A stretch of DNA of 64,000 nucleotides, taken from IMG/VR virus record IMGVR_UViG_3300045988_088152, positions 23,432-87,431 of that record; one strand, given 5' to 3'. Below, in pieces: positions 1 to 64,000 of the stretch. The first letter of the stretch is position 1, and each line of letters opens with the position of its first letter. This DNA is from a virus. A program made the translations under genes and the position numbers. The notes under the pieces were generated by a model. The model worked only from the letters and a program-made list of their open reading frames with translations. It made no database searches and was not told the origin of the DNA.

Positions 1-3000
1 CCATGTATCCTGTTTGCTAACATCTGTTCCGAAATATTTTGAGGCGGCTTCATCACCATATGCCTCTCTATATTCCTTAATCATCTGTTGCTTAGTATCT
101 CTGAGCTGAGTCCAGTATGCTACCTCGGATTGGGACTGAGCGTTCTTTATCTTTTCGCCAAAGTCGGTATCAACACCATAATATTTTACATTTTCTTCAC
201 GAATTTGCTTTTTTAGTTCAGCTTTGCGTTCTGCTTTTTCATCAAGAGCAGCTTGCCTTGCGGCATATGCTTTTTGGATTTGGTTAAATGCCGCGCCCGG
301 AGACATCGCACTACCAAATAATTTAGAAAGCTCACTATCACTTAACGACTCAAAGACAGACCCACTAATTTCGTCTTTTAAAGCATCCATCAGATACTTC
401 CGCAACTCTGACGGATACCTTTTTATTTTTCCGCCGGTTACATCGCCATCGCCAAAATATTGACTAAAGAATGCAGAAGATTTATCGCCAAGACTACTTA
501 AAATATCCTGCATTTGGCGTTGTTCAACATCTCGATATGTTTCTTGGTAGTCTTTCTGTGCGCTAGATATAGCATCAGCATCTTGCATATATTGGAAACG
601 TCCTTCACTATATACTAGCATACGGCGTTGCTTAGCTTTTTCTATAGCCTCTAGCTTTTCTTCAAGAGCTATCTTATCCTCAAGTAGCTGATTCTGACGG
701 TCGTATTCATCTGCTACTTCTTGAGCTACTTTACCCTCAGCACTTGCATTACTAATTGCAGATTTGACTGCTGCATCATATTGATCGTTAATAGAATCAC
801 TCATTGCGTTTATCATATCGCGCGTGCGTTCTATTGAGCTAATAATACTGTTTGCATCACCACTTGCAAATGCTTGATTAAGAGAACCGCTAATCGACGC
901 TACCGTAGATGATACCTTGCTCTTGACAGTATCTAACATGCCACTAAGCATATCAGATAAATTGCCACAATTCTTTTCTACATAGTCCATTATTTCATCG
1001 ATGCTATATTTACCATCCGACAATAATGACATTAGTAGATTTTTTATAGTCTCGACGAAATTAGCAAATTCAGCCTCAGCTTGTTGATACTGTTCACTTG
1101 TTTCATCAAATCCTTGTTGTTTGAGCTGAGATAGATAATCCTGATAGGATTGATATATAGTGGCTACTTCTGATAGAGTTGACTCTAGGTCAGATTTGCT
1201 AATATCTGGATCAATTAGCTTAAGACGGGTTGATTCATCAGTTAGATATTCACGCAGTTCTTCAACGGTATTGATGGTTTTAGCTTTAACCTCTTCTTGG
1301 TCTTTTTTTGTTGAGGATGAGCCTCCGCCGCCACCTCCTCCACCTGATGGGACAAAAGAGGATATTTGTGCAAGTTGCTCTTGATATTTCTTTTGCTCTA
1401 TTTGATATTTCTCTTGACCTGCTTTATAAGCATAATCCTGTAACCATTTTTTATATGCAGCTGGGTCACTTGCTACGCTCTTTCTATACTTCTCTTGATA
1501 AGTACGTTGTAGGTTTTTAGATAACTCGGTATCACTAAGTCCAATTCCGACTCCAGCAGCAGACATCATACTTGATATTTGATCGGTCGTTATCAACGCT
1601 GCTTGACCAACCGCATATATCTGATCAATAAGGTTTTTGAAGTTTGTCTGAGACTGTGCTTGTTGCGTTTGAATAAACAATTGCGCCATGTTAGCCATAG
1701 AACCGTTGGTAGACAACGCATAACTAGCAGTGTTTGTAAGCTGTCCATTAGTGTCAAATAGTGATTTGACAAAATCCTCAGTTGCCCCGGATGCTCCTGC
1801 CGTTGCCGCCTTATAATTTGTAATTATCTCATTGTATTGGTCAAACTCCGATATTAATTCTTCTGTGGTTATACCAAGTTCTTGTACATCACTAGCTACT
1901 CCACTTAAATCAGTATTTTGTACTACACTATTAAGCGTTTCCCAATTAGTGATAAAATCAAGTTGCCACTGGTCAAGATTTTCACCATTATCTGCAAGAA
2001 TTTTTAGAGCATCGTAATAATCCTTTGTTGATGCAACAAGCTCACCTACTTGCTGAGTAGCAGAATCACTAGATGTGATAACATCTTGAGTATATTTTGA
2101 CCAATTAGCCAATGACTGTCCTTGAGATTTTGCCCAATCAATCGTCTTTTGCTTTTTTTCAGTGATTGTTACACCCAATTCATTAAGAGCATTTTGAGCA
2201 ATTTCAGCAGCCTCGCTCCAATTTCCAAAAGAGGATGCCTCTAAATATGCCTCATATGTTGTAGAATCTACATACTCATGTAGAGCTTCAAACGCTGCAT
2301 TGGTTGCATCTTCAACAGACTCAAATGTTCCCCTCAACGCATTTGCTTGTTCATCTGTTATAGTTAGAGTTTGTTGCCAAGTTGTAAGTGTTTTGTTACC
2401 AAATTCATCTGTGCTTAATCCACTTACGGTTGCGCCAGTTACTTGCTTACCACCAGTTGTAACTTTACGAGCCGCCTCAACTGTATCTGTCTGACGTAAT
2501 TCAATCAGCTTTTCATAAGCTTCAATCTGCTTTTCTAACTGCTCACGTTCTGCTTGTAATTCTGCTTCGTTACCATCATATGGTATATTATTAAGCTCAT
2601 CTAGCTTTTTCTTAATTTCTTCATACCCTGTCTTGGTATTTTCTAGCTCTTGGTTAGCATCGTCCATAGAAGCAACAAGATTTTCAAACTTATTGTTTTC
2701 TACGGCTTGATTTACAGCTTTAATAACTTCAACTAAAGCCGTAATAGCTGCAACTGTGCCACCAACTATTAGAGCAATTTTGCCACTAGCAAGCATACCA
2801 AGAAATGAGTCGCCACCAACGCCTAGATTTTTAAGCTGCAACCCAACCTCAGCAATTTTACCAACCGTCTGTCCAACTATGCCAACTAGACCAGTAACAC
2901 CAGTGCTTAATACACCAATTCTAGTAATAGCCGCACCAACATCATTGTTGGCAAAATTGAGCATAGCTGTACCGGCATTGATAAAGCCACTAACTAGGTC

Positions 3001-3741
3001 TTTAGATAATACGCGATTTGCAAAATCTTCAAATTCTGCTTTAAGAGCCTGTTGCTTTGCTTCTAGGCTCTCCATATATTTACTGTTTTCTTGTGCCGCA
3101 GAACCAACCGACTCTAAGGCTGTTTTAGTTGCGTCAGCCGCATGATCAAAGTTCTGCATCACACTGGCAAGGACTTTATATTGATTCTGCCCCGCGATAG
3201 TATCACCAAGAGCCGTTCTTTGTGCATCTGTCATAGAATCCCATTTGGGCTTCAATTCAGATAACACATCAAATGTACTCTTTAAGCTACCATCTACATT
3301 TTCTACTGTAATACCATATTCTGCAAGAGCATCTTTATTCTTTACAATACGAGCTGCAATCGTCGATAAACCTCTGGCAACCTGACTACTGCGCCCTTGC
3401 ATGATTTCTGTACCGCTAGTTACGAGACCTATGACTTGTTCAAATGAATTACCATAAGTAGCCATACCGCTAGCAGCAATTTCCATTGCTTGTGATAGGT
3501 CATTAGTACCCACACTGAAATTGTTTGCTACTTCGTTGTATGCATCAATAACATGAGTGGCAAAACTAGCGTCCTCACCAAATGCACGAATCTGTGAAAC
3601 AATAGAGGCGGCTGCATCTTCTGCTGAAACAGCCGTATCAGCTACGTTCTGATAAGAAGCAGCAACTTTTGCAAGCATAGCGGCATCTGAATCATTAAAT
3701 CCACTTTTTCGGAACATAGATGCTGCCGATACCATCTCTGA
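1..3741 (-). CDS. tail tape measure protein, main body (proposed 3' exon); partial, runs off left edge
   Basis: My own minus-strand translation is open from 3741 to position 1. It is absent from the ORF track because it has no stop in the window. It reads SEMVSAASMFRKSGFNDSDAAMLAKVAASYQNVAD...GTEIMQGRSSQVARGLSTIAARI, which resembles the TP901-type tape-measure core. A hydrophobic Gly-rich segment, long Q/E/K-rich stretches and a Gly8 run (1321-1344) follow. The + strand ORFs at 224-3145 are antisense shadows. Confidence 0.85.
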
Positions 3742-3761
3742 CGGTTATAAATTATCTAATA

Positions 3762-3965
3762 TTACAATTTCCCCCAACGCCAATCATCGTCTAATCCCCA
3801 TTCATTGATTCGCCGCTCTTCCTCTTTGGTACGGCTATCAATATGATAAGACGATTGATTATTTTGTTGATTATCATGCTTTCCAAATAAACCAACTATT
3901 ACACAGTATAATGTCCAGATACCAATAGCTGGAAAAATCAACATAATAAGCATTAAAGCAAACAT
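3762..3965 (-). CDS. 67-aa single-pass membrane protein carried inside the intron-like element
   Basis: GGAGG lies 8 nt upstream of the ATG at 3965. The product is MFALMLIMLIFPAIGIWTLYCVIVGLFG followed by a polar tail. It has its own promoter at 3992-4020. Confidence 0.5.
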   Translation of the reverse strand: MFALMLIMLIFPAIGIWTLYCVIVGLFGKHDNQQNNQSSYHIDSRTKEEERRINEWGLDDDWRWGKL

Positions 3966-3991
3966 GATAGATACCTCCTTTAAGTATCTAT

Positions 3992-4020
3992 AACATAGCA
4001 CATATTAGATAATTTGTCAA
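3992..4020 (-). promoter_or_regulatory. sigma-A type promoter (TTGACA-N17-TGcTATGTT) inside the intron-like element
   Basis: It shares the TTGACAAAT core with the early promoters. It is the only such motif inside the 20 kb late module apart from a weak one at about 20415. Confidence 0.5.
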
Positions 4021-4359
4021 GGGGTTTTCAATCCCTTCCTGAATATTTCTTCACCCTATATGTTTGGAAGGTCGCCCTGTATATTCGATTGACACACCGC
4101 TCATCACGGCTTCGCGCCCAATCTGCCCTTTTATGATACATTATTTATCATTGATTCTTTAGGTTTTTCAACCATTGAATCATCCTTATCGTCTTTCTGC
4201 TTTCGCACTAATTCATTGTTAATAATGAATGATTTTCACACTCAGGCATATCTCATCCTCATGTTGTAGTGATAAGGCTCTTGAGGCTTTCAAGGGTTTA
4301 GGGGCTGTTCTCTATGCTGCTTTACCATCGCAACATACCGGCTCAGACCGATTTGGTTT

Positions 4360-4758
4360 ACCGGTTCTTGCTACTTCTCTACCAGATTGACTTAGCTTTG
4401 CAACGTATTTATCAAGTGCTGTACCCTGTAAATCACTGACCTTCTTGAAGTCGGTCATAGCATCATCAAGATTCTTGACTTGTTCATACATACTGCTCAA
4501 AGCACCCGTTGCTAAATCAAGAACTTGTCTAAATTGCTGATAGGTAACAGCAATATTTTCTGTTTCTGTATTAAGATTCTCAGTAGATTGAGTTACACCA
4601 TCTAGCTCTTTTTTGGTTCTCTCTGCACCATCTGCTGTAACGCTAATCTTTAACTTAGTATCCTTATTATTTTGTATTTCTTTGAGTTGTTTCTTTATAC
4701 TCTCTTCCTGTAGTTGAACATCAACCAGAATCGAGTAGTTAGAGTTACTTCCAGCCAT
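4360..4758 (-). CDS. tail tape measure protein, N-terminal part (proposed 5' exon; unspliced ORF runs to TAG at 4312)
   Basis: ORF track 4312..4758. The sequence ...DAMTDFKKVSDLQGTALDKYVAKLSQSGREVARTG is a typical tape-measure N-terminus and leads directly into the SEMVSAAS core found at 3741. Confidence 0.8.
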
Positions 4759-4761
4759 TCA

Positions 4762-5262
4762 TCACACTCCCTTTTTTATTTGTGAGTAGGCTATGAGGAT
4801 TCCTTCTGCGCAATCATCCTCATTCTTTTTGCTACTTGGGGCAACCCATGCCAAATCGAGGCTAAATTCTTCATTCGCCATCTCTATGGCTTTTTTCTTC
4901 AGAACATCTCTTTGCAATCCAGCTCTAGTGCCGTCAAAGAGATTAAGGTCGCCACGCCATTTACTTGGCATCAAGAAGCATGGCTTTATCTTGAAGCCAG
5001 CACATAATGCTAATATCACGCCTTGTACTGCACCTAATTTCTCTATAGTAGACGCACCTTTTTTTAATGGCACTTCCTCTGCATAGAGAATTGTCGGCTT
5101 ATACTGTCTAAATATGCTCGATAATTCCATAGTAAGCCCCATTACTCTATCATGCCAATCATCGCCCTTTGGTTTAATTGTGCCATATGCAATAAGTCGC
5201 CCATTATCAAATATAGACCATCCAGTAGATGACGTACTAGCATCTAATCCTGCTATAATCAT
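4762..5262 (-). CDS. ruvC: RuvC-like Holliday junction resolvase
   Basis: MIIAGLDASTSSTGWSIF...LYAEEVP...GAVQGVILA...DDCAEGILIAYS follows the RuvC-fold acidic motif pattern. Confidence 0.75.
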   Translation of the reverse strand: MIIAGLDASTSSTGWSIFDNGRLIAYGTIKPKGDDWHDRVMGLTMELSSIFRQYKPTILYAEEVPLKKGASTIEKLGAVQGVILALCAGFKIKPCFLMPSKWRGDLNLFDGTRAGLQRDVLKKKAIEMANEEFSLDLAWVAPSSKKNEDDCAEGILIAYSQIKKGV

Positions 5263-5264
5263 AT

Positions 5265-5819
5265 CTAGTCCACCTTAGTGGTTGTGACCTCTATGGCTTT
5301 ATTGTGCATCTGCACCTTAAGCCCAGCTGCCTCCAACCCCTCTTTCATCCATTGTTTCATCTTGCGTCTACCTATACGCTTATTCAATTCAGTCCATGCG
5401 TCACGTTGATTCCTAAATGCGCCATCGCCGAATAATGAGCCGGTTGCGCCATTATATATCAATTCAGCTAAGTACGGTCTAGCATCTTGTCCGTAAAAAT
5501 CACCAGCTAGACCAATATGTTGTCCATAACTAGAGCTATTTGGGTCTGTATTACCAATGCTCATTTTATCGGGTTTATATTTGAACTCGCCCTCAACTGT
5601 TCTTTTATTTACTACTTTTGTAGTGCCAGCTCCCCATGCTCTATAGAAATCACCAGTCCGCTCATATTCCTCTGGATTATATGCCATATACACTATATCA
5701 TGTATCGTACCGATATTTTCATCATATATCTTGTCTATGACATAGTTTATAGCTTTAGCTATAGGACTATGTAACATAACTAAGACTTCTTTATCATTTC
5801 TTGCTTGGGATAGAGGCAT
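5265..5819 (-). CDS. hypothetical protein (tail module)
   Basis: ORF track. It is packed within the operon. Its stop is TAG, followed in frame by the ATG of the RuvC-like gene. Confidence 0.55.
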   Translation of the reverse strand: MPLSQARNDKEVLVMLHSPIAKAINYVIDKIYDENIGTIHDIVYMAYNPEEYERTGDFYRAWGAGTTKVVNKRTVEGEFKYKPDKMSIGNTDPNSSSYGQHIGLAGDFYGQDARPYLAELIYNGATGSLFGDGAFRNQRDAWTELNKRIGRRKMKQWMKEGLEAAGLKVQMHNKAIEVTTTKVD

Positions 5820-6195
5820 TCTTCATCACCTCATCTACCTTATTACTAAATCTTGGTAATTCTCTTGCAATCTGCGTAATAGACTTCTGTAGAGATTCCT
5901 CATACTTGATAGCATCATAGAGTTGGAAAATATTCTCAATTCTATCATGTACTTCTTCAATAACACCCGTCTTGAGCCAATAATCATGGTCATGCGCCTC
6001 AATCTCTTCTTTTTTAAGGTCAGTTGCAAAATAGAGGATACACATATCAATGCTCTGTTGCCGCTCTGCCCATGAATTTAGCTTCTTTAGTCCATCAACA
6101 ATAGACTGAATCTGGCTATATGTTAGATACTGATTGACCTTAATACCATATTCTTTAATCTCTACTGGCTCTTTGCTCATAATATTTTCCTTCAT
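5794..6195 (-). CDS. hypothetical protein (tail assembly chaperone position)
   Basis: ORF track. It lies between the major tail protein and the tape measure. The call rests on position only. Confidence 0.5.
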   Translation of the reverse strand: MKENIMSKEPVEIKEYGIKVNQYLTYSQIQSIVDGLKKLNSWAERQQSIDMCILYFATDLKKEEIEAHDHDYWLKTGVIEEVHDRIENIFQLYDAIKYEESLQKSITQIARELPRFSNKVDEVMKNASIPSKK

Positions 6196-6509
6196 TATTC
6201 CTTATTCTCCTTTACTACCTTATATTTTCCTTTATATTTCCTTAATTCTACATTGTCTGGGATATAGTTATATGGGTTTTCTACCTTGATGACCTCATCG
6301 CCTACTTGTACATATAGATAGCCATGTCGCTCAAACTGCACATTACCAGTTGGCGCAGATTTGATTGGGCAATTAGCCATATATGCTAGCGGCTTCCAGA
6401 TGTGATGCTCAATACACCGCCGCACATAAGGACAGATAGGATGTTCCTCTTGCTTGTTGCAAGTTGGGATTTCATCATAATTTACTACATTACAATATGG
6501 ACAATCCAT
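6195..6509 (-). CDS. hypothetical Cys/His-rich protein
   Basis: ORF track. It contains a CPYC...C...CPYVRRCIEHH pattern and overlaps the next gene by a start/stop overlap. Confidence 0.5.
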   Translation of the reverse strand: MDCPYCNVVNYDEIPTCNKQEEHPICPYVRRCIEHHIWKPLAYMANCPIKSAPTGNVQFERHGYLYVQVGDEVIKVENPYNYIPDNVELRKYKGKYKVVKENKE

Positions 6510-6529
6510 TATTTTTCACCTACTTTATT

Positions 6530-6573
6530 TGAATGTAATAAAATGGGGAAAGATACGAATATCTCTCCCCATT
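6530..6573 (-). terminator. intrinsic terminator after the major tail gene
   Basis: On the minus strand, AATGGGGAGAGATATTCGTATCTTTCCCCATT forms a hairpin followed by TTTATTA. Confidence 0.6.
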
Positions 6574-6586
6574 AAAATTAAACGAA

Positions 6587-7657
6587 TTAGCCGGTTACAG
6601 TAACCTCAAAATAACCAACAACAGATGGACCATTACCGGGGTCTGCACCCTTTAGAGTTGCGGAAATATGAGCCTTACCAGCCGCCTTAGCGGTGACAAC
6701 ACCCTTAGCATCAACAGATGCAAACGTATCACCATCTTCAACAGCAAACGTAAAGTTGGCATTGTCAACCATCTTAGGTGCTTTATTGCCGTTAAACAGA
6801 ACATAACAAACAGCAGTCTGAGTCCCCTGAGCAGCTAGAGACATGTCAGCATCCTCAAATGCAATAGCTCTGACTTCGTTCTGCCACTTTGCACCAAAGA
6901 TTTCTTCAGTCATAGTGCCATAATAAGATTCGCCTTCGCAAGAATCAGTGTTATCAACTGCTAGAGCAGAGCCAGACAGAGAAACAGTAGCCGCAGAAGT
7001 TGCAGTAAGGTTAAGGTCTTGTGCGCCATCAAGCTGTAGTCTAGGAATATCAGTAATTAGACGACCAACCTTAGTTGCATTGTTCGTAGTAGAAATATCC
7101 GCATTGAACAGGTCGTTAAGAATGATGACATGAAGCTCATCTGGCACATAGTCAACTGGGATAATGATGCTATCAGCATTGGCATTCTGATAGAAATACG
7201 TCACACAATACTTCTCACCAACCGCAGCGTTAGGAATAGCCATTGTATATGCGCCAGCCGCCTCAGTAATTGTGCCAACAGTATAATCTTTCTCACTAGG
7301 AGTACGATACCAACCAATCATAGAGCCAGCAACAGCGGTTGGAGCCTGTGGTAGAGTGACCTTACCAGCAGTCTGAACAGTGAGTTCATTCTGATAAACA
7401 CCAAGACCGCCCTTCTGTAGATCGACACCAAGGTTGGCAGCAATATACTCTAGCTTAAAGCAAGAGTCAGTAATCTGAACAGTTAGACCAGAGTCATGGT
7501 AATACTTACCAATTAGTGCATTGCCCTTGCCCCCACGAATTTCTTCTGAAGAAATAGTAAAGCCAAAGGTTGACTCGGTTAGAGTCTTAGCGAAGCCGAT
7601 GATAGTCTGCCCCTTGAGTAGAATAGCATCACCAACGCCAGCTAGGAATTTTCTCAT
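6587..7657 (-). CDS. major tail protein with C-terminal Ig-like (Big_2-type) domain
   Basis: It lies upstream of the chaperone-position ORFs and tape measure and has its own terminator. The C-terminus ASVDAKGVVTAKAAGKAHISATL...FEVTVTG matches the Big_2 pattern. Confidence 0.65.
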   Translation of the reverse strand: MRKFLAGVGDAILLKGQTIIGFAKTLTESTFGFTISSEEIRGGKGNALIGKYYHDSGLTVQITDSCFKLEYIAANLGVDLQKGGLGVYQNELTVQTAGKVTLPQAPTAVAGSMIGWYRTPSEKDYTVGTITEAAGAYTMAIPNAAVGEKYCVTYFYQNANADSIIIPVDYVPDELHVIILNDLFNADISTTNNATKVGRLITDIPRLQLDGAQDLNLTATSAATVSLSGSALAVDNTDSCEGESYYGTMTEEIFGAKWQNEVRAIAFEDADMSLAAQGTQTAVCYVLFNGNKAPKMVDNANFTFAVEDGDTFASVDAKGVVTAKAAGKAHISATLKGADPGNGPSVVGYFEVTVTG

Positions 7658-7671
7658 ATAAGATTTCCTCC

Positions 7672-8496
7672 TTATTGATTTACAATATTATTTATTTGTT
7701 TTATCATATCGGAGTTGGCTTGTTTAACTATGCCATCTCCACCCATAGATTTATTGTAAGACTCAACAGATGTAACATACCCATCGAACCTGTCTTTCTT
7801 TTTCTTGTATATCCAATGCTCAAGCTCTTTAGCCTTTCCAGCATATAGCATAATAGGACGCAAGGTTGTAAATTCAACCTCTCCTGCGCATTCTTCAAAT
7901 AGTAACTGTAACGACCGCATTGTATAATGCATCAATGTTTGTTTATCAATGCCGCAGTGAGCCGTAATGATAGCCATGCGCCGCTCTAGGTTCGGCACAT
8001 TGATACCCTGACTTTTAAGCCTATCCACTTCACCCATCATCTTTTTTAAATCTGGGTCAATGTATGTGTCGTCATAATGCAGCACATTCTGATACAGTAT
8101 GATACGCTTAATATCATCAAATTGCTTGCCTGTGATTTCAAATGAATCATCAGGCGCAAGTATGCTGATTTTTTCCTTTTCATTCAGCTTGATTTTCCAA
8201 TCTGGCATACCAAGACACAATTTCAGAATATTACAGAATTTATCTAGCATCAATCCTGATTGGTCTGTAGGTAACATGACTTTAAGCAAAAAATCAAGAT
8301 AGCTCATCTGTATTATCTCAACAGAATTGAGCGCATTTTTATCTATTTGAAGAATATCACAGCTTGACAAAAAGACCTCGCTGTCATATACTGATATAGG
8401 CGTTATATCAATATGGGTCGTGTCTGATAATTTGTATGGTACTGGCTTATCGAAATAAAAATATCCCTTTTCAAGGACAGCAATGTCAATCGACAC
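7672..8496 (-). CDS. hypothetical structural-module protein
   Basis: ORF track; packed in the operon. Confidence 0.55.
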   Translation of the reverse strand: MSIDIAVLEKGYFYFDKPVPYKLSDTTHIDITPISVYDSEVFLSSCDILQIDKNALNSVEIIQMSYLDFLLKVMLPTDQSGLMLDKFCNILKLCLGMPDWKIKLNEKEKISILAPDDSFEITGKQFDDIKRIILYQNVLHYDDTYIDPDLKKMMGEVDRLKSQGINVPNLERRMAIITAHCGIDKQTLMHYTMRSLQLLFEECAGEVEFTTLRPIMLYAGKAKELEHWIYKKKKDRFDGYVTSVESYNKSMGGDGIVKQANSDMIKQINNIVNQ

Positions 8497-9064
8497 AATC
8501 TACCACCTTGCCAGAATCTCCAACATTGACCGCCATATATAGCTGAACACCTGTAAATGTCTTATTGTTACCAATAGCTGACTTAGCAGCACTATATCGG
8601 CTCATATCATCTAAAAACATGAGCTTGCCTACGCCGCCTACTTCTGCGCCATTAAGCAAATATAGCATACAGTGAATGAACAAATCGCCGCGATTGACAG
8701 GAATACCGTTATATTCAACTAGACTCATCTGACCACCATATAGACAATCAAACGCATAGACTACTGTGCTAGTATATAGCTCAGAAGCATGGATATAATA
8801 TTGATATATCTTAACAATCTGCTTAGATTCAGCCATAGCATCCTCAATTAGATTAGTTAAAAATACACTATATGTATCCTGTTTTCCTTGTGCCCATACT
8901 AACTTCATCTTCTGTTGAAATGTAAGCGGTTCGTGACTCAATGCCTTATAGTCCTTATATGCCAGCATCTTCCAAAATATCTCAGCAATAGGGTCGGTCG
9001 ATTTTGCTAGGTATACCATAATATTATATGGTATTGTCGGTAAACGACTTAATGAGTTATACAT
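8486..9064 (-). CDS. hypothetical structural-module protein
   Basis: ORF track; overlaps its neighbours. Confidence 0.55.
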   Translation of the reverse strand: MYNSLSRLPTIPYNIMVYLAKSTDPIAEIFWKMLAYKDYKALSHEPLTFQQKMKLVWAQGKQDTYSVFLTNLIEDAMAESKQIVKIYQYYIHASELYTSTVVYAFDCLYGGQMSLVEYNGIPVNRGDLFIHCMLYLLNGAEVGGVGKLMFLDDMSRYSAAKSAIGNNKTFTGVQLYMAVNVGDSGKVVDCVD

Positions 9065-9078
9065 CTAACCGCCCTCCT

Positions 9079-9852
9079 TTAACCCATTGGAAATGGCGCG
9101 TTTTCGTCCATTGGATAATCAATAGAGCTATTATCCGCAAGCTGATTCGCAATATCATCACCGGCATGAGCCTCATCAAGATATAGCTCAAGAGTGAGCA
9201 ATGTCGGCTTATCAATACCATATGCATTGATTGCATTCTGATAAGATAACAGCTTGAATGGTCTGCCACCTAGAATGTATCTGGTATTCAACTTGAATAG
9301 TCTATATACATCCTCATTACCCTGAACCATAACAACAGCATGGTTGTTTGGCGTAATGACGGGCGTACTTACCTGTGCTGACGGTGATTGCATATCATAA
9401 TCAACAACGCATGGTGCGCTAAAGATTACGGCATTGACCTCATCTTTAATCCGCATGACATTGTTGCAACGACGCACACCAACAGCACGAGGTAAACCAT
9501 CAAATTTGCCAGAATCATGGACAATCCACACATTGCTATCAAACTTGTAATACAGTCCACGCACAACAAAATGGTCAATATCTCTAAATATTAGCTGTAA
9601 AAAATCAATAGTATCCTTTTGTCCGGTCGATGTAGTTGCAACAGTAGGTGCAACCCATGCTTGAACACAACTATATTCATTAGACCCTATTTTATTTTGT
9701 TCTAGCAATTCGCCGCCATTCTCAGGTGTTTTAGCAGATGTGTTGTCCCATTGTGCACAAATGTATTCTTGCGTCAAATCGCGGTAATAATCATTGGGGC
9801 TTGGTTGATATTGAAACATCTCATATGCCATATCAATCACCCATCCTTTCAA
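9079..9852 (-). CDS. hypothetical structural-module protein
   Basis: ORF track. The true start is possibly the internal MAYEMF at about 9831. Confidence 0.55.
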   Translation of the reverse strand: MKGWVIDMAYEMFQYQPSPNDYYRDLTQEYICAQWDNTSAKTPENGGELLEQNKIGSNEYSCVQAWVAPTVATTSTGQKDTIDFLQLIFRDIDHFVVRGLYYKFDSNVWIVHDSGKFDGLPRAVGVRRCNNVMRIKDEVNAVIFSAPCVVDYDMQSPSAQVSTPVITPNNHAVVMVQGNEDVYRLFKLNTRYILGGRPFKLLSYQNAINAYGIDKPTLLTLELYLDEAHAGDDIANQLADNSSIDYPMDENAPFPMG

Positions 9853-10099
9853 TCCTGTTCGTCATCCGCAATACACATGAACGAATAATAGGATGAGTAA
9901 GCTCAAGCCCCATTTTGCTTAATCCTGCTAGTGTATCGGCAATCTCGCCATCAACCGCCCTAAATCGCACAGATAGCCGCTCACAATATGTTGTATAGTC
10001 GGCTTCTTCGATTGTCGGCTCAAGACTGGTTAAATCTTCAAACAGCAACAGGACTTTATATAAAGCATGAATTTTATCTTGCTTATCTGTTCTACTCAT
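9833..10099 (-). CDS. hypothetical structural-module protein
   Basis: ORF track. Confidence 0.5.
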   Translation of the reverse strand: MSRTDKQDKIHALYKVLLLFEDLTSLEPTIEEADYTTYCERLSVRFRAVDGEIADTLAGLSKMGLELTHPIIRSCVLRMTNRIERMGD

Positions 10100-10113
10100 A
10101 TATCCACCCCTCT

Positions 10114-10554
10114 TTAATAATTATAGGAGGATAGATATAAGAGCTGGTATTTGTCGTGAATGAGCCTATCTACATCTTCTTCTAGCTTATCAATGACGTT
10201 CTGTTTTTCTTTGAAATTCTGCGAGGATACGCCATCCATCTGGAAAGATGATGGAACTTTAAGTTTTTGTGCAATCTGTGTTGCTACGTCCGTCTCGCCG
10301 CGCCACCAGTATATAACCCAATATTCGGCAAGAATCTGAATCTCTAAATCTGTTAAATCTGCGTCAAATTGTCTAAGCTCTGAATCATATGTTAGGGGTT
10401 GCTCACATTCTATAAACTTTGCTGCTGAACTAATTATCCATCCATCAATCTTGTCGTGAAACAGCTCAATGTTTGCATCATATAGCTTGCGCAGTTTATA
10501 ATCATCAATTACACTTAATGCTCTTTGTCCAATAACATCAAATGATGTTGCCAT
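10114..10554 (-). CDS. hypothetical protein (head-tail connector position)
   Basis: ORF track; position only. Confidence 0.5.
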   Translation of the reverse strand: MATSFDVIGQRALSVIDDYKLRKLYDANIELFHDKIDGWIISSAAKFIECEQPLTYDSELRQFDADLTDLEIQILAEYWVIYWWRGETDVATQIAQKLKVPSSFQMDGVSSQNFKEKQNVIDKLEEDVDRLIHDKYQLLYLSSYNY

Positions 10555-10560
10555 AATTTA

Positions 10561-11217
10561 TCACTCCTTGTCATCAAGGGGTTCAATATCAATTAGATTT
10601 TTACCACTAAGTTCACCAATCTTAACAAGCACGTTAGCATCAACAGGATGACCGTCAAGCACCATGTTGGAAATAGTATCTACAATGATTTGCTTCTGCT
10701 GGTCAGTTGCGCCCTTATATACTTCACAAATATCAACCACATTCTGCTTAAGTAGCTCCTTGAGCTTTGTCGCACTAAGAATATGACGATAAATTTCATC
10801 TAGGTCGCACTTATGAACAAATTCTGGGTCATCAATATATACCATGCCACTAGATACAGTTTCGGGCATATTATTTACAACAGAAAACGCCTCTGACTCT
10901 GGAATCATCTTATACTTATACTGTCCTTCAATTCTGTGCATACGAGTGCCACGTAGATTGATATTGCCCGGACACATATTGATAAACTTGATATTTCTAA
11001 GCGCCTTAGATTTATCCTCAGCAGATGCCACATCTGTCTTGACCTGAGACTGTGCCTGCATAAGTACCTGCATCTGCGCCATCATTTCTTCCATACGCTT
11101 CTGCTGTTCTGCAAGCTGCGCCTTTAGTTGCTTCTTTTCCATGTCAACAGCCGATGTTTCAGTCTGCTTGGTTGTCTTAGTAGTCGTAGTGGATTTAGTG
11201 TTCGTAGTATTTGCCAT
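10561..11217 (-). CDS. hypothetical protein with Thr-rich and coiled-coil N-terminus
   Basis: ORF track. Confidence 0.5.
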   Translation of the reverse strand: MANTTNTKSTTTTKTTKQTETSAVDMEKKQLKAQLAEQQKRMEEMMAQMQVLMQAQSQVKTDVASAEDKSKALRNIKFINMCPGNINLRGTRMHRIEGQYKYKMIPESEAFSVVNNMPETVSSGMVYIDDPEFVHKCDLDEIYRHILSATKLKELLKQNVVDICEVYKGATDQQKQIIVDTISNMVLDGHPVDANVLVKIGELSGKNLIDIEPLDDKE

Positions 11218-11239
11218 TCCTTTTATTTTCCTTTCTTAT

Positions 11240-11275
11240 TTCCGTTATAAATAGAGAGGGGTTAATAGCCCCTCT
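11240..11275 (-). terminator. intrinsic terminator after the putative capsid gene
   Basis: GAGAGGGG/CCCCTCTC stem followed by TATTTAT on the minus strand. Confidence 0.55.
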
Positions 11276-11285
11276 CAGATAATTA

Positions 11286-12377
11286 TTACTCAGTGATGGT
11301 GTATAGACCAGCGAAGGATGCGCCAACGAACTCGAAACCATAGTTCTTGCGCATGGTAAAGTTCTGTGTAAGATCAGCATTCTCGTAGAACTGGTTACTA
11401 TTGGTGAGAGTAGTAGACATAGCACCAACAACGAGCTTAGAGCCAACAGGAGAAACAACATATAGCTTGTTGTCGTCAAGAGCTAGACCATAGTTAGAGC
11501 CAGTAGGCATCTGGGGTAGCTCATAAAGAGCAAAACCATAGAAGTCACGGAGAACATGGACAGAGCCGCCATTAGCGTCATAAGTGCCACGATAACCCAT
11601 AGTGCTATCAGGTAGAACATTAGCTAGAGCAGAAGCAGTACCCATGATAATTGGCTTGATGCCATTGTTATAAGCCTGAACGCGCTGTGCTAGAGCAATT
11701 AGCTTCTTGGCATCAAATGCAGCATTCTCGAGGAACTGAGAAGGATAGGAAGCGCCAGCTAGACCAGCATTAAGAGCGGCAACAGCCATCTTCTGCATAT
11801 CAATCTCAATGGAAAGAACGATAGCACGGACGAAATCAGCAATATCTTCCTTGCCAGCCATTACACGATACATATCAACGTAAGTGGTGATAATGCGCTC
11901 CTGCATGGAAATTACAACATCCCCAGCATACTTCTTCTGACGGAAAGTAGTGCGCTCCCCAGTGCCACCAGCAGAGACGGTGTAAAGGGTACGAGGCATA
12001 ACCTTGACCTTAACAATGTCGCCAATACCAGCCATACGGAAGTCAACGAATGGAGCAAGGGACTCAGTGACATATGCAGGAAGAACTGCATTGACTAGGG
12101 CGTTAATGACAGCAAAGTTTGCCCAACGAACCATAGGATTCGCTGCCCATGCGTCAGCATTCTCAGCATTACGAGTGCAGTTGGAAAGACGCTCAACTTC
12201 TGCAAAATATGCAGCGTTGACAACATCATGCTTTTCAGCAAGAGGCTTAGTTGCATCATAAGCACCTAGCTTACGGCCCTGTTCAGCCTCGGACTTGTGG
12301 AAATGATAGTCCATGAACTGCTCATAGAACTTAGTGTTGCCATTGGAGAAAGCAACAATTTCTTTGCTTAGATTCAT
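11286..12377 (-). CDS. putative major capsid protein
   Basis: 363 aa. It follows the scaffold-like gene, has a strong RBS and a dedicated downstream terminator. No motif was recognised; the call is positional. Confidence 0.55.
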   Translation of the reverse strand: MNLSKEIVAFSNGNTKFYEQFMDYHFHKSEAEQGRKLGAYDATKPLAEKHDVVNAAYFAEVERLSNCTRNAENADAWAANPMVRWANFAVINALVNAVLPAYVTESLAPFVDFRMAGIGDIVKVKVMPRTLYTVSAGGTGERTTFRQKKYAGDVVISMQERIITTYVDMYRVMAGKEDIADFVRAIVLSIEIDMQKMAVAALNAGLAGASYPSQFLENAAFDAKKLIALAQRVQAYNNGIKPIIMGTASALANVLPDSTMGYRGTYDANGGSVHVLRDFYGFALYELPQMPTGSNYGLALDDNKLYVVSPVGSKLVVGAMSTTLTNSNQFYENADLTQNFTMRKNYGFEFVGASFAGLYTITE

Positions 12378-12412
12378 AATATATATCTCCTTTGCTTATT
12401 TATTAAATTTAA

Positions 12413-12928
12413 TTAGTTAGCTGCGCACTTGAGAATCCAAGTAGGAACGGCTTCGATACCGATATCGACAGTATGGGTTGCCTCAATGGTAAAATAAGTA
12501 CCGGCAGTTGGCTTGGTGTTAGTAGCAACCAGTCTACCATTGGTATCAACAGATGCATATGTGTTCTTACCATCAGCGGGTGCGGTAGTAAATGCAGAAG
12601 CAGGAACTTCAAGGAAAGTACGACCAGCAGTTAGACCCTTGATGGAGAATGCACTGCCCTTGGGGTTATAGAAATAACGAGGGTCGCTCATTTCCTGCTG
12701 TTCAACAGTGGTGCCAACAGCAGGCTTTTCAACAAGCCATAGATCAGTAACGTTGGCAGCAGGTAGTGCGCAAGCAAATTCATAACCGCCATCAGTTGCT
12801 AGACCAAGAGCGCCACGAGTAACGAACTGACCATTATCTAGGTCATTGTCCTTGCAAATACCAGCACAGTTGATGGCATCATTCTGCCAATCGTCAAGAG
12901 TGCGGATAACAAAAGAGTGATTATTCAT
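12413..12928 (-). CDS. hypothetical head-module protein
   Basis: ORF track. Confidence 0.5.
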   Translation of the reverse strand: MNNHSFVIRTLDDWQNDAINCAGICKDNDLDNGQFVTRGALGLATDGGYEFACALPAANVTDLWLVEKPAVGTTVEQQEMSDPRYFYNPKGSAFSIKGLTAGRTFLEVPASAFTTAPADGKNTYASVDTNGRLVATNTKPTAGTYFTIEATHTVDIGIEAVPTWILKCAAN

Positions 12929-12962
12929 AATATATTTGTCTCCTTTTTAATCAATTTTAGTT

Positions 12963-14651
12963 TTAGTCCCATAGACCTTTATGCTCCTTCTTTTCAACAG
13001 GAGCAGCGAAAGTAAATACATCGGTTTTTTCTTTCTTTGGTGTTTTCTTTACAGCAGAGAAACAATATGCCTTAACCTTATTTGCCCAAGCATCAACATC
13101 CGCAAATTCACAAGACATGCCTTCTTCGCGCATCTGCTTATAGCAATCCTCAGACATATATTCCTTGCATTCAGCCATAATAGCCTCGACAGAAATAGCC
13201 TTTTCCTTGTCCTCTACATCTTTCTTAAACTGACGTAGCGTCTCAAGCTCAGAATTCTGCCCCATAATGATATTGTCCCTATCTTCAATATCTTTTTCAA
13301 GCTGTGCAATACGGGCTTTCATATCATCTGCGGACATTTCTTCCTCATGCTCATCATTATCGTCATGCTCATCGCATTCGCCACAATCAGCTAGACGATA
13401 GTCATCAACATTTTCAGGTTCAGCAAATCTCTTGATATTATCAGTCTCAGTAAATTCTTGCTTGACCTCAACAACCTCATCTGCAAGAGTAAGACCGTCC
13501 TCAGTCAGACTAAAATCGAGCCGATACATGGTCTTTGCACGATCTGTAACAATGGCAAACTTCTGATTATCTTCTTCATAGATACCCTGAATACCATATT
13601 CCCAATTCTGGCGCTCTTCAATAGCGGTCCAAAGCATACCCCAAAGATCGCCAATATTAACCGCGCTAAAATCAATTTCAGCCATTTTCTTGTCCTCCTT
13701 TCTTTCAGAATCGTCATCAAGGTCTAACTTCTTATAGATAGCCTCAATTTTATTTACAACCTCAGTCTCGTCATTCTGCTTTGCATATGCTAGTGCAGAT
13801 GATAGAGCATTTCGGTTATAGATGAATTTGTCACCATCAAGCATCATAATCGGGTACTTGAGGTGTTCAGATGGCGCATCTTTCCAACCATCTTCTACGA
13901 GTAGATATACAGATTTAACAAGCGTGTCACGATTCTTAGCCTCCATGATTTTATCTCTCATAGCCGCCTTGTCGTAATCGCCCCAATCAGCCGTAGACAT
14001 GGCTTCTTTAGACTTGTCAATCTTATATGTTTTCTTTTCAGCCATTGATTGTTTCCTTTCTTCGACAAATTGCTTTAGATTAGATAGAGAATCAGATTTA
14101 GCAAAATAAGCATCTGCATCCTCAGTAGAAAATCGCACCATTTTAATATCTGCATCGGGACAGCTACCGTTTATGGCTTTTCCAAGTACAGTCAATCCAA
14201 AAATGTCTAGCGCTACTACCTTGCCTTCATCCTCATCATTATCCGTTGTTACTGTCATTTCAACAGAGCTATTGCGAAGATTATCAAACTCAAAGATGTT
14301 GTTTAGTTCCTTGCTATAGTGTTTGCTAACAACCGCATAAGCATATGCTTTAGTAACGCCATCTTCCTCAACAAACTCAATCTCTTGTTCACGCGGAAAA
14401 TAGCCATACTGAATTTCTGAAGGCAAGTGTGTAGTCGCATCGCCATTCTGAATTTTCGCAACAAGCATATTGCCAAGAATAGATTGAGCGTCGCGCCGTA
14501 GTACGTCATTACTAATATCTAGTTTGTGTGCATTTGGCTTAGTGCTTAAAAAGCAGCACTTAAACACAGTAAATTTATGCTCTGGGTAATTATCACACCA
14601 TTCAGGATATTCAACAGCATCTTCAAGCTGAAATTTTACATCTTTCTGCAA
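12963..14651 (-). CDS. putative head scaffold / maturation protein
   Basis: 562 aa between portal and capsid. It has long acidic and coiled-coil stretches. Positional inference. Confidence 0.4.
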   Translation of the reverse strand: MQKDVKFQLEDAVEYPEWCDNYPEHKFTVFKCCFLSTKPNAHKLDISNDVLRRDAQSILGNMLVAKIQNGDATTHLPSEIQYGYFPREQEIEFVEEDGVTKAYAYAVVSKHYSKELNNIFEFDNLRNSSVEMTVTTDNDEDEGKVVALDIFGLTVLGKAINGSCPDADIKMVRFSTEDADAYFAKSDSLSNLKQFVEERKQSMAEKKTYKIDKSKEAMSTADWGDYDKAAMRDKIMEAKNRDTLVKSVYLLVEDGWKDAPSEHLKYPIMMLDGDKFIYNRNALSSALAYAKQNDETEVVNKIEAIYKKLDLDDDSERKEDKKMAEIDFSAVNIGDLWGMLWTAIEERQNWEYGIQGIYEEDNQKFAIVTDRAKTMYRLDFSLTEDGLTLADEVVEVKQEFTETDNIKRFAEPENVDDYRLADCGECDEHDDNDEHEEEMSADDMKARIAQLEKDIEDRDNIIMGQNSELETLRQFKKDVEDKEKAISVEAIMAECKEYMSEDCYKQMREEGMSCEFADVDAWANKVKAYCFSAVKKTPKKEKTDVFTFAAPVEKKEHKGLWD

Positions 14652-14688
14652 TTATCTTCCTCCTTTCTTCAAGGATGGTAATATATGG

Positions 14689-15108
14689 TTAATTGACATT
14701 TTGTGAATCAACACCAGTATAGTCAACAGACCACATTTTCATTTCCTCAATAAGCCCCTTAGTATAGTGGTTCTTTTGCAGCTTATTGACATAAATATCC
14801 TCAATCTGCAACATGTGCATTTTTTCATAATATGGCAATGTCTTATTGTCTATATATTTATAGAACATGTTTTTGATTTCACCACGACACGCCTCAGTTG
14901 TATATGCTACAGTTGCATCTAGCTTGCTCTCAATTCTCTTGAGCGTCGCTTTAATGGTATTTTGCTTAATCTTGTCATCTTGTTCACTCTGATATTTTTT
15001 TAGAGCCTTCGCAATACATAGTTTAATAGGTTTGCAACATAAGGTAATAACCGCTGCTAAAGAAAGGATTGCTCCTAAAATTGCGGCAATATTCTTGACT
15101 GTTTCCAA
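14689..15108 (-). CDS. hypothetical N-terminally membrane-anchored protein
   Basis: ORF track; hydrophobic N-terminus IAAILGAILSLAAVITLCC. Confidence 0.5.
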   Translation of the reverse strand: METVKNIAAILGAILSLAAVITLCCKPIKLCIAKALKKYQSEQDDKIKQNTIKATLKRIESKLDATVAYTTEACRGEIKNMFYKYIDNKTLPYYEKMHMLQIEDIYVNKLQKNHYTKGLIEEMKMWSVDYTGVDSQNVN

Positions 15109-15133
15109 TCATAGATTCCTCCTTTCTAGCGTA

Positions 15134-15340
15134 TTATCCTTCTATTCCATTCTTTTCAAGCCATTTTAGCAATTTTGCGTTTCGCTTATAGTAATGCGCG
15201 TCATCATCTAAGTATTTAGCTGAAAAGCCAGCCTTATCAAGTTCCCATGCTAAAGCGCTATCAGCAATGAAATAATCTTCTGGATTTCTTGGGATTCCAA
15301 GGATAATCATTGGTAATCCTCCAACCCAACAATGCCCCAA
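15134..15340 (-). CDS. hypothetical protein
   Basis: ORF track. Confidence 0.4.
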   Translation of the reverse strand: MGHCWVGGLPMIILGIPRNPEDYFIADSALAWELDKAGFSAKYLDDDAHYYKRNAKLLKWLEKNGIEG

Positions 15341-15819
15341 CTGTCAATATGACGGTCATATTCGTCATATTCTGTTGACATTTGTTTAGCTTTATCATCC
15401 AATAGAATAATCTGCGCTACAACTTTATTCATATCTTCCATCAAATCTTGTAGCATAGCATTTGCATTAAAATCTTTTTCTTCTTTAGCAATATAATACG
15501 TCTGCTTAATAACTTGATATAAGTCAAGCGTTTCTCTAAGCATAGTATTCATCATTTGCTCAAGATTATCATATGTTCGCTTATCGCCGCGCGTCTCAGG
15601 ATAATATGTGGTAATATTCCACTGATGCTTAAAATCACTTACAGTATCAGCCATAAGCGGCCAGAGATGCGCCAGTTTATGATGGATAATATTTGCGGCA
15701 TTAGGCATAGCAAATTTTACTTCCATCCACGACACGCAACGGTCGAATGTGCGGTTCAACTGGAAATACTGCCCAACTAGAATATCTAGGGCTTCACTTG
15801 TTCTTTCTGATAACATCAT
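15307..15819 (-). CDS. hypothetical protein
   Basis: ORF track. Confidence 0.5.
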   Translation of the reverse strand: MMLSERTSEALDILVGQYFQLNRTFDRCVSWMEVKFAMPNAANIIHHKLAHLWPLMADTVSDFKHQWNITTYYPETRGDKRTYDNLEQMMNTMLRETLDLYQVIKQTYYIAKEEKDFNANAMLQDLMEDMNKVVAQIILLDDKAKQMSTEYDEYDRHIDSWGIVGLEDYQ

Positions 15820-15830
15820 AATATTTCACC

Positions 15831-17408
15831 TTATTCTAATGAATCTCGGCTTGCTTCCCCAGATTCGGTCAGTGCGGTCGAATTTTCTCTTGGTCTACCA
15901 CCTTCGTTATCTGAGCCGCCCTTGGTTGTATTGGTATTTTTCAAGAGCTGTGTATATTTATCGATCCAACCTGTATATTTACTCTCAGCCATCATTGCTT
16001 CAAATACCTGCGGCTGATAACCAGATACGGATGCCCATGTCTGCATAGGTAGAACAATACCAGAATCAGCCATTTTCTTCACTTTGTCAAATCGAGCTTC
16101 ACGCTCAAATGGGTAATTAGACCCGTCAAAGATAAATTTCCACTTATATTTCTTTGTTAGCTGATTAACATAAAATTCTAGGAAATTGCTAAACTGTGGA
16201 TATAGCGGCTTCATAGTCTGGTACATATCATTAAGCCCAGCCTCAATCTCAGCATTGGACTGTCTATCAGAGCTATAAATAACACGGCTCACACCAGACC
16301 CAACACCGGCAGATGTAGCAAGTTGAGTGGAATACATATCTGTATTCTTATCCTCAAACTGATAGAACTTAATATTTTCAAGCGGCATTGCGGCAAGTTT
16401 GGACAATGATCCAAGACCAGCCTTTGCCTTCTGCATGAATCCCCCCAGTGTCTTTGGGTCAATTGCAAACTGATTCGCTTTTGTGCCAGATTTAGCCGAA
16501 TCAAATAGACGAATTTCACCAGCTAAAATAGCATAAGCTGACGCAATGTCCTTATTATACTGCAACTGAGCAATATCATCATTAGCAATGGCATTCTTCA
16601 GAAATGGCGCTAAGAAGGGCGTATTATTAAATGTACTAGGATTCCACTTAAATGCCCATGCGCCATCACTAGGTGATGTTTGCGTCCACATAGCATATGC
16701 GCCATTTCGTCTATTTAATGGATTTGTAGGGCGATAATTTTTGAACGCTTCTTCCTCAGAGCCAAATACACGCTGATAATATTTCTTAAATGCTGGGTCA
16801 AATCCATTGATGTCTACACCAGCTTGTAGGAAATAGCTCATGTCAAAATCAAATAACATACCCTTTTCCCAATATCCGGTAAGTAGGCATCTATCTTGTG
16901 GCAAAATCTGTAGGGCGAATTTCATTCCTTTATTGCCCCACTTCGTCTTTCTGAACCAAGTGAAATATGTCTCATGCGTCACAATTTGTGCTACAACTTT
17001 ACCAAATTCAGCCTTGTAGTCAAATTTGTTCAAAAAATCATACACACGCCGCTTATCCTCTTGGTATGTGCTTGATTCATAGTCACTCTGAGTAAAAGCA
17101 TTGATGCAAACAGGCTGTAAGTCAAATGCTAGAGCATTGCAATATGCTTGTAGAGTTCTGGCAAATATCATATCCCAGAATTTCATATATTCCATATAAC
17201 CCTGAATTTGCTCTGAATTTTCCTTATATTCAGCAAGAGCCTTGCGAATTTTATCAGAACTAGGTGTTTCTGGGTTGTTGTTCAAACTCTGTAATAGTTG
17301 ATTGCTCAACATTGGAGACCAAAAGCCAAACTGGTCATATGCATATAATGCTTGTGCAAATTCCGTTACGGCTTGAGCCTGTTCAAATGTTACTAGCGGT
17401 TCTGCCAA
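15831..17408 (-). CDS. putative portal protein
   Basis: 525 aa immediately downstream of the terminase. It has a TTG start preceded by AAAGGAGGG. Size and position are typical of a portal. Confidence 0.6.
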   Translation of the reverse strand: MAEPLVTFEQAQAVTEFAQALYAYDQFGFWSPMLSNQLLQSLNNNPETPSSDKIRKALAEYKENSEQIQGYMEYMKFWDMIFARTLQAYCNALAFDLQPVCINAFTQSDYESSTYQEDKRRVYDFLNKFDYKAEFGKVVAQIVTHETYFTWFRKTKWGNKGMKFALQILPQDRCLLTGYWEKGMLFDFDMSYFLQAGVDINGFDPAFKKYYQRVFGSEEEAFKNYRPTNPLNRRNGAYAMWTQTSPSDGAWAFKWNPSTFNNTPFLAPFLKNAIANDDIAQLQYNKDIASAYAILAGEIRLFDSAKSGTKANQFAIDPKTLGGFMQKAKAGLGSLSKLAAMPLENIKFYQFEDKNTDMYSTQLATSAGVGSGVSRVIYSSDRQSNAEIEAGLNDMYQTMKPLYPQFSNFLEFYVNQLTKKYKWKFIFDGSNYPFEREARFDKVKKMADSGIVLPMQTWASVSGYQPQVFEAMMAESKYTGWIDKYTQLLKNTNTTKGGSDNEGGRPRENSTALTESGEASRDSLE

Positions 17409-17646
17409 ATTTCGCCCTCCTTTCTTTGTTTTATTGTTTATATATTAGAGCAGTTAGATTATGGACTTCATTAACGTATGCCAAAGTTCATTGAGCTACT
17501 TATCCTCCCTATCCGCTCGTTTTATATTTTTGAGTGTTTTTATTTTCGGCTTTTGACTAAGCCTAAGTTGGAACTTGGATTCCACACAACCCTAATAGTA
17601 CCTCCACGACAACACACCAACATAGTAGCCGCTTCATAGGCAAATA

Positions 17647-19491
17647 TCAATAGACTAATTGAATGGAGTCTATATCAAACTCATCTTCTTGCAACTGTTG
17701 TTGCCATGCGTTCTCAATCAAATCAATAATATAGTTACCATACATGATAGTCACAATTCTATCCTTTGTTCCTGTGCGCGGTTCTTCCAATTTGATTTTA
17801 TCCTGCTTGATAACCGTCTTTAGATTAACTGCCTCTATAACCATCATATCAGTTTGACCATACGGCTCAAGCTGATTAGCTAATTCTTCAGCAGTGTATT
17901 GATAATATTCTCCACTATCTGTTAGCTCGTTCTGATAGTCTTGCATAGAAATAAGAAATTTCATATTGTTAGTTTCAAGCTGTTTGCGTAATGACAACCA
18001 ACCACTACTGTTTAATTCAGGTGTCGCAATAACAGGTATTAAGCAAGGTACTGCGTTCTTATCAACCGTTCTACTATGATAATCGTCAACTTTAGCTTGA
18101 GATACTACTTGGTATTTATCAGCAAGCCCAAATCCACGAGAATCCCATCTTGAGCCTAAATCTGGACGTAGTAATGGTTCTGTCAAATGATTAAATATGA
18201 CTTCTCCACCACTTCTTCCATCGAATGCGGCATAATCAGCGTCATAGACCCACCATAAATATCTAAATCTATCAGACGCGCCTATTGTATCAGAAGCATC
18301 ATGCCCCTCTATATAGTCAACGTGTCGTTCAAATCTATTCTTTTTGCTATTCCAATGCGCCGACATTAACGTTATAATGGTATTGTCGTTTTTTGTGCAA
18401 CCAGTGGTGTTCGCAAAAGCAATATCCATGACTACTAACCGTATCTCGTCCTCTTTCTTTTCTGGAAAGTCAGGTTGTTCACCAGCAAAAAATTGTAATG
18501 CAGTGGGCGGACGGAAACAATGCTCAATGATTTGATTCTCTTTGAAAGATTTTAGATTAAAGAACGCATCATCGCCCTCTGAAATCATCTCGTTCAAATC
18601 TTCCATTCTAAAGTCCATTTCGCCGCCAGCCTTACCATTCCAATAATCAGCCCACGTCTTAAAACCATTATCAATAGCCATAAATATATCACCGGCAAAA
18701 ATATTACATCTTACTTTGGTGTCGGTAAATATACGAGTAAATGTCTTTTTGAATAATAGCCAAAACCACTCAAACTTATATCTAGCAGATGTGATATATA
18801 TATGTTGACATTCCTCTTTCCAACGTGGATTATTACCATATACAGGATTACTAAGATATTTGGCTTGCCTTGGATGCGCCATCTTCTCAAAGACGGAATC
18901 AACCATGCCTTTTTTCAACAAGCGGGCTTCTTCATATGTAAGAATTGTTGCTCTTGGGCCACGAGAGCTATCTTGACACGGTAATACACGCAAAGTAGAA
19001 CCGTTAAGCTTGTTCTCTATTCTATAACCATCTTCTGGTTTAGTAATAACCAAATATTCATGCTCATACATATATAAGAGATATGGCGATAATTTTTTAA
19101 TCAATTCATCCCTTATTTTATCTTCAACCATCTTGTTTGCCTGTGCAACAGTTGATGATGTAATTACCGCCTCTGTGTAAGGATAAAGATTCATCTTTAC
19201 AATATTGCCTAGACCCACAATGAAGGTTTTGGATAAGCCACGACAACATATTGCAAAAAATACATCGGATATGCCCATCAGATATATCATTATCATCTGA
19301 AATGGGCGCAACTTAATACCAAGAACTAAATCAACATATATATGCCAATTCCGGCGTAACTAGAATAAAGTCAGCCACTCTATAGCATTTTCCTCTTTCT
19401 TTGCATCTTTCATTGCGTTTTCTTTTGCTTTTGCCGTAATTAGGTGGTTTCCAAGGAACTTGCGTCTCAAGCCCCCCATCTGACTTTTCAT
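17647..19491 (-). CDS. terL: terminase large subunit, with one in-frame TAG at 19362-19360
   Basis: ORF track 17647..19311 has a Walker-A-like CRGLSKTF and a nuclease-type MDIAFANTTG. The same frame is open upstream to an ATG at 19491 with an SD (GGTGGTGA). Only one TAG interrupts it. The conserved LGIKLRPFQ helix spans the ORF-track start. Confidence 0.7.
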
Positions 19492-19507
19492 TCTATATCA
19501 CCACCCA

Positions 19508-20335
19508 TCATCTCTTTTGGTCTGAGGGCAAATCTGGATATTCGCGCCCGCCCCCAACCAAATTGCGACAACATCTCAAAATATCTTTCCATGTCGGCTC
19601 AAATCCGCTGAAATCCTTATATTTATTCAAATCCTCACATTCGCATGGTTTTGTATTCTCAATATTCCATGCCATGCGCTCTATGAATTTTTCAGTATCG
19701 CTCTGCTTATTTTCCTTAAATTGGTCTAGTTTTAGTACCTTCATCCATTTAAGAATTTCATCACCAGCATCTTTGTCTGTAGGGTCTTTGAATTTACGCA
19801 AATGAGCGCGACATAGATTTAGATAAGCCATCTCTTTAGCCGTGTCCATATCAAGGATTTCTGCTGTATATCGTTCAAAAATATCATCGAGCCACTGATA
19901 TTCCTGTTCTTCATAATCAGTGCCCCACTGACGATTCCATCTCGCTTTAAGCGCTACCTCATCCGTTTCGCCTTTAGCAACATCACCCAAATCCTTGAAA
20001 TTAGACAACTCCATATCACTATCCCATACGCCTGTTAATTTATCAGGCGATGTAGATAGATATGTATGATACAACATAAATAGACTAGGCTTTTTGCCTT
20101 TAGCTGCCTTTTCTAGGGTGTCAAGACAAGCAGTATATTCAGCGCGTCTCATAGGAATGCCAGTCTGCATACAGGTTGACCATAATGCCGCGCCTTGGTC
20201 TTTAGTGGATTCAAGAGCTTGCTTATATAGCTCAGTCACACATGACTTGCATGGCTTAATATATTCGCCCGTTTTGATTGGGCTTTTATAGAATTGGCTA
20301 TCTTGCTTTTCTTTGCCACAATATGGGCAAAACAT
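19508..20335 (-). CDS. hypothetical Zn-ribbon protein (small terminase position)
   Basis: ORF track. It has an N-terminal CPYC...CKSC and lies directly upstream of terL. Confidence 0.35.
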   Translation of the reverse strand: MFCPYCGKEKQDSQFYKSPIKTGEYIKPCKSCVTELYKQALESTKDQGAALWSTCMQTGIPMRRAEYTACLDTLEKAAKGKKPSLFMLYHTYLSTSPDKLTGVWDSDMELSNFKDLGDVAKGETDEVALKARWNRQWGTDYEEQEYQWLDDIFERYTAEILDMDTAKEMAYLNLCRAHLRKFKDPTDKDAGDEILKWMKVLKLDQFKENKQSDTEKFIERMAWNIENTKPCECEDLNKYKDFSGFEPTWKDILRCCRNLVGGGREYPDLPSDQKR

Positions 20336-20379
20336 ATTCTCATTCCTTTCCGTTCCGTTTATTTTCCTATAAATATGAC

Positions 20380-21143
20380 GAAGCAGCCAAGATTGCTCTT
20401 AGCTGCTTCGTATTTGTCAAAGTACAATATTCAGTTAAACAACAGTTCCCATTGAGTTGGGCTTATTGTAGATATGAGCCGATTGGCTCTGACCACCATC
20501 CTTTCTTTAATTATGCTTCGGATAAACCAGTGGATAATTCAAGAGAATAGTGACCTCCTTTCGGATATTCATAGCCGCCAATGAGTAGTAGCGACAGGCA
20601 GTTACAGTATATACCTAGATACAAATATTTCGTTAAAGCTCCATTTATCAAGCGCCATCGGGCATCTAGCGCCACTCACTGTTATGTTTTATTATTTTAC
20701 AAGTGCGGCATATTCTTACCGTGTCGTCCGGTGTTATGGTGCAATGGGTCTTAGATGCCATCACATCTCGCCTTTGCATCGTTCTAATGGCGATGCGGTT
20801 TTCATTGTTGTCATATGGTATACCGCAAACCTTCGATTAACGTCCACATATTGCCGAAAGACAACCCGGTTCTATGCTTCATACGCTCGTATAACACACC
20901 TGTTGCTATACGCCTATCGTCAAGGATAGGATTTTGCAAGAGCCGCTATACACGGCTCTGAAATCTCCTTGTACACATGGCACATGAGATAAATTGTCAT
21001 ATCTCGCCACAGCATATGACACGCTCGTATTAGGCTCTGCATTGGTGCAGATTCACGGCGAAGATATTCAACTCTACTAGGTGGGTCAATCGCCCCACAA
21101 GCATGATTAACGCAGCCGTAGCTATCACCTAACAGAGAATGAA
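20380..21143 (-). ncRNA. candidate large structured noncoding RNA (strand uncertain)
   Basis: About 760 nt with no credible ORF. GC is about 50 percent in 20701-20760, against roughly 35-38 percent in the flanks. Many perfect 5-8 bp hairpins and a long-range GGCATCTA/TAGATGCC pairing are present. Confidence 0.4.
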
Positions 21144-22343
21144 TCAATTCAAAATATATTTCTTAGTCCACGTCTTTTGTCCATCTTCAAACAACATAAG
21201 CAATGCACCAGCTCTTGACAACTTGCGACATCTCTTGCTATAATCATCAATGCCAACAATGGACGGACATTTAATTACTTCTTTCTCAGTATTCAAGCCA
21301 ATACCAACTGACTGTTGCTCAAGATGATGAAAATGCCCAAGTAGTAGGATATCAATATCAATCTGATGATAGTCCTCAAAGAACGCGATTTCTCTAGTCA
21401 CATCCTTTGTGTCATCGCCATGATATGCTAGGATATTCACGCCTTGAATCGTCTTGAACCCACATTCTGCATAAGGCGCAACCTCAATGTTGGGATTGTC
21501 TTTGAGCCGCAACCGTACAATCTGCGTGATAATCTTGGCAATATTATCTTCTGGCAGGTCGCCCTTCTTCATGTTCAATGAACGAATTTGACTATGATTA
21601 CCACCAACGGCAATATATTCAATCGGCACTTGTAGTCGCTCACTTAGCTCAACTAGCCACTGACTGATATATTCGGCATATTCCATGGAACAATCTACAA
21701 TTCCAGCCTTGAGCTTCATAAGGTCAGACATATGTAGTATTCCCTGAATGGAATCCCCCATATCGAACACAACTAGGCGGCTAAATGACGATACTGAATA
21801 TGCGTCATCTTCAATGCTGTTCATTAACTTTTCCATTCGCGTCTTGAATACATCAGGATTGTACACATTGACCTTCTCGCCAAACAATGAATCCATATCA
21901 ATCATTGTTCCATAATGCTCATCGCCAATGCACAACACACCAACTTGTTCTTTGATTGGGTCTGGCTCAAATTTGCGGCTAAACTTGATTGGCTCAAGCC
22001 GATTGATAGCAGAAACAATTTCTTCATTGAGCATATCATGTCGCGCCACTTCGCGCTTATTCGCTACATACTCAAGATTTTCTGTGCGAAGTTTAAGACG
22101 TGATTTCTCTAGTTCCTGTTTAGCCTCTCTGAGCTGTGATAGAATATCAACGTCTTTTTCATCTGATTCACAATCGTCTGCACCATTTAGCATATTGCGA
22201 ACAAATACAGCACAACGCCGTAGATATTCCTCGCTCCAGACGCCCCTATAATCTTCACCAAGACAACGTGCCGTCCATTCCTGCAAGTCAATTAGCTTAC
22301 TATCTAGCAGCTCAGTCGCTTGTTGTATCTTTTGTAGATTCAT
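21144..22343 (-). CDS. calcineurin-like metallophosphoesterase
   Basis: Motifs GDSIQG, GGNHSQ, YHGDD and LLGHFHH occur in the canonical order. Confidence 0.8.
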   Translation of the reverse strand: MNLQKIQQATELLDSKLIDLQEWTARCLGEDYRGVWSEEYLRRCAVFVRNMLNGADDCESDEKDVDILSQLREAKQELEKSRLKLRTENLEYVANKREVARHDMLNEEIVSAINRLEPIKFSRKFEPDPIKEQVGVLCIGDEHYGTMIDMDSLFGEKVNVYNPDVFKTRMEKLMNSIEDDAYSVSSFSRLVVFDMGDSIQGILHMSDLMKLKAGIVDCSMEYAEYISQWLVELSERLQVPIEYIAVGGNHSQIRSLNMKKGDLPEDNIAKIITQIVRLRLKDNPNIEVAPYAECGFKTIQGVNILAYHGDDTKDVTREIAFFEDYHQIDIDILLLGHFHHLEQQSVGIGLNTEKEVIKCPSIVGIDDYSKRCRKLSRAGALLMLFEDGQKTWTKKYILN

Positions 22344-22875
22344 TCAATTTCTGTTCCTTTTCCTTCTTTTTCCGTTCATAATCTTCTTTTTTCTTGTTGA
22401 TGACGTTAATAAAGTCATCATAGCTCTGTTGTTTTGCTTTCTCAATGCGGTCATCTTGCATCTGCTCCAATGTACGTTTTGCCGTTCGTTCTGCCTCTGC
22501 TTGAGTAATTAACTTTAAGTCATTAGGTGTTAATTTACGATTTCTTACCCTTTGACGATACAATTTAGTTACACCTTTACCATTTACATTGTTTATAAAT
22601 GCATCATTTGCGTCATAGGTTATGTTAAACCAAGCTGGGTTAATTTGCTCAACAAGTTCACCCTGTTCATTCTTAGCCATCACTCTGCGCTCAGGATACT
22701 TTTTTAATCTAAACGTTCCAACACCTGGCATTTGGCATCTTCCATCAAAATGCAACATATGAACAATGGTGTCAACGCATGCTTGCCAATACTTTTTTAC
22801 TGTCTCTGGCTTAGATTCAAGTAAACTAGCCGCATATTCATAAAATTGCTGATTCAGCTTATTATGTTCAGCCAT
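22312..22875 (-). CDS. HU/IHF-like DNA-binding protein with basic C-terminal extension
   Basis: The N-terminal half resembles the HU fold (GVGTFRLKKYPER...). The tail is K/E-rich. Confidence 0.5.
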   Translation of the reverse strand: MAEHNKLNQQFYEYAASLLESKPETVKKYWQACVDTIVHMLHFDGRCQMPGVGTFRLKKYPERRVMAKNEQGELVEQINPAWFNITYDANDAFINNVNGKGVTKLYRQRVRNRKLTPNDLKLITQAEAERTAKRTLEQMQDDRIEKAKQQSYDDFINVINKKKEDYERKKKEKEQKLNESTKDTTSD

Positions 22876-23287
22876 CTTCTTCTTCCTTCATAAACTTGGG
22901 GTTATCAGGATAATTCTCTAATACCCAAGCATCCCATTCTTCTTTGGAGCATTTTTCACCAAATGCCGTATTCATCTTAACATAACTAGCCATGTGATAT
23001 TCTGGCTTAAAGAACAATTTTAGAAATCCTTGTCTATTTGGATAATACATACGACGCTTTTGGAAACCGTTCCAATATTCACCAGCAGGACGAGGCGCAA
23101 ACGGCTTAAATGTCAATACACCAATATCAGGTAGTGAATACTCTACGCCATGCTGTAGTGTCTCACGAATGACGTCATGATAATTCGTTAATACAATTTC
23201 AATAATCTTGGGGTCAACGCCTGTACGCCGTATCAACTCTTTTTTCATATCGGCTTTACCAAGCCGAGGATATTTATTTTTATGCAA
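22868..23287 (-). CDS. HU/IHF-like DNA-binding protein
   Basis: KKELIRRTGVDPKIIEIVLTNYHDVIRETLQHGVEYSLPDIGVLTFKPFAPRPAG follows the HU/IHF pattern. Confidence 0.55.
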   Translation of the reverse strand: MHKNKYPRLGKADMKKELIRRTGVDPKIIEIVLTNYHDVIRETLQHGVEYSLPDIGVLTFKPFAPRPAGEYWNGFQKRRMYYPNRQGFLKLFFKPEYHMASYVKMNTAFGEKCSKEEWDAWVLENYPDNPKFMKEEEDG

Positions 23288-23356
23288 TTATATCGTTCCT
23301 TTCCCTATTAGTCTACCACAATATATTGTGGTAAGTTCATTTTGTCCATATATTTC

Positions 23357-25930
23357 CTACTGTTTTAACATGTCTCCCGTGCGGACAGGTGGAGCTTCAC
23401 GCGATTCAGTACGCCGCTGATTATCCGCCTTCTTATAGCATTCCTCTGAGCAATAATGCTGACATACATCGCGCGGCTTGAATCGCTTGCCGCAAATGGG
23501 ACAAATTGGATTGAGTTGCGCCGTATTGATTCTCAAATTTTCTACAATCGTCCAACCAAAACAAGCCCACAGCATTTTCTTATTACTTGATTTTTTGACC
23601 GTATATAAATAAGCAACTAAGCTATTAACCACAACATCTAGCGGCTCATTGCTATACTCCACTATATCTTGTGTTATGCGGCGATATTTATACAAATCGT
23701 CTTCATTGATATGTGGGTCATCGCCATAATCGAATCGGCGCTGATTCCATATCCACCAATTATACCTCTCTATGATTGGTGAATTTTCTCTAGTGGTATA
23801 ATCAACTGATTTATTTATCAGCATCGTCCAGTCAAATTTTCCAATCTTGTTATTATAGCGGATTCTGGAAGCAGGGATTTTTGTCGATATACGATTCATT
23901 GTGGAATTGTTAGGAGGTTCTACTTGGGTATCTGGGTCTTTGTCTTTGGCATATTGAAAGAAATTTGGAACACGAGCTTTTGTATATTGCTTGATAGTGT
24001 TATTGATTTGTTTCGGTCGTTCTGGCAGCCATTGCGTCTTAGCGCAATCTATAACAGCGTTGTTCTCGAAACAAAGCCATTTTACTACATCTAGCTCTTC
24101 TTGTGTGATTTCGCCACTGTTCCATATTTTTGTAATATTGTTACTAACCGGTCCTATATTGCCTTTAGTATAAGCATTGACCATTCCATTATACATGCTG
24201 TCTGGATTTAATAAGCCGCCCTTAGCTTTTTTGAGGTCATATGCTAGAGGAACTATATCTTGCATATTGTGTTTGGCGCAACTTGTCAACGTTCTATCTT
24301 TTACTACTAGAGCCTTATCCCCATCTACGTCAAACATAAGGTAACGTGAAATAAGGTCGTGGCAACTAGTATATATACACTTAGTTCCACCAAACCAATA
24401 ATCAAGCTCTAAGTTGCGCCGATTCGTCCTAATTGCCCATTCTCGATATAGGTGCGGCGAACGTAAGCAAGCCAATGTTTCTTCGTCTCGATATTGATTT
24501 GTATATACATCGCCATCTGCAAGCAGTCCTTGTGGGTTTTGTTGTCCTAAAAATAACCATTCGCAAAACGCATATAGATCGGGCGCTAAGAATAGATATT
24601 TTCCATTTACTCTAAGCCGCCCACCTTTGGCTTGTTTAACTAGGCTTTTTTTAGTCTGTTTCAAAATTTCTCGGTTATATGAATCTTTGAACAGCTCAGG
24701 ATATATCAGCAACGCCTCTTGCATAGCTGATTTATACCGGTTATTCTCTGTTGCGCCAAGTAGCCTCATAGTAACTTGATAATCATTACCAACATCATCA
24801 ATCTCTTGCGCCGTCTTAGAGATGATGCGGTCAATCTCATTATCTGTCATATCGCTCAATGTCTGCAACATCTGATAGTTGATGCGGCTCTTTGGAATAT
24901 AAGGCTCCTCTATATTGCAATAACAAGCATTGCATCCAAAATTTTTGAATCGCGCCTTATAGCAATCCCACGAATCATAAAATTTCCATAGCTTGAATTG
25001 GCTCTTTGTGAATATATACCGTATATCTTCCTCTATAATTTTATGCTCATTTCCATAAATATCTGTTACAGTTGTCTCCCCACCACATTTCTCTTTGATA
25101 AACTTGTCAAATGGAAATGTAACAAGCAATCCCTTTACCCATGGCATACGTACCATTCTTGTTGTTTCATCAAGCATAATACCGCATCCGTCCATATGAG
25201 GAATAACCGTATTTGTCATCTCGCGTTTAATTTCATACGTAACACCATCAATATGGTCAACCAATCCCGGAACAGCCGTTTCCCAATCATCTACCACAAT
25301 TGATTTGTCAATGTCAAAATCTTGCCAAACATCTGTAGCAGAGTTCATAAGCGCCAAATAAGCAAGGAACTTGTTTTGATTCATGCCTCCCCGCTCATTG
25401 ATTTCATCTATGGTCAAGCCGCACATCAATTTTTGCTCAATGCGCTTAAACGACGATTCTTTGACAAATACAGCTCTTTTCGTTCTTATCTGTCCTGCTG
25501 ATGCAGTAAGGAACACATATTTTTCACCATTGTAAATAAATCCTTGACGAACTAGATTATTAAATACTTGAAAGAAAAATACGTTGATAATGAACAGCTC
25601 ATCTGTCAATTTGAATGGCTCAAGACCTAAGCTGCGTGTTAAATCGGATTCAAATAGATTAACAACCGTCTTATCTGTCACAGCATCTTGTCGCAATTCT
25701 CTAGTTACGTTTCGATTTACTGCATCATCAAGCAATTCAGATAACCGTGCCTTTTCTTTTTTGAGTAAACGATTTACCGACTTGATGCGCCAATCTGGCT
25801 TTCCGTCATCCTTCCATCGCTTACGCAACGAATATAACCGAACGAGCCGAGTATGTAATATCATTTCGTTATCGTCATAAAATGCGCTAGTATCTATTGA
25901 ATGCAAATAAATTTGCGTCTGTAGGCTCAA
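23357..25930 (-). CDS. YonO/RDR-like single-subunit (two-barrel) RNA polymerase
   Basis: 857 aa. It has LMFDVDGDKALV (a DxDGD metal-binding motif), an upstream ASAGQIRTKRAVFV resembling the RDR-family SxSQxR block, and a C-terminal CPICG...C..C zinc ribbon. The TTG start is coupled to the upstream small ORF. Confidence 0.6.
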   Translation of the reverse strand: MSLQTQIYLHSIDTSAFYDDNEMILHTRLVRLYSLRKRWKDDGKPDWRIKSVNRLLKKEKARLSELLDDAVNRNVTRELRQDAVTDKTVVNLFESDLTRSLGLEPFKLTDELFIINVFFFQVFNNLVRQGFIYNGEKYVFLTASAGQIRTKRAVFVKESSFKRIEQKLMCGLTIDEINERGGMNQNKFLAYLALMNSATDVWQDFDIDKSIVVDDWETAVPGLVDHIDGVTYEIKREMTNTVIPHMDGCGIMLDETTRMVRMPWVKGLLVTFPFDKFIKEKCGGETTVTDIYGNEHKIIEEDIRYIFTKSQFKLWKFYDSWDCYKARFKNFGCNACYCNIEEPYIPKSRINYQMLQTLSDMTDNEIDRIISKTAQEIDDVGNDYQVTMRLLGATENNRYKSAMQEALLIYPELFKDSYNREILKQTKKSLVKQAKGGRLRVNGKYLFLAPDLYAFCEWLFLGQQNPQGLLADGDVYTNQYRDEETLACLRSPHLYREWAIRTNRRNLELDYWFGGTKCIYTSCHDLISRYLMFDVDGDKALVVKDRTLTSCAKHNMQDIVPLAYDLKKAKGGLLNPDSMYNGMVNAYTKGNIGPVSNNITKIWNSGEITQEELDVVKWLCFENNAVIDCAKTQWLPERPKQINNTIKQYTKARVPNFFQYAKDKDPDTQVEPPNNSTMNRISTKIPASRIRYNNKIGKFDWTMLINKSVDYTTRENSPIIERYNWWIWNQRRFDYGDDPHINEDDLYKYRRITQDIVEYSNEPLDVVVNSLVAYLYTVKKSSNKKMLWACFGWTIVENLRINTAQLNPICPICGKRFKPRDVCQHYCSEECYKKADNQRRTESREAPPVRTGDMLKQ

Positions 25931-26070
25931 AAAATCACCTCTAATTCATTCTCTGAACTACCATATATCCAAAACGCCCAATCACGCTCAGTTGGCTCAT
26001 ATTCATCATCCCATACTTCTGGTTCTGTATTTTCCGATACATACCAGTTATAGCTCATTTCGCTCCACAA
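25927..26070 (-). CDS. 47-aa acidic Trp-rich ORF translationally coupled to the RNAP gene
   Basis: AAGGAGG lies 10 nt upstream of the TTG. Its stop TGA overlaps the RNAP TTG start. Confidence 0.4.
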   Translation of the reverse strand: MWSEMSYNWYVSENTEPEVWDDEYEPTERDWAFWIYGSSENELEVIF

Positions 26071-26099
26071 TTTATTACTACCTCCTTGAGCTTAATGCT

Positions 26100-26128
26100 A
26101 TTATATCATATATTTGATTATTTGTCAA
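26100..26128 (-). promoter_or_regulatory. sigma-A type promoter for the RNAP operon
   Basis: Minus strand TTGACA-N17-TGaTATAAT. The -35 overlaps the stop codon of the GIY-YIG gene. Confidence 0.7.
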
Positions 26129-26703
26129 CCCAATATATCTCTTTCCATCCGCTCATTCACACAGGCAAGAATTTCATCTTCTGTGGCATATCTAAGTCCC
26201 ATATCTTCATAAATTTTAGACATTTTTCTTGTGCAAGCAGGACTTAACATCTGAGCAAGAACACCAGCATCTTCATTGATTTCTTCGGATAGTTCAGCAA
26301 TAGTCAAATACGTCTTTCCATTGCAAACAACCGGCGTACCCGCACGTCCAGTTCTTGGTCTTTGTGCTTTCACAACATCATCTCTAATATCATCAGGTGT
26401 TACTTCTCGATAATTCATATGTTCCCCAAGATTTTGATTGTATCCATTCTCAGGAAGATACGAGCCTGTTTCTTGAATTAACATACCTTCGTAAAATCTT
26501 GCCTCGTCACGGGTTAAATTTTCTACAAGTATCTCATGTTTGAAATTTTTCCATCCATATTTCACTATATCTTTCCAAAATCTCTGATTTGTTTGGTATC
26601 CAAAGCCATCGTTCCATCTTGTCACATAATTTTCAGCAATCCCATAATAGACCAAGCCGTTCTCTAAGTTTGTATGCTTATATACAACGTTATTATTTTC
26701 CAT
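26125..26703 (-). CDS. GIY-YIG homing endonuclease (free-standing)
   Basis: The N-terminus VVYKHTNLENGLVYYGIA...R...E...N follows the GIY-YIG pattern. The C-terminal part resembles a DNA-binding extension. Confidence 0.7.
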   Translation of the reverse strand: MENNNVVYKHTNLENGLVYYGIAENYVTRWNDGFGYQTNQRFWKDIVKYGWKNFKHEILVENLTRDEARFYEGMLIQETGSYLPENGYNQNLGEHMNYREVTPDDIRDDVVKAQRPRTGRAGTPVVCNGKTYLTIAELSEEINEDAGVLAQMLSPACTRKMSKIYEDMGLRYATEDEILACVNERMERDILG

Positions 26704-26760
26704 ATTTATCTCCTATCTATCAATTCTAAGAAAGAAAGTACCAAAGAAAGAAACAATGTA

Positions 26761-26785
26761 TAAGTAAATACTAACGTATTTACTT
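26761..26785 (-). promoter_or_regulatory. 10-bp perfect hairpin in the 5' leader of the GIY-YIG gene
   Basis: AAGTAAATAC-GTTA-GTATTTACTT between the promoter and the RBS. Confidence 0.4.
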
Positions 26786-26794
26786 ATTTACTAT

Positions 26795-26823
26795 ATTATA
26801 CCATATTTTCATCACTTTATCAA
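26795..26823 (-). promoter_or_regulatory. sigma-A type promoter for the GIY-YIG gene
   Basis: Minus strand TTGATA-N17-TGgTATAAT. Confidence 0.6.
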
Positions 26824-26847
26824 GTGGTAAAATAAAAAATTTTTCTA

Positions 26848-26876
26848 TTGACATTACATACTTTCTATGCTATAAT
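26848..26876 (+). promoter_or_regulatory. sigma-A type promoter
   Basis: TTGACA-N17-TGcTATAAT, divergent from the GIY-YIG promoter. Confidence 0.65.
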
Positions 26877-26907
26877 ATCCATTAGTATATATAATAATAT
26901 ATAATTA

Positions 26908-26955
26908 CAATTTAACTATTATCTACTCATAAATTCGTAGATAATAGTTAAATTG
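26908..26955. repeat. perfect 19-bp inverted repeat with a 10-nt spacer
   Basis: CAATTTAACTATTATCTAC / GTAGATAATAGTTAAATTG, between two tandem + strand promoters. Confidence 0.9.
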
Positions 26956-26986
26956 ATGCGAAAAATCAATTTGTCAAAAATTATGC

Positions 26987-27015
26987 TTGACAAGTGCAAA
27001 TTGATGTGATATAAT
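26987..27015 (+). promoter_or_regulatory. sigma-A type promoter
   Basis: TTGACA-N17-TGaTATAAT upstream of 27036. Confidence 0.7.
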
Positions 27016-27035
27016 CATGGCGTGAGGTGAGATAA

Positions 27036-27266
27036 ATGCCAAGAACAAAGAAAGTTAACGCCGTAGTCCAATATAGCGATACTGGCTGGATTATTAATGA
27101 TTGCGGCAATGGACAATTTGAGCTATACAACACCAGCACTAAGCAGATTTTAGCAAAGAGCAATAATCCATTGGATTTTGATAAGCATATAGACACAATT
27201 TTTGGCAAGGAGGCGGCTAAGCATGTTCGAGATTTTCAAGCTGAGCAAGAAGAAGAAAGAGCTTGA
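27036..27266 (+). CDS. hypothetical protein
   Basis: ORF track; RBS GAGGTGAG upstream. Confidence 0.55.
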   Translation: MPRTKKVNAVVQYSDTGWIINDCGNGQFELYNTSTKQILAKSNNPLDFDKHIDTIFGKEAAKHVRDFQAEQEEERA

Positions 27267-28392
27267 AGAACAAATTGCTCAACTCAAAGCAGATATTTCT
27301 AGTATGCAAACAGAAATTGATAACTATGACGAACATCAGCAAATTGCGGCGCATCAATACGAAAACACCATGCGCTCTGCAAAGGCGGCTCAATCCGTCC
27401 TTGATGCACTAAATGGTAAAATCCATGCTATTGAAGAAATGCAGGATTATAATATCCCGTATTATCAGGATTCGCTAGATGAACTTGAGCATAAGCGCTA
27501 TGAGCTACAAAGCAAAATTGAATCTGCTGTAGATACTGGTCTATATCGCATTGAGCAAGGATATACACTCAATGATTCTGCTAGACGTGGTAAAGAAATG
27601 CAGGATGTATATGGGCGTGGATTGTGTTATGCTATGTCAGGATATATTGATAGCAAAGAAAAATCTGTCACAACAGGCAATATTGCTAAAAGCAAAGAAT
27701 TGATTAAGAATAAATTTAATTCTTATCAGTCTAAAGCAAATAAAGTTGGATTAGCGCTTAATGCTGAATATGTCAAAGCGCGGCTTGATATACTAGATAT
27801 TAACTTAGCTATCAAAGTCAAACAGAAAGAAGAAAAAGCTCGAATTCGTGAAGAAAAGCGTAGATTGAGAGAACAAGAGCAGTTGCTTGCTGATATTGCT
27901 AGAGAGCGCGCAAAGTTGCTAGAAGAAAAGAAAGCAATGAATATTGCGTTTGATAAGGCACTGACAAATGATGAGCGTAATAAGATCAAATCTCAATTAG
28001 CTAGTATCGACAAGCGTCTCGATTCTATTGCTTATCGTGAGTCGCATAGCAAGGCTGGTTGGCTATATGTCATTAGTTCACCTAGCCTGCCCGGATTAGT
28101 GAAGTTAGGTTGCACCAGAAGATTGAATCCTGCATTGAGAGTGCGCGAACTCAGCTCAAGCAGTTTGCCAGAACCATATCATGCTCATTGTTTCGTATTT
28201 AGCGACGACTGCTTTGAGCTAGAAAATAATATCCATAAATATTTTGACAAAGAGCGGGTCAACCCTGATAGAGAATTTTTTCGTATCGAGCCAAAAGAGG
28301 CTATTGATGTGTTAAAAGAAATTTTCAACGTAGATGTCCATTTTGTAGATGAAGATTGCAATGAAAACGAGGAGGATGAATATGCGAGTTAA
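27223..28392 (+). CDS. coiled-coil (DUF4041-like) plus T5orf172/MUG113 (GIY-YIG-related) domain protein
   Basis: The C-terminus GWLYVISSPSLPGLVKLGCTRRLNPALRVRELSSSSLPEPY...EFFRI follows the T5orf172 pattern. The start is taken at the ATG after AAGGAGG. Confidence 0.7.
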   Translation: MFEIFKLSKKKKELEEQIAQLKADISSMQTEIDNYDEHQQIAAHQYENTMRSAKAAQSVLDALNGKIHAIEEMQDYNIPYYQDSLDELEHKRYELQSKIESAVDTGLYRIEQGYTLNDSARRGKEMQDVYGRGLCYAMSGYIDSKEKSVTTGNIAKSKELIKNKFNSYQSKANKVGLALNAEYVKARLDILDINLAIKVKQKEEKARIREEKRRLREQEQLLADIARERAKLLEEKKAMNIAFDKALTNDERNKIKSQLASIDKRLDSIAYRESHSKAGWLYVISSPSLPGLVKLGCTRRLNPALRVRELSSSSLPEPYHAHCFVFSDDCFELENNIHKYFDKERVNPDREFFRIEPKEAIDVLKEIFNVDVHFVDEDCNENEEDEYAS

Positions 28393-28540
28393 ATTCAAAG
28401 ACCCTATGTTTACCAATGTATATACAGTTTACAATGTTAGAGATAATAAAAGTGGATATCCTCATTTCTTGCTTTATATCGGTAGACAATGGAGATATAT
28501 TAGTGCAAAATATTTTATTCCGATCGAGGAGGATGAATAA
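28382..28540 (+). CDS. hypothetical protein
   Basis: ORF track frame; ATG after GAGGAGGATGAAT. Confidence 0.5.
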   Translation: MRVKFKDPMFTNVYTVYNVRDNKSGYPHFLLYIGRQWRYISAKYFIPIEEDE

Positions 28541-28840
28541 ATGAGCGTATATGTATATGAAAGCCATCTTGGTGGACTTTATACGTCAGATGATTATATT
28601 CCGTCTGATGAATTATATTGTGAGCAATGTGATGACAGCGATTATGAAATTGGCTCATTTGATACATTTGAAGAATTTCTTAGATATTATGCAGACAATA
28701 TCTATGTCGACCCGTTGGATGGAGGATATAGCCTTGATTTAGTTATCTCAGATGTGGGTTATGCTTTTGATGATGATTTGGCAAAAGAAGAAGCCGCAAA
28801 TATTGTCAGAACAGCGAAGAAAGAAATGGAGGATGAATAA
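28541..28840 (+). CDS. hypothetical acidic protein
   Basis: ORF track. Confidence 0.55.
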   Translation: MSVYVYESHLGGLYTSDDYIPSDELYCEQCDDSDYEIGSFDTFEEFLRYYADNIYVDPLDGGYSLDLVISDVGYAFDDDLAKEEAANIVRTAKKEMEDE

Positions 28841-29047
28841 ATGATTATCTATACTTGTCCTAAATGTGGTGGTGATGTTTATCATAATTATATTTCGCTT
28901 ATTGATATATGGGCTTGCCTAGATTGTGACTGGCGGTATGAAGTGCCAGATAAACTTGAATATCGCCCATTCGAGCAAATTAAAATTAAATCAGATGAAG
29001 ATTGGACACTATATGAAGCGCTTGATAATGTAATGACGAATGGATAA
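28841..29047 (+). CDS. hypothetical zinc-ribbon protein
   Basis: CPKCGG...CLDC. Confidence 0.55.
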   Translation: MIIYTCPKCGGDVYHNYISLIDIWACLDCDWRYEVPDKLEYRPFEQIKIKSDEDWTLYEALDNVMTNG

Positions 29048-29062
29048 GGAGGATGAACAAAT

Positions 29063-29599
29063 ATGACAAGAGAAATGATGATTGACGCACTTATGTTGTA
29101 TTGTGACAGATATGAAAAATGTGATAATTGTGAATTAAAAAATTTGTACGATGAAGAAGTAAATCTTTTTACAAATGATCGTGGATGCGCATTTGATGGA
29201 ATGAGCGATGATATGCTCAATAAATGCTATAACTGGTATAAAGAACTAGACCCAGCAGCTTGTGAAAATGCTGAAGGTGAATGTTGTAATGTTGAGCCTG
29301 ATGACCTCAAATTACATATTGAACCAAAGGTGGCACGGCATTATGCAATCTGCCAGAAGCTTAATCAGGTATATAAAGCAAAGAACCATGATTATGGTGA
29401 TTCATTTGGTGACACATACAAAAAACTCGGCATTATCAGTGCTGTGACTCGTCTTAGTGATAAGATGAACCGGCTCATGTCGCTTGCTGTATCGCATGAT
29501 GCACAGGTCAAAGATGAAAAGATTGAGGACACGTTGCTTGATATGACTAATTATGCTATTATGACGTTAATTGAATTGGGATATGAACCAGAGAATTAA
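29063..29599 (+). CDS. DUF1599/MazG-like nucleotide pyrophosphohydrolase family protein
   Basis: YKAKNHDYGDSFGDTYKKLGIISAVTRLSDKMNRL matches the DUF1599 pattern as I recall it. Confidence 0.5.
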   Translation: MTREMMIDALMLYCDRYEKCDNCELKNLYDEEVNLFTNDRGCAFDGMSDDMLNKCYNWYKELDPAACENAEGECCNVEPDDLKLHIEPKVARHYAICQKLNQVYKAKNHDYGDSFGDTYKKLGIISAVTRLSDKMNRLMSLAVSHDAQVKDEKIEDTLLDMTNYAIMTLIELGYEPEN

Positions 29600-29999
29600 G
29601 CGCGGCATTGAATCGGCTTGTAGAGCAAGCAAAGAATCTGAATTTCCCAGATACCATCTCGGCGCAGCTCTGTACTATAAGGGCGTATTGCTTGCTACAG
29701 GATGCAACAGCACCAAAACAAGCCCGTTACAAAAAAGATTAAATAAAGAACGTGGATTTGATCCTAATGGAACCGGGGTTAATAATTCACTACATGCAGA
29801 GATCCATGCACTTAATAAGGTAAAATATTTAGATATTGACTTTAGTAAAGCAGTGCTTTATATATATCGTGAATGCGCAAATGGCAACAAAGCAATGGCC
29901 CGTCCATGCCCTGCTTGTATGAAATATATAAAAGAATTGGGAATTAAGCATATTTGCTATAGTACGGCTGATGGGATTGCCAAAGAAAGGATTGATTAA
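29583..29999 (+). CDS. dCMP/CMP deaminase
   Basis: HAEIHAL and PCPACMKYI zinc-binding motifs. Confidence 0.85.
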   Translation: MNQRIKRGIESACRASKESEFPRYHLGAALYYKGVLLATGCNSTKTSPLQKRLNKERGFDPNGTGVNNSLHAEIHALNKVKYLDIDFSKAVLYIYRECANGNKAMARPCPACMKYIKELGIKHICYSTADGIAKERID

Positions 30000-30182
30000 A
30001 TGAAATATATTAATCAAGATTATATAGAAATCAAGCCAATCGAATGTGCTGGATGTGACTATTACCAAATTGGCACAGATGCGTGGAATATCGTTGTTGG
30101 ACTTGGTGGATTGGTTAATATGGCAAATCAAGCTAATAAAATTATTGAAAATTACATAAATAAACTTGAGACGGAGGATTAA
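30000..30182 (+). CDS. hypothetical protein
   Basis: ORF track. Confidence 0.45.
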   Translation: MKYINQDYIEIKPIECAGCDYYQIGTDAWNIVVGLGGLVNMANQANKIIENYINKLETED

Positions 30183-30183
30183 A

Positions 30184-30411
30184 ATGGAGAAAAATAGGAT
30201 GGCTGAACTGAAACCATGTCCGTTTTGCGGGGGTATGGCTCTAATAAACGACGACCCTTATGCGGTTGAGGATACAGAAGACCGGTATTGGGCATTTAAT
30301 ATTGTATGTAGTAAATGCTGTGCAACATCTGGACTTGCATACTCGATTGAAATGGCTATCGAAGCATGGAATAGGAGAGTTGATAATGATTTGGCATTAT
30401 CCAACGCTTAA
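30184..30411 (+). CDS. lar: Lar-family restriction alleviation protein
   Basis: LKPCPFCGG...NIVCSKCCA...EAIEAWNRR follows the Lar family pattern. Confidence 0.6.
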   Translation: MEKNRMAELKPCPFCGGMALINDDPYAVEDTEDRYWAFNIVCSKCCATSGLAYSIEMAIEAWNRRVDNDLALSNA

Positions 30412-30664
30412 AGATGATGGGTGGTATCCATCTAAAGACCACGTTTGTCCTGTTGGTGGAGCATATCATATCTTACAAATGAAAGAAACTCCCAATAACC
30501 TGTATTCGTATAACGATGATGATTTTATTGTCGCTTATTACAACAATCTACTAGAATGTTGGGAAACAGAGAGTTACATGGATTATATTCAATGGGAAGA
30601 TGTAAAACGCTGGTGTGTTCTCACAGATAGAGAAGGTGATCCGGTAAAAGATATGGAGGGCTGA
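30386..30664 (+). CDS. hypothetical protein
   Basis: ORF track frame; start chosen after AGGAGAG. Confidence 0.5.
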   Translation: MIWHYPTLKDDGWYPSKDHVCPVGGAYHILQMKETPNNLYSYNDDDFIVAYYNNLLECWETESYMDYIQWEDVKRWCVLTDREGDPVKDMEG

Positions 30665-30667
30665 TAA

Positions 30668-30925
30668 ATGCGACTAATTGACGCTGATAAATTAGTGGAT
30701 ATGCTATACGATAATGAGTACACTATACTTTGCCCATTGGACGAGGTGAGTGGCGTTGTTGATGCTTGTCAAACCGTTGATGCTGTACCAGTTGTAAGAT
30801 GTAAAAATTGTACCTATTTTAGAACGAATGATGAAAATGTGCCATATTGTCTTAATCCATTTGGATTAGATGACCCTGAACCAAATGGATTTTGTAGTTA
30901 TGGGAGAAAGAAAAATGTGGATTAA
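30668..30925 (+). CDS. hypothetical protein
   Basis: ORF track. Confidence 0.5.
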   Translation: MRLIDADKLVDMLYDNEYTILCPLDEVSGVVDACQTVDAVPVVRCKNCTYFRTNDENVPYCLNPFGLDDPEPNGFCSYGRKKNVD

Positions 30926-31211
30926 ATTCAAACGTTGGTTGATTAGGAAATTGGGCGGTTATGTCGCGCCATGTATCAAATGTAATGAATATAAAAATAC
31001 TCTTATTGACATAACTCGTCCAGTTGAGACAATTATGGCTATGTATCGAATTGATGACCTGACATGGACTAATCGCGATGATGCTCATGATGTTATTGAA
31101 AACGCAATTAGGTACGATATTGGAAGTCGTATAATGCACGGTGAATATATTAAATTAACCGAGCATGATGGTTGTATATATGGAAGTTTGAAGGTGGTGA
31201 GACAAGTATGA
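30915..31211 (+). CDS. hypothetical protein
   Basis: ORF track frame; internal ATG after GGGAGAAAG. Confidence 0.5.
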   Translation: MWIKFKRWLIRKLGGYVAPCIKCNEYKNTLIDITRPVETIMAMYRIDDLTWTNRDDAHDVIENAIRYDIGSRIMHGEYIKLTEHDGCIYGSLKVVRQV

Positions 31212-31516
31212 AAATTACAATAAATACAAACGAAGTATCAGTATGTGATGGATGCTCGAATTGGCGTATCTGCAAATTTAGTGAAGATGTGAAACGAGCT
31301 GAAACAGAATATAAACAACTAAGAGAAAATGCAAATTGGCCTGAATGTGTAGAAACGACGCTAGGGTGTAAATATAAACAATTTGTGACAAATTGGTGTA
31401 GTACCGAGATTTGTGCTGGTCAAAAATACAAGCTCGATAGAGTAACATATGTGATCTCAGGCAACCCGTCAGCCATTTATAATAATGAAGATTCAGCTTG
31501 GAATGCAATAGAATAA
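31208..31516 (+). CDS. hypothetical protein
   Basis: ORF track frame; ATG after GGTGGTGAG. Confidence 0.5.
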   Translation: MKITINTNEVSVCDGCSNWRICKFSEDVKRAETEYKQLRENANWPECVETTLGCKYKQFVTNWCSTEICAGQKYKLDRVTYVISGNPSAIYNNEDSAWNAIE

Positions 31517-31518
31517 AA

Positions 31519-31580
31519 TGAAATCTGCCCCAAGACCCTATGTATGTGTTATAGGGAAATAAATTGGGGCAGATTTTTTA
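31519..31580. terminator. bidirectional terminator between convergent genes
   Basis: AAATCTGCCCCAA ... TTGGGGCAGATTT forms a 13-bp stem flanked by A-run and T-run. An inner CCCTAT/ATAGGG hairpin is present. Confidence 0.65.
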
Positions 31581-32627
31581 TTGATTGCACTTTTCACTTG
31601 CAACCAAATCCTTGAGCTTGTCGCTCTGCTTATTGTTCATATTGATGTCGACAAATTCGCGCCGCTGTTTGCCCGTGATACAACTAAGCTGGCTGGTCTG
31701 AATAATCTTAGCACAAGCCTCTTTATTGATTTTCTCAAAGCTGGGATAATGCTCATAGACATCTAATAGTCGGTTAGCTATCCATTCCTTTGTAGCTGGC
31801 TTGATGATATAAACCTCTTTAACTTTGACATATTCGCCGCCAAATGCCTCTAGGGTTAATTGAGCAAGTCGCGCCTCAAATGCTTTATATTGCTCTGTGG
31901 ACACATATGGTTTATAGACCCTATTATCTATGACCTTGCCCCAATTTGGCGGCATTATCTCATTGACGGCTTTAGAATATATTGATAGGCAGATTTGATG
32001 GTCTTGGCTATCTTCTGGAACATCGTATGTTTCGAGCCATGTTTCTTTTCCCTCTGGGTTGCTTCTTTGCTTATAGAGCCGATAGCCTCTATTCAAGTCT
32101 ATAACATAACGGTTCTTCATGGTTAGCAATTTGCGCCTAGTCCATTGAGCAAGGATATTATATATAACGCCATTAACCAAACTCATATAGCCATAATGCT
32201 CTGAATTTTCTACGGCTTGGCTATATGTATAGCTGAAATTATCATTAACCTCTTGGAACATTCTGAGTAGATTGCTGGTTGACGCATATATGGTGGCGCA
32301 GTTTGTCTTTAGAAATATTTGATAAAGGGCGGCTTCAAATGCGGCTTGGTATGAATCTTTATCTAGTTCATTGATAAGTGCGTCTGCTTCAGGATAGACC
32401 TCTTGGACAATATAGCGGGTTGGATAAACATTGTCTACTGTATCTAGCTGGCAGTAGTTGCGGATTTTATCTAGCTGAGAAGCACGAGAGCCGCCATCTC
32501 TTGGAGGCATATCAATGGCTTTACATAATTCACGATATTTCAATTCGCGCCCTTCTATTTTGATTAGAGCATTGACCAGCTTGCCATCTTCATTGGATGG
32601 CAGGTATTTTATTTTGTTTGGCATATT
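31578..32627 (-). CDS. hypothetical protein (349 aa from the ATG after the RBS)
   Basis: ORF track 31578..32696. The ATG at 32627 follows AGAAAGGAAA. No family was recognised. Confidence 0.55.
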   Translation of the reverse strand, partial: NMPNKIKYLPSNEDGKLVNALIKIEGRELKYRELCKAIDMPPRDGGSRASQLDKIRNYCQLDTVDNVYPTRYIVQEVYPEADALINELDKDSYQAAFEAALYQIFLKTNCATIYASTSNLLRMFQEVNDNFSYTYSQAVENSEHYGYMSLVNGVIYNILAQWTRRKLLTMKNRYVIDLNRGYRLYKQRSNPEGKETWLETYDVPEDSQDHQICLSIYSKAVNEIMPPNWGKVIDNRVYKPYVSTEQYKAFEARLAQLTLEAFGGEYVKVKEVYIIKPATKEWIANRLLDVYEHYPSFEKINKEACAKIIQTSQLSCITGKQRREFVDINMNNKQSDKLKDLVASEKCNQ

Positions 32628-32654
32628 ATTTCCTTTCTGTAACAATTTTGTAAT

Positions 32655-32744
32655 ACTCGGACTTTCAGGGGTCGTCACTCGGACTTTGCGTGACACTATG
32701 ATAATACTAGCGTATTATATTACATTCACGGAAAATCCGAGTCC
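32655..32744. promoter_or_regulatory. three copies of ACTCGGA(CTTT) half-site (two direct, one inverted)
   Basis: ACTCGGACTTT at 32655 and 32677, 22 bp apart, plus the inverted AAATCCGAGTCC at 32733. All lie in the leader/promoter region of the 31578 gene. Confidence 0.6.
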
Positions 32745-33171
32745 ATTTCGCCCATATAAAATATAGCAATTTTTAACATCATCATATTATCATTATCTAA
32801 TTATACCATATTCTAAGCATTTATTTGTTAATAAATTGTAAATTATTATAACTTAGATTCTGCTATTTAATTTTAGCAGACTTTGAGTTAAGTTGAGCTG
32901 GTTGTGTGATAATTGCTAAAATGTATGTGGCATTACAGGTTATGTGATTTGTTGTGCTAAATGCCAATTTCTTCCATTTCTACCATTCTCATCCATAACC
33001 ATGCCCCGGTACTGGAAAATGCTGTCAGTACAAAAAAACGCCGGTAAATATAGCTTTGTGGGCGTATCGCCTTATTTTACTTGCATATGATACCATACGG
33101 TATCATTTTCGGCATTATCGAATAAAAAATCGAAAATGGCGGATCGGAATTGATAGTTCAAAATTGAATAT

Positions 33172-33460
33172 GTAGCATGCTACGTGTTACACGTATCGCA
33201 TTTTTTGGTAAACACCATTTACCCCACCATAGTAAACCTCATTTACTATCATTTACCTTATTATCCATATTATACTAACCATTATATCATATTACTATAT
33301 CTGATATACCACACAAGATACAATGATATTCAATACAATTATATCGATATCTAAATACTGTTACCATTATGTAACACTTTTGTAACTATTATAATCAGTA
33401 CAATATATAGATACAATCTATCGATAAAAACATACAATAGTCAATATCGATATAATTATA
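33172..33460. repeat. palindromes and short iterons in an AT-rich noncoding region
   Basis: GTAGCATGCTAC (33172) and ACGTGTTACACGT (33182). CATTTAC occurs three times, with inverted GTAAAC (33207-33260). ATACAAT ... ATCGATA units recur across 33317-33460. Confidence 0.7.
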
Positions 33461-33835
33461 TCTATATAACTATTAAGATATTGTACTAATAAGCAATGAA
33501 TGGATAATCATGCAGTATATACATATCATAACTATACAAGAATTAATACAATTCTAGCATATTCTAATTTTCTAGTCGCATATTATAGCTATTTACCTAT
33601 AAAACAATGAATATTGAAACTATATAAAATATGAATAACGGAATACTTTTCTTTGCCGTATGATTTCACGGCTCGACCCAAAAACGGCGCTATGAAGCTT
33701 GTATGACCTCTCAGCGGTATTATAGACTTTTTGCCGTTGTCAAGTTATTATATACTATAATATATATAATATCTGTTTCGTCAATTTGCATAAAATCAGC
33801 CGCATTTTTTGTGTAATATTTTTATAATGGATGGG

Positions 33836-33864
33836 TTGACTTTTTTAGTGTTTTGCTATATTAT
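33836..33864 (+). promoter_or_regulatory. weaker sigma-A type promoter (TTGACT-N17-TATTAT)
   Basis: Upstream of the first ORF of the GC-rich island. Confidence 0.4.
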
Positions 33865-33895
33865 ATAGACAGACGGAAACGAAAGGAGTGATAAA

Positions 33896-33973
33896 ATGAT
33901 AGCGGTACTTGAACGCATTGCCTACGCTCTTGAACGAATCGCAGAGCTTCTGGAAGAGCTTGTCAAGAAGTAA
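33896..33973 (+). CDS. 25-aa helical peptide ORF
   Basis: AAAGGAG RBS. The product is MIAVLERIAYALERIAELLEELVKK. It is below the ORF-track cutoff. Confidence 0.35.
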   Translation: MIAVLERIAYALERIAELLEELVKK

Positions 33974-34100
33974 AGCAATGCAAGGGAAGGCGGTTGAAAT
34001 ACACCGCCGACCCTATACCGCTAAAATAAACAAAAACAATCAATCAATTTTGTACAATATGACGATTGACATTATAAAAAATATCGGTTATACTTAAGGC

Positions 34101-34123
34101 ACAAACAAACAAACAAACAAACA
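34101..34123 (+). repeat. (CAAA)5 tetranucleotide repeat abutting the SD of 34138
   Basis: ACAAACAAACAAACAAACAAACAGGAGG. Confidence 0.9.
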
Positions 34124-34137
34124 GGAGGAATAAAACA

Positions 34138-34350
34138 ATGAGAATTTATGAACTTGAAACCCAATTCGACGCACGCAAGAGCTTTTACGGCAAAGCACAT
34201 GTTATCGACTACGAAAACGGAACTTTGGAACTCCAGAGTTACAACACGATTGTTTCCAATTGTGTCAATGGCAAAGTAGAAGAGCTCGGAAAATGGAGTA
34301 ATACCACAACGCGCCACCAGAAAGAATTCCGTAAACAGTTTGAAAACTAA
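34138..34350 (+). CDS. hypothetical protein
   Basis: ORF track; strong RBS. I have seen the SFYGKA...LQSYNTIV...TTTRH pattern in phage/plasmid small proteins but cannot name the family. Confidence 0.6.
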   Translation: MRIYELETQFDARKSFYGKAHVIDYENGTLELQSYNTIVSNCVNGKVEELGKWSNTTTRHQKEFRKQFEN

Positions 34351-34369
34351 TATTTGAGGAGGAACAAAA

Positions 34370-34708
34370 ATGAAAAAAGAATGTAGAGAATACGCGCAGG
34401 GCGTCGCGGAAGAGATCGAAGCCATTTACAACGGCACGACGGAAGAGGAAAACGACGACGGCGAAAAGAAGAGTCTATATGACTATGTGGCAGACGCGCT
34501 CGATTTTGAAGCCATTTTGACCAGTACAAAAACGGTTAAAGCCGTTCGCTTGTATGTTACACTGGGCGGCCCGACTTGCTACGTTGATACGGAGTTGCAC
34601 GCGGTTGTTTGCGCATGGGGCGGAGACCGGGAAGAATACCCGCTCGACTGGGACGCTTGCGACGAACTCGAAAGTATCATTGCTGAATATATGGAAATGG
34701 AACGTTAA
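34370..34708 (+). CDS. hypothetical strongly acidic protein
   Basis: ORF track; GGAGGA RBS; GC-rich codon usage unlike most of the window. Confidence 0.6.
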   Translation: MKKECREYAQGVAEEIEAIYNGTTEEENDDGEKKSLYDYVADALDFEAILTSTKTVKAVRLYVTLGGPTCYVDTELHAVVCAWGGDREEYPLDWDACDELESIIAEYMEMER

Positions 34709-34792
34709 ACATTTCCGTGCGGTTTTCTATGCCGTTTTCCGTAAAAAAGCGGCACTCCATGAACAAAAAAACATGAAAAGAGGTTTACAATT

Positions 34793-34972
34793 ATGAAAGT
34801 TACTTATTTGTTGACGTGGGTAAACGAAAAAGAAACGGGGCGCGGGGATATGGGCGAACAGTGGCTAGATTGCGACTATGAAACGGCTTGTCAGCTTGCT
34901 AAAATGTTCGCAAATGCAAGCGCCGGAAAAGCGTATGTTCGTATCATTCCCGCAAATGAAATTGCATATTGA
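34793..34972 (+). CDS. hypothetical 59-aa protein
   Basis: My own reading. The ATG at 34793 follows AAAGAGG. It is just under the ORF-track cutoff. Confidence 0.45.
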   Translation: MKVTYLLTWVNEKETGRGDMGEQWLDCDYETACQLAKMFANASAGKAYVRIIPANEIAY

Positions 34973-35112
34973 AAAAGGAGCGTAAAAATGAAAAAGAAAA
35001 ACGCCGCTTAAATCCCGTTTACTGGGCATTTCAATTTTTAGGTTGTATGGTAGCAATTTCCAGCTTGTTCTGGATTCCATATCTTGTCAATATGATTTTA
35101 GGGGGTTGAATT

Positions 35113-35319
35113 ATGCACACTGTAAAATTTTGGGATAGTAAATTATACCGGCTTCAAAAATTAGCAGATTCTATCAACTACCATATTGACAGCGATAAAG
35201 ACTATTTACAAATTTGTAAATTATTGCCAGCGTCAAGAAGCAAACCCGCACCGGTCGAGATTCTACCACTTTTTTACAATGTGGTCGAACGGGTGCAAAG
35301 TGTAAAAAATTGTAAATAA
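35113..35319 (+). CDS. hypothetical protein
   Basis: ORF track. Confidence 0.5.
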   Translation: MHTVKFWDSKLYRLQKLADSINYHIDSDKDYLQICKLLPASRSKPAPVEILPLFYNVVERVQSVKNCK

Positions 35320-35335
35320 TAGGGAGGATTTTACC

Positions 35336-35521
35336 ATGGAAAAAACTAGAAAAATTCGTTGTTATGTCAATGGGGAATATTGCTTTACTACTACAAAATT
35401 TTCTAGTCAAAAAGCATTAAAAAATTATTTAAGAAGCGTAAAGCATGTTGAAATTGCGTCAATTCCTATGAAATATGTTACAATTTACGACTATGACAAA
35501 TTGACTTTTGAATACGTCTAA
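35336..35521 (+). CDS. hypothetical protein
   Basis: ORF track; GGGAGGATTTTACC ATG junction. Confidence 0.5.
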   Translation: MEKTRKIRCYVNGEYCFTTTKFSSQKALKNYLRSVKHVEIASIPMKYVTIYDYDKLTFEYV

Positions 35522-35540
35522 ACAGGGGGAGGATTTTACA

Positions 35541-35861
35541 ATGTTATTTTATGGAAAATATGAGAATGGCAAGCGTTATATCTGCGCGTATGACGAAGAA
35601 AAGCACGGATCCCCGCGCGTCGTGTCGGACAGCTGGACATTTTTATATCACAACTCTGTTATTGTAAACCGCGTATATAAAACAGAACGGGAAGCAATGG
35701 CGGGAACTTGGGGAAAATATAGTAATAAATCTGTTATCATGCCAGACGGAACAGAGACGACGCCCGCGCGTTATTTTGGGACGGAAGATATAAACGACGT
35801 GTTTATTCCATGGTATGACGGGTTATTTCCATTTTTTACAAATCCGGTTAGACGGCTCTAA
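35541..35861 (+). CDS. hypothetical protein
   Basis: ORF track frame; GGGGGAGGATTTTACA ATG junction. Confidence 0.55.
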   Translation: MLFYGKYENGKRYICAYDEEKHGSPRVVSDSWTFLYHNSVIVNRVYKTEREAMAGTWGKYSNKSVIMPDGTETTPARYFGTEDINDVFIPWYDGLFPFFTNPVRRL

Positions 35862-35956
35862 CTACCATATTTTTCCACCATTCTTTGATCAAACGAAGTG
35901 AAAAATCGACGGGTCGAGCGGGCATAGACACGAATGCACCTTACAATTTTTTACAT

Positions 35957-36093
35957 TTTTCCCAGTAATATATAGTATGTATAATGGCTCGGCGGCGAAA
36001 AATCGAGCTGGATTTTCTCATGTGCGCGTGTGCGGATTAGGTTAAGCGAATTTTCCCCAGTAATATATGCCTATATACAATCGCGGCGGCGGC
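35957..36093. repeat. two ~41-nt direct repeats
   Basis: TTTTCCCAGTAATATAT..TAT..ATA....GGCGGCG at 35957-35997 and 36051-36093. Confidence 0.8.
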
Positions 36094-36282
36094 AATGCGG
36101 CTCAGGACAGGCGTGGCGGCTCGAATCAGCTGCGAGTATATCTTGCCTAGGGTAAATGTAAACGTGACTGAGATTGGCACAGACTGCGCGACACGGATAT
36201 GATACAATCTGTGCTTACAGCTTGCGTATCTTATATCATATAGACAAATTGATAACTGACAACCGCACATTATTTTACTACA

Positions 36283-36690
36283 GAAAAATGTGTGAATGTA
36301 CAAAAATCTCCCACAGAAAATGTGATGATGTAAGTGAATATTCATATGAAAAAATGTGAATGATGTTGACTTTGATGCTAATATGTCTATTGATATGTGT
36401 ATGAAAGTAATGTTTCTATTTATAGACACAAATCTGCGTATTGTTTATAAATATATCTATCTACATCATGCGTATTGTTATTTATATCATTTATGTGCAT
36501 GATGATGTAGATGTATCTGCATATGAATATGTAAATGTATATGCAGATGATAATGGATGTGTATATAGATATCTATATATGCACAAGCTGGAAAATGAAG
36601 AATGACTTTCGAGATTGTAGATATGTGCGGAAAATGAAATTCTAAAATCAGGATTGATATTTACAATCGTGGAATGAAAATTGAAATTCG
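36283..36690. repeat. several families of short direct repeats in an AT-rich noncoding block
   Basis: AAAATGTGnnATGnTGT occurs three times (36283-36366). TGCGTATTGTT occurs twice (36435, 36469). GGAA(A)ATGAA(A)ATT occurs three or more times (36590-36690). Confidence 0.75.
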
Positions 36691-36693
36691 TAC

Positions 36694-36722
36694 TTGACAA
36701 ATAGAATCAAATGTGGTATATA
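36694..36722 (+). promoter_or_regulatory. sigma-A type promoter (TTGACA-N17-TGgTATATA)
   Basis: Upstream of 36768. Confidence 0.6.
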
Positions 36723-36767
36723 CATATACAGAGGCGTGAATTGAAAATTGAAAAAGGAGAATCGATA

Positions 36768-37505
36768 ATGAAAAATGAAATTCGATATATGATTGCAGGA
36801 ATTGGATTGGCATTAGTTGGGCTTGCTGCTTGTGGCGGATTTGTCTATACGCAAATTCAAGAATACAATTCAATGATGGAGCAACGAGCCGTAGAGTCTA
36901 AGCCGGTTGTCAAATGGATTAAATGTGAGCCGATTGAGACAACCAAAATTGAATATCAGAAAGATGATGATGTAGTCATTATAGAGACTATAAAAACCGA
37001 TATCGAACCAGAGCCTCAGACTGAAGAACAGGAATCAGAATCTACTATTGCATATGAGCCGCCATTTCATCTTACTGAATATGAAACATGGTTTGTTAAC
37101 TGTGTGGTGGCCGGTGAAGCCGCTGGTGAACCATATGAAGGCAAAGTAGCTGTTGCTCAGTGCTATTTTGATGCTATGCTCAAGGACGGCTTGTCTGCTA
37201 TAGAAGTAAAATCGGCATATGGATATAGCGGTTGGAATGAAAATCTGGATAAGCAAGACCCCAAAGCATATGATGAAGTTAAAAATGCTGTGATGGACGT
37301 GTTCTATGGCGGCAAATTTGTAACCGATAAGCCGATTCTATATTTCTACAATCCTGCATATGGTCGTAGTGATTGGCATGAAGCTCAGGAATATTGGGAA
37401 AGCATCGCTAATCATAAGTTCTTTTATCTTGCTGAAGATGAAAATGCAGAATGGACAAATATCCTCTTGACAAAGGTAAACGAATATGGTATAATTGAAC
37501 CGTAG
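36768..37505 (+). CDS. SleB-type (Hydrolase_2) cell wall hydrolase with N-terminal signal anchor or lipobox
   Basis: FVNCVVAGEAAGEPYEGKVAVAQCYFDAM follows the SleB pattern. The N-terminus is IAGIGLALVGLAACGG. Confidence 0.6.
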   Translation: MKNEIRYMIAGIGLALVGLAACGGFVYTQIQEYNSMMEQRAVESKPVVKWIKCEPIETTKIEYQKDDDVVIIETIKTDIEPEPQTEEQESESTIAYEPPFHLTEYETWFVNCVVAGEAAGEPYEGKVAVAQCYFDAMLKDGLSAIEVKSAYGYSGWNENLDKQDPKAYDEVKNAVMDVFYGGKFVTDKPILYFYNPAYGRSDWHEAQEYWESIANHKFFYLAEDENAEWTNILLTKVNEYGIIEP

Positions 37506-37515
37506 GTGATAATAT

Positions 37516-38091
37516 ATGTATGTACTTTATAACCAAAAATACTATCTCATGCAGAATGCAATTAAGCAATTTGTTCCAACGCCCGAATTAAACGAGTCGT
37601 TTCAATTCATCGATAAAACCAAAGCCGAAAATGCGCTTGCTAATCTACCAAAGCAAATGCGCAATCTGGGTTATTTTGTGCAACAAATTGATGCACCATC
37701 TAAATCCGTCGATTTCGACCAGTTTACAAATGTAGAGCTAGTTGATTATGATTCAGCATTAGAGCAAATTGGCTCATTCTGCGATCTACACGACCATCTT
37801 GTAGCAAGAGCGCCATGGATAGATAATAAATTGACCGAGGTAGAGAATAAAATTCAAGACGTGCTTCATGCCATTGAATTTAATTCATATAATGCTAGAG
37901 ATGGATATAAGATATATAAGTTGCTACATGATTTACGGCTCGAACGGCGCAAATATAAAGATGAGCAAATTATAGCGGATGTGATGAAAAGTGGTTTTGC
38001 TGGTTCAAATTGGGAATTGGCTAGGACTAGAGTAGACGATTTGAAAGATAGACAATATCATGTTAGAGAAATGGAGGAGCTGTTTGAATGA
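37516..38091 (+). CDS. hypothetical protein
   Basis: ORF track. Confidence 0.55.
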   Translation: MYVLYNQKYYLMQNAIKQFVPTPELNESFQFIDKTKAENALANLPKQMRNLGYFVQQIDAPSKSVDFDQFTNVELVDYDSALEQIGSFCDLHDHLVARAPWIDNKLTEVENKIQDVLHAIEFNSYNARDGYKIYKLLHDLRLERRKYKDEQIIADVMKSGFAGSNWELARTRVDDLKDRQYHVREMEELFE

Positions 38092-38309
38092 GTAAGTATA
38101 GACCGGGAACTTTAGAGTATATTCGTTGGGAATGTAATTGGATGGTTGAGCATCTTACTTATAGGTCAAGTCATGCAATCGATGAGCTTGAAAGAGTTAG
38201 AGCGAAAATGGCACTTGAAGAATACAAAAAGATTGTATCGGCTTGTGATAAGCTAATTGGATTGAGAACAAACGATGGATTTATGGGATGCTATAGAGAT
38301 AACGAATAA
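38088..38309 (+). CDS. hypothetical protein
   Basis: ORF track. Confidence 0.5.
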   Translation: MSKYRPGTLEYIRWECNWMVEHLTYRSSHAIDELERVRAKMALEEYKKIVSACDKLIGLRTNDGFMGCYRDNE

Positions 38310-38322
38310 AGGAGCTACTTAA

Positions 38323-38745
38323 ATGATTGAAACAAGAATTTATAAATGTGAATATTGCGGCGCAGAATTTGATGATGAGTATGAGGCGCATTGCCATGAG
38401 TATGTGTGTCAGTATGAAGATGTAAAGAAGTATAAAGGAAGTTGTCTTGCCTTTTACAATGATGACGGTGAAAGAATCAAATTTAATGCACAGACTGTAT
38501 ATGATGAACTAGGTAATGTAGCTGCATTTACAGTTGGTAATGATGACGATGTAAAATTTATTATTGGATTGCTTGGTTGGGCTGGATATGATAATCCATT
38601 TAGACTTATTGAAGATGAGGCGAATCCAAACTACTATGGTCTGTGGTGGTTTGATGCTGATTTGCATTGTGGTGAATGGGTGCGAGTTGATGACCAGATT
38701 AAAAAGTGGACGGATATTAAAAATAAATTTGAAAAAGATACTTGA
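38323..38745 (+). CDS. hypothetical protein
   Basis: ORF track. Its stop TGA lies inside the next -35 hexamer. Confidence 0.55.
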   Translation: MIETRIYKCEYCGAEFDDEYEAHCHEYVCQYEDVKKYKGSCLAFYNDDGERIKFNAQTVYDELGNVAAFTVGNDDDVKFIIGLLGWAGYDNPFRLIEDEANPNYYGLWWFDADLHCGEWVRVDDQIKKWTDIKNKFEKDT

Positions 38746-38770
38746 CAAATTAAATTCTATATGGTATAAT
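38742..38770 (+). promoter_or_regulatory. sigma-A type promoter
   Basis: TTGACAAAT-N14-TGgTATAAT. Confidence 0.7.
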
Positions 38771-38801
38771 CCAATTATCAAATGAATGGAGGCAATAAGA
38801 T

Positions 38802-39143
38802 ATGGGGTTAGATATTAGAATTTATCAAATGAGGCCAGTTTGTTGTCCTCATTGTGGTGAATTGGTTACATATAAGGTGGTTGATGCCGTTGACGGCTCT
38901 GGTAGCGTATGGTACGAATTTCTTGCATCGGTTGGCTACTATAAGCCATATATAAAAGGGCAACAATATAATCAAGATATGTATGGTATGGACATGACGT
39001 TGACCAATGAACAGGTGAACGAGTTGTCTAAATTTGTGGATAAGACAGAGTTAAAGGACTGGTATTATATTACAGAGGTTAAAGACTTGATACAATCGGT
39101 TCGTATTGATGGCGATAAAATTGTAATCAATGCAGATTGGTGA
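38802..39143 (+). CDS. hypothetical protein
   Basis: ORF track. Confidence 0.55.
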   Translation: MGLDIRIYQMRPVCCPHCGELVTYKVVDAVDGSGSVWYEFLASVGYYKPYIKGQQYNQDMYGMDMTLTNEQVNELSKFVDKTELKDWYYITEVKDLIQSVRIDGDKIVINADW

Positions 39144-39159
39144 GGATGAGGATTAGCAT

Positions 39160-39315
39160 ATGCTTAACACCTATTTTAAAATTGGCGATTTCATTTGCCA
39201 TGTTGACTGCTATGATAGAGAAACTGGACTATGGGGATATAGATGTGATGAAATCCCAATTCTCAATGGTTGGGCTTGTGAAAAATTTATTGAAATGAAT
39301 AAAATTTGTTCTTGA
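39160..39315 (+). CDS. hypothetical 51-aa protein
   Basis: My own reading. Its stop TGA lies inside the next -35 hexamer. Confidence 0.4.
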   Translation: MLNTYFKIGDFICHVDCYDRETGLWGYRCDEIPILNGWACEKFIEMNKICS

Positions 39316-39340
39316 CAAATAGCTAATTGTGTGATATAAT
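39312..39340 (+). promoter_or_regulatory. sigma-A type promoter
   Basis: TTGACAAAT-N14-TGaTATAAT. Confidence 0.7.
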
Positions 39341-39371
39341 ATAATTACCAAATGAAAGGATAGTAAATATT

Positions 39372-39575
39372 ATGGACAAGAAATTGGTTAAGTTCATAGA
39401 AAGTGCATACGAGACGGCATTATTGTGTAACGACAAAACTGACGCAAAGTTTTATATGCATCAAAGTCTTGGAGCTTGCTGTTACGAATATGAGCGATCT
39501 GGGGATATGGATGCAATCAATATCTGGCGTGATGAATGGCGAGAAAAATTTGAAAAAATAATTCTTGACAAATAG
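39372..39575 (+). CDS. hypothetical protein
   Basis: ORF track. It ends ...ILDK-TAG, with its last codons forming the next -35. Confidence 0.55.
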   Translation: MDKKLVKFIESAYETALLCNDKTDAKFYMHQSLGACCYEYERSGDMDAINIWRDEWREKFEKIILDK

Positions 39576-39593
39576 TACCTCTTATGGTATAAT
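39565..39593 (+). promoter_or_regulatory. sigma-A type promoter driving the first tRNA-containing unit
   Basis: TTGACAAAT-N14-TGgTATAAT. Confidence 0.7.
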
Positions 39594-39694
39594 ACAGATG
39601 TGGTTGAGAGATTGGGCAACCTCAATTACAGTTCTTCATTGTGAACCTCCTAGAATATAGTCCTGAGCATGACGATAAAAGGCTCAGCAAAAAT

Positions 39695-39787
39695 GGCGGT
39701 GTCGGTTAATGGTAAGCCAGCTGGCCTATACCCAGTTTAGTCCTAGATTGGGGCAAAATCAGAGTTCGACCCTCTGCGCCGCTACCA
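39695..39787 (+). tRNA. class II (long variable arm) tRNA with atypical anticodon loop CCUAUAC (UAU if read canonically)
   Basis: Hand fold. Acceptor GGCGGTG/CGCCGCT. D arm GGTT-AATGGTA-AGCC. Anticodon arm GCTGG-CCTATAC-CCAGT. 23-nt variable arm with a GTCC/GGGC stem. T arm CAGAG-TTCGACC-CTCTG. ACCA is encoded. Confidence 0.65.
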
Positions 39788-40005
39788 AGGTGATCGCAGT
39801 TAAAGCAATTTCAGTTAACACCTAAACAAACAGTTGAAATTGCGGGTTATGATTGTATGAGCCAAAAATCAATTCGTTCAGAAATCAATCGTTAACTGAC
39901 CACAATTCACCTATGAGTGTATAAAGTAGGGACCAAATTTTAAGGAAACCGTTTATAAGGCACTAGATAGTAATAAACGGAACCAATTATCAATGAGGTG
40001 ATAAT

Positions 40006-40344
40006 ATGCGACTGTATTTTGATATTGATGACAACTGGTACGAAGGATATGATTCCTATGATTTTAAGCAAGACGTTAGAAATGGCATAGTGAAATCAAT
40101 AACAAAAAATCTATTAACAGAAGGCAAATATAGCTTAACAGAAGAAGAAGCGCGTCAGATTGTTGAAGAAAACAAAGCTGAGATTATCGATAAGGTTGTA
40201 CAGAAGGTGAGCGACGTAATTCTCAAGAAGCAAGAAATCAAATCGCTTGCGCCATCTTTTTCAGAGTTGAAAAATGCAGATGCTCAAGTGGTAAAGTATT
40301 TTGAAGAAATGGTCGATAAGGCGATTGCCAAGAGGTTTAAGTAA
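40006..40344 (+). CDS. hypothetical protein
   Basis: ORF track. Confidence 0.55.
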   Translation: MRLYFDIDDNWYEGYDSYDFKQDVRNGIVKSITKNLLTEGKYSLTEEEARQIVEENKAEIIDKVVQKVSDVILKKQEIKSLAPSFSELKNADAQVVKYFEEMVDKAIAKRFK

Positions 40345-40345
40345 T

Positions 40346-40588
40346 ATGGAAAAATCTCCACTAAGAGCCATAAGACAACACTGCTTGGAATGTAGCTGCG
40401 GTTCAGCTTATGAAGTAAAGAATTGTGTTATCCATGATTGTAATCTATATCCGTTTCGCCTAGGCAACAATCCGTTTCGTACCCGCTCAATGACCGATGA
40501 ACAGAAACAAGCTGCGACAGAACGGCTCAAATCAGCTCGTTTGGCAAAGAAATCATTGATTAATAATGAAAAAATTCAGATTAGTTGA
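40346..40588 (+). CDS. hypothetical Cys-rich small protein
   Basis: ORF track frame; the product starts MEKSPLRAIRQHCLECSCGS...C..HDC. Confidence 0.55.
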   Translation: MEKSPLRAIRQHCLECSCGSAYEVKNCVIHDCNLYPFRLGNNPFRTRSMTDEQKQAATERLKSARLAKKSLINNEKIQIS

Positions 40589-40662
40589 TTAGGGATAGTA
40601 AGTTGTAGGGTTAAATGTTTAGGAAAATTTATTGATTATTAGTGTATGAATAAGGAGAATAT

Positions 40663-40992
40663 ATGAAAGTAGTAGTAGGAAATCGTGGTTCAGGTGTAAC
40701 GACTAATATGTTACTAGATGCGGCAATTCATGATGGCACAATTATTACATCAACGTTGGGACAGCGATTCAATATTGAGGCTAACGCTAAGAGACTTTGG
40801 ATTGATTGCCCAGAGGTTATTGATATACATAGTGTACTCAACGACATTAAGACTGGAAATATTGAAAAATACGATAATGCTCAGTTGTATATCGACAATG
40901 CAGGTCTGGTGCTAAATAGATTATTGAGCGAAATTGGCATCAAAGGTAAGGTTGTTGAAATCGGCTTGAGTATGGATGGAATTGATAATTGA
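40663..40992 (+). CDS. hypothetical protein
   Basis: ORF track. Confidence 0.5.
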   Translation: MKVVVGNRGSGVTTNMLLDAAIHDGTIITSTLGQRFNIEANAKRLWIDCPEVIDIHSVLNDIKTGNIEKYDNAQLYIDNAGLVLNRLLSEIGIKGKVVEIGLSMDGIDN

Positions 40993-41120
40993 TGATTATT
41001 CTATTATCTTGTCTAGGCTCATTTGCGGCTGGCATTGCAGTCGGGATGCTGATTGTGTATTTATACTGGCGTAGAGTAGAAAGAGAACTCAACGAAGCTA
41101 TTGAAAAAAACATTAAATAA
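40992..41120 (+). CDS. 42-aa single-pass membrane peptide
   Basis: My own reading: MMIILLSCLGSFAAGIAVGMLIVYLYWRR... Confidence 0.35.
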   Translation: MIILLSCLGSFAAGIAVGMLIVYLYWRRVERELNEAIEKNIK

Positions 41121-41134
41121 ATGCAATTTAACGC

Positions 41135-41163
41135 TTGACAAATAAAATCAAGTATGGTATAAT
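41135..41163 (+). promoter_or_regulatory. sigma-A type promoter driving the long noncoding unit
   Basis: TTGACAAAT-N14-TGgTATAAT. Confidence 0.7.
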
Positions 41164-41677
41164 TGAGAATGTAAAGATGATGGTGCTGTATGAACGGATG
41201 TTCCATACTACAGTGATTGCATATGAGTAGGTTACAGCTAAGTGGAGTTTGAGGAACAGCCATCATTATATAGGGAACGTGCGTAAGATAAATGAGATAA
41301 GCATGAATGGCATTCTTAAAGGAGCGACTGTGAGCGCCGAATGCTGAGTAATGCCAAGTAGGGCACACTGGTCAATCTGTTCGGCATAATAAAAGGGATT
41401 GGGATTGACAAATATAAAATGACACATCGGAAAGACGATGATAATATCCGACAAGATTTGAAGATAACCGTCAAATCTATATCACATCTCACTGGCATAG
41501 AGACAGGGTAGAGTTTGAGACATCACCTGATAACGAGTAGACATTTGCCGTAGCTGGCAATAGTGTTCCATTGGCACAAAGACACAATGGTAAATGTGAT
41601 ATAAGGGCAAAATGACAGCATTCACAAGCTGATGCTAGAAATAGCTATGAGGTAGGAAGTCGGCTTGAGATAAATAT

Positions 41678-41754
41678 GGCTCAGTACCCCAATCGGCAGA
41701 GGGAGCGGATTCAAAATCCGTAAAGTGTGGATTCGAATTCCACCTGAGCTACCA
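41678..41754 (+). tRNA. class I tRNA, anticodon CAA by canonical reading
   Basis: Hand fold. Acceptor GGCTCAG/CTGAGCT. Anticodon arm GCGGA-TTCAAAA-TCCGT. 5-nt variable loop. T arm GTGGA-TTCGAAT-TCCAC. ACCA is encoded. Confidence 0.65.
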
Positions 41755-41953
41755 AAGTCCACTGCTTGTTGGATGCATACGACTTGTTAAACTGAATAGG
41801 AATCCAATGCTTCTAATGGGTTGATGCTTAAAGCCCATTACCAGTAGTTATGGTTTGTTGACCATTGTTTGGATTACTAGCCAATCGATGCCTAGGGTCG
41901 ATAAAAACAAATCAATGGCGGTTCCGGTAGGTTGAGCCTAAAGCCTACTATCT

Positions 41954-42023
41954 GGAAGCGTAGCTCAGGTGATAGAGTGGCGGCAATGCCGTTGTGTCGT
42001 TGGTTTGAATCCAACCGCTTCCA
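41954..42023 (+). ncRNA. tRNA-like element with a truncated anticodon loop
   Basis: Perfect acceptor GGAAGCG/CGCTTCC. D arm GCTC-AGGTGATA-GAGT. T arm GTTGG-TTTGAAT-CCAAC. The anticodon arm is GCGGC-AAT-GCCGT, a 3-nt loop. No CCA is encoded. Confidence 0.5.
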
Positions 42024-42395
42024 TTTGGGTTTAGAATTACACGCAGCTATGCTCAGCATTGTAACTGTCCCAGATGTAAACCTAAGAAAATCTTAAAATC
42101 CTTAGATTTGTAAGGTTGAGATAATGATTTGGTCACATGAATCTCAATCTAGTTTATAGGTTGTAATGCTAGTTGCTGAATAGCTGATGGTTGACCACCT
42201 GATGCTATGAGGCAACGCCTTAATTCCTTGATGATACTAGTTAAATCAAGGTTGACTGGATTCAAATAAGTAATCACAAAGAGTGAGCGGCGGCAGACTC
42301 ATAGCGCGGTGAATGCCTATTCCGCGCAAAACAATATAGGGCTTGGGTAAGAGGACCCTGTAAGTAGTTGATAGTGGAACAATAACCCTATATAT

Positions 42396-42432
42396 CAAGT
42401 CAATATGCGCATGAACATTGCGACTTGTTTTA
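42396..42432 (+). terminator. intrinsic terminator ending the noncoding unit
   Basis: CAAGTC...GACTTG stem with an inner CGCA/TGCG stem, followed by TTTTAAT. Confidence 0.55.
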
Positions 42433-42474
42433 ATAAAATTTTATTAGAAATTGAAAGGAAATTAAAAGGAATTT

Positions 42475-42750
42475 ATGACCAAGAAGGAACTAATCAAGTT
42501 TGTAGCAGACAGCACAGAGAATACGGTCAAGGATACTACTGAGATTGTAGACACATTCATTGACTATATCAGACATAGCCTAGTCCAGCATGAAGATGTA
42601 GTGATTCATGGTTTTGGCAAGTTTGCGACCAAGATGCGTGACTCTCGTACTGCTCGCAATCCACAGACTGGTGAAACCATTGAAGTTCCTGCCAAATATG
42701 CTTTGGTGTTCAAGACAGCAAGCACACTAAAGGCAGAAATCAATGAGTAA
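42475..42750 (+). CDS. hup: HU-family DNA-binding protein
   Basis: HGFGKFATKMRDSRTARNPQTGETIEVPA is the canonical HU arm. Confidence 0.9.
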   Translation: MTKKELIKFVADSTENTVKDTTEIVDTFIDYIRHSLVQHEDVVIHGFGKFATKMRDSRTARNPQTGETIEVPAKYALVFKTASTLKAEINE

Positions 42751-42764
42751 ATAATCCTCCTATT

Positions 42765-42798
42765 AATCCCTATGGTCGAAAGATTATAGGGATTTTTC
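42765..42798 (+). terminator. intrinsic terminator after the HU gene
   Basis: AATCCCTAT ... ATAGGGATT stem followed by TTTT. Confidence 0.7.
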
Positions 42799-42809
42799 TA
42801 AAAGAACCC

Positions 42810-42838
42810 TTGACAAATCGCCGCTATGGTGCTATACT
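42810..42838 (+). promoter_or_regulatory. sigma-A type promoter (TTGACA-N17-TGcTATACT)
   Basis: Upstream of the recombinase gene. Confidence 0.65.
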
Positions 42839-42867
42839 TAAATCATCAAATAAAGGAGCGGAACATT

Positions 42868-43704
42868 ATGAATGAACTGTTTGTTATGAGTCTCAAGGCA
42901 AAGCATCGTAGCGAAGGTACTATTCGTGAATATACCAAGGCGATTGAGAATTGCTTGGATTATGTCAACAAACCAGAAGCCGAAATCAAGCCGATTGACC
43001 TTGAATTATGGCAGTCCAGCATGAGCAATCTTAGCTCTGCATCTGTTGCTCAGAGAACATCTGCGGTTCGTGAATATTTCAAGTTCCTTTATAGGAATGA
43101 GTTCATTAACCGCAATCCAGCTGAGATGCTTGAAGCACCACAGATTAAGAATCGTGAGCAGTCGGCTCTTAATGGCGAACAGGTCAGAGCAATGGTCAAT
43201 GCTGCAACCAATGAGCGTAATAAGGCGATTATCATGATGCTTGCTCAAACCGGCTTGCGTATCCATGAACTTGCCAATATCACGCTCGAACAGTATGAAT
43301 CCCGTAGCAATAATGTACTGGTCATCCGTGGTAAGGGAGACAAGGATAGACTCGTTGGCTTGGCTGACGAGACGATTGAGTTGATTGATAGCTATATTGC
43401 CAATGAGCGCAAAGATGGTTGTGAATATCTGTTTGTTGGCAACAGAGGAAATAAAATGGACGGTAAGAATACCAGTGCAATGCTCAAGGTATGTGCTAGA
43501 AAATCTGGTATTGAGAATTGGGAGGAATTGCATATCAGCAATCATACGATGCGCCGCACATTTGCTACTATGATGTCTGAGGCTGATGTACCTATTGAGG
43601 TAATTAGCAAGGCAATGGGGCATAGCGGAATCCAGATTACATCTAGGTATGTTAAACGCACTGAGCAGAGAGCTGTCAACGCAATGAGCGTTGTTAATTT
43701 TTAA
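42868..43704 (+). CDS. tyrosine recombinase (XerC/D / phage integrase family)
   Basis: TGLRIHEL...GKGDKDR...HTMRRTFAT...GHSGIQITSRY contains the R, HxxR and Y catalytic pattern. Confidence 0.85.
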   Translation: MNELFVMSLKAKHRSEGTIREYTKAIENCLDYVNKPEAEIKPIDLELWQSSMSNLSSASVAQRTSAVREYFKFLYRNEFINRNPAEMLEAPQIKNREQSALNGEQVRAMVNAATNERNKAIIMMLAQTGLRIHELANITLEQYESRSNNVLVIRGKGDKDRLVGLADETIELIDSYIANERKDGCEYLFVGNRGNKMDGKNTSAMLKVCARKSGIENWEELHISNHTMRRTFATMMSEADVPIEVISKAMGHSGIQITSRYVKRTEQRAVNAMSVVNF

Positions 43705-43724
43705 TTGAGGAGGATAAAATAATA

Positions 43725-44279
43725 ATGTGGGACGATGTATTCAATAGTCTATACGAAGAAATTATGAAGGAAAGGAAAAAGAAAGATATGAAGCTAGAAT
43801 ACAAATTCTATGAAAAGAATCTAGCTCCTAAGTGGCTAGAGGGTGATTATGATTTGCATATTGAGGGCAATCGCATGACGATGACGAGTAAGGATAGTAA
43901 GAAGGTCGAGACTCGTTGTCATCCTGACGATGATTGGCGGCTACAGGTTGGAATTGATGAGCTGAAGGAAAGAATGTCTGAAGTAAAGAAGCCAAGAGCA
44001 ATTAAGGTTGGAGATATTGTAACAACAAAAACTCAAGAAAAATATAGTTCTATGGAGGCTAAGAGCTTCTTTGAAGAAAATAGTATTCCAGTAGAATATA
44101 TTATCCGTGTTGTTCAGGCAAATACTTCTATGACATTTCCAACACCAGATGATAAATACAGAGTATTATATATCGGTTATTTATCTGGTAAGAATAGTAA
44201 GAAATGTGCGCTAATTGAAAGCAACCTGACCAGTTATCTATATGTCGTAAATTATACAAATTTGGAGCTAGTAGAATGA
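43725..44279 (+). CDS. hypothetical protein
   Basis: ORF track. Confidence 0.55.
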   Translation: MWDDVFNSLYEEIMKERKKKDMKLEYKFYEKNLAPKWLEGDYDLHIEGNRMTMTSKDSKKVETRCHPDDDWRLQVGIDELKERMSEVKKPRAIKVGDIVTTKTQEKYSSMEAKSFFEENSIPVEYIIRVVQANTSMTFPTPDDKYRVLYIGYLSGKNSKKCALIESNLTSYLYVVNYTNLELVE

Positions 44280-44575
44280 CCGATATGCACAATGAAGTCG
44301 TAGATGCTGTTGTAGAGCATTATAAAGGCGCTGACGAGGACATTGCGGCTGATTGTCTAGTATATCTATCTAGCTTAAAATGTCTACCGCTTGCTGTTTA
44401 TGCTCAAGTTCAGCTAGACGCTATGGGGAGATGCGACGTTTGTGGTTGTAAGCTAGAGAGATATATACATAGAGAGTTGCATACTGAGCTAGATGAGCCA
44501 TGTTATGAAACGCTAACAAATGTCTATTGTCCAAATTGTGATATTCCATATAGGGAGGGAACATATGTCGGATAA
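44276..44575 (+). CDS. hypothetical Cys-rich protein
   Basis: ORF track; CDVCGC...CPNC. Confidence 0.55.
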   Translation: MTDMHNEVVDAVVEHYKGADEDIAADCLVYLSSLKCLPLAVYAQVQLDAMGRCDVCGCKLERYIHRELHTELDEPCYETLTNVYCPNCDIPYREGTYVG

Positions 44576-44774
44576 TGAATTGCATGATGTACTGAAAGCC
44601 GAACTTGAGCCTAAATTCCAGAGCTATTTTAATCAAGGTTTAATGACAGGTTGGGATGCTTGCATCTATGAGATTGATAAGCTGACAAGCGGCTTAACAT
44701 CTGCTAAAACAATTAGAGAGGTTATTAAGAGCAAGGTAACAGAAGCCAATACAAGAGGTAAAAAGAATGGATGA
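44565..44774 (+). CDS. hypothetical protein
   Basis: ORF track frame; ATG after GGGAGGGAA. Confidence 0.5.
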   Translation: MSDNELHDVLKAELEPKFQSYFNQGLMTGWDACIYEIDKLTSGLTSAKTIREVIKSKVTEANTRGKKNG

Positions 44775-44846
44775 TGTGTGGCGGTTGGTTGTATGTATGT
44801 TGCTATGGTTCTGTTTAATGCTATATGAAATCAAGAAAGGCAATGT

Positions 44847-45116
44847 ATGAAAGACAAGAATAATCTATTGCCATTATGGATTGCTGGCGGCTCGATATTG
44901 TTTGTATCAGCCGCTATGCCGCTTATTGATTCTGTGGTCGCATGGATTTCATCTGCTATCAATGCGCATATCAATCGTATGCAGATTGATTTAGAGCTTG
45001 ACCAGAGAGAGGCGCAAGCTGCTGCTGAGACGATTAAACCAAGTCCACAGATGACGCAAGCTATTGGATTTGATGTAAGCTCAGAGCCTGAATATGAGGA
45101 TGATGATTATGAGTAA
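44847..45116 (+). CDS. hypothetical membrane-anchored protein
   Basis: ORF track; hydrophobic N-terminus. Confidence 0.5.
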   Translation: MKDKNNLLPLWIAGGSILFVSAAMPLIDSVVAWISSAINAHINRMQIDLELDQREAQAAAETIKPSPQMTQAIGFDVSSEPEYEDDDYE

Positions 45117-45309
45117 GCGCCCGTCCCACATTTACGAAATCCCCTGTAACCGTTGTGATTATCAATCTGATTGTGACCGATATGTGAAAATCGACCCACG
45201 CATGACAGCACAGCGTGATAAAATGTGGAATGATGCTGATTTGAATTGTATGGATTGTGTGCTGAGAAATGTGCTAAAGATGAGGAAGGATGGTGCTAAT
45301 GCCAGCTAA
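45109..45309 (+). CDS. hypothetical Cys-rich protein
   Basis: ORF track frame. Confidence 0.5.
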   Translation: MSKRPSHIYEIPCNRCDYQSDCDRYVKIDPRMTAQRDKMWNDADLNCMDCVLRNVLKMRKDGANAS

Positions 45310-46699
45310 ATCATCTGGCACATCCAAGCCATATCTACATTTTATTGGTGGTAATGCCGCATCTGTAACAGGTTCATGCACGATTGTTCGATTCGACAAT
45401 ATTAAATTAGCTGTTGATATGGGTCTAATTCAGACAAATAATCTAGTAGCTGATTATCGCGCTAATCGTGATCAGATGAAGAAAATTAAGCCAAAGACAG
45501 TACATGGTGTTATTATATCACATTGCCATTACGATCATTGTATGGGTGTTCTTGCCGCTGTTGCCATGGGTATGCAAGCATATATCTATATCCCTCAAGG
45601 ATCAATCCCTATCCTCAAGATAATGATGGATGATTGTATTAAAATCATGGCACAGGATAGCTTAAAGATGCAGAACAAGCATGGTATCAAAGCACCGCCA
45701 TTGGCTACTGAGGCGGATATTGATAAGGTAATGCAATGGCTTGTCGAAGTGCCGTTTGACGTTCCTACAACCATTGTAGGCGGTGCAAAGCTAACATATT
45801 ATCATGCTGGTCATATTGTTCATTCGGCTCAAGCCGTGTTGGAAATCAAACAAGGGTATAGCATCAAGCGAATTGGCTTTACAGGCGATTTCAATACAGA
45901 GGCTAAGAGCGTATCTGTGCCACCAATCGAGACATTGCCAAGATGTAATGTAGTGGTTGGTGAATGCACATATAGTGACCCTACTAGATGCTATAGCACG
46001 AAGAAAGACCGATGGTATGATGAGCAGATTATCAATGCGGCTATATGCCAATATAACCGTATTTTGATGCCAGCTTTTAGCTTGCAGCGCGTAGAGGATA
46101 TTCTTGATGTTCTATGGCGCACACGAGCCACAGAGCGCAAGATTGATGAACAGATGATTCCTGTTTATCTTGATTCGCCGCTTGCTTGTCGTATTTATAG
46201 AGCATGGTCAGAGCAACTAGATTATGAAGATAAGCTCAACTTGCGGCTAATTGAATCATGGGAAGAAAGCCAAGTAATTCAGCAATCAAACGAACGAGCT
46301 ATTATAGTAGCTAGTAGTGGTATGCTCAATGCTGGACGGGCTTTGGCGCATCTCAAATATATCCTGCCTAATAGCCGTAATGCCGTGCTATTCTCTGGCT
46401 ATGCTAGTCCTAATACGCTTGCATATGAAATCAAGCATGGTGCAAAAGAAATCATGCTTGATGGTGAGATGATTCAAAACAATGCTCAGATATATTGCTT
46501 AAATACATTTTCGTCTCATGCTAATTATAACCAGCTAATGCAATATTACCAGAATATAGATTATGATAAATTGTGCTTAGTACATAGTGAATTTTCAAGC
46601 AAAGTGGAATTTGTTAATACTCTACAAGATGAGCTAATCAAACAAGGTAAATCAAGTAGAGTTGTATGTACTCAGCAAGATCAGAAGGTATTCATATGA
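45290..46699 (+). CDS. metallo-beta-lactamase fold hydrolase/nuclease
   Basis: SHCHYDHCMG is the HxHxDH motif. The 469-aa size is compatible with a beta-CASP type nuclease, but that is not verified. Confidence 0.75.
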   Translation: MVLMPAKSSGTSKPYLHFIGGNAASVTGSCTIVRFDNIKLAVDMGLIQTNNLVADYRANRDQMKKIKPKTVHGVIISHCHYDHCMGVLAAVAMGMQAYIYIPQGSIPILKIMMDDCIKIMAQDSLKMQNKHGIKAPPLATEADIDKVMQWLVEVPFDVPTTIVGGAKLTYYHAGHIVHSAQAVLEIKQGYSIKRIGFTGDFNTEAKSVSVPPIETLPRCNVVVGECTYSDPTRCYSTKKDRWYDEQIINAAICQYNRILMPAFSLQRVEDILDVLWRTRATERKIDEQMIPVYLDSPLACRIYRAWSEQLDYEDKLNLRLIESWEESQVIQQSNERAIIVASSGMLNAGRALAHLKYILPNSRNAVLFSGYASPNTLAYEIKHGAKEIMLDGEMIQNNAQIYCLNTFSSHANYNQLMQYYQNIDYDKLCLVHSEFSSKVEFVNTLQDELIKQGKSSRVVCTQQDQKVFI

Positions 46700-46899
46700 A
46701 TGATGAAGAAATTAGAACCGTCAAATCTCTACAAGATGGTGGCACATATATTGTTAGCTTCAAAGACGGTATAAAGAGTAAAGATGCCGAAGCGTGGATG
46801 AAGGTTTTGCGTCTTACTCTACTTGGACGAAATATTATATTGCTTCCTGAGTTCCCGCATTTATTTGAAATTGTTGGTGAATCAATAGAAAAAAATTAA
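46696..46899 (+). CDS. hypothetical protein
   Basis: ORF track frame; ATGA overlap with the upstream stop. Confidence 0.5.
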   Translation: MNDEEIRTVKSLQDGGTYIVSFKDGIKSKDAEAWMKVLRLTLLGRNIILLPEFPHLFEIVGESIEKN

Positions 46900-46909
46900 A
46901 TAAACCATC

Positions 46910-46938
46910 TTGACAACCGCTCCAATCTATGATATAAT
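46910..46938 (+). promoter_or_regulatory. sigma-A type promoter
   Basis: TTGACA-N17-TGaTATAAT. Confidence 0.7.
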
Positions 46939-46971
46939 CCAAGTATCAAATGAAAGGGGCGGTTGTTATTA

Positions 46972-47153
46972 TGGACGATAAATTCAAGTTACCAGCTCTT
47001 ACAGAAGAACAATGTAAGAATTTGTGGGACAGATTGCATAGCTATAAATGGTTTAATGATATGATAGATAGCATCATGCCTAAGCCGTCTACAGATTTCG
47101 ACCCTAACAATAGATTGGTAGATTTTAGAACTGACAAAAAAAGTAAGGAGTAA
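46972..47153 (+). CDS. hypothetical protein
   Basis: ORF track frame. Confidence 0.5.
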
Positions 47154-47260
47154 GTAATTATGGACACTGCGGCAAATAGAATCAGCCCAATTTATTTCAA
47201 GGCTGAAAATGGTGATGGGTGTGTATGTCCGGTGTATCATAAATAAGGAGGAATAAAAAG

Positions 47261-47584
47261 ATGGAATACAAAGTTGGCGACATCATCAAGCTCAAGAATG
47301 AAGCTGGTGTATTTCAGGTTGAACTAAAGCGGAAGATGGAAGCTATTGATGTTATTCGTGGAACAAATGATAAAGACCTGTTCTTTGAGGGATTCATGCG
47401 GCTTGAGGTTCATCAAAAAGATCGCTATCATTATGTAATCACAATGACAAGCCGTGAAGCGTCCGAGGAAGATGGCACAATTATTGTTTGTTTACTTAGC
47501 ACCATTGATGAAATAGTGGAATATTATCTCGGACAGATTGTTCAGTATGAAGAAAAAGAAGATGTATTCGAGTTGATGAAGTGA
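47261..47584 (+). CDS. hypothetical protein
   Basis: ORF track. Confidence 0.55.
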   Translation: MEYKVGDIIKLKNEAGVFQVELKRKMEAIDVIRGTNDKDLFFEGFMRLEVHQKDRYHYVITMTSREASEEDGTIIVCLLSTIDEIVEYYLGQIVQYEEKEDVFELMK

Positions 47585-50500
47585 TGAATGAGCCAATTTG
47601 GGTAAATTACCATAAGCATACATCTCTAAGCAATAAATGGTTAAAAGATAGTCCGCTCTTGCCAATAGATTATTGGAATGAGCTAAAATCACGCTATGGC
47701 GATAAGCCATGTATCTATACCACAGTAGAGCATGGATGGGCCGGTAATTATTTCAAGCAATATGATGACCTAGAAAAATTTAATAAGAAGAACGGTACGA
47801 ATATCAGATGGATATATGGTGCTGAAGCATACTGGGTAAAAGACAGACATGAGCCTGATAGAAGCAACTGCCATATTGTGCTATTGGCGCGAACTGATAA
47901 AGGGCGCAAAGCAATCAATAAAATTCTATCTATTGCAAACAAGGATGGATATTATGCGCGTCCTCGTATAGACCTTGAGCTGATTGTCCAGTTGCCAATA
48001 GATGATGTGATGATTACAACTGCTTGTATTGCGTTCTGGAATAAATATGATGACATTGGCGATATAGTTAGATGTTTGGTGCAGAAATTTCCTCATTTCT
48101 ATCTCGAGGTTCAAGCCCATAATACACCAGAACAGAAAGAACTAAATCGGCGCATCATCCAAATTAGTGAAGAATTGCTTGTGCCAATTATCGCTGGTTG
48201 TGATAGCCATGTTATCACTGAATCACAAATGCTTGATAGAGATGAATTGCTCAAATCAGGCAATATCCATTATGAAGATGAAGATGGATGGTATATGGAC
48301 TATCCAACATATGATGTGCTATTTGAGCGATTTAAGCAACAAGGCGTATTGACAGACGGTCAGATTAAAGCCGCTATCAATAATACTAATGTGTTGTTTG
48401 AATTTGAGGACATAAAGCTCGACCGCTCATTGAAAGTCCCTGTTATCAAAGAGCTGCGTAATAAGACACAAGAAGAACGCAACCATATCTTTGAGCAGAT
48501 TCTTAAAGATGAATGGTTCTTGCAAAAAGCCGATATTAACAAAGATAAGCTGCAACAGTATTATCAAGAGATCAAGCATGATATAGGTGAAATAGAGGCT
48601 TGTAATATGGCTGATTATTTCATCTTGTCCTATATGGTAATGAAGCGCGGACAAGAGAAATATGGCGGTATCTTGACTCCATCAGGGCGCGGCTCTGCTG
48701 TATCTATGTATCTCAATAAGCTCTTGAGGCTTACTAAGGTTGATAAGGTCAATAGTCCTGTCCTTATGTATTCAGAGCGATTCTTGACTAAAGAGCGCGT
48801 TTTAGATAGCCATACTCCGCCTGATATTGATAACAACGTCAGTGACCGTCAGCCATTCATTCAAGCACAGCGCGACCTAGTAGGCGAACTTGGCACATAT
48901 GACCTATTGGCTCTTGGTACGCTTAAATTCAAAGCCGCATGGAAAATGTATGCAAGAGCATATAATGTCGAGCCTGATACAGCTAATGAAGTAAGTAAGC
49001 AGATTGACCGATATGAAACAGCTAAGAAACACGCTGAAGATGGTGAAACAGTTGATATTCATAAATATATCGAGCCGAAATATCAAGAGCTTGTAGATGG
49101 ATGTAAGAAATATCTAGGTATTTATGATACTGCAAAGGGGCATCCCTGTGGTTGCTTGTGTTATGAGGGTGACATTGAATCTGATATTGGTATCAGTTTG
49201 TGTAAATCAGAAGCAACCGGCAAAGAGGTGCTTGTAGCCAATATTGAATCAGGTACGATTGATGCTTTTGGCTATCTAAAACAAGACTATCTTATTGTTG
49301 ATTCAATCGGTTTGACATATGATATTTATAAAGAGGCTGGAATCGAGCCGTTTACTGTCAACCAGCTTCTTGAAAAAATTGCACATGATGATGCAACATG
49401 GCAGATTTATGCTGATGGTTATACACAATGCGTCAATCAGTGCGAACAGCCAAAGTCAACCCAAAAAGTAATGCGATATAAACCAAAGAATATTGCTGAG
49501 TTGACCCAGTTCATAGCTGCAATCAGGCCGTCTTTTCAATCTATGTATCAGACGTTTGAACAACGGCAGCATTTTGATTATGGCATCAAGGCGCTTGACG
49601 ATTTGCTTCAAGATGAATACTGCTCATCATCATTCATTCTATATCAAGAATCTCTAATGAAAGTCCTTGGATTTGCTGGCTTCCCTATGTCTGAGACATA
49701 TACTATTATCAAGGCAATCAGTAAGAAAAAGGATTATATTATCAAGGACACAAAGCCTAAATTTATCAAGAATTTTGCTCAAGCCATTCTTGATACTGGC
49801 GAAACGGATGATGATAACAAGGCACATGAGCTTGCTGATAAAGTATGGACAATCATTGAGAATAGCGCCGCATATGGCTTCAATTCAGCCCATGCTTATT
49901 GTATGGCTATTGATAGCGTAACGATTGCTTATCTCAAAGCACATTACCCACTTGAATTTTATAAGTGCGTTCTTCAACGATTTACTGATAAGGGCGAAAA
50001 AGACAAGGTTGCACTCATTAAACAAGAGATGTTAAAGCGCGGCTACAAGCTAAAAGATATTCAATTTGGTGACGATAATCGAGCGTTCAATATAGATCGT
50101 GCTAACAACTGTATAGTACAGACTATGGCATCTATTAAAGATATGCCTAAGAGTACACCAGAGGCACTATATGAGCTTGGAAAGTCTAATATAAAGAATC
50201 GTGCCGCTCTATATCAAGCCCTTATGGATGACCCCAGAATCAATAAGAAAGCCATTGAAATCCTATTCCGTCTTGGATATTTTAATAAATTTGCTCAACC
50301 AAATCGGCTCATTGCTGAATATGAGATTTATCAAAAATATATTTCAGCAAAGGTATTGACAAAATCATCATTTGATGATATAATGATAGATGCGATTAGA
50401 CCGTGTTGTGGCAAAGAAACCGAGAAGCAATTTAGAGAGATTGACAATAAAGCATTGATAACGGCTTTAATCAAGCAAGCCAATATCAAACCAACGACTA

Positions 50501-50829
50501 TTGTTGACCGTATTAAATGGCAACTTGAGTATCTAGGATATTGCACAATAAATGACCCCAATTCAGACCCTAATGATTGGCTAGTGCTAGATGTCAAAAC
50601 AACAGGATATGGTACGGCTTATATCACCGGTTACAATCTGTGCTATGGAGCAGAACGCACATATAGAGCTAATAAAAAATTCTGGACGAATCATCAATTA
50701 TCAAAAGGTGATGTAGCAAGGGTGGTATTGCAAGAGAAAAATAAAATGAAAAAGGATGAAAATGGTGAATGGGTGACGCTGAACGAAAAAATTGTGGAGA
50801 TGAAATGTTGGAAGAAATTGGAGGCGTAA
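47581..50829 (+). CDS. dnaE: DNA polymerase III alpha (DnaE-type) replicative polymerase
   Basis: 1082 aa with an N-terminal PHP-like YHKHTSLSN. YGFNSAHAYCMAIDSVTIAYLKAHYPLEFY matches the conserved FNKSHxxAY...LKxxYPxEF block. Confidence 0.9.
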   Translation: MMNEPIWVNYHKHTSLSNKWLKDSPLLPIDYWNELKSRYGDKPCIYTTVEHGWAGNYFKQYDDLEKFNKKNGTNIRWIYGAEAYWVKDRHEPDRSNCHIVLLARTDKGRKAINKILSIANKDGYYARPRIDLELIVQLPIDDVMITTACIAFWNKYDDIGDIVRCLVQKFPHFYLEVQAHNTPEQKELNRRIIQISEELLVPIIAGCDSHVITESQMLDRDELLKSGNIHYEDEDGWYMDYPTYDVLFERFKQQGVLTDGQIKAAINNTNVLFEFEDIKLDRSLKVPVIKELRNKTQEERNHIFEQILKDEWFLQKADINKDKLQQYYQEIKHDIGEIEACNMADYFILSYMVMKRGQEKYGGILTPSGRGSAVSMYLNKLLRLTKVDKVNSPVLMYSERFLTKERVLDSHTPPDIDNNVSDRQPFIQAQRDLVGELGTYDLLALGTLKFKAAWKMYARAYNVEPDTANEVSKQIDRYETAKKHAEDGETVDIHKYIEPKYQELVDGCKKYLGIYDTAKGHPCGCLCYEGDIESDIGISLCKSEATGKEVLVANIESGTIDAFGYLKQDYLIVDSIGLTYDIYKEAGIEPFTVNQLLEKIAHDDATWQIYADGYTQCVNQCEQPKSTQKVMRYKPKNIAELTQFIAAIRPSFQSMYQTFEQRQHFDYGIKALDDLLQDEYCSSSFILYQESLMKVLGFAGFPMSETYTIIKAISKKKDYIIKDTKPKFIKNFAQAILDTGETDDDNKAHELADKVWTIIENSAAYGFNSAHAYCMAIDSVTIAYLKAHYPLEFYKCVLQRFTDKGEKDKVALIKQEMLKRGYKLKDIQFGDDNRAFNIDRANNCIVQTMASIKDMPKSTPEALYELGKSNIKNRAALYQALMDDPRINKKAIEILFRLGYFNKFAQPNRLIAEYEIYQKYISAKVLTKSSFDDIMIDAIRPCCGKETEKQFREIDNKALITALIKQANIKPTTIVDRIKWQLEYLGYCTINDPNSDPNDWLVLDVKTTGYGTAYITGYNLCYGAERTYRANKKFWTNHQLSKGDVARVVLQEKNKMKKDENGEWVTLNEKIVEMKCWKKLEA

Positions 50830-50832
50830 ATA

Positions 50833-51075
50833 ATGGATACTATTGAATTTTTGAGAGCAAGAAGGAAATTGTGTGATGATAATGTTTGCGGAGAGAGTTG
50901 CCCTCTATTTTGGTGCTGTGATGATGATATCGAAGATAACCGCATCAGACAAGTATTGGCTGTAGAACAATGGGCAAAAGAACATCCTGTCAAAACAAGA
51001 CAGAGTGAATTTTTGAAGCAATATCTTGATGCTGAGATTAGTGATGATGGATTGCCAACTCTTGCGCCATGTTAG
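50833..51075 (+). CDS. hypothetical Cys-rich protein
   Basis: ORF track. Confidence 0.5.
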   Translation: MDTIEFLRARRKLCDDNVCGESCPLFWCCDDDIEDNRIRQVLAVEQWAKEHPVKTRQSEFLKQYLDAEISDDGLPTLAPC

Positions 51076-51197
51076 CTGTATGTTGGATTGATTCATGGTG
51101 AATCTCAGATAGATTGCGAAGATAGAGGAGTGTGTGATAAGTGCCGCCATGATTTTTGGCTAAAAGAAATTGAATGAGAATAAGGAGGATTAAGTAA

Positions 51198-51398
51198 ATG
51201 TTTGGATTGATTTCAAAGAAGAAATTTATTAACGCTATTGAAACTCTGTTGAGAGATAGTGCAGATAATAATAAAGCAACTGACAAGAATGATATGTATT
51301 GGCGGTTTGGTAATGCTAATGCTGTGAATTATATCTGCCACAAAGTTGGTATTGATTCCACAGCACTTGAAAAGAAGATTAAAAAGGAGGCAATTTAA
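51198..51398 (+). CDS. hypothetical protein
   Basis: ORF track. Confidence 0.5.
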   Translation: MFGLISKKKFINAIETLLRDSADNNKATDKNDMYWRFGNANAVNYICHKVGIDSTALEKKIKKEAI

Positions 51399-52066
51399 TT
51401 GGGGTAGCAGTTCTTATTTTAGGTGAAAGTGGCTCTGGTAAATCAGCGTCACTTAGAAATTTCAAGCAAGAGGATGTTGGTATCCTGAATGTAGCATCTA
51501 AGCCGTTGCCGTTCAGAAATGTAAATAAGCTACAGAGTATGAATAAGGCAACATATGCCAGTATCAAAGGCGCGGTATGTAGCGGAAAGAAACTAAGTTG
51601 GGTCGTAGATGATGCTCAGTATCTTATGGCATTTGAGAGCTTTGATAAGGTAAATGAAGTCGGGTATGGAAAGTTCACTACGATGGCTAAGAACTATGAA
51701 GATATGTTACGTGTCGTTCAGGAAGATACCAGTCCTGACACGATTGTATATATTATGCAGCATATTGATACTGATGAAAATGGTAAGGTAAAGGCTAAGA
51801 CGCTTGGTAAGATGCTAGACCAGCAGCTTACAGTAGAAGGGCTGTTTAGTATTGTCCTGCTATGTAAAGCAGACGAGCGCAAGCATTATTTTATCACACA
51901 GTCTGATGGATCGAATCCATGCAAGTCTCCAATGGGTATGTTTGATTCTCTTGAGATTGATAATGACCTCAAGATGGTTGATGATACAATCAGAGAATAT
52001 TATGGGCTAAGAAAGACAAGTGCGCCCAAGACTAAATCTACTACTCCAGCTAAAAAAGCTGAGTAA
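51398..52066 (+). CDS. Sak4-like (AAA_24) P-loop ATPase, probable ATT start
   Basis: The frame is open from 51383. GVAVLILGESGSGKS (Walker A) lies upstream of the ORF-track start at 51506. No ATG, GTG or TTG is available. An ATT at 51398 sits 7 nt after AAGGAGG. Confidence 0.6.
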   Translation: MGVAVLILGESGSGKSASLRNFKQEDVGILNVASKPLPFRNVNKLQSMNKATYASIKGAVCSGKKLSWVVDDAQYLMAFESFDKVNEVGYGKFTTMAKNYEDMLRVVQEDTSPDTIVYIMQHIDTDENGKVKAKTLGKMLDQQLTVEGLFSIVLLCKADERKHYFITQSDGSNPCKSPMGMFDSLEIDNDLKMVDDTIREYYGLRKTSAPKTKSTTPAKKAE

Positions 52067-52104
52067 AATATAAAATTCATTAAATTTCAGAAAGGTAAAT
52101 AATT

Positions 52105-52734
52105 ATGAAGAAAGTTGATCTAAGCAAGGTTAAGGAAGCAGGAAGCGGCAGTTATAAGAGACTGCCAGTCGGAGGCTACGTCCTTCGAATTTTGAAGGTT
52201 GTCGATGTACCTGAATATAACCGGCTCGATTTCTACTATGACATCGCAGAAGGTGAATACAAGGATTATTATAATGAGCGTTATAAGGCAAACACAAACG
52301 AGAATAAGAAGTGGGGCGGCAGATTCTCTAAGTCTTATGATACAAATAATGAACGCGCCCTTCCGTTCTTTAAGCAGTTTGTGACCGCTGTTCAGAATAG
52401 CAACAAGGGATTTGTTTGGGACGAGGAGCATGAACAGCAGTTTGTGAAGAAGCTGGTTGGCGCAACATTCCGCGAGGAGGAATTTGTAGGACAGAATGGC
52501 AAGGTCGCTGTTAGCTGTAAACCAGATATGTTCCATAGTGTAGACAAGATTCGTAGTGGCGATTTCACAATCAGAGAGATTAAGAGACTAACCACCACTA
52601 AGACAACAACCGCTCCTGCTAATGACCCTATCCCTGATTTTGGCGATGTGTTCAATACTACACCTACTGATACGCCTACTCCTGCTGAATCAGAAAATCC
52701 TTGGGATGATTCCGACGAGAATCCATTTGGCTAA
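52105..52734 (+). CDS. DUF669-like putative ssDNA-binding protein with acidic C-terminal tail
   Basis: It lies directly downstream of the Sak4-like ATPase, a common phage pairing. The C-terminus PWDDSDENPFG resembles SSB acidic tips. Confidence 0.45.
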   Translation: MKKVDLSKVKEAGSGSYKRLPVGGYVLRILKVVDVPEYNRLDFYYDIAEGEYKDYYNERYKANTNENKKWGGRFSKSYDTNNERALPFFKQFVTAVQNSNKGFVWDEEHEQQFVKKLVGATFREEEFVGQNGKVAVSCKPDMFHSVDKIRSGDFTIREIKRLTTTKTTTAPANDPIPDFGDVFNTTPTDTPTPAESENPWDDSDENPFG

Positions 52735-52749
52735 TCTATAAAAAATATT

Positions 52750-52779
52750 AAAGGCGGGGCTTGACAATCCCGCCTTTTT
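52750..52779 (+). terminator. intrinsic terminator whose loop contains the next -35
   Basis: AAAGGCGGG-GCTTGACAAT-CCCGCCTTTTT. Confidence 0.7.
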
Positions 52780-52789
52780 ATTATATAAT
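52761..52789 (+). promoter_or_regulatory. sigma-A type promoter
   Basis: TTGACA-N17-TATAAT. Confidence 0.6.
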
Positions 52790-52809
52790 ATCTGTGAGGT
52801 GATAAAAAT

Positions 52810-53241
52810 ATGAATACAGATGTAATGTTCTCAAGCGCAACAGATAATTGGTCAACGCCGCAAGATTTTTTCGATAAACTAAATGATGAATTTCATTTCA
52901 CATTAGATGTATGTGCTGATGAAAACAATCATAAGTGTGAACACTATTACACTAAAGAGATTGATGGATTGATCCGCCCTTGGATTGGAACTGTATGGTG
53001 CAATCCTCCGTATGGGCGTAGAATTGGTGAGTGGGTGCGACGCGCTTATATTTCAGCGCAAATTGGTTCTGCTACTGTAGTGATGTTGTTACCGGCTAGA
53101 ACTGATACACGCTGGTTCCATGATTATATTTATAATAAGCTAAATACAGAGATTCGTTTTATTAAAGGAAGGCTCAAATTTGGTGGATGTAAAAATTCAG
53201 CCCCATTTCCATCCATGGTTGTAATTTTTAGATCGAAGTGA
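52810..53241 (+). CDS. dam: DNA N6-adenine methyltransferase (phage Dam, PF05869-like)
   Basis: WSTPQDFFDKLNDEFHFTLDVCA...WCNPPYGRRIGEWV...LLPARTDTRWFH...RFIKGRLKF follows the family pattern. Confidence 0.85.
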   Translation: MNTDVMFSSATDNWSTPQDFFDKLNDEFHFTLDVCADENNHKCEHYYTKEIDGLIRPWIGTVWCNPPYGRRIGEWVRRAYISAQIGSATVVMLLPARTDTRWFHDYIYNKLNTEIRFIKGRLKFGGCKNSAPFPSMVVIFRSK

Positions 53242-53262
53242 TGGCAAAGTAGGTGATGATGC

Positions 53263-53892
53263 TTGAATAGATTTCTATGTGTAGCTCAACTACAAGAGCT
53301 GCGAATCGACTTATATCAGACCCATATGAAAGCTAAATTCAGCGTCATCACCAATAATCAATGCCTCACCATGAGCCAAACATTAAGCCGCAAATGGAAT
53401 GAGGCGCAAATCAAATCATGGCTCAATATGGCGCAATATATCCATCCACGAATAGACAGCTATATATATGTCAAAAATAAACATTATTATACAATGAAAA
53501 AATCTGATATACCTACTAGGCTATTGGTATCAGGCAATATCAATGAATGGAAAAAATCATTGTATTATAATGTACAATATTGCCGTATAGTTGAAGATAA
53601 TGCGGCTGATAGTATGAACACAGAAATGGATGGGCAATGGCTGGATTCGAGCCGGTTCTTGAACATATGCGGCGATTCGCCTAGGGTGTTTACTATCAAG
53701 CGTCCTAACGGCTGTGAAGGCTGTATATGCCGATTGCGGCTTAAATACGATGCTGGATATAGCATAGAGCAAAATCGGGTTATAACGCATCCTAACGGTC
53801 TTAGAGTGGTTGATTGTAAAAGAACAGATGCGTCTATGAACCAAGAAGAAATTGATAAGTGGATGTTAGAATATGAGATAATTTCCTCTTGA
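53263..53892 (+). CDS. hypothetical protein
   Basis: ORF track. Its stop TGA lies inside the next -35. Confidence 0.5.
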   Translation: MNRFLCVAQLQELRIDLYQTHMKAKFSVITNNQCLTMSQTLSRKWNEAQIKSWLNMAQYIHPRIDSYIYVKNKHYYTMKKSDIPTRLLVSGNINEWKKSLYYNVQYCRIVEDNAADSMNTEMDGQWLDSSRFLNICGDSPRVFTIKRPNGCEGCICRLRLKYDAGYSIEQNRVITHPNGLRVVDCKRTDASMNQEEIDKWMLEYEIISS

Positions 53893-53917
53893 CAAATCAA
53901 TCAATATATGCTATACT
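53889..53917 (+). promoter_or_regulatory. sigma-A type promoter (TATACT -10)
   Basis: TTGACAAAT-N14-TGcTATACT. Confidence 0.65.
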
Positions 53918-53941
53918 TGGATTATCAAAGAGATGGAGGTA

Positions 53942-54094
53942 ATGACAATGAAATGGGAAGCGTGGTATTATGACTATATCAATGGCAATAAGAAAACGTA
54001 CATTTACGTTGAAGCCGATTCTTTTGATGAAGCGATTGCTAAAGCTCGTCGTATTGACCTTAGAGTAAACGCGGCAAGAGTGGTCAGCGAATGA
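53942..54094 (+). CDS. hypothetical 50-aa protein
   Basis: My own reading; GATGGAGG RBS; ATGA overlap with the next gene. Confidence 0.45.
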   Translation: MTMKWEAWYYDYINGNKKTYIYVEADSFDEAIAKARRIDLRVNAARVVSE

Positions 54095-54573
54095 GCAAGC
54101 CACCTACAATTAAATGCCGCCAATGCGGTAAATCAACGCCAAAACAAGATGCAATCGAATATAAACCTAAATTCTATTTCTGCTGCGAGCAATGTAAGCA
54201 GGATTATATCAATGCTCGTATCGTTAAGCCAAAGCCAGAATCAAAAGATGATAGGCGCAAATTACTAGATTATATACGCCAAGTAGCGCCTAATGCCAAT
54301 ATGCGACTTGTAGGCATCCAGCTTACTCAGTTGATGAAAGATAATCCTGATATGACATATGGCGGCATTGCTTATACTATCAGATATATCCATAAAGAGC
54401 AAGGATTGGATATATCTCAATCACCACTTGGACTGGTCAAGTATAAATATGATGAATGCAAAAAATATTATGCTTGGCTAAATCAGGTAAAGCAGAATAT
54501 ACAGCAATGGCAAGCTGAAGATGGGGTTAATGTGATTATTAAAAAGAATGATGAGGAGGATGTGTTTGGATGA
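54091..54573 (+). CDS. hypothetical Zn-ribbon protein
   Basis: ORF track; CRQCGK...CCEQC. Confidence 0.55.
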   Translation: MSKPPTIKCRQCGKSTPKQDAIEYKPKFYFCCEQCKQDYINARIVKPKPESKDDRRKLLDYIRQVAPNANMRLVGIQLTQLMKDNPDMTYGGIAYTIRYIHKEQGLDISQSPLGLVKYKYDECKKYYAWLNQVKQNIQQWQAEDGVNVIIKKNDEEDVFG

Positions 54574-54788
54574 TTTTAATTGAATACTATCCGGGATATG
54601 ATATTGGCTATGACGCTACTAAGATGTATGTCGATATTTCAAGTATTCGATATATTACTCATGAAACTGTCGGAGGACATAAGTATCTCGTTATTGGAAT
54701 TAACGGAGAATCTTTTACTCTAACAGATGAGAGTGGTAAGGATTTATTGGGTATAATGGGCTTATCTAAAGAGGATTTAATTAGATGA
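54570..54788 (+). CDS. hypothetical protein
   Basis: ORF track. Confidence 0.5.
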   Translation: MILIEYYPGYDIGYDATKMYVDISSIRYITHETVGGHKYLVIGINGESFTLTDESGKDLLGIMGLSKEDLIR

Positions 54789-55045
54789 AACATAAAATGA
54801 TTGGATGTTCTGAAGAATGCCTGAGATTGGCTTGTTGTGATTTCTGCATTTATGTCGCTCGTGAGCCGGTGTATGATGAAGCTGGTCTTATTGTTGATAC
54901 CGAACCATCTGGATGTAGATTACATGACGATGAGCGTCATCAAGACATCGCTGAAAGTTGTGGTCATTGCCCTGATTTCCATTGTTTTAGAGCACATGAA
55001 GATAATATGATTGTCAAGGTGATTGATGATGATGAAATGGTATAA
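54785..55045 (+). CDS. hypothetical Cys-rich protein
   Basis: ORF track. Confidence 0.5.
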   Translation: MKHKMIGCSEECLRLACCDFCIYVAREPVYDEAGLIVDTEPSGCRLHDDERHQDIAESCGHCPDFHCFRAHEDNMIVKVIDDDEMV

Positions 55046-55244
55046 AGTAAGTGAAGAATTGCCCCCAATTAACAAACCTGTGTTTGTTGCGATGCCGAAT
55101 TATTATGACCAATACAACGAGAATTTTGTTTATATTATGGAATATAGCGAAAATGGATGTTGGAAATATTATGACGGTGAAATAGAATATGTTGGTGCAT
55201 CAGATCTTGACCGTTGGGCATATATTGAATTGCCGGAGGATTGA
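55023..55244 (+). CDS. hypothetical protein
   Basis: ORF track. Confidence 0.5.
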   Translation: MMMMKWYKVSEELPPINKPVFVAMPNYYDQYNENFVYIMEYSENGCWKYYDGEIEYVGASDLDRWAYIELPED

Positions 55245-55246
55245 CG

Positions 55247-55498
55247 ATGAAGAAGTTTGTCAATGAATACGATGAGGCTCTTGATGCTCTAACTAGCGGT
55301 ATGCTTGATACAAACGATATTGAGCCATATATGGGAGCTATTGTTGGAGCATTGCAGAAACAAATCCCCATATATGCCGCTGGTGTGCGCTCGGTTGGAT
55401 GGTGTAAAGATTTTGGTATTTGCCAGTTGTGTGGTCATGATGTAAACTCATATATGCAATATTGTGAATGTTGTGGGCAAGCGTTGAAATGGAAATGA
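55247..55498 (+). CDS. hypothetical protein
   Basis: ORF track frame. Confidence 0.5.
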   Translation: MKKFVNEYDEALDALTSGMLDTNDIEPYMGAIVGALQKQIPIYAAGVRSVGWCKDFGICQLCGHDVNSYMQYCECCGQALKWK

Positions 55499-55500
55499 TT

Positions 55501-55605
55501 ATGTGTCCGTATAAAGATAGTGCTAAATGCACTGCTCCTGATACAAATTGTCCGTATTGGCAAGGCACATTTTGTGAATTAGATGAATTGAGCAAGGAGG
55601 AATAA
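55501..55605 (+). CDS. 34-aa Cys-rich peptide ORF
   Basis: My own reading. Confidence 0.3.
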   Translation: MCPYKDSAKCTAPDTNCPYWQGTFCELDELSKEE

Positions 55606-55608
55606 TCA

Positions 55609-55671
55609 TTGCTCTATGACCAAAATTCCGTTAGATTGTTATTAGGTTGTTTGCTCATCAAAATTTTTTAA
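55609..55671 (+). pseudogene. vestigial duplicate of the helicase N-terminus (20 codons)
   Basis: AAGGAGGAA, 6 nt, then a TTG start. The product (M)LYDQNSVRLLLGCLLIKIF compares with MLYDSTSARLLLGALMIK at 56647. The protein is similar but the DNA is diverged. Confidence 0.65.
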
Positions 55672-55680
55672 AAATAATAC

Positions 55681-55709
55681 TTGACAAATACAACTAAATA
55701 TGGTATAAT
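55681..55709 (+). promoter_or_regulatory. sigma-A type promoter of the HNH cassette
   Basis: TTGACAAAT-N14-TGgTATAAT. Confidence 0.7.
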
Positions 55710-55715
55710 TAAAGA

Positions 55716-55790
55716 AACAGAATAGGACAGCGGTCTTGCAAGACGTTTTGATTGATGAACTCCCAATCAATTACTATTCTGTTTTAATTT
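55716..55790 (+). promoter_or_regulatory. structured leader / possible attenuator before the HNH gene
   Basis: A closing stem AACAGAATAG/CTATTCTGTT encloses GTCTTGCAAGAC and TTGATTG/CAATCAA hairpins. TTTTAATTTT follows. Confidence 0.5.
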
Positions 55791-55809
55791 TATATAAGGA
55801 GTTTGTAAA

Positions 55810-56640
55810 ATGGGAAAAATTATCGACATGACAGGATGGAAAATGTGGGAGCACGGAGTACCAAACAGCAAGTTAACAGTAGTAACTATAAATGAAGAAT
55901 TGTCTCGTATAAAAAAGAAGGCAATGTGGGAATGTAAATGTTCTTGTGGGTCTAAAAAGATTATCGTTGGTGCTGGTGGAGATATTAGGAATGGTAAATT
56001 AAGGAGCTGCGGATGTTTAAAAGCCAAAACGAATATAAATCATTGCGGAACACATGGAGAAAGTGGAACAAGATTATATAGAATATGGTGCGGAATGCGT
56101 CAGAGATGCAACAATCCTAATCATAAAAATTATAATATATATGGTGGAAGAGGAATTAGTGTTTGTGATGACTGGAACGACTACGAAATTTTTCGTAATT
56201 GGGCTATGTCAAATGGATATGCTGATAAGTTGACAATAGACCGTATTGATGTTAATGGTAATTATGAGCCAAGTAATTGTAGATGGGTTGATTTTGTTGT
56301 ACAAAGTAATAATAGAAGTAACAATCATATTGTAAAATATGGAGATGAGTTTGTTACTGTTGCAGAATTAGCAAAAATGACAAATAACAAATATAACACT
56401 ATGTCAACTAGAATAAATCATTTAAATTATAGCGTAGAGGATTGTGTAAATATAGAAGTTGGAAAATCTGAAAAGGGTAAAAGATATATTGAATTTAATG
56501 GCAAAAGACAAACTGTTACAGATTGGGCACGTGAATTAAATATGAGTCCAGAAACGCTCTTTAGTAGATTAAATGATAGCAAATGGAGTATTGAAAAGGC
56601 ACTGACAGAGCCAATAGATAAAAGCAAGAAAAGGAATTAA
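55810..56640 (+). CDS. HNH-type homing endonuclease
   Basis: LYRIWCGMRQRCNNPNHKNYNIYGGRGISVCDDW...TIDRIDVNGNYEPSNCRW is typical of phage free-standing HNH/AP2-like endonucleases. Confidence 0.6.
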   Translation: MGKIIDMTGWKMWEHGVPNSKLTVVTINEELSRIKKKAMWECKCSCGSKKIIVGAGGDIRNGKLRSCGCLKAKTNINHCGTHGESGTRLYRIWCGMRQRCNNPNHKNYNIYGGRGISVCDDWNDYEIFRNWAMSNGYADKLTIDRIDVNGNYEPSNCRWVDFVVQSNNRSNNHIVKYGDEFVTVAELAKMTNNKYNTMSTRINHLNYSVEDCVNIEVGKSEKGKRYIEFNGKRQTVTDWARELNMSPETLFSRLNDSKWSIEKALTEPIDKSKKRN

Positions 56641-56646
56641 CAAAAG

Positions 56647-58122
56647 ATGTTGTATGATAGCACAAGTGCCAGATTATTACTTGGTGCATTGATGATTAAA
56701 CCAAGTCTTGCACTTTCAGAAAAATACCCATTATCCGTTCATGATTTTCAATCAAATACATTTCATATTAGGTTGTATCAGGCTATTTCTGCGCTTGCTA
56801 AACGCGGCGCAGAAACTATTGCAGATTTAGACATATACAATTTGTGTAAAAACAACAAGGCAGTTGAAACGATATTTAAGGAAAATGATTTAACCGGCTT
56901 TATTGATACAGTCAAGCAACTTGCTAATGTAGGCAATTTTGAAGTATATTACAACAATGTACGTCGCGCCACATTACTTCGTTCATATAAAAATGCTGGC
57001 TATAACGTAGACAAATTTGAGCAAGATGACAAAGCAACCATAGAGGATATAGTACAATATTTTGACGCACAGCAGATAGCTATAAAGAAGCAATTCTATA
57101 AAGATAAAGACATAGATGAGCTAAAAGCTGGTGATGGATTTGAGGCGGTTAAAGAGGGCTTCAAGGAAGAGCCGCTATTTGGCGCAACCACCTTTAGTGA
57201 ATATCTAAACACAGCGGCTAGAGGTTGGATTCCGGGGCAGCTATCTATCTATTCAGTCGGCTCAGGCGTAGGCAAGTCAACTATTGGCTTGGCTAATCTT
57301 GTGCAAGTATGCTGTCCAAGAATCTATGATATAGACAAAGGGCAATATGTAGATAATCCATGCTATCAGCATAAGGCTGGTCTATATCTCCAATTTGAGA
57401 TGGCTGGCGATACTGAAATCACGCCTAAGATTGTGGCTACAATTAGCGGTGTACCATGCTTTAGCATCTTGAATGGGCGGTATGAAGAAGGCGAAGAAGA
57501 ACGTGTGGATGAGGCCATTAAAATTCTGCATGAATCTAAGCTATATATCGTCACAATGCCTAATTATACTGTTGATTTGATTGAATCATATGTAAAGGAT
57601 TATGTAGTAAACAAGCAAGTAGGCTTCCTATGTTATGATTATATCGTTGAATCCTCATCTGTATCAAGTGATTTAGCTAAAAAGAATGGCGTATCTACTC
57701 GTTCAGATCAGGTACTATCTGGTATAGCAAGTAAGCTCAAGGATTTAGCTGTTGAATATAATATAGCTGTCTTGACATTTACTCAGGTCAACGCCAATGC
57801 TATGACACAAGAAATTATGGATAGCGGTGTTGCAGCTGGTTCAAGAGCGATTCAAAACAAGGCTGATGTGGCTGGTGTAATCATGCCATTGCGCCGTAAA
57901 GAGCAAGAGATAGCTGATATGATAATGGAGAAATATCCAAATAATCCTAAGCCATCTCGTGTACTGCACCTCTACAAGATGCGCTTTTCACAAGTTGAAC
58001 AGGGCATTAAGATATATTTTAATCTTGATTTGAATACAGGTCGAACAAAGGATTGTTTTGTGACCACAAAATTTGATAAGCCTTATCAATTAACTAAGAC
58101 AAGGTTGGTGTATGCTAAATGA
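56647..58122 (+). CDS. dnaB: DnaB-like replicative DNA helicase
   Basis: N-terminal ARLLLGALMIKP, Walker A SVGSGVGKST, and later RecA-like motifs (LTFTQVN). Confidence 0.85.
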   Translation: MLYDSTSARLLLGALMIKPSLALSEKYPLSVHDFQSNTFHIRLYQAISALAKRGAETIADLDIYNLCKNNKAVETIFKENDLTGFIDTVKQLANVGNFEVYYNNVRRATLLRSYKNAGYNVDKFEQDDKATIEDIVQYFDAQQIAIKKQFYKDKDIDELKAGDGFEAVKEGFKEEPLFGATTFSEYLNTAARGWIPGQLSIYSVGSGVGKSTIGLANLVQVCCPRIYDIDKGQYVDNPCYQHKAGLYLQFEMAGDTEITPKIVATISGVPCFSILNGRYEEGEEERVDEAIKILHESKLYIVTMPNYTVDLIESYVKDYVVNKQVGFLCYDYIVESSSVSSDLAKKNGVSTRSDQVLSGIASKLKDLAVEYNIAVLTFTQVNANAMTQEIMDSGVAAGSRAIQNKADVAGVIMPLRRKEQEIADMIMEKYPNNPKPSRVLHLYKMRFSQVEQGIKIYFNLDLNTGRTKDCFVTTKFDKPYQLTKTRLVYAK

Positions 58123-58319
58123 AAGATAGAGTAAAAATGCTGCAACTATGTGCCAAAGATATTGCCGCAAATGCAGATAAGCTATTAGTTGATGTACCAT
58201 ATTCTCAAGACTGCGACATTGTGATTGGGTTATATCATGATGATGTGCCATTTGTCAAAGTGGTGCAGAGATATATACCAGAGGAAATTGTTAGGTGGTA
58301 TAATAAGGAGAATAACTGA
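58119..58319 (+). CDS. hypothetical protein
   Basis: ORF track. Confidence 0.5.
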   Translation: MKDRVKMLQLCAKDIAANADKLLVDVPYSQDCDIVIGLYHDDVPFVKVVQRYIPEEIVRWYNKENN

Positions 58320-58492
58320 TGTTATGGTTTGTGGTTATTAAATGCTTAATTGGTGCGATCTTAGGCATTGTTGTTGGTGGTATCTACTATAAGAAAGACC
58401 AGCAGCTCAGTTCGCTGATGTTGTGTTGTCTAGGTTGTGGGCTACTTGCATTCACTTGTATGGTTGCAACTATTGCAGTATTTTTAACGTAA
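58319..58492 (+). CDS. 57-aa two-TM membrane protein
   Basis: My own reading: MLWFVVIKCLIGAILGIVVGGIYYKK...LLAFTCMVATIAVFLT. Confidence 0.4.
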   Translation: MLWFVVIKCLIGAILGIVVGGIYYKKDQQLSSLMLCCLGCGLLAFTCMVATIAVFLT

Positions 58493-58500
58493 TAAGAAGA

Positions 58501-59553
58501 ATGATTGACATTACATCTCTCAAATCTCAGCTAACCGATGACCGCATTATAGAGTTAATGGATGCTCTAGGTGCGCCATTGATGAAGGTTGATAGTAATA
58601 ATCTGATATTTGGCTCAATTTGCCATTGGGGTGCTGATTGGGATAAGCATAAGCCAAAATTATGGTATTATATAGAATCTGGCTCATTCCACTGTTGGAG
58701 TTGCGGCTTTTCAGGTGATGCTATATCTCTAGTTCAGCACATTAAGCATCTTGACTTCAATCGAGCTGTATCATATATCTGCTCTGTCCTGCATCTGCAA
58801 GTAGGGCAAATAGAGCAAAATGAGCAGCTTGATAATTGGGCTGAATTGCGCCGATTTCTACCCAATGCCGAGCCAGAGCCAGATAAGCTCTTGACATATG
58901 ACAAGTCTATATTATCCCTGTTTGACCATTTATATCCGCAAGAATGGCTGGATTATGGAATTTCAGCGGATATACTTGATAAATTTGGTATAGGCTGGTA
59001 TGCGCGTCAGGCGTGTATTTCCATACCTGTCCTATTTAATGGACAGCTGGTAGGTGTAAGGGGGCGATATACAAGAGAGCAAGATGTGGTTAAGGGCAAA
59101 TATAGACCAATATGTACATTAGATGGAACAGTTCTTAAATTCCCATCATCTGCTTGTCTATATGGCTATGACCAAAATAAAGCCGCTATTGAAAAGTCGC
59201 GCCAAGTAGTGCTATTTGAGAGTGAAAAATCGGTGCTAAAAGCACCATCGTTCGGCATAGATAATGCTCTATCCGTCTTTGGCTCTAATATAAGCAAACA
59301 ACATATACAGCTATTGTTAGAGCTAGGTGTGAATGATGTGGTGCTATGTATGGATAGCGATTATAAGCAAGTAGGCGATGATGAATTTAAGTTCTTTGTT
59401 GTCAAGATGAAGAAGTTGGTGGCTAAGTTAAAGCCATATTTTTCGGTCAGTATAGTATATAATAATCAAAGTTATGATATGTATAAATGCAATATGATGG
59501 ATATACCATATGGGCAAGCAATGAAATTATGGGAAAGTAGGGTAAGAGTATGA
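58501..59553 (+). CDS. dnaG: DnaG-like DNA primase (zinc finger plus Toprim)
   Basis: CHWGADWDKHKPKLWYYIESGSFHCWSCGFSGDAISLV zinc-binding motif. Toprim residues VLFESEKSVL and MDSD. Confidence 0.8.
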   Translation: MIDITSLKSQLTDDRIIELMDALGAPLMKVDSNNLIFGSICHWGADWDKHKPKLWYYIESGSFHCWSCGFSGDAISLVQHIKHLDFNRAVSYICSVLHLQVGQIEQNEQLDNWAELRRFLPNAEPEPDKLLTYDKSILSLFDHLYPQEWLDYGISADILDKFGIGWYARQACISIPVLFNGQLVGVRGRYTREQDVVKGKYRPICTLDGTVLKFPSSACLYGYDQNKAAIEKSRQVVLFESEKSVLKAPSFGIDNALSVFGSNISKQHIQLLLELGVNDVVLCMDSDYKQVGDDEFKFFVVKMKKLVAKLKPYFSVSIVYNNQSYDMYKCNMMDIPYGQAMKLWESRVRV

Positions 59554-59897
59554 GAGGCGAATGCAAGTATGCGCATGATGGCATCCGCTATAAGTGTATA
59601 TGTGGTGAATGGAAAGATGTAAAAGTGACAGAATGTTGGGGTGAGAAAGAGCCAAGCATATGTGATGCTAGACGTAAAGAATATTGTGACAGATATAAAT
59701 CAGTTGACGAAGATGGCAACAAACCAAAAGATGTTATTAACGACAAATTGTCTTGGATTCCAACAGATGAATTTGATGATTGTTTCGGTTATGTATTTAA
59801 GTGCGCTAGATGCGGCAAAGAAATTATTGGTACGTCCAATTATTGCCCTCATTGCGGTTATGAATATAACCCTTGGGATGGCACGACATTCAAATAA
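59550..59897 (+). CDS. hypothetical Cys-rich protein
   Basis: ORF track. Confidence 0.55.
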   Translation: MRGECKYAHDGIRYKCICGEWKDVKVTECWGEKEPSICDARRKEYCDRYKSVDEDGNKPKDVINDKLSWIPTDEFDDCFGYVFKCARCGKEIIGTSNYCPHCGYEYNPWDGTTFK

Positions 59898-59906
59898 ATT
59901 TAATAC

Positions 59907-59935
59907 TTGACAAATCAACCTCTTTATGATATAAT
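59907..59935 (+). promoter_or_regulatory. sigma-A type promoter
   Basis: TTGACAAAT-N14-TGaTATAAT. Confidence 0.7.
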
Positions 59936-59973
59936 CACTATATCAACAATAAGGAGGTTGATTTTTATTATTT

Positions 59974-60588
59974 ATGAAATATAATGTAGAGCTGATAAGA
60001 TGTAAACGTAGCAATCCAGAATATCAAGAAATTAGAGATAGGCATTATATACCGAATCATGGTACATTTGGTCAGCAAATTCATTATCTTATAAAATTAG
60101 ATGGTGAGACAGTTGGGATTATTTCTGGCGCATCTGCTGTATATGCTGTAAAAGCCAGAGATGATTATTTCGGCTTGACAAAAGAAAATAAGAGGGTCGC
60201 GCTTAACTCAATTATTAACAATACTGTGTTTCGGTTGGAAAATAACTTGCCTAATCTTGGTACGCAGATTTTAGCTATGTGGCGCAAACAAATCGCCGCA
60301 GATTGGGAAACGCAGTATCATGTGCGTGTTCATGGATTTGAAACATTTGTTATTGAGAACGAAACAAGAAAAGGATGTATGTATAAAGCTGATAATTGGG
60401 AGTATATAGGACAAACAAAGGGCAGTACAAAGACGCATAATGGTATGCAAAATAAATCAAAGAGGCTAGATACAGAGATTAAGCTAATATATGTTAAGAA
60501 AATTAAGGGAACGCATCTTTGTACCGAGTATACACCAACATGGCGATTAAGCGCAAAAGAAAAGTCAATGCTGAAGCAAGGAGGTTAA
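59974..60588 (+). CDS. DUF4338 (DruA-like) domain protein
   Basis: RHYIPNHGTFGQQIHYLI...ARDDYFGL...INNTVFRL...LPNLGTQILAMWRKQIAADWETQY...GFETFV...GCMYKADNWEYIGQTKG tracks the DUF4338 consensus as I recall it (RYHYLG...RD.fIGW...VNN.RFLIL..VPNLAS..L....DW...YG...LETFVD...G.CYRAANW..vG.T.G). Confidence 0.6.
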   Translation: MKYNVELIRCKRSNPEYQEIRDRHYIPNHGTFGQQIHYLIKLDGETVGIISGASAVYAVKARDDYFGLTKENKRVALNSIINNTVFRLENNLPNLGTQILAMWRKQIAADWETQYHVRVHGFETFVIENETRKGCMYKADNWEYIGQTKGSTKTHNGMQNKSKRLDTEIKLIYVKKIKGTHLCTEYTPTWRLSAKEKSMLKQGG

Positions 60589-60595
60589 TTATATT

Positions 60596-60997
60596 ATGAG
60601 TAAATTCAAAGTGGGAGATCAGGTAGCACTTAACAATTCACCAAATGTTCTGCTTGGACAAGTTATGTGTGAAGCATTCGGTGGATATTATATTAAAACG
60701 GAAAAAAATTATTATACTATTATGTCAGAAGATGACCTTGTGTTATATGAGGGAACTGCTTTGTCTGACGATGAAATCTATATCATGCTTAAGCCGAAAC
60801 TTGAAAACATGTGTATGAGGACAGAATATCACAAATTATTGCCAACCGTATTTGAGCTACAATATGAACCACAAAATGATTATGCCCCATATGTTCCAGA
60901 AAGTGATGCAATTAAGGCTATTGCTCTAGCATATCGTTCTGGTTATCTTAGAGCTAAGAAAGGCAGACCATTTAAGATTGGAGGAGAGAAAGAATGA
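60596..60997 (+). CDS. hypothetical protein
   Basis: ORF track. Confidence 0.55.
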   Translation: MSKFKVGDQVALNNSPNVLLGQVMCEAFGGYYIKTEKNYYTIMSEDDLVLYEGTALSDDEIYIMLKPKLENMCMRTEYHKLLPTVFELQYEPQNDYAPYVPESDAIKAIALAYRSGYLRAKKGRPFKIGGEKE

Positions 60998-61257
60998 TTG
61001 AATGGCATAATATGAGAGACAAAATGCCAGAACGTCATGTTGATGTGTTGGTTTGTTGTGCTTATAGCGATTATACAGAAGTACGTGTAGCTAATATTGA
61101 TGAGCAAGATGTTGGAGTATATGACCCAGTTACAGATAGAGAAGGAGTTGTCTCAGAACTGCAATGGTGGGATACAGATGGCGCTGTGTGGGAAGTCTCA
61201 TTCGATGATTATTGGGCATATATCAACTTACCAGAAAAGGATGGTGATCCAGATTAA
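60994..61257 (+). CDS. hypothetical protein
   Basis: ORF track. Confidence 0.5.
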   Translation: MIEWHNMRDKMPERHVDVLVCCAYSDYTEVRVANIDEQDVGVYDPVTDREGVVSELQWWDTDGAVWEVSFDDYWAYINLPEKDGDPD

Positions 61258-62866
61258 GATTCATCCACTACTAGATTCCCTTAATGAAGCCACATTTTTA
61301 AGGGAATACTTATCCGCTTGTGGTATAGTCGATGTTGACGCATATCTCAATCCAGATAGTATTGAATATCAATCGCCTGATATGTATAAGAATATGGATA
61401 AAGCGATTAGCTTATTCAATTATCATATACCAAATGGAAAGATTGTGATTATTCAAGACAGCGATAATGATGGCAGTTGTTCAGCGGCAATTACATATAT
61501 GCTATGCCGTGAATTTGGCGCAACTGATATTAAAGTGCTATATCATACAAATAAGCAGCATGGACCATCTGACCTCATGCCGCAAATTATCGCTGAATCA
61601 CCCAGCTTAGTTATTGTTCCTGATGCTGGAAGTAATAACATCTCAGAATGTCAAGAGTTGTTTCAGCGCAATATTGCCGTATTGATTTTAGATCATCATA
61701 ACATTGAGTCACATAATTATTGTGCTATTGTGGTAAACCCATTTAATGATGAACAGGATGAACATATCAATAAATCAATCTCTGGTACGGGCGTTGTAGA
61801 AAAATTTGCTTGTGCGCTTGGTTCGACCCAATCTTTTAAAGACCTAGTAGCTGTTAGCTTGATATCTGATATTTGCAGCTTGCGTTCACCTGAGAATCGT
61901 AAATATATATATGACGGCTTGACCAATCCAACTAATCCATTCATCAAATATTGCTTAGAAAATTGTTGTAATCGTGGTGTTAATCCAGAGGGTGTGGCAT
62001 TTGGTATTGCGCCTCTTGCTAATGCGCTGGCTCGTAGTAATGACCAGTCTACTAAGCGGCTATTTTTTGATGCGCTGATTGGTAAGATTGAACCAGAAGC
62101 CGCTGTGAAGGCTATGAAAGCCGTAAAATCTAAGCAAGATTATCAGGTTAAGAAGGTCTTAGATAAGCTGTCAGATGGGCTTGATACGTCTCACAAGGTC
62201 ATTATAGGCTTTGGCGAACCTGAGAATAAATCCTATTTAGGGCTTGTAGCCAATAAATTCTGTGGAAAATATAATAAGCCCACATTCCTGCTGAGAGAGC
62301 TAAACAGCACAACATGGTCTGGCTCGATGCGTAGTCCTATTGATTTGCTTGAGATTATAAACGAATCAGGATTGGCTAAATGTCAAGGCCATGATGCCGC
62401 AGCTGGTATCACAGTCAAGAAAAGCAATCTAAAGCGATTTGCACGATTCTTAGATGGGCTTGATTTGGACGTAGAGCCAGATATTGAAGTAGCGGCTCAG
62501 ATCGAGACTAATAATATCACACGCAATCTTGCAAATGTGTGTGTAGAAAATAATATCCTATGGGGCAAGGATGTAAACAAGCCGTTATTTCATTGTATTT
62601 TAACAACTCCGCAGATGTATGTATATCGTAATCGCTCAACTACTGTCAAGCTAATTCAGGATGGCATTGAGTTCATAAAATTCTTTGTTAATAATGAAGA
62701 AGCAAGTCAATTTGAATCAGCTCAAGGTAAATCCATAGAGGTGGTAGTATCGCTTGGATTGAATGAATATAATGGACAGATTAAGCCACAAGCTATTATT
62801 GAGCGATATGAGATTGTTGATAAACCAAAAGAAAATGAAATTGATTGGAGTGAGTATTTTAATTGA
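61241..62866 (+). CDS. recJ: RecJ-like DHH-family ssDNA exonuclease
   Basis: DSDNDGSCSAAI, VPDAGSN and LILDHHN motifs occur in DHH order. The start is taken at the ATG at 61241. Confidence 0.75.
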   Translation: MVIQIKIHPLLDSLNEATFLREYLSACGIVDVDAYLNPDSIEYQSPDMYKNMDKAISLFNYHIPNGKIVIIQDSDNDGSCSAAITYMLCREFGATDIKVLYHTNKQHGPSDLMPQIIAESPSLVIVPDAGSNNISECQELFQRNIAVLILDHHNIESHNYCAIVVNPFNDEQDEHINKSISGTGVVEKFACALGSTQSFKDLVAVSLISDICSLRSPENRKYIYDGLTNPTNPFIKYCLENCCNRGVNPEGVAFGIAPLANALARSNDQSTKRLFFDALIGKIEPEAAVKAMKAVKSKQDYQVKKVLDKLSDGLDTSHKVIIGFGEPENKSYLGLVANKFCGKYNKPTFLLRELNSTTWSGSMRSPIDLLEIINESGLAKCQGHDAAAGITVKKSNLKRFARFLDGLDLDVEPDIEVAAQIETNNITRNLANVCVENNILWGKDVNKPLFHCILTTPQMYVYRNRSTTVKLIQDGIEFIKFFVNNEEASQFESAQGKSIEVVVSLGLNEYNGQIKPQAIIERYEIVDKPKENEIDWSEYFN

Positions 62867-63042
62867 GCAGAGCAGAAAGAAATCGTCGCAAACGGACTGA
62901 GCGCCCTCTAAAATATGCGCCTATCAAATGCCCAAATTGCGGCTTAATGGTTGACGAAAAATATGTAGTTGACATCAATTCTACTTGTCCTGTTTGTGAC
63001 AATGAGCTATTTGCGGAATTAAAGAAAATGATTGAAAAATAA
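62863..63042 (+). CDS. 59-aa zinc-ribbon protein
   Basis: My own reading. The TTG start overlaps the recJ-like stop. CPNCG...CPVC. Confidence 0.4.
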   Translation: MSRAERNRRKRTERPLKYAPIKCPNCGLMVDEKYVVDINSTCPVCDNELFAELKKMIEK

Positions 63043-63055
63043 TTAAAATAGGGTA

Positions 63056-63084
63056 TTGACAACCTCCTGATTCTATGGTATACT
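63056..63084 (+). promoter_or_regulatory. sigma-A type promoter (TATACT -10)
   Basis: TTGACA-N17-TGgTATACT. Confidence 0.65.
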
Positions 63085-63117
63085 TGATTTATCAAAGAAC
63101 AGGAGGTTGTTTTAATT

Positions 63118-63366
63118 ATGAAAATCTGGATTCATCAAACTAACTATTATCCCACGCTTAACGATCTTAGAAAGAATTATCCTGTACTTAATGAATATGA
63201 ATTGGATGAAAAGCAGGATAAGTGCAAAAATATCAGACCGTATATTCATATCAATTCTTTGAAGCAACTTGTTAATTTGAGTCTCGACCTTCATCAGCCG
63301 CTTATCATAGACACTGAAGGTTATGAACCGGTCATTGAAATCTATGACGCTTGGAGGGAATCATAA
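63118..63366 (+). CDS. hypothetical protein
   Basis: ORF track. Confidence 0.55.
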   Translation: MKIWIHQTNYYPTLNDLRKNYPVLNEYELDEKQDKCKNIRPYIHINSLKQLVNLSLDLHQPLIIDTEGYEPVIEIYDAWRES

Positions 63367-63630
63367 ATGCAAGACGTATTGACCTATGAGGCATGGCTTG
63401 ATACTGTATGCCATATCTGTAATAGCTTACTAAAAGCAAATGTAAGCGTAACAGGCAATAACGAATTTAAGGTGACGGCTACAAAATATCATTGGATTAC
63501 ATTTGTTGATTGTGTCGGATTTGAAGCAATGTATAATGAAGGCTGGGAGCCAGCATTTGGAGCAACTAAGCTGATGGAGATTATTATTGATAGATGGGAA
63601 CAATTATTAGTTGAGGAGGATACCAAATGA
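63367..63630 (+). CDS. hypothetical protein
   Basis: ORF track. Confidence 0.55.
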   Translation: MQDVLTYEAWLDTVCHICNSLLKANVSVTGNNEFKVTATKYHWITFVDCVGFEAMYNEGWEPAFGATKLMEIIIDRWEQLLVEEDTK

Positions 63631-64000
63631 AATACGTTGGAAGTAAGAGCCGCCTAAGTAAGCAAATTGCGCCTATTATCCAGTCATATATTGATAATAT
63701 GCCTGATTGTCGTGGTTATTGGGAGCCATTTGTTGGTGGTGCTAATATGATTGATAAAATCAAATGCTCATACAAGCGCGGTTCTGATTCTCATAAATAC
63801 TTAATTGCTCTATTGCGCCATATTCAAAAAGATACATCGGATTTACCATATACAATTAGTAAAGATGAATATAATGTTGTGAGAATTAACACAAATGACT
63901 ATCCCGATTGGTATGTTGGGCTTGTTGGGTTTTGTGCAAGTTATAACGGCAAATGGTTTGGCGGTTATGCAAATGGCGTAAAAACTAAACTTGGGACTAT
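63627..64000 (+). CDS. dam: D12-class N6-adenine DNA methyltransferase (Dam-like); partial, runs off right edge
   Basis: My own reading: MKYVGSKSRLSKQIAPII...WEPFVGGANM, giving the YxGxK and FxGxG motifs. Confidence 0.75.
   Translation, partial: MKYVGSKSRLSKQIAPIIQSYIDNMPDCRGYWEPFVGGANMIDKIKCSYKRGSDSHKYLIALLRHIQKDTSDLPYTISKDEYNVVRINTNDYPDWYVGLVGFCASYNGKWFGGYANGVKTKLGT

Follow-up and report, generated by a model that had tools for sequence, protein, structure and literature searches.

The window, by which we mean the whole stretch of viral DNA that was analyzed (64,000 nt), carries on its minus strand a TP901-type tape measure gene that is interrupted between codons 133 and 134 by an insert of 618 nt (4359-3742). 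Exon 1 (4360..4758, minus strand) is an open reading frame of 133 codons with the C-terminus ...GREVARTG, and exon 2 (1..3741, minus strand) begins with SEMVSAASMF... and exits at the window edge. Both were assigned to the tape measure on the basis of profile matches of the joined protein. As described in the original prediction, the frame of exon 1 halts on the minus strand at a TAG (4314-4312) and the tape measure frame resumes at 3741, from where it remains open to the window edge (>1247 codons). It had also been predicted that excision of 3742-4359 would give an in-frame, uninterrupted tape measure of the TP901 type, and this was borne out in silico: the matches of the joined protein to TIGR01760 (residues 84-406) and to PF10145 (residues 124-317) each run through the junction without a break. 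The junction peptide after excision (ARTG/SEMV, the slash marking the junction) equals that of the uninterrupted homologue L021 (VARTG/SEMVEAA), and the empty-site homologues L021 and L022 are collinear with the joined tape measure. The ligated exons are predicted to read ...AGAACCGGU/UCAGAGAUGG... at the nucleotide level (GCAAGAACCGGT/TCAGAGATGGTATCG in shorter form), with ARTGSEMVSAAS as the predicted junction peptide. No match was returned by a megablast search of 12 kb against phage GenBank.

At least 44 viral contigs have this insert at the same codon and with identical ends; among related loci it is present at this codon in 17 of 22, and at least 40 distinct copies at the tape measure site were found in gut phage contigs. 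Recurrence at one codon with identical ends, together with the covarying pairings described below, places the observation far beyond chance. The ends of the putative intron (3742..4359, minus strand; first base A 4359, terminal G 3742) were set by tblastn comparison with relatives and by the empty site in L021. Phages that share only about 55-65% identity in the flanking exons have ribozyme parts that are 89-96% identical, with identity changing abruptly at the splice sites. Exon co-conversion tracts were looked for beside the intron and none were found, nor was a second copy of the intron 3' core found within the window in a search with filters off. Related phages also hold canonical RF00028 introns at other tape measure sites.

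Both splice sites can be placed in pairings with internal guides. Exon 1 terminates with ACCGGT (4365-4360), whose pairing partner, GCCGGT (4342-4337), gives a U.G pair at the splice site. In P1 (4338..4364, minus strand), the exon bases CCGGU (4364-4360) pair with the internal guide GCCGG (4342-4338), U4360.G4342 is located at the 5' splice site, and the loop contains a small ACC/GGU hairpin. Across 21 variants, P1 pairs were 100% paired, with compensatory changes at two exon-guide pairs (CG20/GC1 and CG19/UA2); examples in relatives are ACUGGU/GCCAGU and AGCGGU/GCCGCC. The splice-site pair was U.G in 18 of these variants and C-G in 3, with C replacing U at the 5' splice site in three contigs. 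Judging from Tetrahymena mutants, a C at this position should slow the first splicing step. The partner of the P10 guide UCUGA (4343..4347, minus strand) is UCAGA (3741-3737), the five bases with which exon 2 opens. In all copies exon 2 starts with UCAGA or UCGGA, the latter retaining the pairing as U.G, and the last intron base is G in all tblastn-derived boundaries (G 3742 here). No variation occurs at the exon wobble positions that take part in P1 and P10, while the adjoining Arg codon varies freely. Every pairing in the predicted P1/P10/terminal-G arrangement was found on the minus strand as described.

A structure model of the ribozyme was built from an alignment of intron copies, with 500 shuffles and slid pairings as controls. 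In the full model 98.1% of cells were paired, and 35 of 70 pairs showed changes on both sides. None of the 500 shuffles matched the full model, and slid controls reached at most 44% paired; RNAalifold recovered P1, P2 and P4-P9 unaided. All helices lie on the minus strand. The P2 hairpin UAUGUUGC/GCAGCAUA (4313..4337; 5 of 8 pairs compensatory) contains the in-frame stop TAG (4314-4312). The 5' strand of P3, GCCC (4302..4305), pairs with GGGC (4077-4074) to form a pseudoknot with P7, and C-G is replaced by U-A in six sequences (pair 65-369: CG29/UA6). The P4-P5 domain (4117..4296) parallels canonical introns in its layout: P4 (CCC 4296-4294/GGG 4119-4117) is followed by J4/5 (AAA) and by P5 (GCCU 4287-4284/GGGC 4128-4125). 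P5 is extended by the stem CCUUAUC/GAUAAGG (4277-4271/4190-4184), an internal hairpin (4264-4238), the hairpin UGC-GAAA-GCA (4207-4198), a GAAA-capped hairpin (4181-4153) and two optional hairpins (4230-4211 and 4151-4133). Two GAAA-capped hairpins are thus present, in agreement with the GAAA tetraloops noted earlier. In P6 (GCG..CCG/CGG..UGU, 4092..4115, loop UGAUGAG), CCG/CGG is replaced by UCC/GGA in about half of the sequences. P7 (4040..4088) consists of U4088, a bulged C4087, and GAAUA (4086-4082) opposite UAUUC-A (4045-4040), and it encloses the 3' strand of P3 (4077-4074) and P8 (ACCUU 4072-4068/AGGGU 4057-4053), with J8/7 being GAAGAA. Pair 361-436 in P7 is AU26/GC9, and an A-U/G-C/C-G series was also seen in this helix. 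The putative guanosine site combines an invariant G359-C438 pair, a bulged nucleotide 358 and the closing pair 357-439 (UA28/CG7). The P9 hairpin AAGGG/CCCUU (4019..4037) is compensatory at 5 of 5 pairs. The R-like element UCGAAUAUACA lines up with the canonical R of an RF00028-positive intron, and the S-like element GAAGAAAUAUUC with its canonical S. The manual fold for P3-P9 and a G-binding pocket called for in the original prediction was thereby obtained from comparative alignment, as a core with a P3/P7 pseudoknot, P4-P6 and a bulge beside the invariant G-C.

P4 and part of P5 are invariant, which makes their exact pairing ambiguous, and two models fit equally well; a P4 of CCCUU/AAGGG (model A) is less consistent than model B with the changes in L053 and with the canonical layout. 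Several candidate assignments were rejected. Nested pairing of GCCC with GGGC (4119-4116) showed a one-sided change only, whereas the pseudoknotted P3 shows compensation. A first manual assignment of GAACAGCCCCUAAAC as the R element was dropped on comparative data, and ACAUAUAGGGUG, considered as the S element, is actually the 3' strand of P8. The sequence UGUAU/AUACA, considered as P7, sits in a hairpin absent from L008 and L018; in the hairpin CUUGA/UCAAG the partner position is free to vary and shows no compensation; and the 3' side of AACCCUUGAA/UUCAAUGGUU, considered as P4, is not conserved.

A search of the minus strand with the Rfam group I covariance model, RF00028 (Intron_gpI), had been suggested as a check; it did not detect the element, with no match in the window at the gathering threshold (50 bits) or at E <= 10. 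The shortest relative, L036, also gave no match, and L078, the relative with the most canonical P7, scored 11.6 bits (E = 3.5), below gathering. The same model scores neighboring introns at 60-89 bits. Since RF00028 is negative, group I membership is based on comparative structure and on a model of our own (R1, P6-P9) that ties the element to introns detected by RF00028: with R1, the P6, R, S and P9 segments of one such intron fall into register (24 bits, E = 2e-4), and R1 also aligns to the intermediate relative L021, whose intron has a nuclease-like ORF after P9. In addition, the extended P5 of an intron detected by RF00028 is matched at 87.5% identity over 48 nt. Typical phage group I introns belong to subgroup IA and have P7.1/P7.2 hairpins between P7 and the 3' strand of P3. 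These hairpins are not present here, where only 4 nt (UACA, 4081-4078) separate the two, whereas the canonical neighbor L001 has hairpins at this location. The insert 4359-3742 displays all architectural features of a group I intron, backed by covariation, and this comparative evidence supports its assignment as one. As the standard Rfam model misses this class, split tape measure genes of this kind will be annotated wrongly, as two genes accompanied by small hypothetical ORFs.

The 3' part of the insert carries the promoter and Shine-Dalgarno (SD) sequence of the original prediction at the coordinates given below (all on the minus strand). The predicted sigma-70-type promoter (3992..4020) comprises a -35 box TTGACA (4020-4015), a 17-nt spacer, a TG (4000-3999) and a -10 box TATGTT (3997-3992). 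TTGACA-N17-TATGTT is the best promoter-like site of the region. None of the 38 complete copies departs from TTGACA, the spacer length of 17 nt, TG or TAnnnT; the -10 hexamer itself occurs in nine versions. The -35 box overlaps the 3' strand of P9. It is also complementary, as UUGACA, to an invariant UGUCAA (4094-4089), so part of its conservation could be at the RNA level and not related to the promoter. The promoter spacer serves as the 5' strand (AAAUUAUCUAAUAU, 4002..4015) of a predicted P9.1-like long-range helix and is the exact complement of 3762-3749; the 3' strand (AUAUUAGAUAAUUU, 3749..3762) is followed by a 7-nt tail, AUAACCG, that ends in the terminal G. Complementarity of this helix (14 bp) is maintained in 12 different sequence classes; the strands covary, G.U-compatible substitutions occur, and pairing would loop out the cassette. 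The SD sequence AAAGGAGG (3981-3974) lies within a leader hairpin, AUAGAUACUU/AGGUAUCUAU (3967..3991; strands 3991-3982/3976-3967), which covers it and whose 5' strand starts directly after the -10 box. Analogous SD-covering pairings with different sequences are present in other subfamilies. A moron is a transcription unit added to a phage operon that is independent in having both a promoter and a terminator of its own; no terminator-like site was found between the cargo ORF and exon 2, and the cassette would therefore not be a complete moron.

The single-pass membrane ORF of 67 aa that had been predicted as cargo is present, with its position corrected to an ATG at 3965 and a stop at 3764-3762 (3762..3965, minus strand). 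It has one predicted N-terminal transmembrane (TM) helix and a charged tail ending in EWGLDDDWRWGKL, probably located in the cytoplasm; AlphaFold2 returned a single long helix and a low-confidence tail. All 38 complete copies contain one to four SD-led ORFs, which encode only membrane proteins of 60-110 aa with one to three predicted TM helices. No homing endonuclease (LAGLIDADG, GIY-YIG, HNH, His-Cys, PD-(D/E)xK, EDxHD) was found among them, in line with the prediction that the cargo is a membrane peptide and not such an enzyme. Selection on the cargo (pN/pS = 0.31 overall) is concentrated in the C-terminal tail, which is under strong purifying selection (0.04 over the last 20 residues); it is the tail motif [DENQ][WYF]G that is conserved and not the TM segment. 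TM and linker parts are highly variable, cassettes have been swapped between copies, and some copies hold tandem arrays of two to four paralogues; the cargo region has a mosaic make-up and varies much more than the ribozyme. Homologous cargo formed 57 clusters, all in the same genomic context. A profile search of the cargo family against 1.84 billion representatives gave only nine matches and no wider family, and Pfam, NCBIfam, PHROGs and PADLOC searches with 10 diverse cargo proteins gave no significant match to exclusion, holin, toxin, defence or moron families.

Based on these comparative analyses, the insert is very probably a group I intron in the tape measure gene that holds a looped-out, independent expression cassette for a membrane protein. 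The scheme that we infer, which extends to splicing, promoter activity, the transcription start site, translational gating and peptide function, would operate as follows. On the late tail-gene transcript, the ribozyme would fold into P1-P10 with the P3/P7 pseudoknot, and the 14-bp P9.1-like helix would loop out the cargo and carry the 3' splice site to the core. Splicing would then join codon 133 to codon 134, giving a single continuous tape measure mRNA. In the related intron of L021 the corresponding loop holds a nuclease-like ORF; here it would hold the cassette: host-type promoter, leader, SD and the 67-aa protein. Host RNA polymerase could transcribe this cassette independently of late transcription. 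The leader hairpin would mask the SD on read-through pre-mRNA and could not form on mRNA initiated at the promoter, allowing the peptide to be made without ribosomes disturbing the ribozyme.

It is conceivable, with considerable doubt, that this lineage has exchanged a homing endonuclease for a host-promoter-driven, hypervariable membrane-protein cassette, sometimes in arrays, and that it offers early accessory genes a splice-out "safe harbour" within an essential late gene. The near-constant ribozyme amid diverged exons, with sharp changes at the splice sites, would then mean horizontal spread without an endonuclease, for example by reverse splicing or recombination. In such a case the benefit of the cargo, e.g., the exclusion of competing phages at genome entry, would drive the success of the element.

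Our best guess for the cargo is a moron-like membrane factor, for example one for superinfection exclusion. An inner-membrane protein of that kind, made early from the host-type promoter and blocking genome entry, is compatible with the looped-out cassette and is a possible, though far from assured, reading. A small protein with an N-terminal TM helix and its own promoter inside a tail operon would fit such a role, and variable TM and linker parts, swapped cassettes and arrays of two to four paralogues are typical of arms-race genes. A precedent is HK97 gp15, a small exclusion protein of the inner membrane whose gene lies between those for the tail chaperone and the tape measure and whose effect depends on the incoming tail (PMC3594210). 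However, the cargo resembles none of the exclusion, defence or moron families in the four databases, its most constrained part is the probably cytoplasmic charged tail, which does not obviously face an incoming tail, and the phage looks virulent, with its own DNA polymerase, helicase and RecJ. It is rather improbable that the peptide instead targets the membrane as a toxin or to serve the phage's own cycle, through holin/antiholin-like lysis timing, host takeover, or an addiction that favors retention of the intron. The size and the one to three TM helices with a short charged tail are typical of holins and type I toxins, the predicted promoter is of a strong constitutive type with an SD, and translation appears to be gated by the leader hairpin; but no holin or toxin family was matched, and conservation resides in the soluble tail motif instead of the TM segment.

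Two further readings question the intron or the looped-out cassette itself, and we consider both very unlikely. If the insert were a dead remnant or an unspliced simple moron, the tape measure would be made as two polypeptides, one of 148 aa to TAG 4312 and the other from an ATG (3735-3733) two codons inside exon 2. The existence of this ATG, the negative RF00028 result and the C at the splice site in three relatives agree with such a state; yet no SD precedes the ATG, the break splits a conserved domain that intron-less homologues have in one piece, core helices including the exon-guide P1 are maintained by compensatory changes in more than 40 lineages, and the wobble constraint on P1 and P10 spares the neighboring Arg codon. 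The cassette could also be viewed as a DNA-level mobile unit inserted in an ORF-less intron, with 4015-4002/3762-3749 as transposition ends and not an RNA helix. A perfect 14-bp inverted repeat does occur at both flanks, and the mosaic cargo region would suit a unit that moves. Nevertheless, the repeats differ wholly between subfamilies while being complementary within each copy in all 12 classes, a pattern predicted by RNA pairing and not by shared transposase-binding ends. G.U-compatible substitutions, the lack of a transposase and the constraint on the 5' repeat to fill the 17-nt promoter spacer exactly likewise argue against mobility of the cassette as DNA.

The preferred reading, a spliced intron with a looped-out cassette, bears on how phage group I introns are viewed. 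They are usually seen as selfish, being empty or carrying a homing nuclease; the lineage described here as a whole has kept a ribozyme with peripheral helices that appear to double as a bacterial promoter, and this ribozyme carries small membrane proteins under selection. If splicing and independent expression were confirmed, it would follow that introns can carry accessory genes into the interior of essential ones, that the same bases can encode both an RNA structure and a DNA promoter, and that an endonuclease-free intron can stay almost unchanged across highly diverged hosts.

A literature search for phage group I introns with membrane-protein or other non-endonuclease cargo found nothing relevant. 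Tape measure genes with group I introns have been described before, as TMP-IVS1-3 of Bacillus cereus-group prophages and in Lactobacillus phage JCL1032 (PMC2504315). As in our phage, a TP901/lambda-like tape measure is interrupted, a single gene has several insertion sites, P1 and P10 fit the site in question, and many copies have no homing endonuclease. However, those introns belong to IA1/IA2 and are found by standard models, whereas the present one has no P7.1/P7.2 and escapes RF00028; and they are ORF-less or carry GIY-YIG/HNH genes, whereas ours is always associated with a promoter-driven membrane-peptide cassette. [quoted passage not shown] In the arrangement predicted here, as in T4, the ORF would have its promoter inside the intron, transcription from it would start too far downstream for the hairpin to form, and the ORF would be looped out from a peripheral helix. 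The T4 promoters are phage middle/late promoters, while the one predicted here is of the host sigma-70 type with an extended -10 and is embedded in P9/P9.1; the T4 cargo is a homing endonuclease that is also autorepressing, in contrast to a membrane peptide. The timing would also be the reverse of T4, with a late host gene and a presumably early cargo.

The gene for HK97 gp15 likewise encodes a small inner-membrane protein, has its own promoter, lies in the tail operon beside the tape measure gene and is a horizontally transmitted add-on (PMC3594210). That gene is intergenic, ends in a terminator of its own, codes for a member of the YebO family and is expressed from a prophage, whereas the present cassette is inside an intron within coding sequence, has neither a terminator nor detectable homology, and resides in a phage that appears virulent. 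In IStrons and other group I introns with non-endonuclease cargo, for example a CdISt1-type intron with IS605 genes, the ribozyme carries cargo other than a classical homing endonuclease and is still removed from the host mRNA. IStron cargo is the transposition machinery that moves the element; the present cargo, by contrast, has no recognizable mobility function. Tape measure introns and intron-internal promoters are thus already known, and what is unusual here is the cargo and a host-type promoter that is apparently built into P9/P9.1.

The tape measure (TMP) gene, of the TP901 type, is interrupted in the window by an insert of 618 nt at 3742-4359 (-). The exon 1 ORF runs from 4758 to 4312 (-), including a stop codon inside the insert, and the exon 2 frame is open from 3741 for 1247 codons, up to the window edge. 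With codons 133 and 134 joined in silico, the protein matched TIGR01760 (tape_meas_TP901; residues 84-406, 98 bits) and PF10145 (residues 124-317), each as a single stretch across the exon junction. A related locus lacking the insert (L021) reads ...VARTG followed directly by SEMVEAATQFRKSGF..., with no gap at the junction, and two more distant TMP homologs (L022 and L023) are collinear there. By these comparisons the halves would constitute one gene whose parts join in frame, as the original prediction had stated. Exon 2 also includes an eight-glycine run (…SGGGGGGGGSSS…) encoded by a G/C-rich stretch at about 1290-1330 (-). A RuvC-like resolvase gene (4762-5262 (-); PF02075, 26.6 bits) ends 4 nt ahead of the TMP start codon; the gene order tube, three small genes, RuvC, TMP is common to all relatives, with RuvC within the tail module.

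The minus-strand features first described, including the P1 and P10 pairings and the terminal G, were all recovered on direct reading. The exon 1 hexamer ACCGGT (4365-4360 (-)) pairs with a guide, GCCGGT (4342-4337), twelve bases into the insert, with U4360 opposite G4342. Directly 5' of the guide, UCUGA (4347-4343) is complementary to UCAGA (3741-3737), and the last base of the insert is G3742. Compensatory changes in P1 were observed in relatives: exon ACUGGU with guide GCCAGU (L074, L077) and exon AGCGGU with guide GCCGCC (L078, L079). Three contigs (L007/L055, L018/L026, and L046) have C at the 5' splice site (ACCGGC vs ACCGGT), giving C-G and not U.G; all belong to the subfamily with a 110-aa three-helix cargo.

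A protein-guided scan of viral contigs gave 22 related loci; in 17 of them the very same codon is interrupted by an insert of 616-800 nt (tblastn), and all 17 inserts begin with AAACCAAATCGGTCTGAGCCGG and end in G. An invariant 22-mer picked out 44 viral contigs, plus a single contig from a MAG; these yielded 38 distinct complete introns (601-1066 nt), and a core-motif scan added five more with altered 5' ends. Where the records name a sample, it is a gut metagenome. The sole genome-collection match, L068 (SFEA01000039.1), is 20.7 kb long and comes from a 'Bacteroidales' MAG; it may be a mis-binned phage fragment, since the element's strong SD sites and TTGACA/TATAAT-type promoter suit a Firmicutes-type host better. 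No close relative of the window phage was found among GenBank phages. The phage encodes a DNA polymerase of its own together with a portal protein, a DnaB-like helicase, and RecJ. In the head-gene module, the stretch that separates the portal gene (15831-17408) from a 554-aa ORF (17647-19311) contains a structured RNA, drum (Rfam RF02958; 17529-17642 (-); 55.9 bits vs the gathering score of 43). ARAGORN called a 93-nt tRNA-Ile(TAT) at 39695-39787 (+) and a tRNA-Leu(CAA) at 41678-41754 (+); Rfam confirms only the latter, and the long tRNA-Ile call could be intron-containing or spurious.

RNAalifold, applied to 35 distinct cores, recovered P1, P2, P4, the P5 extension, P6, P7, P8, and P9 unaided. 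In a full model including the P3 pseudoknot, with pairs counted on a MAFFT alignment, 98% of cells were paired, 34-35 pairs showed changes on both sides, and 232-233 cells were compensatory; none of 500 shuffles matched these values, and controls slid by 1-3 columns reached at most 44% paired cells and six both-side-change pairs. A catalytic core is supported by this comparative alignment. P3 pairs GCCC (4305-4302) with GGGC (4077-4074), with U-A in place of C-G in six sequences; a nested alternative to this pairing showed one-sided change only, in contrast to the compensation in the pseudoknotted P3. The third pair of P7 is A-U, G-C, or C-G among relatives, and its closing pair (U-A in 28 sequences, C-G in 7) adjoins a bulged nucleotide and a G-C pair that is invariant, which is the geometry with which group I introns already known bind guanosine. 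All five P9 pairs covary. P4 and P5 are nearly invariant and two registers fit; we prefer P4 at 4296-4294/4119-4117 and P5 at 4287-4284/4128-4125, a provisional choice based on a G-C to U-A exchange in L053 and on a layout (J3/4 AAA, P4, J4/5 AAA, P5, internal loop, CCUUAUC stem) parallel to that of canonical introns in the same phages.

The Rfam group I model (RF00028), suggested as a check in the original prediction, did not detect the window intron or the shortest family member, and a member with a canonical GACUAU/AUAGUC P7 scored 11.6 bits, also undetected. The P7.1/P7.2 hairpins that typify phage IA introns are also absent from the window intron. However, 48 nt within the P5 extension match, at 87.5% identity, the equivalent insertion of an RF00028-positive intron from a different gut phage contig. 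When a covariance model (R1) was made from the family's P6-P9 segment, it aligned with a canonical intron in L019 (24 bits, E = 2e-4), with P6, the R element, the S element, and P9 all in register, and it scored 41-44 bits against intermediate relatives in L021 and L079. These intermediates carry ORFs of 306-384 aa with weak PD-(D/E)xK-type matches, located 3' of P9 in L021 and upstream of the matched P6-P9 core in L079. Up to four further inserts per TMP gene were found in L004, L005, L010, L013, L019, L020, L021, L070, and L079 (codons 103/104, 161/163, 204/205, 238, 251/252, and 257/258); the eight scored are canonical RF00028 group I introns (60-89 bits), and some have ORFs of 250-384 aa, again with weak PD-(D/E)xK-type matches. 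The TMP gene in the window has one intron only. The P5 match, the neighboring RF00028-positive inserts, and the R1 alignments tie the intron to the group I family despite the negative RF00028 result.

The ribozyme part is 89-96% identical where adjacent exon DNA is about 55-65% and the cargo part 30-60% identical (compared with L002, L011, L033, L047, and others), and identity drops sharply at the splice sites. A co-conversion gradient beside the intron was looked for and none was found. The high ribozyme identity could reflect either horizontal spread without co-conversion or very strong constraint. No endonuclease is present to account for spread of the core; reverse splicing has been proposed for the spread of ORF-less introns (PMC2504315).

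A promoter-like TTGACA-17-TATGTT, with a TG dinucleotide ahead of the -10, lies at 4020-3992 (-) and is the best such site within 3000-5500. Each of the 38 complete introns keeps TTGACA and, 17 nt further on without exception, a TAnnnT -10 with TG at -15/-14; nine different -10 hexamers and many spacer sequences occur. TTGACA is still kept in subfamilies whose P9 stem lies apart from it. This is the pattern that a putative sigma-70/sigma-A promoter with an extended -10 predicts. A caveat is that UUGACA (4020-4015) is also the exact complement of UGUCAA (4094-4089, P6 3' strand/J6/7), both being invariant in the family, and the two may form a tertiary RNA pairing. The 14-base segment behind TTGACA (4015-4002) is exactly the reverse complement of 3762-3749, which begins at the final base of the cargo stop codon and is followed by a 7-nt tail, AUAACCG, and the splice site. 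The helix segments fall into 12 sequence classes, complementary within each copy (mean 12.8 bp, vs 6.9 bp with shuffled and 7.7 bp with non-cognate partners). The promoter spacer is thus predicted to double as one strand of an RNA helix that loops out the cargo; such a helix would bring the 3' splice site beside P9, as expected of an ORF-bearing peripheral loop. The 8-10 bases that immediately follow the -10 box pair, in most subfamilies, with the SD or start region, through sequences that differ from one subfamily to another (AUAGAUACUU/AGGUAUCUAU in the window, UUAACC/GGUUAA in L007, UGUCUC/GGAGGCA in L053). A transcript from the inferred start site, the usual 5-9 nt past the -10, would lack most of the leader 5' strand.

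The cargo ORF of the window encodes 67 aa (ATG 3965 to stop 3764-3762 (-)). The number of SD-led proteins per intron is one to four; each is 60-110 aa long and has an N-terminal part of one to three hydrophobic helices ahead of a charged tail of 35-61 aa. The proposal of a membrane peptide instead of a homing endonuclease holds across the family. Close to the C terminus, 12 of 14 proteins examined have a [DENQ][WYF]G motif. Among 13 close homologs of the window protein pN/pS was 0.31 overall and 0.04 in the last 20 residues (pS 0.47), values that mark a real gene, constrained in its tail. For this protein there are 57 homologous clusters, none of them named and every one sharing the tube-...-RuvC-TMP context, and only 9 representatives among 1.84 billion proteins; no family match was found in Pfam, NCBIfam, PHROGs, or PADLOC, and AlphaFold2 gave one long helix. 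Introns of 799-1066 nt (L002, L006, L033, L038, L040, L049, L058) contain two to four paralogous genes for small membrane proteins in tandem, downstream of a single promoter, which suggests cassette duplication and exchange.

We consider the finding real and its original interpretation supported. The element is very probably a group I intron, and one that has to be spliced out, and the cargo is likely to be an independently expressed membrane protein; a function in superinfection exclusion is a possibility, though less likely than not. Small membrane proteins of this setting have a known example in HK97 gp15, which has its own promoter beside the tape measure gene and blocks genome entry (PMC3594210). 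Group I introns in tape measure genes are already established (PMC2504315), as are, in T4, intron-internal promoters with RBS-hiding hairpins (PMC2988022). Our literature search found no description of a group I intron with a conserved promoter-driven membrane-peptide cargo and a promoter within P9/P9.1.

What the first reader, a model, noticed from the sequence alone, without database searches (positions are those of the whole stretch)
19360..19491. Single in-frame TAG 43 codons into the large terminase gene
The TerL frame is continuous from a well-placed ATG (19491, SD GGTGGTGA, 16 nt after the upstream gene's stop) to the stop at 17647, apart from one TAG at 19362-19360. Between that TAG and the ORF-track TTG start (19311) there is no ATG, GTG or TTG. 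Yet this stretch (LRRNWHIYVDLVLGIKLRPFQ) looks like the conserved N-terminal helix that precedes the Walker A of large terminases. Possible explanations: programmed TAG read-through or suppression as a timing gate on packaging; a truncated TerL starting at TTG plus a 43-aa leader peptide; or an assembly error. Phage stop-codon recoding of late genes with phage-encoded suppressor tRNAs is established in other gut phages. This phage does carry unusual tRNAs under early-type promoters (39695, 41678). However, my hand folds do not place CUA at positions 34-36 of either.
Basis: partly seen in the sequence, partly recalled or inferred. Interest (0 to 1): 0.7.

Follow-up and report, generated by a model that had tools for sequence, protein, structure and literature searches.

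The report
Stop-codon hop inside phage terminase gene
The stop codon inside this gut phage's DNA-packaging (large terminase) gene is real and is shared by many related phages; comparing them suggests that ribosomes do not read it but hop over a tiny untranslated gap, which would be the first natural example of a "stop-hop" so far seen only in synthetic constructs.

Summary
The minus-strand terL frame runs from ATG 19491 to TGA 17647, with one TAG at 19362-19360.

It is not an error. The same interruption occurs in about 46 independent contigs. Codons on both sides are under purifying selection, including the 20 codons after the TAG that have no start codon (pN/pS 0.06).

Relatives carry different inserts at exactly this site:
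- TTC|TAG|TTA (this window)
- TTY|TAG|TTC
- TTC|TGA|TTC
- TTC|TAG+CAA/CGA/TGA/TAA|TTC
- TAT|TAGC or TAGG|TAT
- TAT|TAGTT|TAC

The gaps are 3-6 nt long. Some contain two stops, and some change the frame. Every gap starts with a stop and is flanked by codons read by one tRNA (Phe or Tyr). Removing the gap and landing codon makes every TerL collinear with the uninterrupted homologues (W-x-T-x-[F/Y]-R-R-N).

A single mechanism fits all classes: peptidyl-tRNA hopping, that is, short translational bypassing. Amber suppression does not fit: there is no CUA tRNA and no other in-frame TAG in the window.

HNH or GIY-YIG homing endonuclease genes lie directly upstream of terL only in interrupted genomes. 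This echoes the T4 gene 60/MobA cassette.

In this window the landing codon matches at only 2 of 3 bases, so some readthrough cannot be excluded. There is no experimental proof.

The parts
19498..19505 (-). Shine-Dalgarno-like GGTGGTGA, 6 nt upstream of the terL ATG
   Evidence: Sequence reading.
19363..19491 (-). terL segment 1: codons 1-43 (MKSQ...AIEWLTLF), from ATG 19491 to the take-off codon
   Evidence: Homologous to the N-termini of uninterrupted TerL proteins. pN/pS is 0.29 between interrupted classes.
19363..19365 (-). Proposed take-off codon TTC (Phe43). It sits in the P site when the stop enters the A site.
   Evidence: The codon is TTC or TTT (Phe) or TAT (Tyr) at the same position in all interrupted relatives.
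19360..19362 (-). Coding gap: the single in-frame TAG (codon 44)
   Evidence: In relatives the gap is TAG, TGA, TAGC, TAGG, TAGTT, TAGCAA, TAGCGA, TAGTGA or TAGTAA.
19357..19359 (-). Proposed landing codon TTA. It is near-cognate for tRNA-Phe (2 of 3 bases); relatives have TTC, TAT or TAC, matching their take-off codon.
   Evidence: This codon and the TAG are the two codons that uninterrupted homologues lack.
17647..19356 (-). terL segment 2: from the resume codon CGC (19356-19354) through RRNWHIYVD... to the stop TGA 17649-17647 (569 codons plus stop)
   Evidence: The first 20 codons have no ATG (a TTG at codon 17 is TTA in relative L002) and pN/pS 0.06. Top Foldseek matches are large terminases (T4 gp17, Sf6 gp2, HK97, D6E, G20c).
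19297..19305 (-). PFQ motif (codons 63-65), the putative adenine-binding Q motif of the TerL ATPase. A protein started at the first downstream ATG would lose it.
   Evidence: Q65 is invariant in alignment A2. The functional assignment rests on general knowledge of TerL ATPases (inference).
19225..19242 (-). Walker-A-like RGLSKT (codons 84-89)
   Evidence: R84, G85 and K88 are invariant in alignment A2.
19508..20335 (-). Upstream gene, YonG-like (275 aa). In this window it directly abuts terL, with no homing endonuclease gene in between.
   Evidence: Its 98.5%-identical homologue in relative L002 hits Pfam YonG_N. Spacing to terL is 19 nt by tblastn match end, versus about 990-1020 nt in endonuclease-bearing relatives.
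15831..17408 (-). Downstream portal gene (525 aa), giving the packaging-module context
   Evidence: PHROG phrog_2739 portal protein, E 1.5e-43.

Best explanation
The TAG and the following TTA form a 6-nt insert in an otherwise ordinary SPbeta/YonF-type large terminase gene. Full-length TerL is probably made by a short translational bypass, a 'stop-hop'.

Proposed steps (inferred):
1. The ribosome reaches Phe43 (UUC) in the P site with UAG in the A site.
2. Release factor is slow enough for a fraction of ribosomes to let peptidyl-tRNA-Phe unpair.
3. The mRNA slides 6 nt and the tRNA re-pairs with the next UU-starting codon. This is UUA here and UUC in relatives.
4. Decoding resumes at CGC (Arg).

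The product would be a 612-aa TerL with the junction ...EWLTLF-RRNWHIY..., collinear with uninterrupted homologues. Ribosomes that terminate instead release a 43-aa peptide, so the site would also throttle TerL output.

The DNA-level reason for the insert is probably protection against homing endonucleases. Free-standing HNH-NUMOD3 or GIY-YIG endonuclease genes lie immediately upstream of terL only in phages that carry the insert. The insert would break the endonuclease's target without changing the protein, as in the T4 gene 60/MobA cassette. This window would then be a 'bypass kept, endonuclease lost or never gained' allele.

Shown here: the interruption is real, conserved and under selection on both sides, and its architecture varies among relatives.
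Inferred: the hop itself, its efficiency, and the endonuclease-immunity role.
For: 1. Collinearity. Uninterrupted homologues read W-x-T-x-[F/Y]-R-R-N. Every interrupted allele has 6-9 extra nucleotides between the F/Y codon and the first R codon.

2. Ten architectures at one site, written take-off | gap | landing:
- TTC|TAG|TTA
- TTC or TTT|TAG|TTC
- TTC|TGA|TTC
- TTC|TAGCAA|TTC
- TTC|TAGCGA|TTC
- TTC|TAGTGA|TTC
- TTC|TAGTAA|TTC
- TAT|TAGC|TAT
- TAT|TAGG|TAT
- TAT|TAGTT|TAC
. The gap always begins with a stop. The flanking codons are always readable by one tRNA, and they co-vary from Phe to Tyr. The only exception is the window class (TTC to TTA).

3. Double stops and the +7/+8 nt frame-changing classes cannot be decoded by read-through.

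4. The second triplet of the 6-nt gaps drifts among CAA, CGA, TGA and TAA, so it appears unconstrained, as expected for untranslated sequence.

5. Purifying selection. For the 20 codons between the resume codon and the first ATG, pN/pS is 0.06. Within the window class there are 9 synonymous-only variable codons against 1 with an amino-acid change. For the upstream 43 codons pN/pS is 0.29. The two Arg codons after the landing codon vary synonymously (CGC CGG, CGA CGA, CGG CGA, CGT AGG, CGA AGA).

6. Prevalence. About 46 contigs carry the interruption, and the truncated gene-call cluster P0002 has 1080 members. There is no second terL in the window.

7. Endonuclease association. A homing endonuclease ORF lies between the yonG-like gene and terL in all 6-nt-gap alleles and in 2 of 18 unique window-class alleles, where it is of the GIY-YIG type. 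It is present in 0 of 47 unique uninterrupted alleles.

8. Precedent.
- Synthetic stop-hops have matched codons flanking a stop (PMC5009743).
- The T4 gene 60 bypass protects against MobA. Its endonuclease can be lost or swapped for a GIY-YIG type, and its take-off and landing codons co-vary (10.1101/2022.08.31.505936).
- Bypassing has been proposed for the terminase gene of phage Hau3 (PMC10732093).
Against: - There is no experimental evidence for the junction peptide or for the efficiency.
- In this window the landing codon is TTA, which pairs with tRNA-Phe(GAA) at only two of three positions. The single in-frame TAG could also be read through.
- Synthetic stop-hops are described as low-level, which seems low for an essential gene unless very little TerL suffices.
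- No conserved RNA structure or Shine-Dalgarno-like stimulator was found around the site.
- The matched flanking codons could partly reflect how the insert arose, for example by microhomology-mediated insertion, rather than selection for re-pairing.
- The endonuclease association rests on a few related lineages and is not corrected for phylogeny.
- This window has no endonuclease gene next to terL.
Confidence: 0.7

Rival explanations
1. TAG read-through. The amber codon is decoded as an amino acid by a near-cognate host tRNA, a host or phage suppressor, or a recoded (TAG=Gln) host. This would give a 614-aa TerL with two extra residues (X-Leu) and might act as a timing or dosage gate.
For: In this window the frame is unchanged after a single TAG, and the landing codon does not perfectly match the take-off codon. 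At least one gene-calling pipeline translated this allele with TAG=Q. The window carries unusual tRNA-like genes.
Against: - No CUA anticodon was found by ARAGORN or in the three Rfam tRNA matches.
- TAG terminates several ordinary ORFs, and no other gene has an in-frame TAG.
- Sister alleles at the same site have TGA, TAG TGA, TAG TAA, or 4-5-nt frame-changing gaps that read-through cannot decode. A second, different mechanism would therefore be needed for this class only.
- Read-through would insert residues between two conserved positions, where no uninterrupted homologue has any.
Confidence: 0.2
2. Split gene. Translation ends at the TAG, giving a 43-aa peptide. A shorter TerL is started separately at TTG 19311 or ATG 19296, possibly by termination-reinitiation.
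For: Gene callers annotate it this way, as 543-560 aa proteins. The 43-aa ORF is called in relatives.
Against: - The 20 codons between the gap and the first ATG are the most strongly constrained stretch measured (pN/pS 0.06).
- The only earlier start in the window is TTG 19311, three codons before that ATG. It is TTA in relative L002.
- No Shine-Dalgarno sequence precedes the internal starts.
- A protein starting at the ATG would lack the invariant PFQ motif.
Confidence: 0.05
3. Dead gene, sequencing artefact or assembly artefact.
For: None beyond the presence of a stop codon.
Against: The same allele appears in dozens of independent assemblies from different studies, up to 188x coverage. Both gene segments are under purifying selection. 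There is no second terL in the window.
Confidence: 0.01
4. Classical +1/-1 programmed frameshifting, or transcriptional slippage, restores the frame.
For: Two relative classes do change frame (gaps of 4 and 5 nt).
Against: The window allele, and the 3- and 6-nt-gap relatives, need no frame change. There is no slippery heptamer or homopolymer run at the site. Single-nucleotide shifts in the 4- and 5-nt classes would add residues absent from all homologues.
Confidence: 0.02

Closest known systems
Phage T4 gene 60 translational bypass with the MobA homing-endonuclease cassette
   Same: - A stop codon lies immediately 3' of the take-off codon.
[quoted passage not shown]
- The insert sits in a conserved part of an essential gene about 44-46 codons from the start.
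- A free-standing endonuclease gene lies just upstream. It is sometimes replaced by a GIY-YIG type and is often lost while the bypass is kept.
- There, the insert protects against self-cleavage.
   Different: - The gap is 3-6 nt rather than 50 nt.
- No take-off stem-loop, internal Shine-Dalgarno sequence or evident nascent-peptide signal was found.
- The gene is terL, not a topoisomerase subunit.
- The endonuclease is intergenic and does not split the gene.
- There is no sequence homology to the gene 60 cassette.
- The efficiency is unknown.
Synthetic 'stop-hops' in E. coli (Weiss et al. 1987; O'Connor et al. 1989), as described in the Atkins et al. 2016 review
   Same: Matched codons flank a stop, so 9 nt specify one amino acid. 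No special stimulatory signals are needed. This is exactly the TTC TAG TTC architecture of the sister class.
   Different: Those were engineered constructs with low-level hopping. The 2016 review states that no natural occurrences were known. Here the arrangement is natural, conserved and lies in an essential gene.
[quoted passage not shown] 2023)
   Same: Short frame-disrupting inserts lie in a phage large-terminase gene. Their flanks are adjacent in insert-free relatives. Bypassing was supported by a junction peptide in E. coli.
   Different: - The trigger there is the rare sense codon UUA, not a stop.
- The inserts are 10 nt long and occur at two sites.
- Strong local RNA structures are predicted there.
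- The proposed role there is sensing the host growth phase.
- The TerL lineage and the host phylum are different.
Mitochondrial bypass elements ('byps') of Magnusiomyces capitatus
   Same: Short inserts in coding sequence are skipped by ribosomes. [quoted passage not shown]
   Different: That system is mitochondrial, with dozens of mobile elements per genome. It uses an unassigned codon in the A site rather than a stop.
Stop-codon-recoded gut phages (TAG or TGA reassigned, with phage suppressor tRNAs)
   Same: This is a gut phage with an in-frame TAG in a late (packaging) gene. Gene callers that test alternative codes translate it as Gln.
   Different: There is only one in-frame TAG in 64 kb and no suppressor tRNA. 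TAG is used as a terminator, and relatives have undecodable gaps.

Membership tests
Translational bypassing / ribosome hopping | Non-coding nucleotides interrupt an ORF whose two parts are contiguous in homologues | tested here: met
   There are 6 extra nt in the window and 6-9 in relatives. Hop-corrected products are collinear with uninterrupted TerL proteins.
Translational bypassing / ribosome hopping | A slow-to-decode codon (stop or hungry codon) lies immediately 3' of the take-off codon | tested here: met
   TAG in the window. TAG or TGA is the first gap triplet in every interrupted allele.
Translational bypassing / ribosome hopping | The landing codon can pair with the same peptidyl-tRNA as the take-off codon | tested here: inconclusive
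   Met in all relative classes (TTY to TTC, TAT to TAT or TAC). In this window the pair is TTC to TTA, which matches at 2 of 3 positions with a wobble mismatch. Latitude in P-site re-pairing is reported in the literature.
Translational bypassing / ribosome hopping | Both ORF segments are translated as one polypeptide (junction peptide shown) | not testable with these tools
   The only evidence is indirect: purifying selection on both segments and no start codon after the gap.
T4 gene 60-type bypass cassette | A take-off stem-loop, a nascent-peptide signal and an internal Shine-Dalgarno sequence stimulate a long (about 50 nt) bypass | tested here: not met
   The gap is 3-6 nt. RNAalifold on 14 interrupted alleles finds no consensus structure. 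Single-sequence folds are not consistent with each other.
T4 gene 60-type bypass cassette | A homing endonuclease gene is adjacent, and the bypass insert protects against it | tested here: inconclusive
   The window has no endonuclease gene between the yonG-like gene and terL. Relatives with the insert carry HNH-NUMOD3 or GIY-YIG ORFs there; 0 of 47 unique uninterrupted alleles do. Protection against cleavage was not tested.
Stop-codon reassignment or suppressor-tRNA recoding in phages | A suppressor tRNA with an anticodon complementary to the recoded stop | tested here: not met
   ARAGORN finds Ile(tat) and Leu(caa) only. The three Rfam tRNA hits include none with CUA.
Stop-codon reassignment or suppressor-tRNA recoding in phages | Many in-frame occurrences of the recoded stop across (late) genes, with coding density rescued by the alternative code | tested here: not met
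   The standard code already gives about 19,400 codons in stop-to-stop ORFs of at least 100 aa, six frames combined, for a 64-kb window. Recoding TAG gives no more gain than recoding TGA or TAA. TAG ends 8 of the 91 selected ORFs.
Large terminase (TerL), SPbeta YonF type | An ATPase plus RNase-H-like nuclease fold, with synteny to the portal gene | tested here: met
   Top Foldseek PDB hits are all large terminases (probability 1.0). The model's overall pLDDT is only 61; the nuclease domain reaches 80-90. Homologues are annotated as terminase or YonF. The portal gene lies downstream. Pfam and PDB sequence searches with the window protein itself gave no hit.

The most novel reading that the evidence does not exclude
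This would be the first natural, evolutionarily maintained 'stop-hop'. A family of gut phages would express an essential packaging enzyme by letting peptidyl-tRNA skip a 3-6-nt gap that begins with a stop codon, with no elaborate RNA signals. The gap would persist because it immunises terL against homing endonucleases and/or doses TerL. If so, minimal bypassing would be a general, easily evolved way for genes to tolerate protective insertions. Many 'split' or 'pseudogene' calls with a stop flanked by matched codons would then deserve re-examination.
Probability: 0.6. Interest if true: 0.85.

Novelty: new variant of a known kind. Interest (0 to 1): 0.8.

Why it matters
Translational bypassing has very few natural examples: T4 gene 60 and its homologues, yeast mitochondrial byps, and a candidate in Streptomyces phage Hau3. 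Short hops over a stop flanked by matched codons were demonstrated only in synthetic constructs, and the 2016 Atkins review states that no natural case was known.

This site offers a natural comparative series. [quoted passage not shown] That makes the sequence rules of minimal bypassing directly testable.

It also links a second bypass system to homing endonucleases. This supports the idea that bypass inserts evolve as target-site immunity.

There is a practical consequence too. Gene callers split or truncate this TerL (clusters of more than 1000 sequences) or wrongly infer a TAG=Gln code. This affects phage annotation, genetic-code prediction and TerL-based phylogenies.

Tried and rejected
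- **Genome-wide TAG recoding.** Rejected: coding density is normal under code 11, and recoding TAG gives no special gain.
- **Suppressor tRNA.** ARAGORN and Rfam, at both gathering and relaxed thresholds, find no CUA anticodon.
- **The 93-nt 'tRNA-Ile(tat)'.** Its loop CCUAUAC contains the letters CUA, but offset by one position and preceded by C, not U33.
- **The tRNA-like element at 41954-42023.** I speculated that it might be tRNA-Phe-like and linked to hopping. One pattern scan was wasted on a miscounted gap. The corrected scan found only an unrelated tRNA-Arg in two other contigs. I dropped the idea.
- **P0001 as a natural CAG (Gln) variant.** Rejected: its contig has TAG.
- **Conserved RNA structure or Shine-Dalgarno-like stimulator.** None found. 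A hairpin through AAUUGGCAUAUAUAUGUUGAUU also occurs in uninterrupted alleles.
- **Other hop-like sites in the window.** A scan for stop plus matched codon found only chance or gene-junction cases besides 19362.
- **Pfam, PHROGs and PDB sequence searches.** These gave no terminase label for this protein. The fold search was needed.
- **Metagenome DNA scan.** The pattern was too permissive: 24 of 120 rows were TerL.
- **Two scans of bacterial genomes.** They found only two MAG contigs, so the host remains unresolved.
- **Host from cultured relatives.** The nearest cultured relatives infect Enterocloster bolteae, at 47% TerL identity.
Full report
**1. The observation**

On the minus strand the frame opened by ATG 19491-19489 stays open for 614 codons, to TGA 17649-17647. 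The only interruption is TAG at codon 44, at 19362-19360.

- The mechanical ORF list shows a 43-aa ORF at 19360..19491. The next ORF starts at TTG 19311, so no ATG, GTG or TTG lies between them.
- The upstream gene stops at 19510-19508, 16 nt before the ATG.
- GGTGGTGA lies at 19505-19498.

The finding is exactly as described.

**2. The gene**

The protein has no Pfam hit, no informative PHROG and no match by sequence in the PDB. Other evidence identifies it as a large terminase:

- tblastn finds SPbeta-type terminases, including YonF, Enterocloster phage PMBT24 'terminase large subunit' (47% identity) and Thomasclavelia phage terminases.
- Some homologues carry Pfam Terminase_1.
- An AlphaFold model has mean pLDDT 61, with the nuclease domain at 80-90. 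Its best PDB matches are exclusively large terminases: T4 gp17, Sf6 gp2, HK97, D6E and G20c.
- A portal gene follows it. A YonG-like gene precedes it.
- There is no second terL in the window.

**3. The TAG is not an error and not a new gene start**

tblastn alignments to other phages begin at query residues 4-39, upstream of codon 44. Hundreds of homologues of 607-617 aa align end to end.

Many close relatives were called as 524-560 aa proteins that start at internal Met codons. One such cluster has 1080 members. I fetched their contigs and found a 42-43-aa ORF in front of the truncated call in most of them.

Selection analysis across 28 unique interrupted alleles gave these results:

| Segment | pN/pS between classes | Within the window's class |
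|---|---|---|
| 20 codons between the interruption and the first ATG | 0.06 | 9 synonymous-only variable codons, 1 with an amino-acid change |
| Upstream 43 codons | 0.29 | 5 synonymous-only, 5 with an amino-acid change |

The two Arg codons right after the interruption vary only synonymously. The TTG at 19311 is TTA in relative L002. Both segments are therefore translated, and the second one cannot be reached from a start codon of its own.

**4. What relatives show**

Uninterrupted homologues read W-x-T-x-[F/Y]-R-R-N. Interrupted alleles have 6-9 extra nucleotides between the F/Y codon and the first Arg codon. Written as take-off | gap | landing, the architectures are:

| Architecture | Found in |
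|---|---|
| TTC\|TAG\|TTA | this window, about 23 contigs |
| TTC or TTT\|TAG\|TTC | 8 contigs |
| TTC\|TGA\|TTC | L330 |
| TTC\|TAGCAA\|TTC, TAGCGA, TAGTGA, TAGTAA | L018, L079, L106, L166, L390, L391, L389, L006, L186 |
| TAT\|TAGC\|TAT and TAT\|TAGG\|TAT | 4 contigs |
| TAT\|TAGTT\|TAC | L332 |

From this table:

- The stop can be TAG or TGA.
- The gap can hold two stops.
- The gap can be 4 or 5 nt long and change the frame.
- The second triplet of the 6-nt gaps drifts among CAA, CGA, TGA and TAA, as if untranslated.
- The gap always starts with a stop.
- The codon before the gap and the codon before the resume codon are always readable by one tRNA. They switch together from Phe to Tyr.
- Deleting the gap and the landing codon makes every protein collinear with the uninterrupted ones.

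A neighbour-joining tree of the adjacent 600 nt places two uninterrupted alleles (L070, L160) inside the interrupted clade. The insert has therefore been gained or lost repeatedly.

**5. Mechanism**

A single mechanism accounts for all classes. With a stop in the A site, peptidyl-tRNA leaves the take-off codon and re-pairs at the matched codon 6-9 nt downstream. Decoding then resumes. This is translational bypassing at its shortest, a 'stop-hop'.

- Read-through cannot decode the double-stop or frame-changing classes.
- Single-nucleotide frameshifting would add residues that no homologue has.
- No slippery sequence or homopolymer run is present.

For this window the predicted product is 612 aa with the junction ...EWLTLF-RRNWHIY....

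The weak point is that the window's landing codon is TTA, not TTC. tRNA-Phe(GAA) would re-pair at two of three positions. The literature reports latitude for P-site re-pairing and two-out-of-three pairing in mitochondrial bypassing. The TTA allele is the most abundant class and also occurs in a divergent background (L392). Even so, read-through of the single TAG cannot be excluded for this class.

I found no conserved RNA structure or Shine-Dalgarno-like element, so the efficiency may be low. Most ribosomes would then release the 43-aa peptide, and TerL would be made in small amounts.

**6. Why the insert exists**

In all 6-nt-gap alleles an HNH-NUMOD3 homing endonuclease ORF of 300-315 aa lies between the yonG-like gene and terL. 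Its stop overlaps the terL ATG. Two window-class alleles carry a GIY-YIG/I-TevI-like ORF at the same spot instead. None of 47 unique uninterrupted alleles has any insertion there.

Mobile endonucleases are common around terL and the portal gene in this phage group:

- An HNH ORF lies between terL and the portal gene in L010.
- A DUF7487/DUF559 endonuclease ORF splits the portal gene of L006.
- The terL genes of Enterocloster phages contain introns.

This mirrors the T4 gene 60/MobA cassette. There the bypass insert disrupts the endonuclease's target. The endonuclease is often lost or swapped for a GIY-YIG type while the bypass persists, and the take-off and landing codons co-vary.

I therefore think the gap is primarily a target-site immunity scar, made tolerable by hopping, with TerL dosage as a possible secondary effect. 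This part is inference. The window itself has no endonuclease gene next to terL.

**7.

There is no sign of phage-wide TAG recoding and no CUA tRNA. The one protein that seemed to show Gln at codon 44 (P0001) comes from a contig with TAG. It was translated under an alternative code by the source pipeline. The 'truncated TerL' and 'assembly error' options are rejected (section 3). The idea of a programmed recoding event that gates TerL is retained, but with a different mechanism.

**8. Comparison with what is known, and novelty**

| Known system | Relation to this site |
|---|---|
| Synthetic stop-hops | Work the same way. The 2016 review says no natural case was known. |
| T4 gene 60 | Shares the logic and the endonuclease link. 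It lacks any counterpart here for the 50-nt gap and its RNA and peptide signals. |
| Phage Hau3 terminase | Shares the target gene. It uses a rare sense codon and 10-nt inserts. |

My literature searches found no report of this system. I rate it a new variant of a known kind.

**9. Limits**

- All the evidence is comparative.
- The host is unknown. The genome scans found only two MAG contigs.
- The classes are not phylogenetically independent.
- Some classes rest on a single contig (L006, L186, L330, L332, L389).
- The endonuclease-immunity idea is untested.

Noticed in passing
window 17529-17642 (minus strand): A drum RNA (Rfam RF02958, 55.9 bits against a gathering score of 43) fills most of the 238-nt gap between the terL stop and the portal gene. 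Its role in a phage packaging module is unknown.
   Followed up: no
window 41954-42023 (+): A tRNA-like gene scores 44.4 bits on the Rfam tRNA model. It has normal acceptor, D and T arms, but its anticodon arm is GCGGC-AAU-GCCGU, a 3-nt loop. ARAGORN does not call it. It cannot decode normally and may be a pseudo-tRNA or a decoy.
   Followed up: partly
window 39695-39787 (+): A 90-93-nt tRNA-like gene (Rfam 42.8 bits; ARAGORN 'Ile(tat)') has the anticodon loop CCUAUAC, with C at the usual U33 position. It carries an insert of about 20 nt in the variable region. It is not an amber suppressor as folded.
   Followed up: partly
L185 (contig of protein P0001): A public gene call translates the terL TAG as Gln, so an alternative genetic code was applied to this contig. 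A single bypass site can therefore mislead genetic-code prediction for short phage contigs.
   Followed up: yes
L006 4693-7455: The portal gene of this relative is split into 252-aa and 237-aa parts by a 275-aa DUF7487/DUF559 (Vsr-like) endonuclease ORF. This probably marks an intron or another mobile insertion.
   Followed up: partly
L010 3442-3915 (same contig as L057): An HNH-NUMOD3 endonuclease ORF lies between terL and the portal gene in some window-class phages. This is a second endonuclease insertion point in the packaging module.
   Followed up: no
Proteins P0012 and P0013: TerL is mosaic. These proteins have N-terminal halves very different from the window's but nearly identical C-terminal halves. 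This implies recombination within terL, possibly driven by endonuclease-mediated co-conversion.
   Followed up: no
L187 (contig of P0081), upstream of 281: This terL call starts just before the Walker A motif. It is preceded by unrelated AT-rich sequence instead of the usual N-terminus. That could be another insertion (an intron?) or a chimeric contig.
   Followed up: no
Take-off codon across loci (window 19363-19365): Interrupted Phe-type alleles use TTC at take-off in all but one unique sequence. Uninterrupted alleles mostly use TTT there (21 TTT against 1 TTC). TTT is also the commoner Phe codon in the window's long ORFs (267 against 133). This may reflect how the insert arose or a pairing requirement.
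   Followed up: partly

What the first reader, a model, noticed from the sequence alone, without database searches (positions are those of the whole stretch)
20340..21143. ~0.75 kb GC-enriched, hairpin-dense noncoding block at the early/late junction
There is no credible ORF between the metallophosphoesterase stop (21144) and the first late gene start (20335). The only ORF-track entries are Cys/His/Arg-rich nonsense. Local GC rises to about 50 percent in an otherwise AT-rich genome. The block holds many perfect short helices (minus-strand reading): GTCATAT/ATATGAC, CCTATC/GATAGG, GCATCG/CGATGC, AGAGCCG/CGGCTCT, CTGCA/TGCAG, GTGGG/CCCAC and CC-GAAA-GG. A long-range GGCATCTA/TAGATGCC pair encloses about 85 nt. 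It ends in a 10-bp hairpin (ACGAAGCAGC/GCTGCTTCGT, 20378-20411) just before the late-gene RBS. It sits where transcription would switch from the host-promoter-driven RNAP operon to the promoter-less late module. Candidates are a large structured ncRNA, an antitermination or processing element, or the entry site for the phage RNAP. A short motif GTAGAGTTGAA (about 21067-21080, minus strand) resembles GGAGTTTGAGGA and TAGAGTTTGAGA in the 41.2-41.5 kb ncRNA. I consider that resemblance weak.
Basis: partly seen in the sequence, partly recalled or inferred. Interest (0 to 1): 0.75.

Follow-up and report, generated by a model that had tools for sequence, protein, structure and literature searches.

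The report
Modular small-RNA array before phage late genes
The 0.8-kb gap is not one big RNA but a string of small, independently folding RNA modules (one of them a "drum" RNA of unknown function) in front of the late genes of an SPbeta-like phage, and other orphan RNA families sit at the same spot in related phages.

Summary
The observation mostly holds. Window 20336-21143 (minus strand) has no ORF in genetic codes 11, 4, 15 or 25. All the listed helices exist. The block folds better than shuffles (z = -5.4). GC is 43%, not about 50%.

It is not one large ncRNA. In 26 related phage contigs the same intergenic region runs from 207 to 1509 nt. It is built from collinear cassettes that are independently present or absent. 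The window carries A, B, S, Hp, drum, D1, D2 and E.

- One cassette (20791-20887) is a truncated drum RNA (RF02958). It scores 37.8 bits here, and orthologous copies pass the 43-bit threshold. Its helices covary.
- Cassette S is shared with the YonO-transcribed noncoding leader of Bacillus phage SPbeta.
- Cassette E (20336-20569) is the only one present in every relative. It ends in a terminator-like hairpin that is conserved by compensatory and non-homologous replacement, 40 nt before the late-gene ATG.

In other YonO-RNAP phages the same junction carries DUF3800-VIII, skipping-rope, ROOL or tRNA genes.

Best reading: a transcribed accessory-RNA array, plus a conserved leader and insulator, ahead of the late operon. 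Transcription and function are inferred, not shown.

The parts
21064..21143 (-). Module A: an 80-nt three-way-junction fold. A 12-bp closing helix encloses two hairpins. It starts directly at the exonuclease stop codon.
   Evidence: Fold z = -3.30. The 17 distinct homologues keep the 32-pair consensus, with 9 of 544 non-canonical cells and one compensatory pair. Mapped in 22 of 26 intergenic regions.
20996..21063 (-). Module B: two hairpins around conserved CCGUGAAU and GAGCCUAAUACGAGC.
   Evidence: Present in only 9 of 26 relatives. Three compensatory pairs, for example GUCAUAU/AUAUGAC changing to GACGU/ACGUC. Fold z = -1.76.
20932..20995 (-). Module S: hairpin CUCAU-GUGC-CAUGU-GUAC-AAGGAG (20965-20988) followed by the AGAGCCG/CGGCUCU hairpin. 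This motif is shared with the SPbeta late leader.
   Evidence: Two copies lie in the SPbeta yonN-yonK gap (L014 7653-7629 and 7594-7570) and one in L112. The stem covaries: CUGC/GCAG, GUAC/GUAC, GUGC/GUAC. nhmmer E = 3.4e-5 to SPbeta. Fold z = -3.81.
20888..20931 (-). Module Hp: two short hairpins, CCUAUC/GAUAGG and CGUAUAGCA/UGUUAUACG. In some relatives a DUF3800-VIII RNA sits inside the first hairpin.
   Evidence: Fold z = -3.37. In L004, L029 and L039 the loop of CCUAUC...GAUAGG is replaced by a DUF3800-VIII RNA (RF03075, 50.3 bits in L004).
20791..20887 (-). Drum-like RNA: a truncated variant that lacks the distal hairpin of the Rfam model.
   Evidence: RF02958 scores 37.8 bits here (gathering score 43; E = 2.8e-5 in the local search, 0.0016 window-wide). 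Orthologous copies in L003, L004, L005, L010 and L011 score 43.6-44.9 bits. On 33 distinct drum sequences, 83.9% of cells pair against 61.6% in shuffles, and 17 of 19 pairs change on both sides.
20692..20790 (-). Module D1: a linker with the GCAUCG/CGAUGC hairpin and conserved AAGGCGAGAU...CUAAGACCCAU. It is the least well defined part.
Evidence: Variable sub-cassettes D1a, D1bx, D1by and D1z. Fold z = -1.19.
20570..20691 (-). Module D2: a roughly 122-nt candidate new structured motif. Helices Pa, Pc, Pd and Pe, plus two loop-to-distal pairings (Pb, Pf) that would be pseudoknots.
   Evidence: Three sequence types (D2a, D2b, D2c) keep the same frame with different helix sequences. Examples: Pb CCGG/CCGG, CUGGU/ACCAG, CUCG/UGAG, UGCUUG/CAAGUA; Pc GUAU/AUAC, GUCC/GGAC; Pa GGCGC/GCGCU, AACGCU/GGCGUU. 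L039 has two copies in tandem. No Rfam match.
20444..20569 (-). Module E1: the conserved part of the leader. It holds GAAAGGAGG (20554-20562), a long imperfect hairpin with a nearly invariant apex (20509-20543), the hairpin GAGCC/GGCUC and the hairpin CCCA/UGGG.
   Evidence: Present in all 26 relatives and in the more distant L069 and L122. About 95% nucleotide identity even where the flanking proteins are 34-72% identical. Compensatory changes: GAGCC/GGCUC to GAGGC/GCCUC, GUGGC/GCCAC and UGCCC/GGGCA; CCCA/UGGG to CACA/UGUG. Fold z = -2.91.
20336..20443 (-). Module E2: an intrinsic-terminator-like hairpin (20378-20411, 15 bp, tail CAUAUUUAUA), followed by the RBS of the late gene.
   Evidence: Found by the terminator scan. 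Fold z = -4.76. Three compensatory pairs. The hairpin is inverted as DNA in L008. In L010, L122 and L069 it is replaced by unrelated hairpins with a U tract at the same position.
17529..17642 (-). Canonical full-length drum RNA between the terminase large subunit and portal genes. It lies outside the finding and is the second drum copy of this phage.
   Evidence: RF02958, 55.9 bits, E = 9.3e-8. Found at the same position in the relatives whose fetched flank reaches it.
23357..25930 (-). YonO-type single-subunit RNA polymerase gene. It gives the context that defines the phage type.
   Evidence: Pfam RdRP PF05183, E = 1.6e-9. PHROG 8308, E = 4e-248. 45% identical to SPbeta YonO.
21144..22343 (-). 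Exonuclease (metallophosphoesterase) gene, the upstream neighbour. It is a YonJ-like protein.
   Evidence: PHROG 284 'exonuclease', E = 1.9e-47.
19508..20335 (-). First late gene (275 aa), directly upstream of the terminase large subunit gene.
   Evidence: PHROG 3314. Homologues precede the terminase gene in Enterocloster and Thomasclavelia YonO phages.

Best explanation
The block is a noncoding array of autonomous small structured-RNA modules, read on the minus strand together with the genes. It sits at the early/late junction of an SPbeta-like phage that encodes a YonO-type RNA polymerase. It has two layers.

(1) A variable accessory layer (21143-20570: A, B, S, Hp, a truncated drum RNA, D1, D2).
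- Each module folds on its own.
- In close relatives each module is independently present, absent, swapped for another (DUF3800-VIII, X1, M1) or duplicated, always in the same order.
- In most relatives a consensus sigma-A promoter (TTGACA-17-TGTGATATAAT) directly after the exonuclease stop codon drives the array.
- The window lacks that promoter, so here the array would be made by read-through from the RNAP-HU-exonuclease operon.

(2) A constant layer, module E (20569-20336), present in every relative.
- It has an SD-like GAAAGGAGG.
- It has a long hairpin with an invariant apex and two small hairpins.
- It has an intrinsic-terminator-like hairpin 40 nt before the late-gene ATG.

Inferred mechanism:
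- Host RNA polymerase coming from the early operon, or from the array's own promoter, makes the small RNAs and stops at the E2 hairpin. This insulates the late genes.
- YonO would read through into the late operon. In SPbeta it starts more than 1.2 kb upstream of the first late gene and transcribes through an equivalent noncoding stretch.
- The variable small RNAs (drum and the others) most likely act in trans on the host or on the infection. Their turnover between near-identical phages suggests an accessory or arms-race role.

Shown: noncoding nature, modular architecture, conserved structures, drum identity, homology of S with SPbeta.
Inferred: transcription pattern, termination and read-through, trans action.
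For: Noncoding and structured:
- No ORF in any tested code.
- The block folds better than shuffles.

Modular architecture:
- The cassette map of 26 homologous intergenic regions shows collinear modules with presence/absence variation. Lengths run from 261 to 1509 nt, and 207 nt in L069.
- nhmmer finds these modules only at this position in the fetched loci.

Structure per module:
- Compensatory changes occur in A, B, S, drum, D2 and E.

Drum identity:
- Rfam hits.
- Covariation test.

Array promoter in relatives:
- A perfect extended -10 sigma-A promoter lies right after the exonuclease stop in 17 of 26 regions.

Terminator:
- Detected by the scan.
- Conserved by compensatory change, by inversion and by non-homologous replacement.

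SPbeta analogy:
- SPbeta has a 1.68-kb noncoding gap between yonN and yonK.
- That gap holds a DUF3800-VIII RNA at 47.5 bits and two S-motif copies.
- The published YonO start site is bracketed by the primer-extension primers at L014 8357-8552. That is 1.2-1.4 kb upstream of yonK, so the whole stretch is a YonO-made leader (PMC5467207).

Same junction in other YonO phages:
- Drum in Clostridium phage D-1873.
- Skipping-rope 0.5-0.8 kb after yonO in L072, L075, L077, L078, L079 and L081.
- ROOL plus tmRNA plus tRNAs in L092.
- tRNAs in L066, L074 and L090.
- Every hit of my drum, skipping-rope and DUF3800-VIII models lies downstream of yonO on its strand. None lies in the upstream 10-kb flanks.
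Against: - There are no expression data. Neither the transcripts, the stop at the E2 hairpin nor read-through by YonO is shown.
- The window itself lacks the dedicated promoter.
- The hairpin's U tract is interrupted (CAUAUUUAUA).
- The YonO promoter is unknown, so E might be a promoter rather than a leader.
- The window's drum copy is below the Rfam threshold. It lacks the distal hairpin and the adjacent terminator that are typical of the family.
- The relatives are closely related (most cassettes are 80-100% identical), so the covariation counts rest on few independent events.
- Thermodynamic z-scores of drum, D1 and D2 taken alone are not significant.
- Several YonO phages have no large gap at this junction: Enterocloster PMBT24 and L070, L071 and L097. 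The array is therefore dispensable for late transcription.
- No DUF3800 gene was found among the window ORFs tested.
Confidence: 0.6

Rival explanations
1. Cis-acting control region only. The block, essentially module E, holds the YonO late promoter or RNAP entry site, or an antitermination or mRNA-stabilising leader. The upstream modules would be passengers without a function of their own.
For: - E is the only universally retained part. It is about 95% identical even where the flanking proteins are 34-72% identical.
- Its hairpin apex is nearly invariant, including in the divergent L069.
- Relatives with a 207-264-nt gap still need late expression.
- GAAAGGAGG at the 5' edge of E equals, from my memory, the Bacillus cryIIIA STAB-SD 5' stabiliser.
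- SPbeta late transcription starts in the equivalent noncoding region.
Against: - No similarity was found between E and the SPbeta start-site region.
- The upstream modules show compensatory changes.
- They include members of RNA families found in unrelated contexts (drum, DUF3800-VIII).
- In relatives they have their own strong sigma-A promoter. Passengers would not be expected to show these features.
Confidence: 0.22
2. One large ornate ncRNA of ROOL, GOLLD or OLE type, or a group I or group II intron, spans the whole 0.8 kb.
For: - The size, GC enrichment and hairpin density fit, and the whole-region fold has z = -5.4.
- ROOL does occur downstream of yonO in another phage, L092.
Against: - No Rfam 15 family other than drum matches on either strand, even at E up to 10.
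- Relatives delete, swap or duplicate individual modules. They function with only 207-261 nt.
Confidence: 0.04
3. Recombination debris. The gap is a hotspot where mobile cassettes, homing-endonuclease genes and remnants of palindromic elements accumulate. The hairpins would have no RNA function.
For: - The region is strongly mosaic.
- L004 and L013 carry ORFs with HNH-type features at the same site, judged by eye and not confirmed by a family search. L013 also has a duplicated exonuclease 3' end.
- In contigs with the window-type exonuclease, the promoter-M1 cassette is flanked by AATTGAT direct repeats.
- The E2 hairpin is inverted in L008.
Against: - Cassette order is fixed, and cassette boundaries coincide with fold boundaries.
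- Helices are kept by compensatory changes.
- Two cassettes are members of curated RNA families.
- The S motif is conserved as far as Bacillus SPbeta, whose YonO is only 45% identical.
Confidence: 0.1
4. A DNA-level signal such as the pac site or a replication origin, placed just upstream of the packaging genes.
For: - The block lies directly upstream of the gene pair that precedes and includes the terminase.
- It is rich in inverted repeats.
Against: - In SPbeta-like phages the genome opening point (pac) maps between yonR and yonP, upstream of yonO and not at this junction (doi 10.1101/2021.11.22.469490).
- The fold signal is stronger on the gene strand.
- G-U pairs and strand-specific covariation fit RNA.
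- Most of the block is dispensable in relatives.
Confidence: 0.03
5. A hidden protein-coding gene read in an alternative genetic code or with recoding.
For: None beyond the length of the gap.
Against: - Each gene-strand frame has 13-20 stops in code 11. Those frames have no stop-free stretch longer than 80 codons in codes 4, 15 or 25.
- Neighbouring genes use TGA as a stop.
- Indels between relatives are whole cassettes of arbitrary length.
Confidence: 0.01

Closest known systems
drum RNA motif (Rfam RF02958; Weinberg et al. 2017, PMC5737381)
   Same: Module 20791-20887 aligns over the full model. It has the conserved UGAAG, GGA, GGUU, ACC and GAAAA stretches and helices P1-P3, all of which covary. 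A canonical copy lies 3 kb away at 17529-17642.
   Different: The copy in the finding scores 37.8 bits, below the gathering score of 43. It lacks the distal hairpin (16 model positions are replaced by 1 nt) and has no terminator directly after it. It is embedded in a multi-module array rather than standing alone. No DUF3800-type gene was detected nearby.
Noncoding leader of the SPbeta late operon (the yonN-yonK gap with the 'unannotated non-coding RNA' downstream of the YonO start site; Forrest et al. 2017, PMC5467207)
   Same: The phage type is the same (YonO, HU-like protein, YonJ-like exonuclease, terminase, portal). Both have a long noncoding, hairpin-rich stretch between the RNAP operon and the late genes. 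They share the S hairpin motif. Both contain RNAs of the drum / DUF3800-VIII group.
   Different: In SPbeta the gap (1.68 kb) lies before yonK-yonJ. Here it lies after the exonuclease gene. Apart from S there is no sequence similarity. SPbeta has DUF3800-VIII where the window has drum. Transcription by YonO is shown for SPbeta only.
DUF3800-VIII and skipping-rope RNA motifs (RF03075, RF02924; Weinberg et al. 2017)
   Same: Both are orphan small RNAs that the 2017 study linked to drum through their neighbouring genes. They occupy the same junction in relatives. DUF3800-VIII is found in L004, L029, L031, L039, L043, L022, SPbeta and L112. Skipping-rope is found in L072, L075, L077, L078, L079 and L081.
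   Different: Neither is present in the window itself. The DUF3800-VIII site is occupied here by a plain 6-bp hairpin (20913-20930).
ROOL and GOLLD large ornate phage-associated RNAs
   Same: They are phage-borne and noncoding, often lie near tRNAs, and their function is unknown. ROOL occupies the region downstream of yonO in L092.
   Different: Those are single RNAs of 580 nt and more with long-range architecture. The window block has no match to them and is separable into cassettes.
Cis-acting leader elements: intrinsic terminators used as insulators, the cryIIIA-type STAB-SD 5' stabiliser, and lambda nut / HK022 put antitermination RNAs
   Same: Module E has an exact GAAAGGAGG, conserved stem-loops and a terminator-like hairpin between an upstream transcription unit and the late genes.
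   Different: None of these functions was tested. The resemblance to STAB-SD and to put/nut rests on my recollection of those systems. No sequence or structure match to any Rfam leader family was found.

Membership tests
drum RNA (RF02958) | Score at or above the Rfam gathering threshold (43 bits) | tested here: inconclusive
   The window copy scores 37.8 bits (E = 2.8e-5 in the local search, 0.0016 window-wide). Orthologous copies of the same cassette, 87-99% identical, score 43.6-44.9 bits in L003, L004, L005, L010 and L011.
drum RNA (RF02958) | Helices P1, P2 and P3 conserved with covariation | tested here: met
   On 33 distinct sequences, 83.9% of cells pair against 61.6 +/- 1.4% in shuffles and 22-46% in slid controls. 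17 of 19 pairs change on both sides. The alignment was fitted to my own model, so it leans towards the structure. P3 exists as GCGGU/ACCGC, CAGCAU/AUGCUG and UCAGGA/UCCUGA.
drum RNA (RF02958) | Conserved unpaired nucleotides (UGAAG, GGA after P2, GGUU, ACC, GAAAA) | tested here: met
   All are visible in the cmscan alignment and in alignment A3.
drum RNA (RF02958) | Distal hairpin (model positions about 83-98) | tested here: not met
   16 model positions are replaced by 1 nt in the window copy. The hairpin is present in the copy at 17529-17642.
drum RNA (RF02958) | Rho-independent terminator directly downstream (Weinberg 2017) | tested here: not met
   No terminator-like site on the minus strand lies next to 20791. 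The next one is 20411-20378, about 380 nt downstream.
drum / DUF3800-associated RNAs | A nearby gene of the associated protein type (DUF3800, PF12686) | tested here: inconclusive
   No DUF3800 appears among the 25 listed of 32 Pfam families hit by 57 window ORFs. None appears in the ORFs scanned singly. ORFs under 100 aa and the 7 unlisted families were not seen.
DUF3800-VIII RNA (RF03075) | Match to the covariance model | tested here: not met
   No hit in the window with Rfam or with my model R3. It is present at the homologous site in relatives and in SPbeta.
Large ornate RNAs and introns (ROOL, GOLLD, OLE, group I and II) | Match to the family model, and a single indivisible fold | tested here: not met
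   No hit at E up to 10 on either strand. The cassettes are independently deletable.
Intrinsic (Rho-independent) terminator | GC-containing stem followed by a U tract, conserved in position | tested here: met
   15-bp stem with 7 GC pairs, then a tail with 5 U in 8 nt. Compensatory pairs are present, and unrelated hairpins with a U tract sit at the same place in L010, L122 and L069. Actual termination was not tested.
SPbeta-type late-operon noncoding leader | Lies between the yonO operon and the late packaging/structural genes on the same strand | tested here: met
   Gene order is YonO, HU-like, 187-aa protein, exonuclease, gap, 275-aa protein, TerL, portal.
SPbeta-type late-operon noncoding leader | Sequence homology with the SPbeta leader | tested here: met
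   Only the S motif is shared: 24-25 nt plus the following hairpin, with nhmmer E = 3.4e-5. The rest is not alignable.
SPbeta-type late-operon noncoding leader | Transcribed from a YonO-dependent start site | not testable with these tools
   This needs RNA 5'-end mapping with and without YonO. The YonO promoter consensus is unknown (PMC5467207).

The most novel reading that the evidence does not exclude
The orphan RNA families drum, skipping-rope, DUF3800-VIII and possibly ROOL may be functionally tied to phages that use a YonO-type single-subunit RNA polymerase. They are interchangeable occupants of one genomic slot at the start of the YonO-dependent late transcription unit. Two readings are open:
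- They take part in the early-to-late switch, for example as RNA cofactors, decoys or regulators of YonO or of host RNAP.
- They are phage-borne mimics that neutralise host defence nucleases of the DUF3800 (RNase H-like) type, much as pseudo-ToxI RNAs neutralise ToxN.

Module D2, and perhaps A and S, would then be further undescribed members of this functional class.
Probability: 0.15. Interest if true: 0.85.

Novelty: new variant of a known kind. Interest (0 to 1): 0.6.

Why it matters
Drum, skipping-rope, the DUF3800 RNAs and ROOL have had no known function since 2017. I found no functional study in the searchable literature.

This locus shows that they are interchangeable cassettes at one defined place in SPbeta-like phages. 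That place is the noncoding stretch between the YonO RNA-polymerase operon and the late genes. SPbeta itself carries a DUF3800-VIII RNA and the shared S motif inside its YonO-transcribed leader.

This turns an open question into an experiment in a tractable system, B. subtilis with SPbeta: delete or swap the cassettes and then assay late transcription, burst size and sensitivity to defence systems.

It also yields candidate new motifs (D2, A, S, E). In addition, it suggests how late genes are insulated from host RNA polymerase in phages whose own polymerase lacks the domains used for hairpin-dependent termination.

Tried and rejected
Searches for related DNA and hosts:
- blastn of the block against 50,697 phage records found no match.
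- The module-E 20-mer against the genome collection found no match. The YonO search there gave only distant or fragmentary hits, so the host was not identified.

Searches for protein clues:
- Pfam on the flanking proteins gave nothing except RdRP for YonO.
- The search for a DUF3800 gene in the window found none.

Attempts to locate the YonO promoter:
- I tried to place the SPbeta YonO start site exactly, but could only bracket it with the published primers.
- I compared that region and the whole SPbeta gap with the window. Only the S motif is shared. An 8-mer, ATATCTAC, shared with E is at chance level.
- Sigma-70-type promoter matches inside the block are not above expectation: 5 found against 3.4 +/- 1.8 expected.

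Readings considered and rejected:
- A 10-codon mini-ORF in E1 (TTG...TAA after AAAGGAGG). The three substitutions seen in it are all non-synonymous and the stretch is otherwise invariant at every codon position. That fits a nucleotide-level constraint rather than a protein-level one.
- A short ORF after the AAGGAG of S. Its start codon is not conserved (ATT, TTG, CTG).
- The pac-site idea, by analogy with SPbeta.
- The link to the 41-kb RNA through GTAGAGTTGAA. It is a helix strand of module A.

Limits of my own models and methods:
- My drum model found no hits in YonO phages below about 59% YonO identity, except D-1873. Drum is therefore not a universal YonO companion.
- MAFFT/RNAalifold alone could not recover the D2 fold, because indels shift its helices. 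I derived it with a helix search between anchored windows.
Full report
CONTEXT

The window comes from an SPbeta-like phage. ORF 23357-25930 (minus strand) is a YonO-type single-subunit RNA polymerase. It matches Pfam RdRP at E = 1.6e-9 and PHROG 8308 at E = 4e-248, and is 45% identical to SPbeta YonO. Downstream on the same strand come:
- an HU-like protein;
- a 187-aa protein;
- a YonJ-like exonuclease (21144-22343);
- the gap in question;
- a 275-aa protein (19508-20335);
- the terminase large subunit;
- a drum RNA;
- the portal gene.

OBSERVATION

What holds:
- The gap 20336-21143 has no credible ORF. On the gene strand the longest stop-free stretch is 73-80 codons under codes 11, 4, 15 and 25. 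TGA is used as a stop by the neighbouring gene.
- The terminal hairpin is a 15-bp stem with a U-rich tail.
- The 808-nt RNA folds with z = -5.4 against dinucleotide shuffles on the gene strand, and z = -3.3 on the other strand.
- 200-nt windows inside the block average z = -1.66. The flanking genes average -0.37 +/- 1.04.

What does not hold:
- GC is 43.0% against 38.5% for the window, which puts it in the top 4.4% of windows. It is not about 50%.

WHAT IT IS

Relatives and their intergenic regions:
- Thirteen IMG/VR contigs encode a close relative of the exonuclease.
- Twelve more contigs share a 20-mer from the 3' part of the gap, although their exonuclease is only 34-46% identical.
- In these 25 contigs, and in two more distant ones (L069, L122), the homologous intergenic region is 207 to 1509 nt long.

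A cassette map shows one collinear order:

P0 (a consensus extended -10 sigma-A promoter) - M1 - A - B - X1 - DUF3800-VIII - S - Hp - drum (three variants) - D1 - D2 (three variants, two tandem copies in L039) - E.

Each cassette is independently present or absent.
- The window has A, B, S, Hp, drum, D1, D2 and E, but not P0 or M1.
- Only E is in every contig.
- L006, L008, L013 and L069 have essentially nothing but E.

This rules out a single large RNA, and it rules out coding sequence.

KNOWN FAMILIES

Scanned against Rfam 15 on both strands, the window gives only tRNA, a canonical drum RNA at 17529-17642 (55.9 bits) and a sub-threshold drum match at 20791-20887. That match scores 37.8 bits against a gathering score of 43.

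The orthologous cassette reaches 43.6-44.9 bits in five relatives. I built a covariance model from 12 drum copies and aligned 36 hits (33 distinct):
- 83.9% of cells form standard pairs. Shuffles give 61.6 +/- 1.4%, and slid controls give 22-46%.
- 17 of 19 pairs change on both sides.
- The alignment is fitted to the model, which favours the structure. Even so, P3 exists in three unrelated sequence versions and the inner P2 stem switches between CCG/CGG and CUC/GAG.

The window copy lacks the distal hairpin of the Rfam model. It also lacks the adjacent terminator that Weinberg et al. describe (PMC5737381). I file it as a truncated drum variant.

In L004, L029, L031, L039, L043 and L022 a DUF3800-VIII RNA (RF03075) sits just upstream of drum. 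In L004, L029 and L039 it lies inside what is, in the window, the plain CCUAUC/GAUAGG hairpin.

OTHER MODULES

- A (21064-21143) is a three-way junction. Fold z = -3.3. Its 32 pairs show 9 of 544 non-canonical cells.
- B has three compensatory pairs.
- S (20932-20995) is a hairpin, CUCAU-stem-CAUGN-stem-AAGGAG, followed by a second hairpin. The same motif occurs twice in the SPbeta yonN-yonK gap and once in L112. The stem sequences differ: CUGC/GCAG, GUAC/GUAC, GUGC/GUAC.
- D2 (20570-20691) has no Rfam match. Its three sequence types keep helices Pa, Pc and Pd and two loop-to-distal pairings, Pb and Pf. Partner sequences differ between types. For Pb they are CCGG/CCGG, CUGGU/ACCAG, CUCG/UGAG and UGCUUG/CAAGUA. 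It is a candidate new pseudoknotted motif. The statistics are weak, because the helices had to be found with an anchored search rather than on a fixed alignment.

MODULE E (20336-20569)

It is about 95% identical across contigs whose flanking proteins are 34-72% identical. It holds:
- GAAAGGAGG (20554-20562);
- a long imperfect hairpin whose arms vary with compensation and whose apex (20509-20543) is nearly invariant, even in the divergent L069;
- a hairpin that occurs as GAGCC/GGCUC, GAGGC/GCCUC, GUGGC/GCCAC or UGCCC/GGGCA;
- a hairpin CCCA/UGGG, or CACA/UGUG;
- the terminator-like hairpin.

The terminator-like hairpin shows three compensatory pairs. It is inverted as DNA in L008. In L010, L122 and L069 unrelated hairpins with a U tract replace it at the same position.

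COMPARISON WITH SPBETA AND OTHER YonO PHAGES

SPbeta has a 1.68-kb noncoding gap between yonN (HU) and yonK-yonJ.
- Their primer-extension primers bracket it to L014 8357-8552, which is 1.2-1.4 kb upstream of yonK.
- That YonO-made leader contains a DUF3800-VIII RNA at 47.5 bits and the two S motifs.
- A weak skipping-rope-like match (28 bits, my model only) lies right after yonN.

Among 80 YonO loci fetched with 10-kb flanks:
- My models find drum in the window clade and in Clostridium phage D-1873.
- They find skipping-rope 0.5-0.8 kb after yonO in six loci, and 4.8 kb after it in one.
- They find DUF3800-VIII in five IMG/VR loci.
- Rfam on 12 diverse loci adds ROOL plus tmRNA plus about 25 tRNAs (L092), three skipping-rope RNAs, and tRNAs.
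- Every hit of my three models lies downstream of yonO on its strand, and none lies in the upstream flanks. There is no formal control set of phages without YonO.
- Some YonO phages have no large gap here, so the array is accessory.

MECHANISM

Shown:
- a noncoding, gene-strand-structured, modular array with one drum member;
- a constant 3' module ending in a conserved terminator-like hairpin;
- a dedicated sigma-A promoter in 17 of 26 relatives, but not in the window.

Inferred:
- Host RNAP makes the small RNAs, from P0 or by read-through from the exonuclease operon, and stops at the hairpin.
- YonO reads through into the late genes, as it does through the SPbeta leader. Forrest et al. note that YonO lacks the flap domain used for hairpin-dependent termination.
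- The variable RNAs act in trans. Their turnover between near-identical phages points to an accessory and possibly anti-defence role.
- DUF3800 proteins are RNase H-like and occur in retron type VII and Cas12a-associated systems. No DUF3800 gene was found in the window.

RIVALS

- E as the YonO promoter or as a pure cis leader: cannot be excluded.
- One large RNA: rejected.
- Recombination debris: unlikely given the covariation.
- pac site: unlikely, because in SPbeta it maps between yonR and yonP.
- Hidden coding sequence: rejected.

NOVELTY

The drum match itself is a new, truncated member of a known family. Three things are not described in the literature I could search:
- the cassette organisation;
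- the candidate motifs D2, A, S and E;
- the co-location of drum, DUF3800-VIII, skipping-rope and ROOL at the YonO early/late junction.

Noticed in passing
window 17529-17642 (-): A canonical full-length drum RNA (RF02958, 55.9 bits) lies in the 238-nt gap between the terminase large subunit and portal genes. The relatives whose fetched flank reaches that far have it at the same position. This copy is the conserved one; the copy inside the finding is optional.
   Followed up: partly
window about 41130-41677 (+): A consensus sigma-A promoter (TTGACA...TGGTATAAT) is followed by about 500 nt without an ORF, running into tRNA-Leu (41678-41754). There is no Rfam match. The stretch contains GGAGUUUGAGGA and UAGAGUUUGAGA, and the SPbeta leader has GAGAGUUUGAGA (L014 about 7940-7950). 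This may be another unclassified phage ncRNA.
   Followed up: no
L092 15026-21459; L081 13173-13270; L072 13231-13321; L077 13234-13323: Other YonO-encoding viral contigs carry known RNAs just downstream of yonO. L092 has ROOL RNA (397.7 bits), a tmRNA and about 25 tRNAs. L081, L072 and L077 have skipping-rope RNAs.
   Followed up: partly
L014 (SPbeta) 7410-7475 (-) and 8711-8836 (-): The SPbeta yonN-yonK gap holds a DUF3800-VIII RNA (47.5 bits), probably the 'unannotated non-coding RNA' of Forrest et al. 2017. It also holds a weak skipping-rope-like match directly after yonN (28 bits, my model only, not seen by Rfam at E up to 0.1).
   Followed up: partly
L004 IGR 126-630; L013 IGR 110-910 (locus coordinates about 5320-5830 and 5290-6090): ORFs of 168 and 267 aa that look like HNH/homing endonucleases are inserted right after the exonuclease gene. 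Each has its own promoter-like sequence and a structured leader. L013 also has a duplicated exonuclease 3' end after the insert.
   Followed up: no
L001, L005, L007, L010 IGR 1-200: The 196-nt promoter-plus-M1 cassette is flanked by AATTGAT direct repeats in contigs that have the window-type exonuclease. This suggests insertion or deletion by short-homology recombination. M1 itself is a roughly 157-nt structured RNA with no Rfam match.
   Followed up: no
window 19312-19507: There is a 196-nt gap between the 275-aa gene and the first possible start (TTG) of the terminase ORF. The PHROG match to the terminase starts at profile position 71. A 43-aa ORF (19360-19491) lies in the gap. The terminase N-terminus may be split, frameshifted or mis-started.
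   Followed up: no
L049, L052, L056, L057, L064, L097, L100, L105, L121, L122 (YonO match spans 3.5-3.8 kb instead of 2.57 kb): In several relatives the yonO gene is interrupted by an insert of about 1 kb. This resembles the split yonO_1/yonO_2 annotation in some Bacillus SPbeta-like phages and is probably an intron or a homing-endonuclease insertion.
   Followed up: no
L066 1082-1136 (-); L111 4189-4257 (-): A type I hammerhead ribozyme (34.6 bits, at threshold) and a pistol ribozyme (69.5 bits) lie upstream of yonO in two other YonO phages.
   Followed up: no
window 59974-60588 (+): A 204-aa protein matches the Druantia DruA family (PF14236, E = 3e-21), which is unusual for a phage gene.
   Followed up: no
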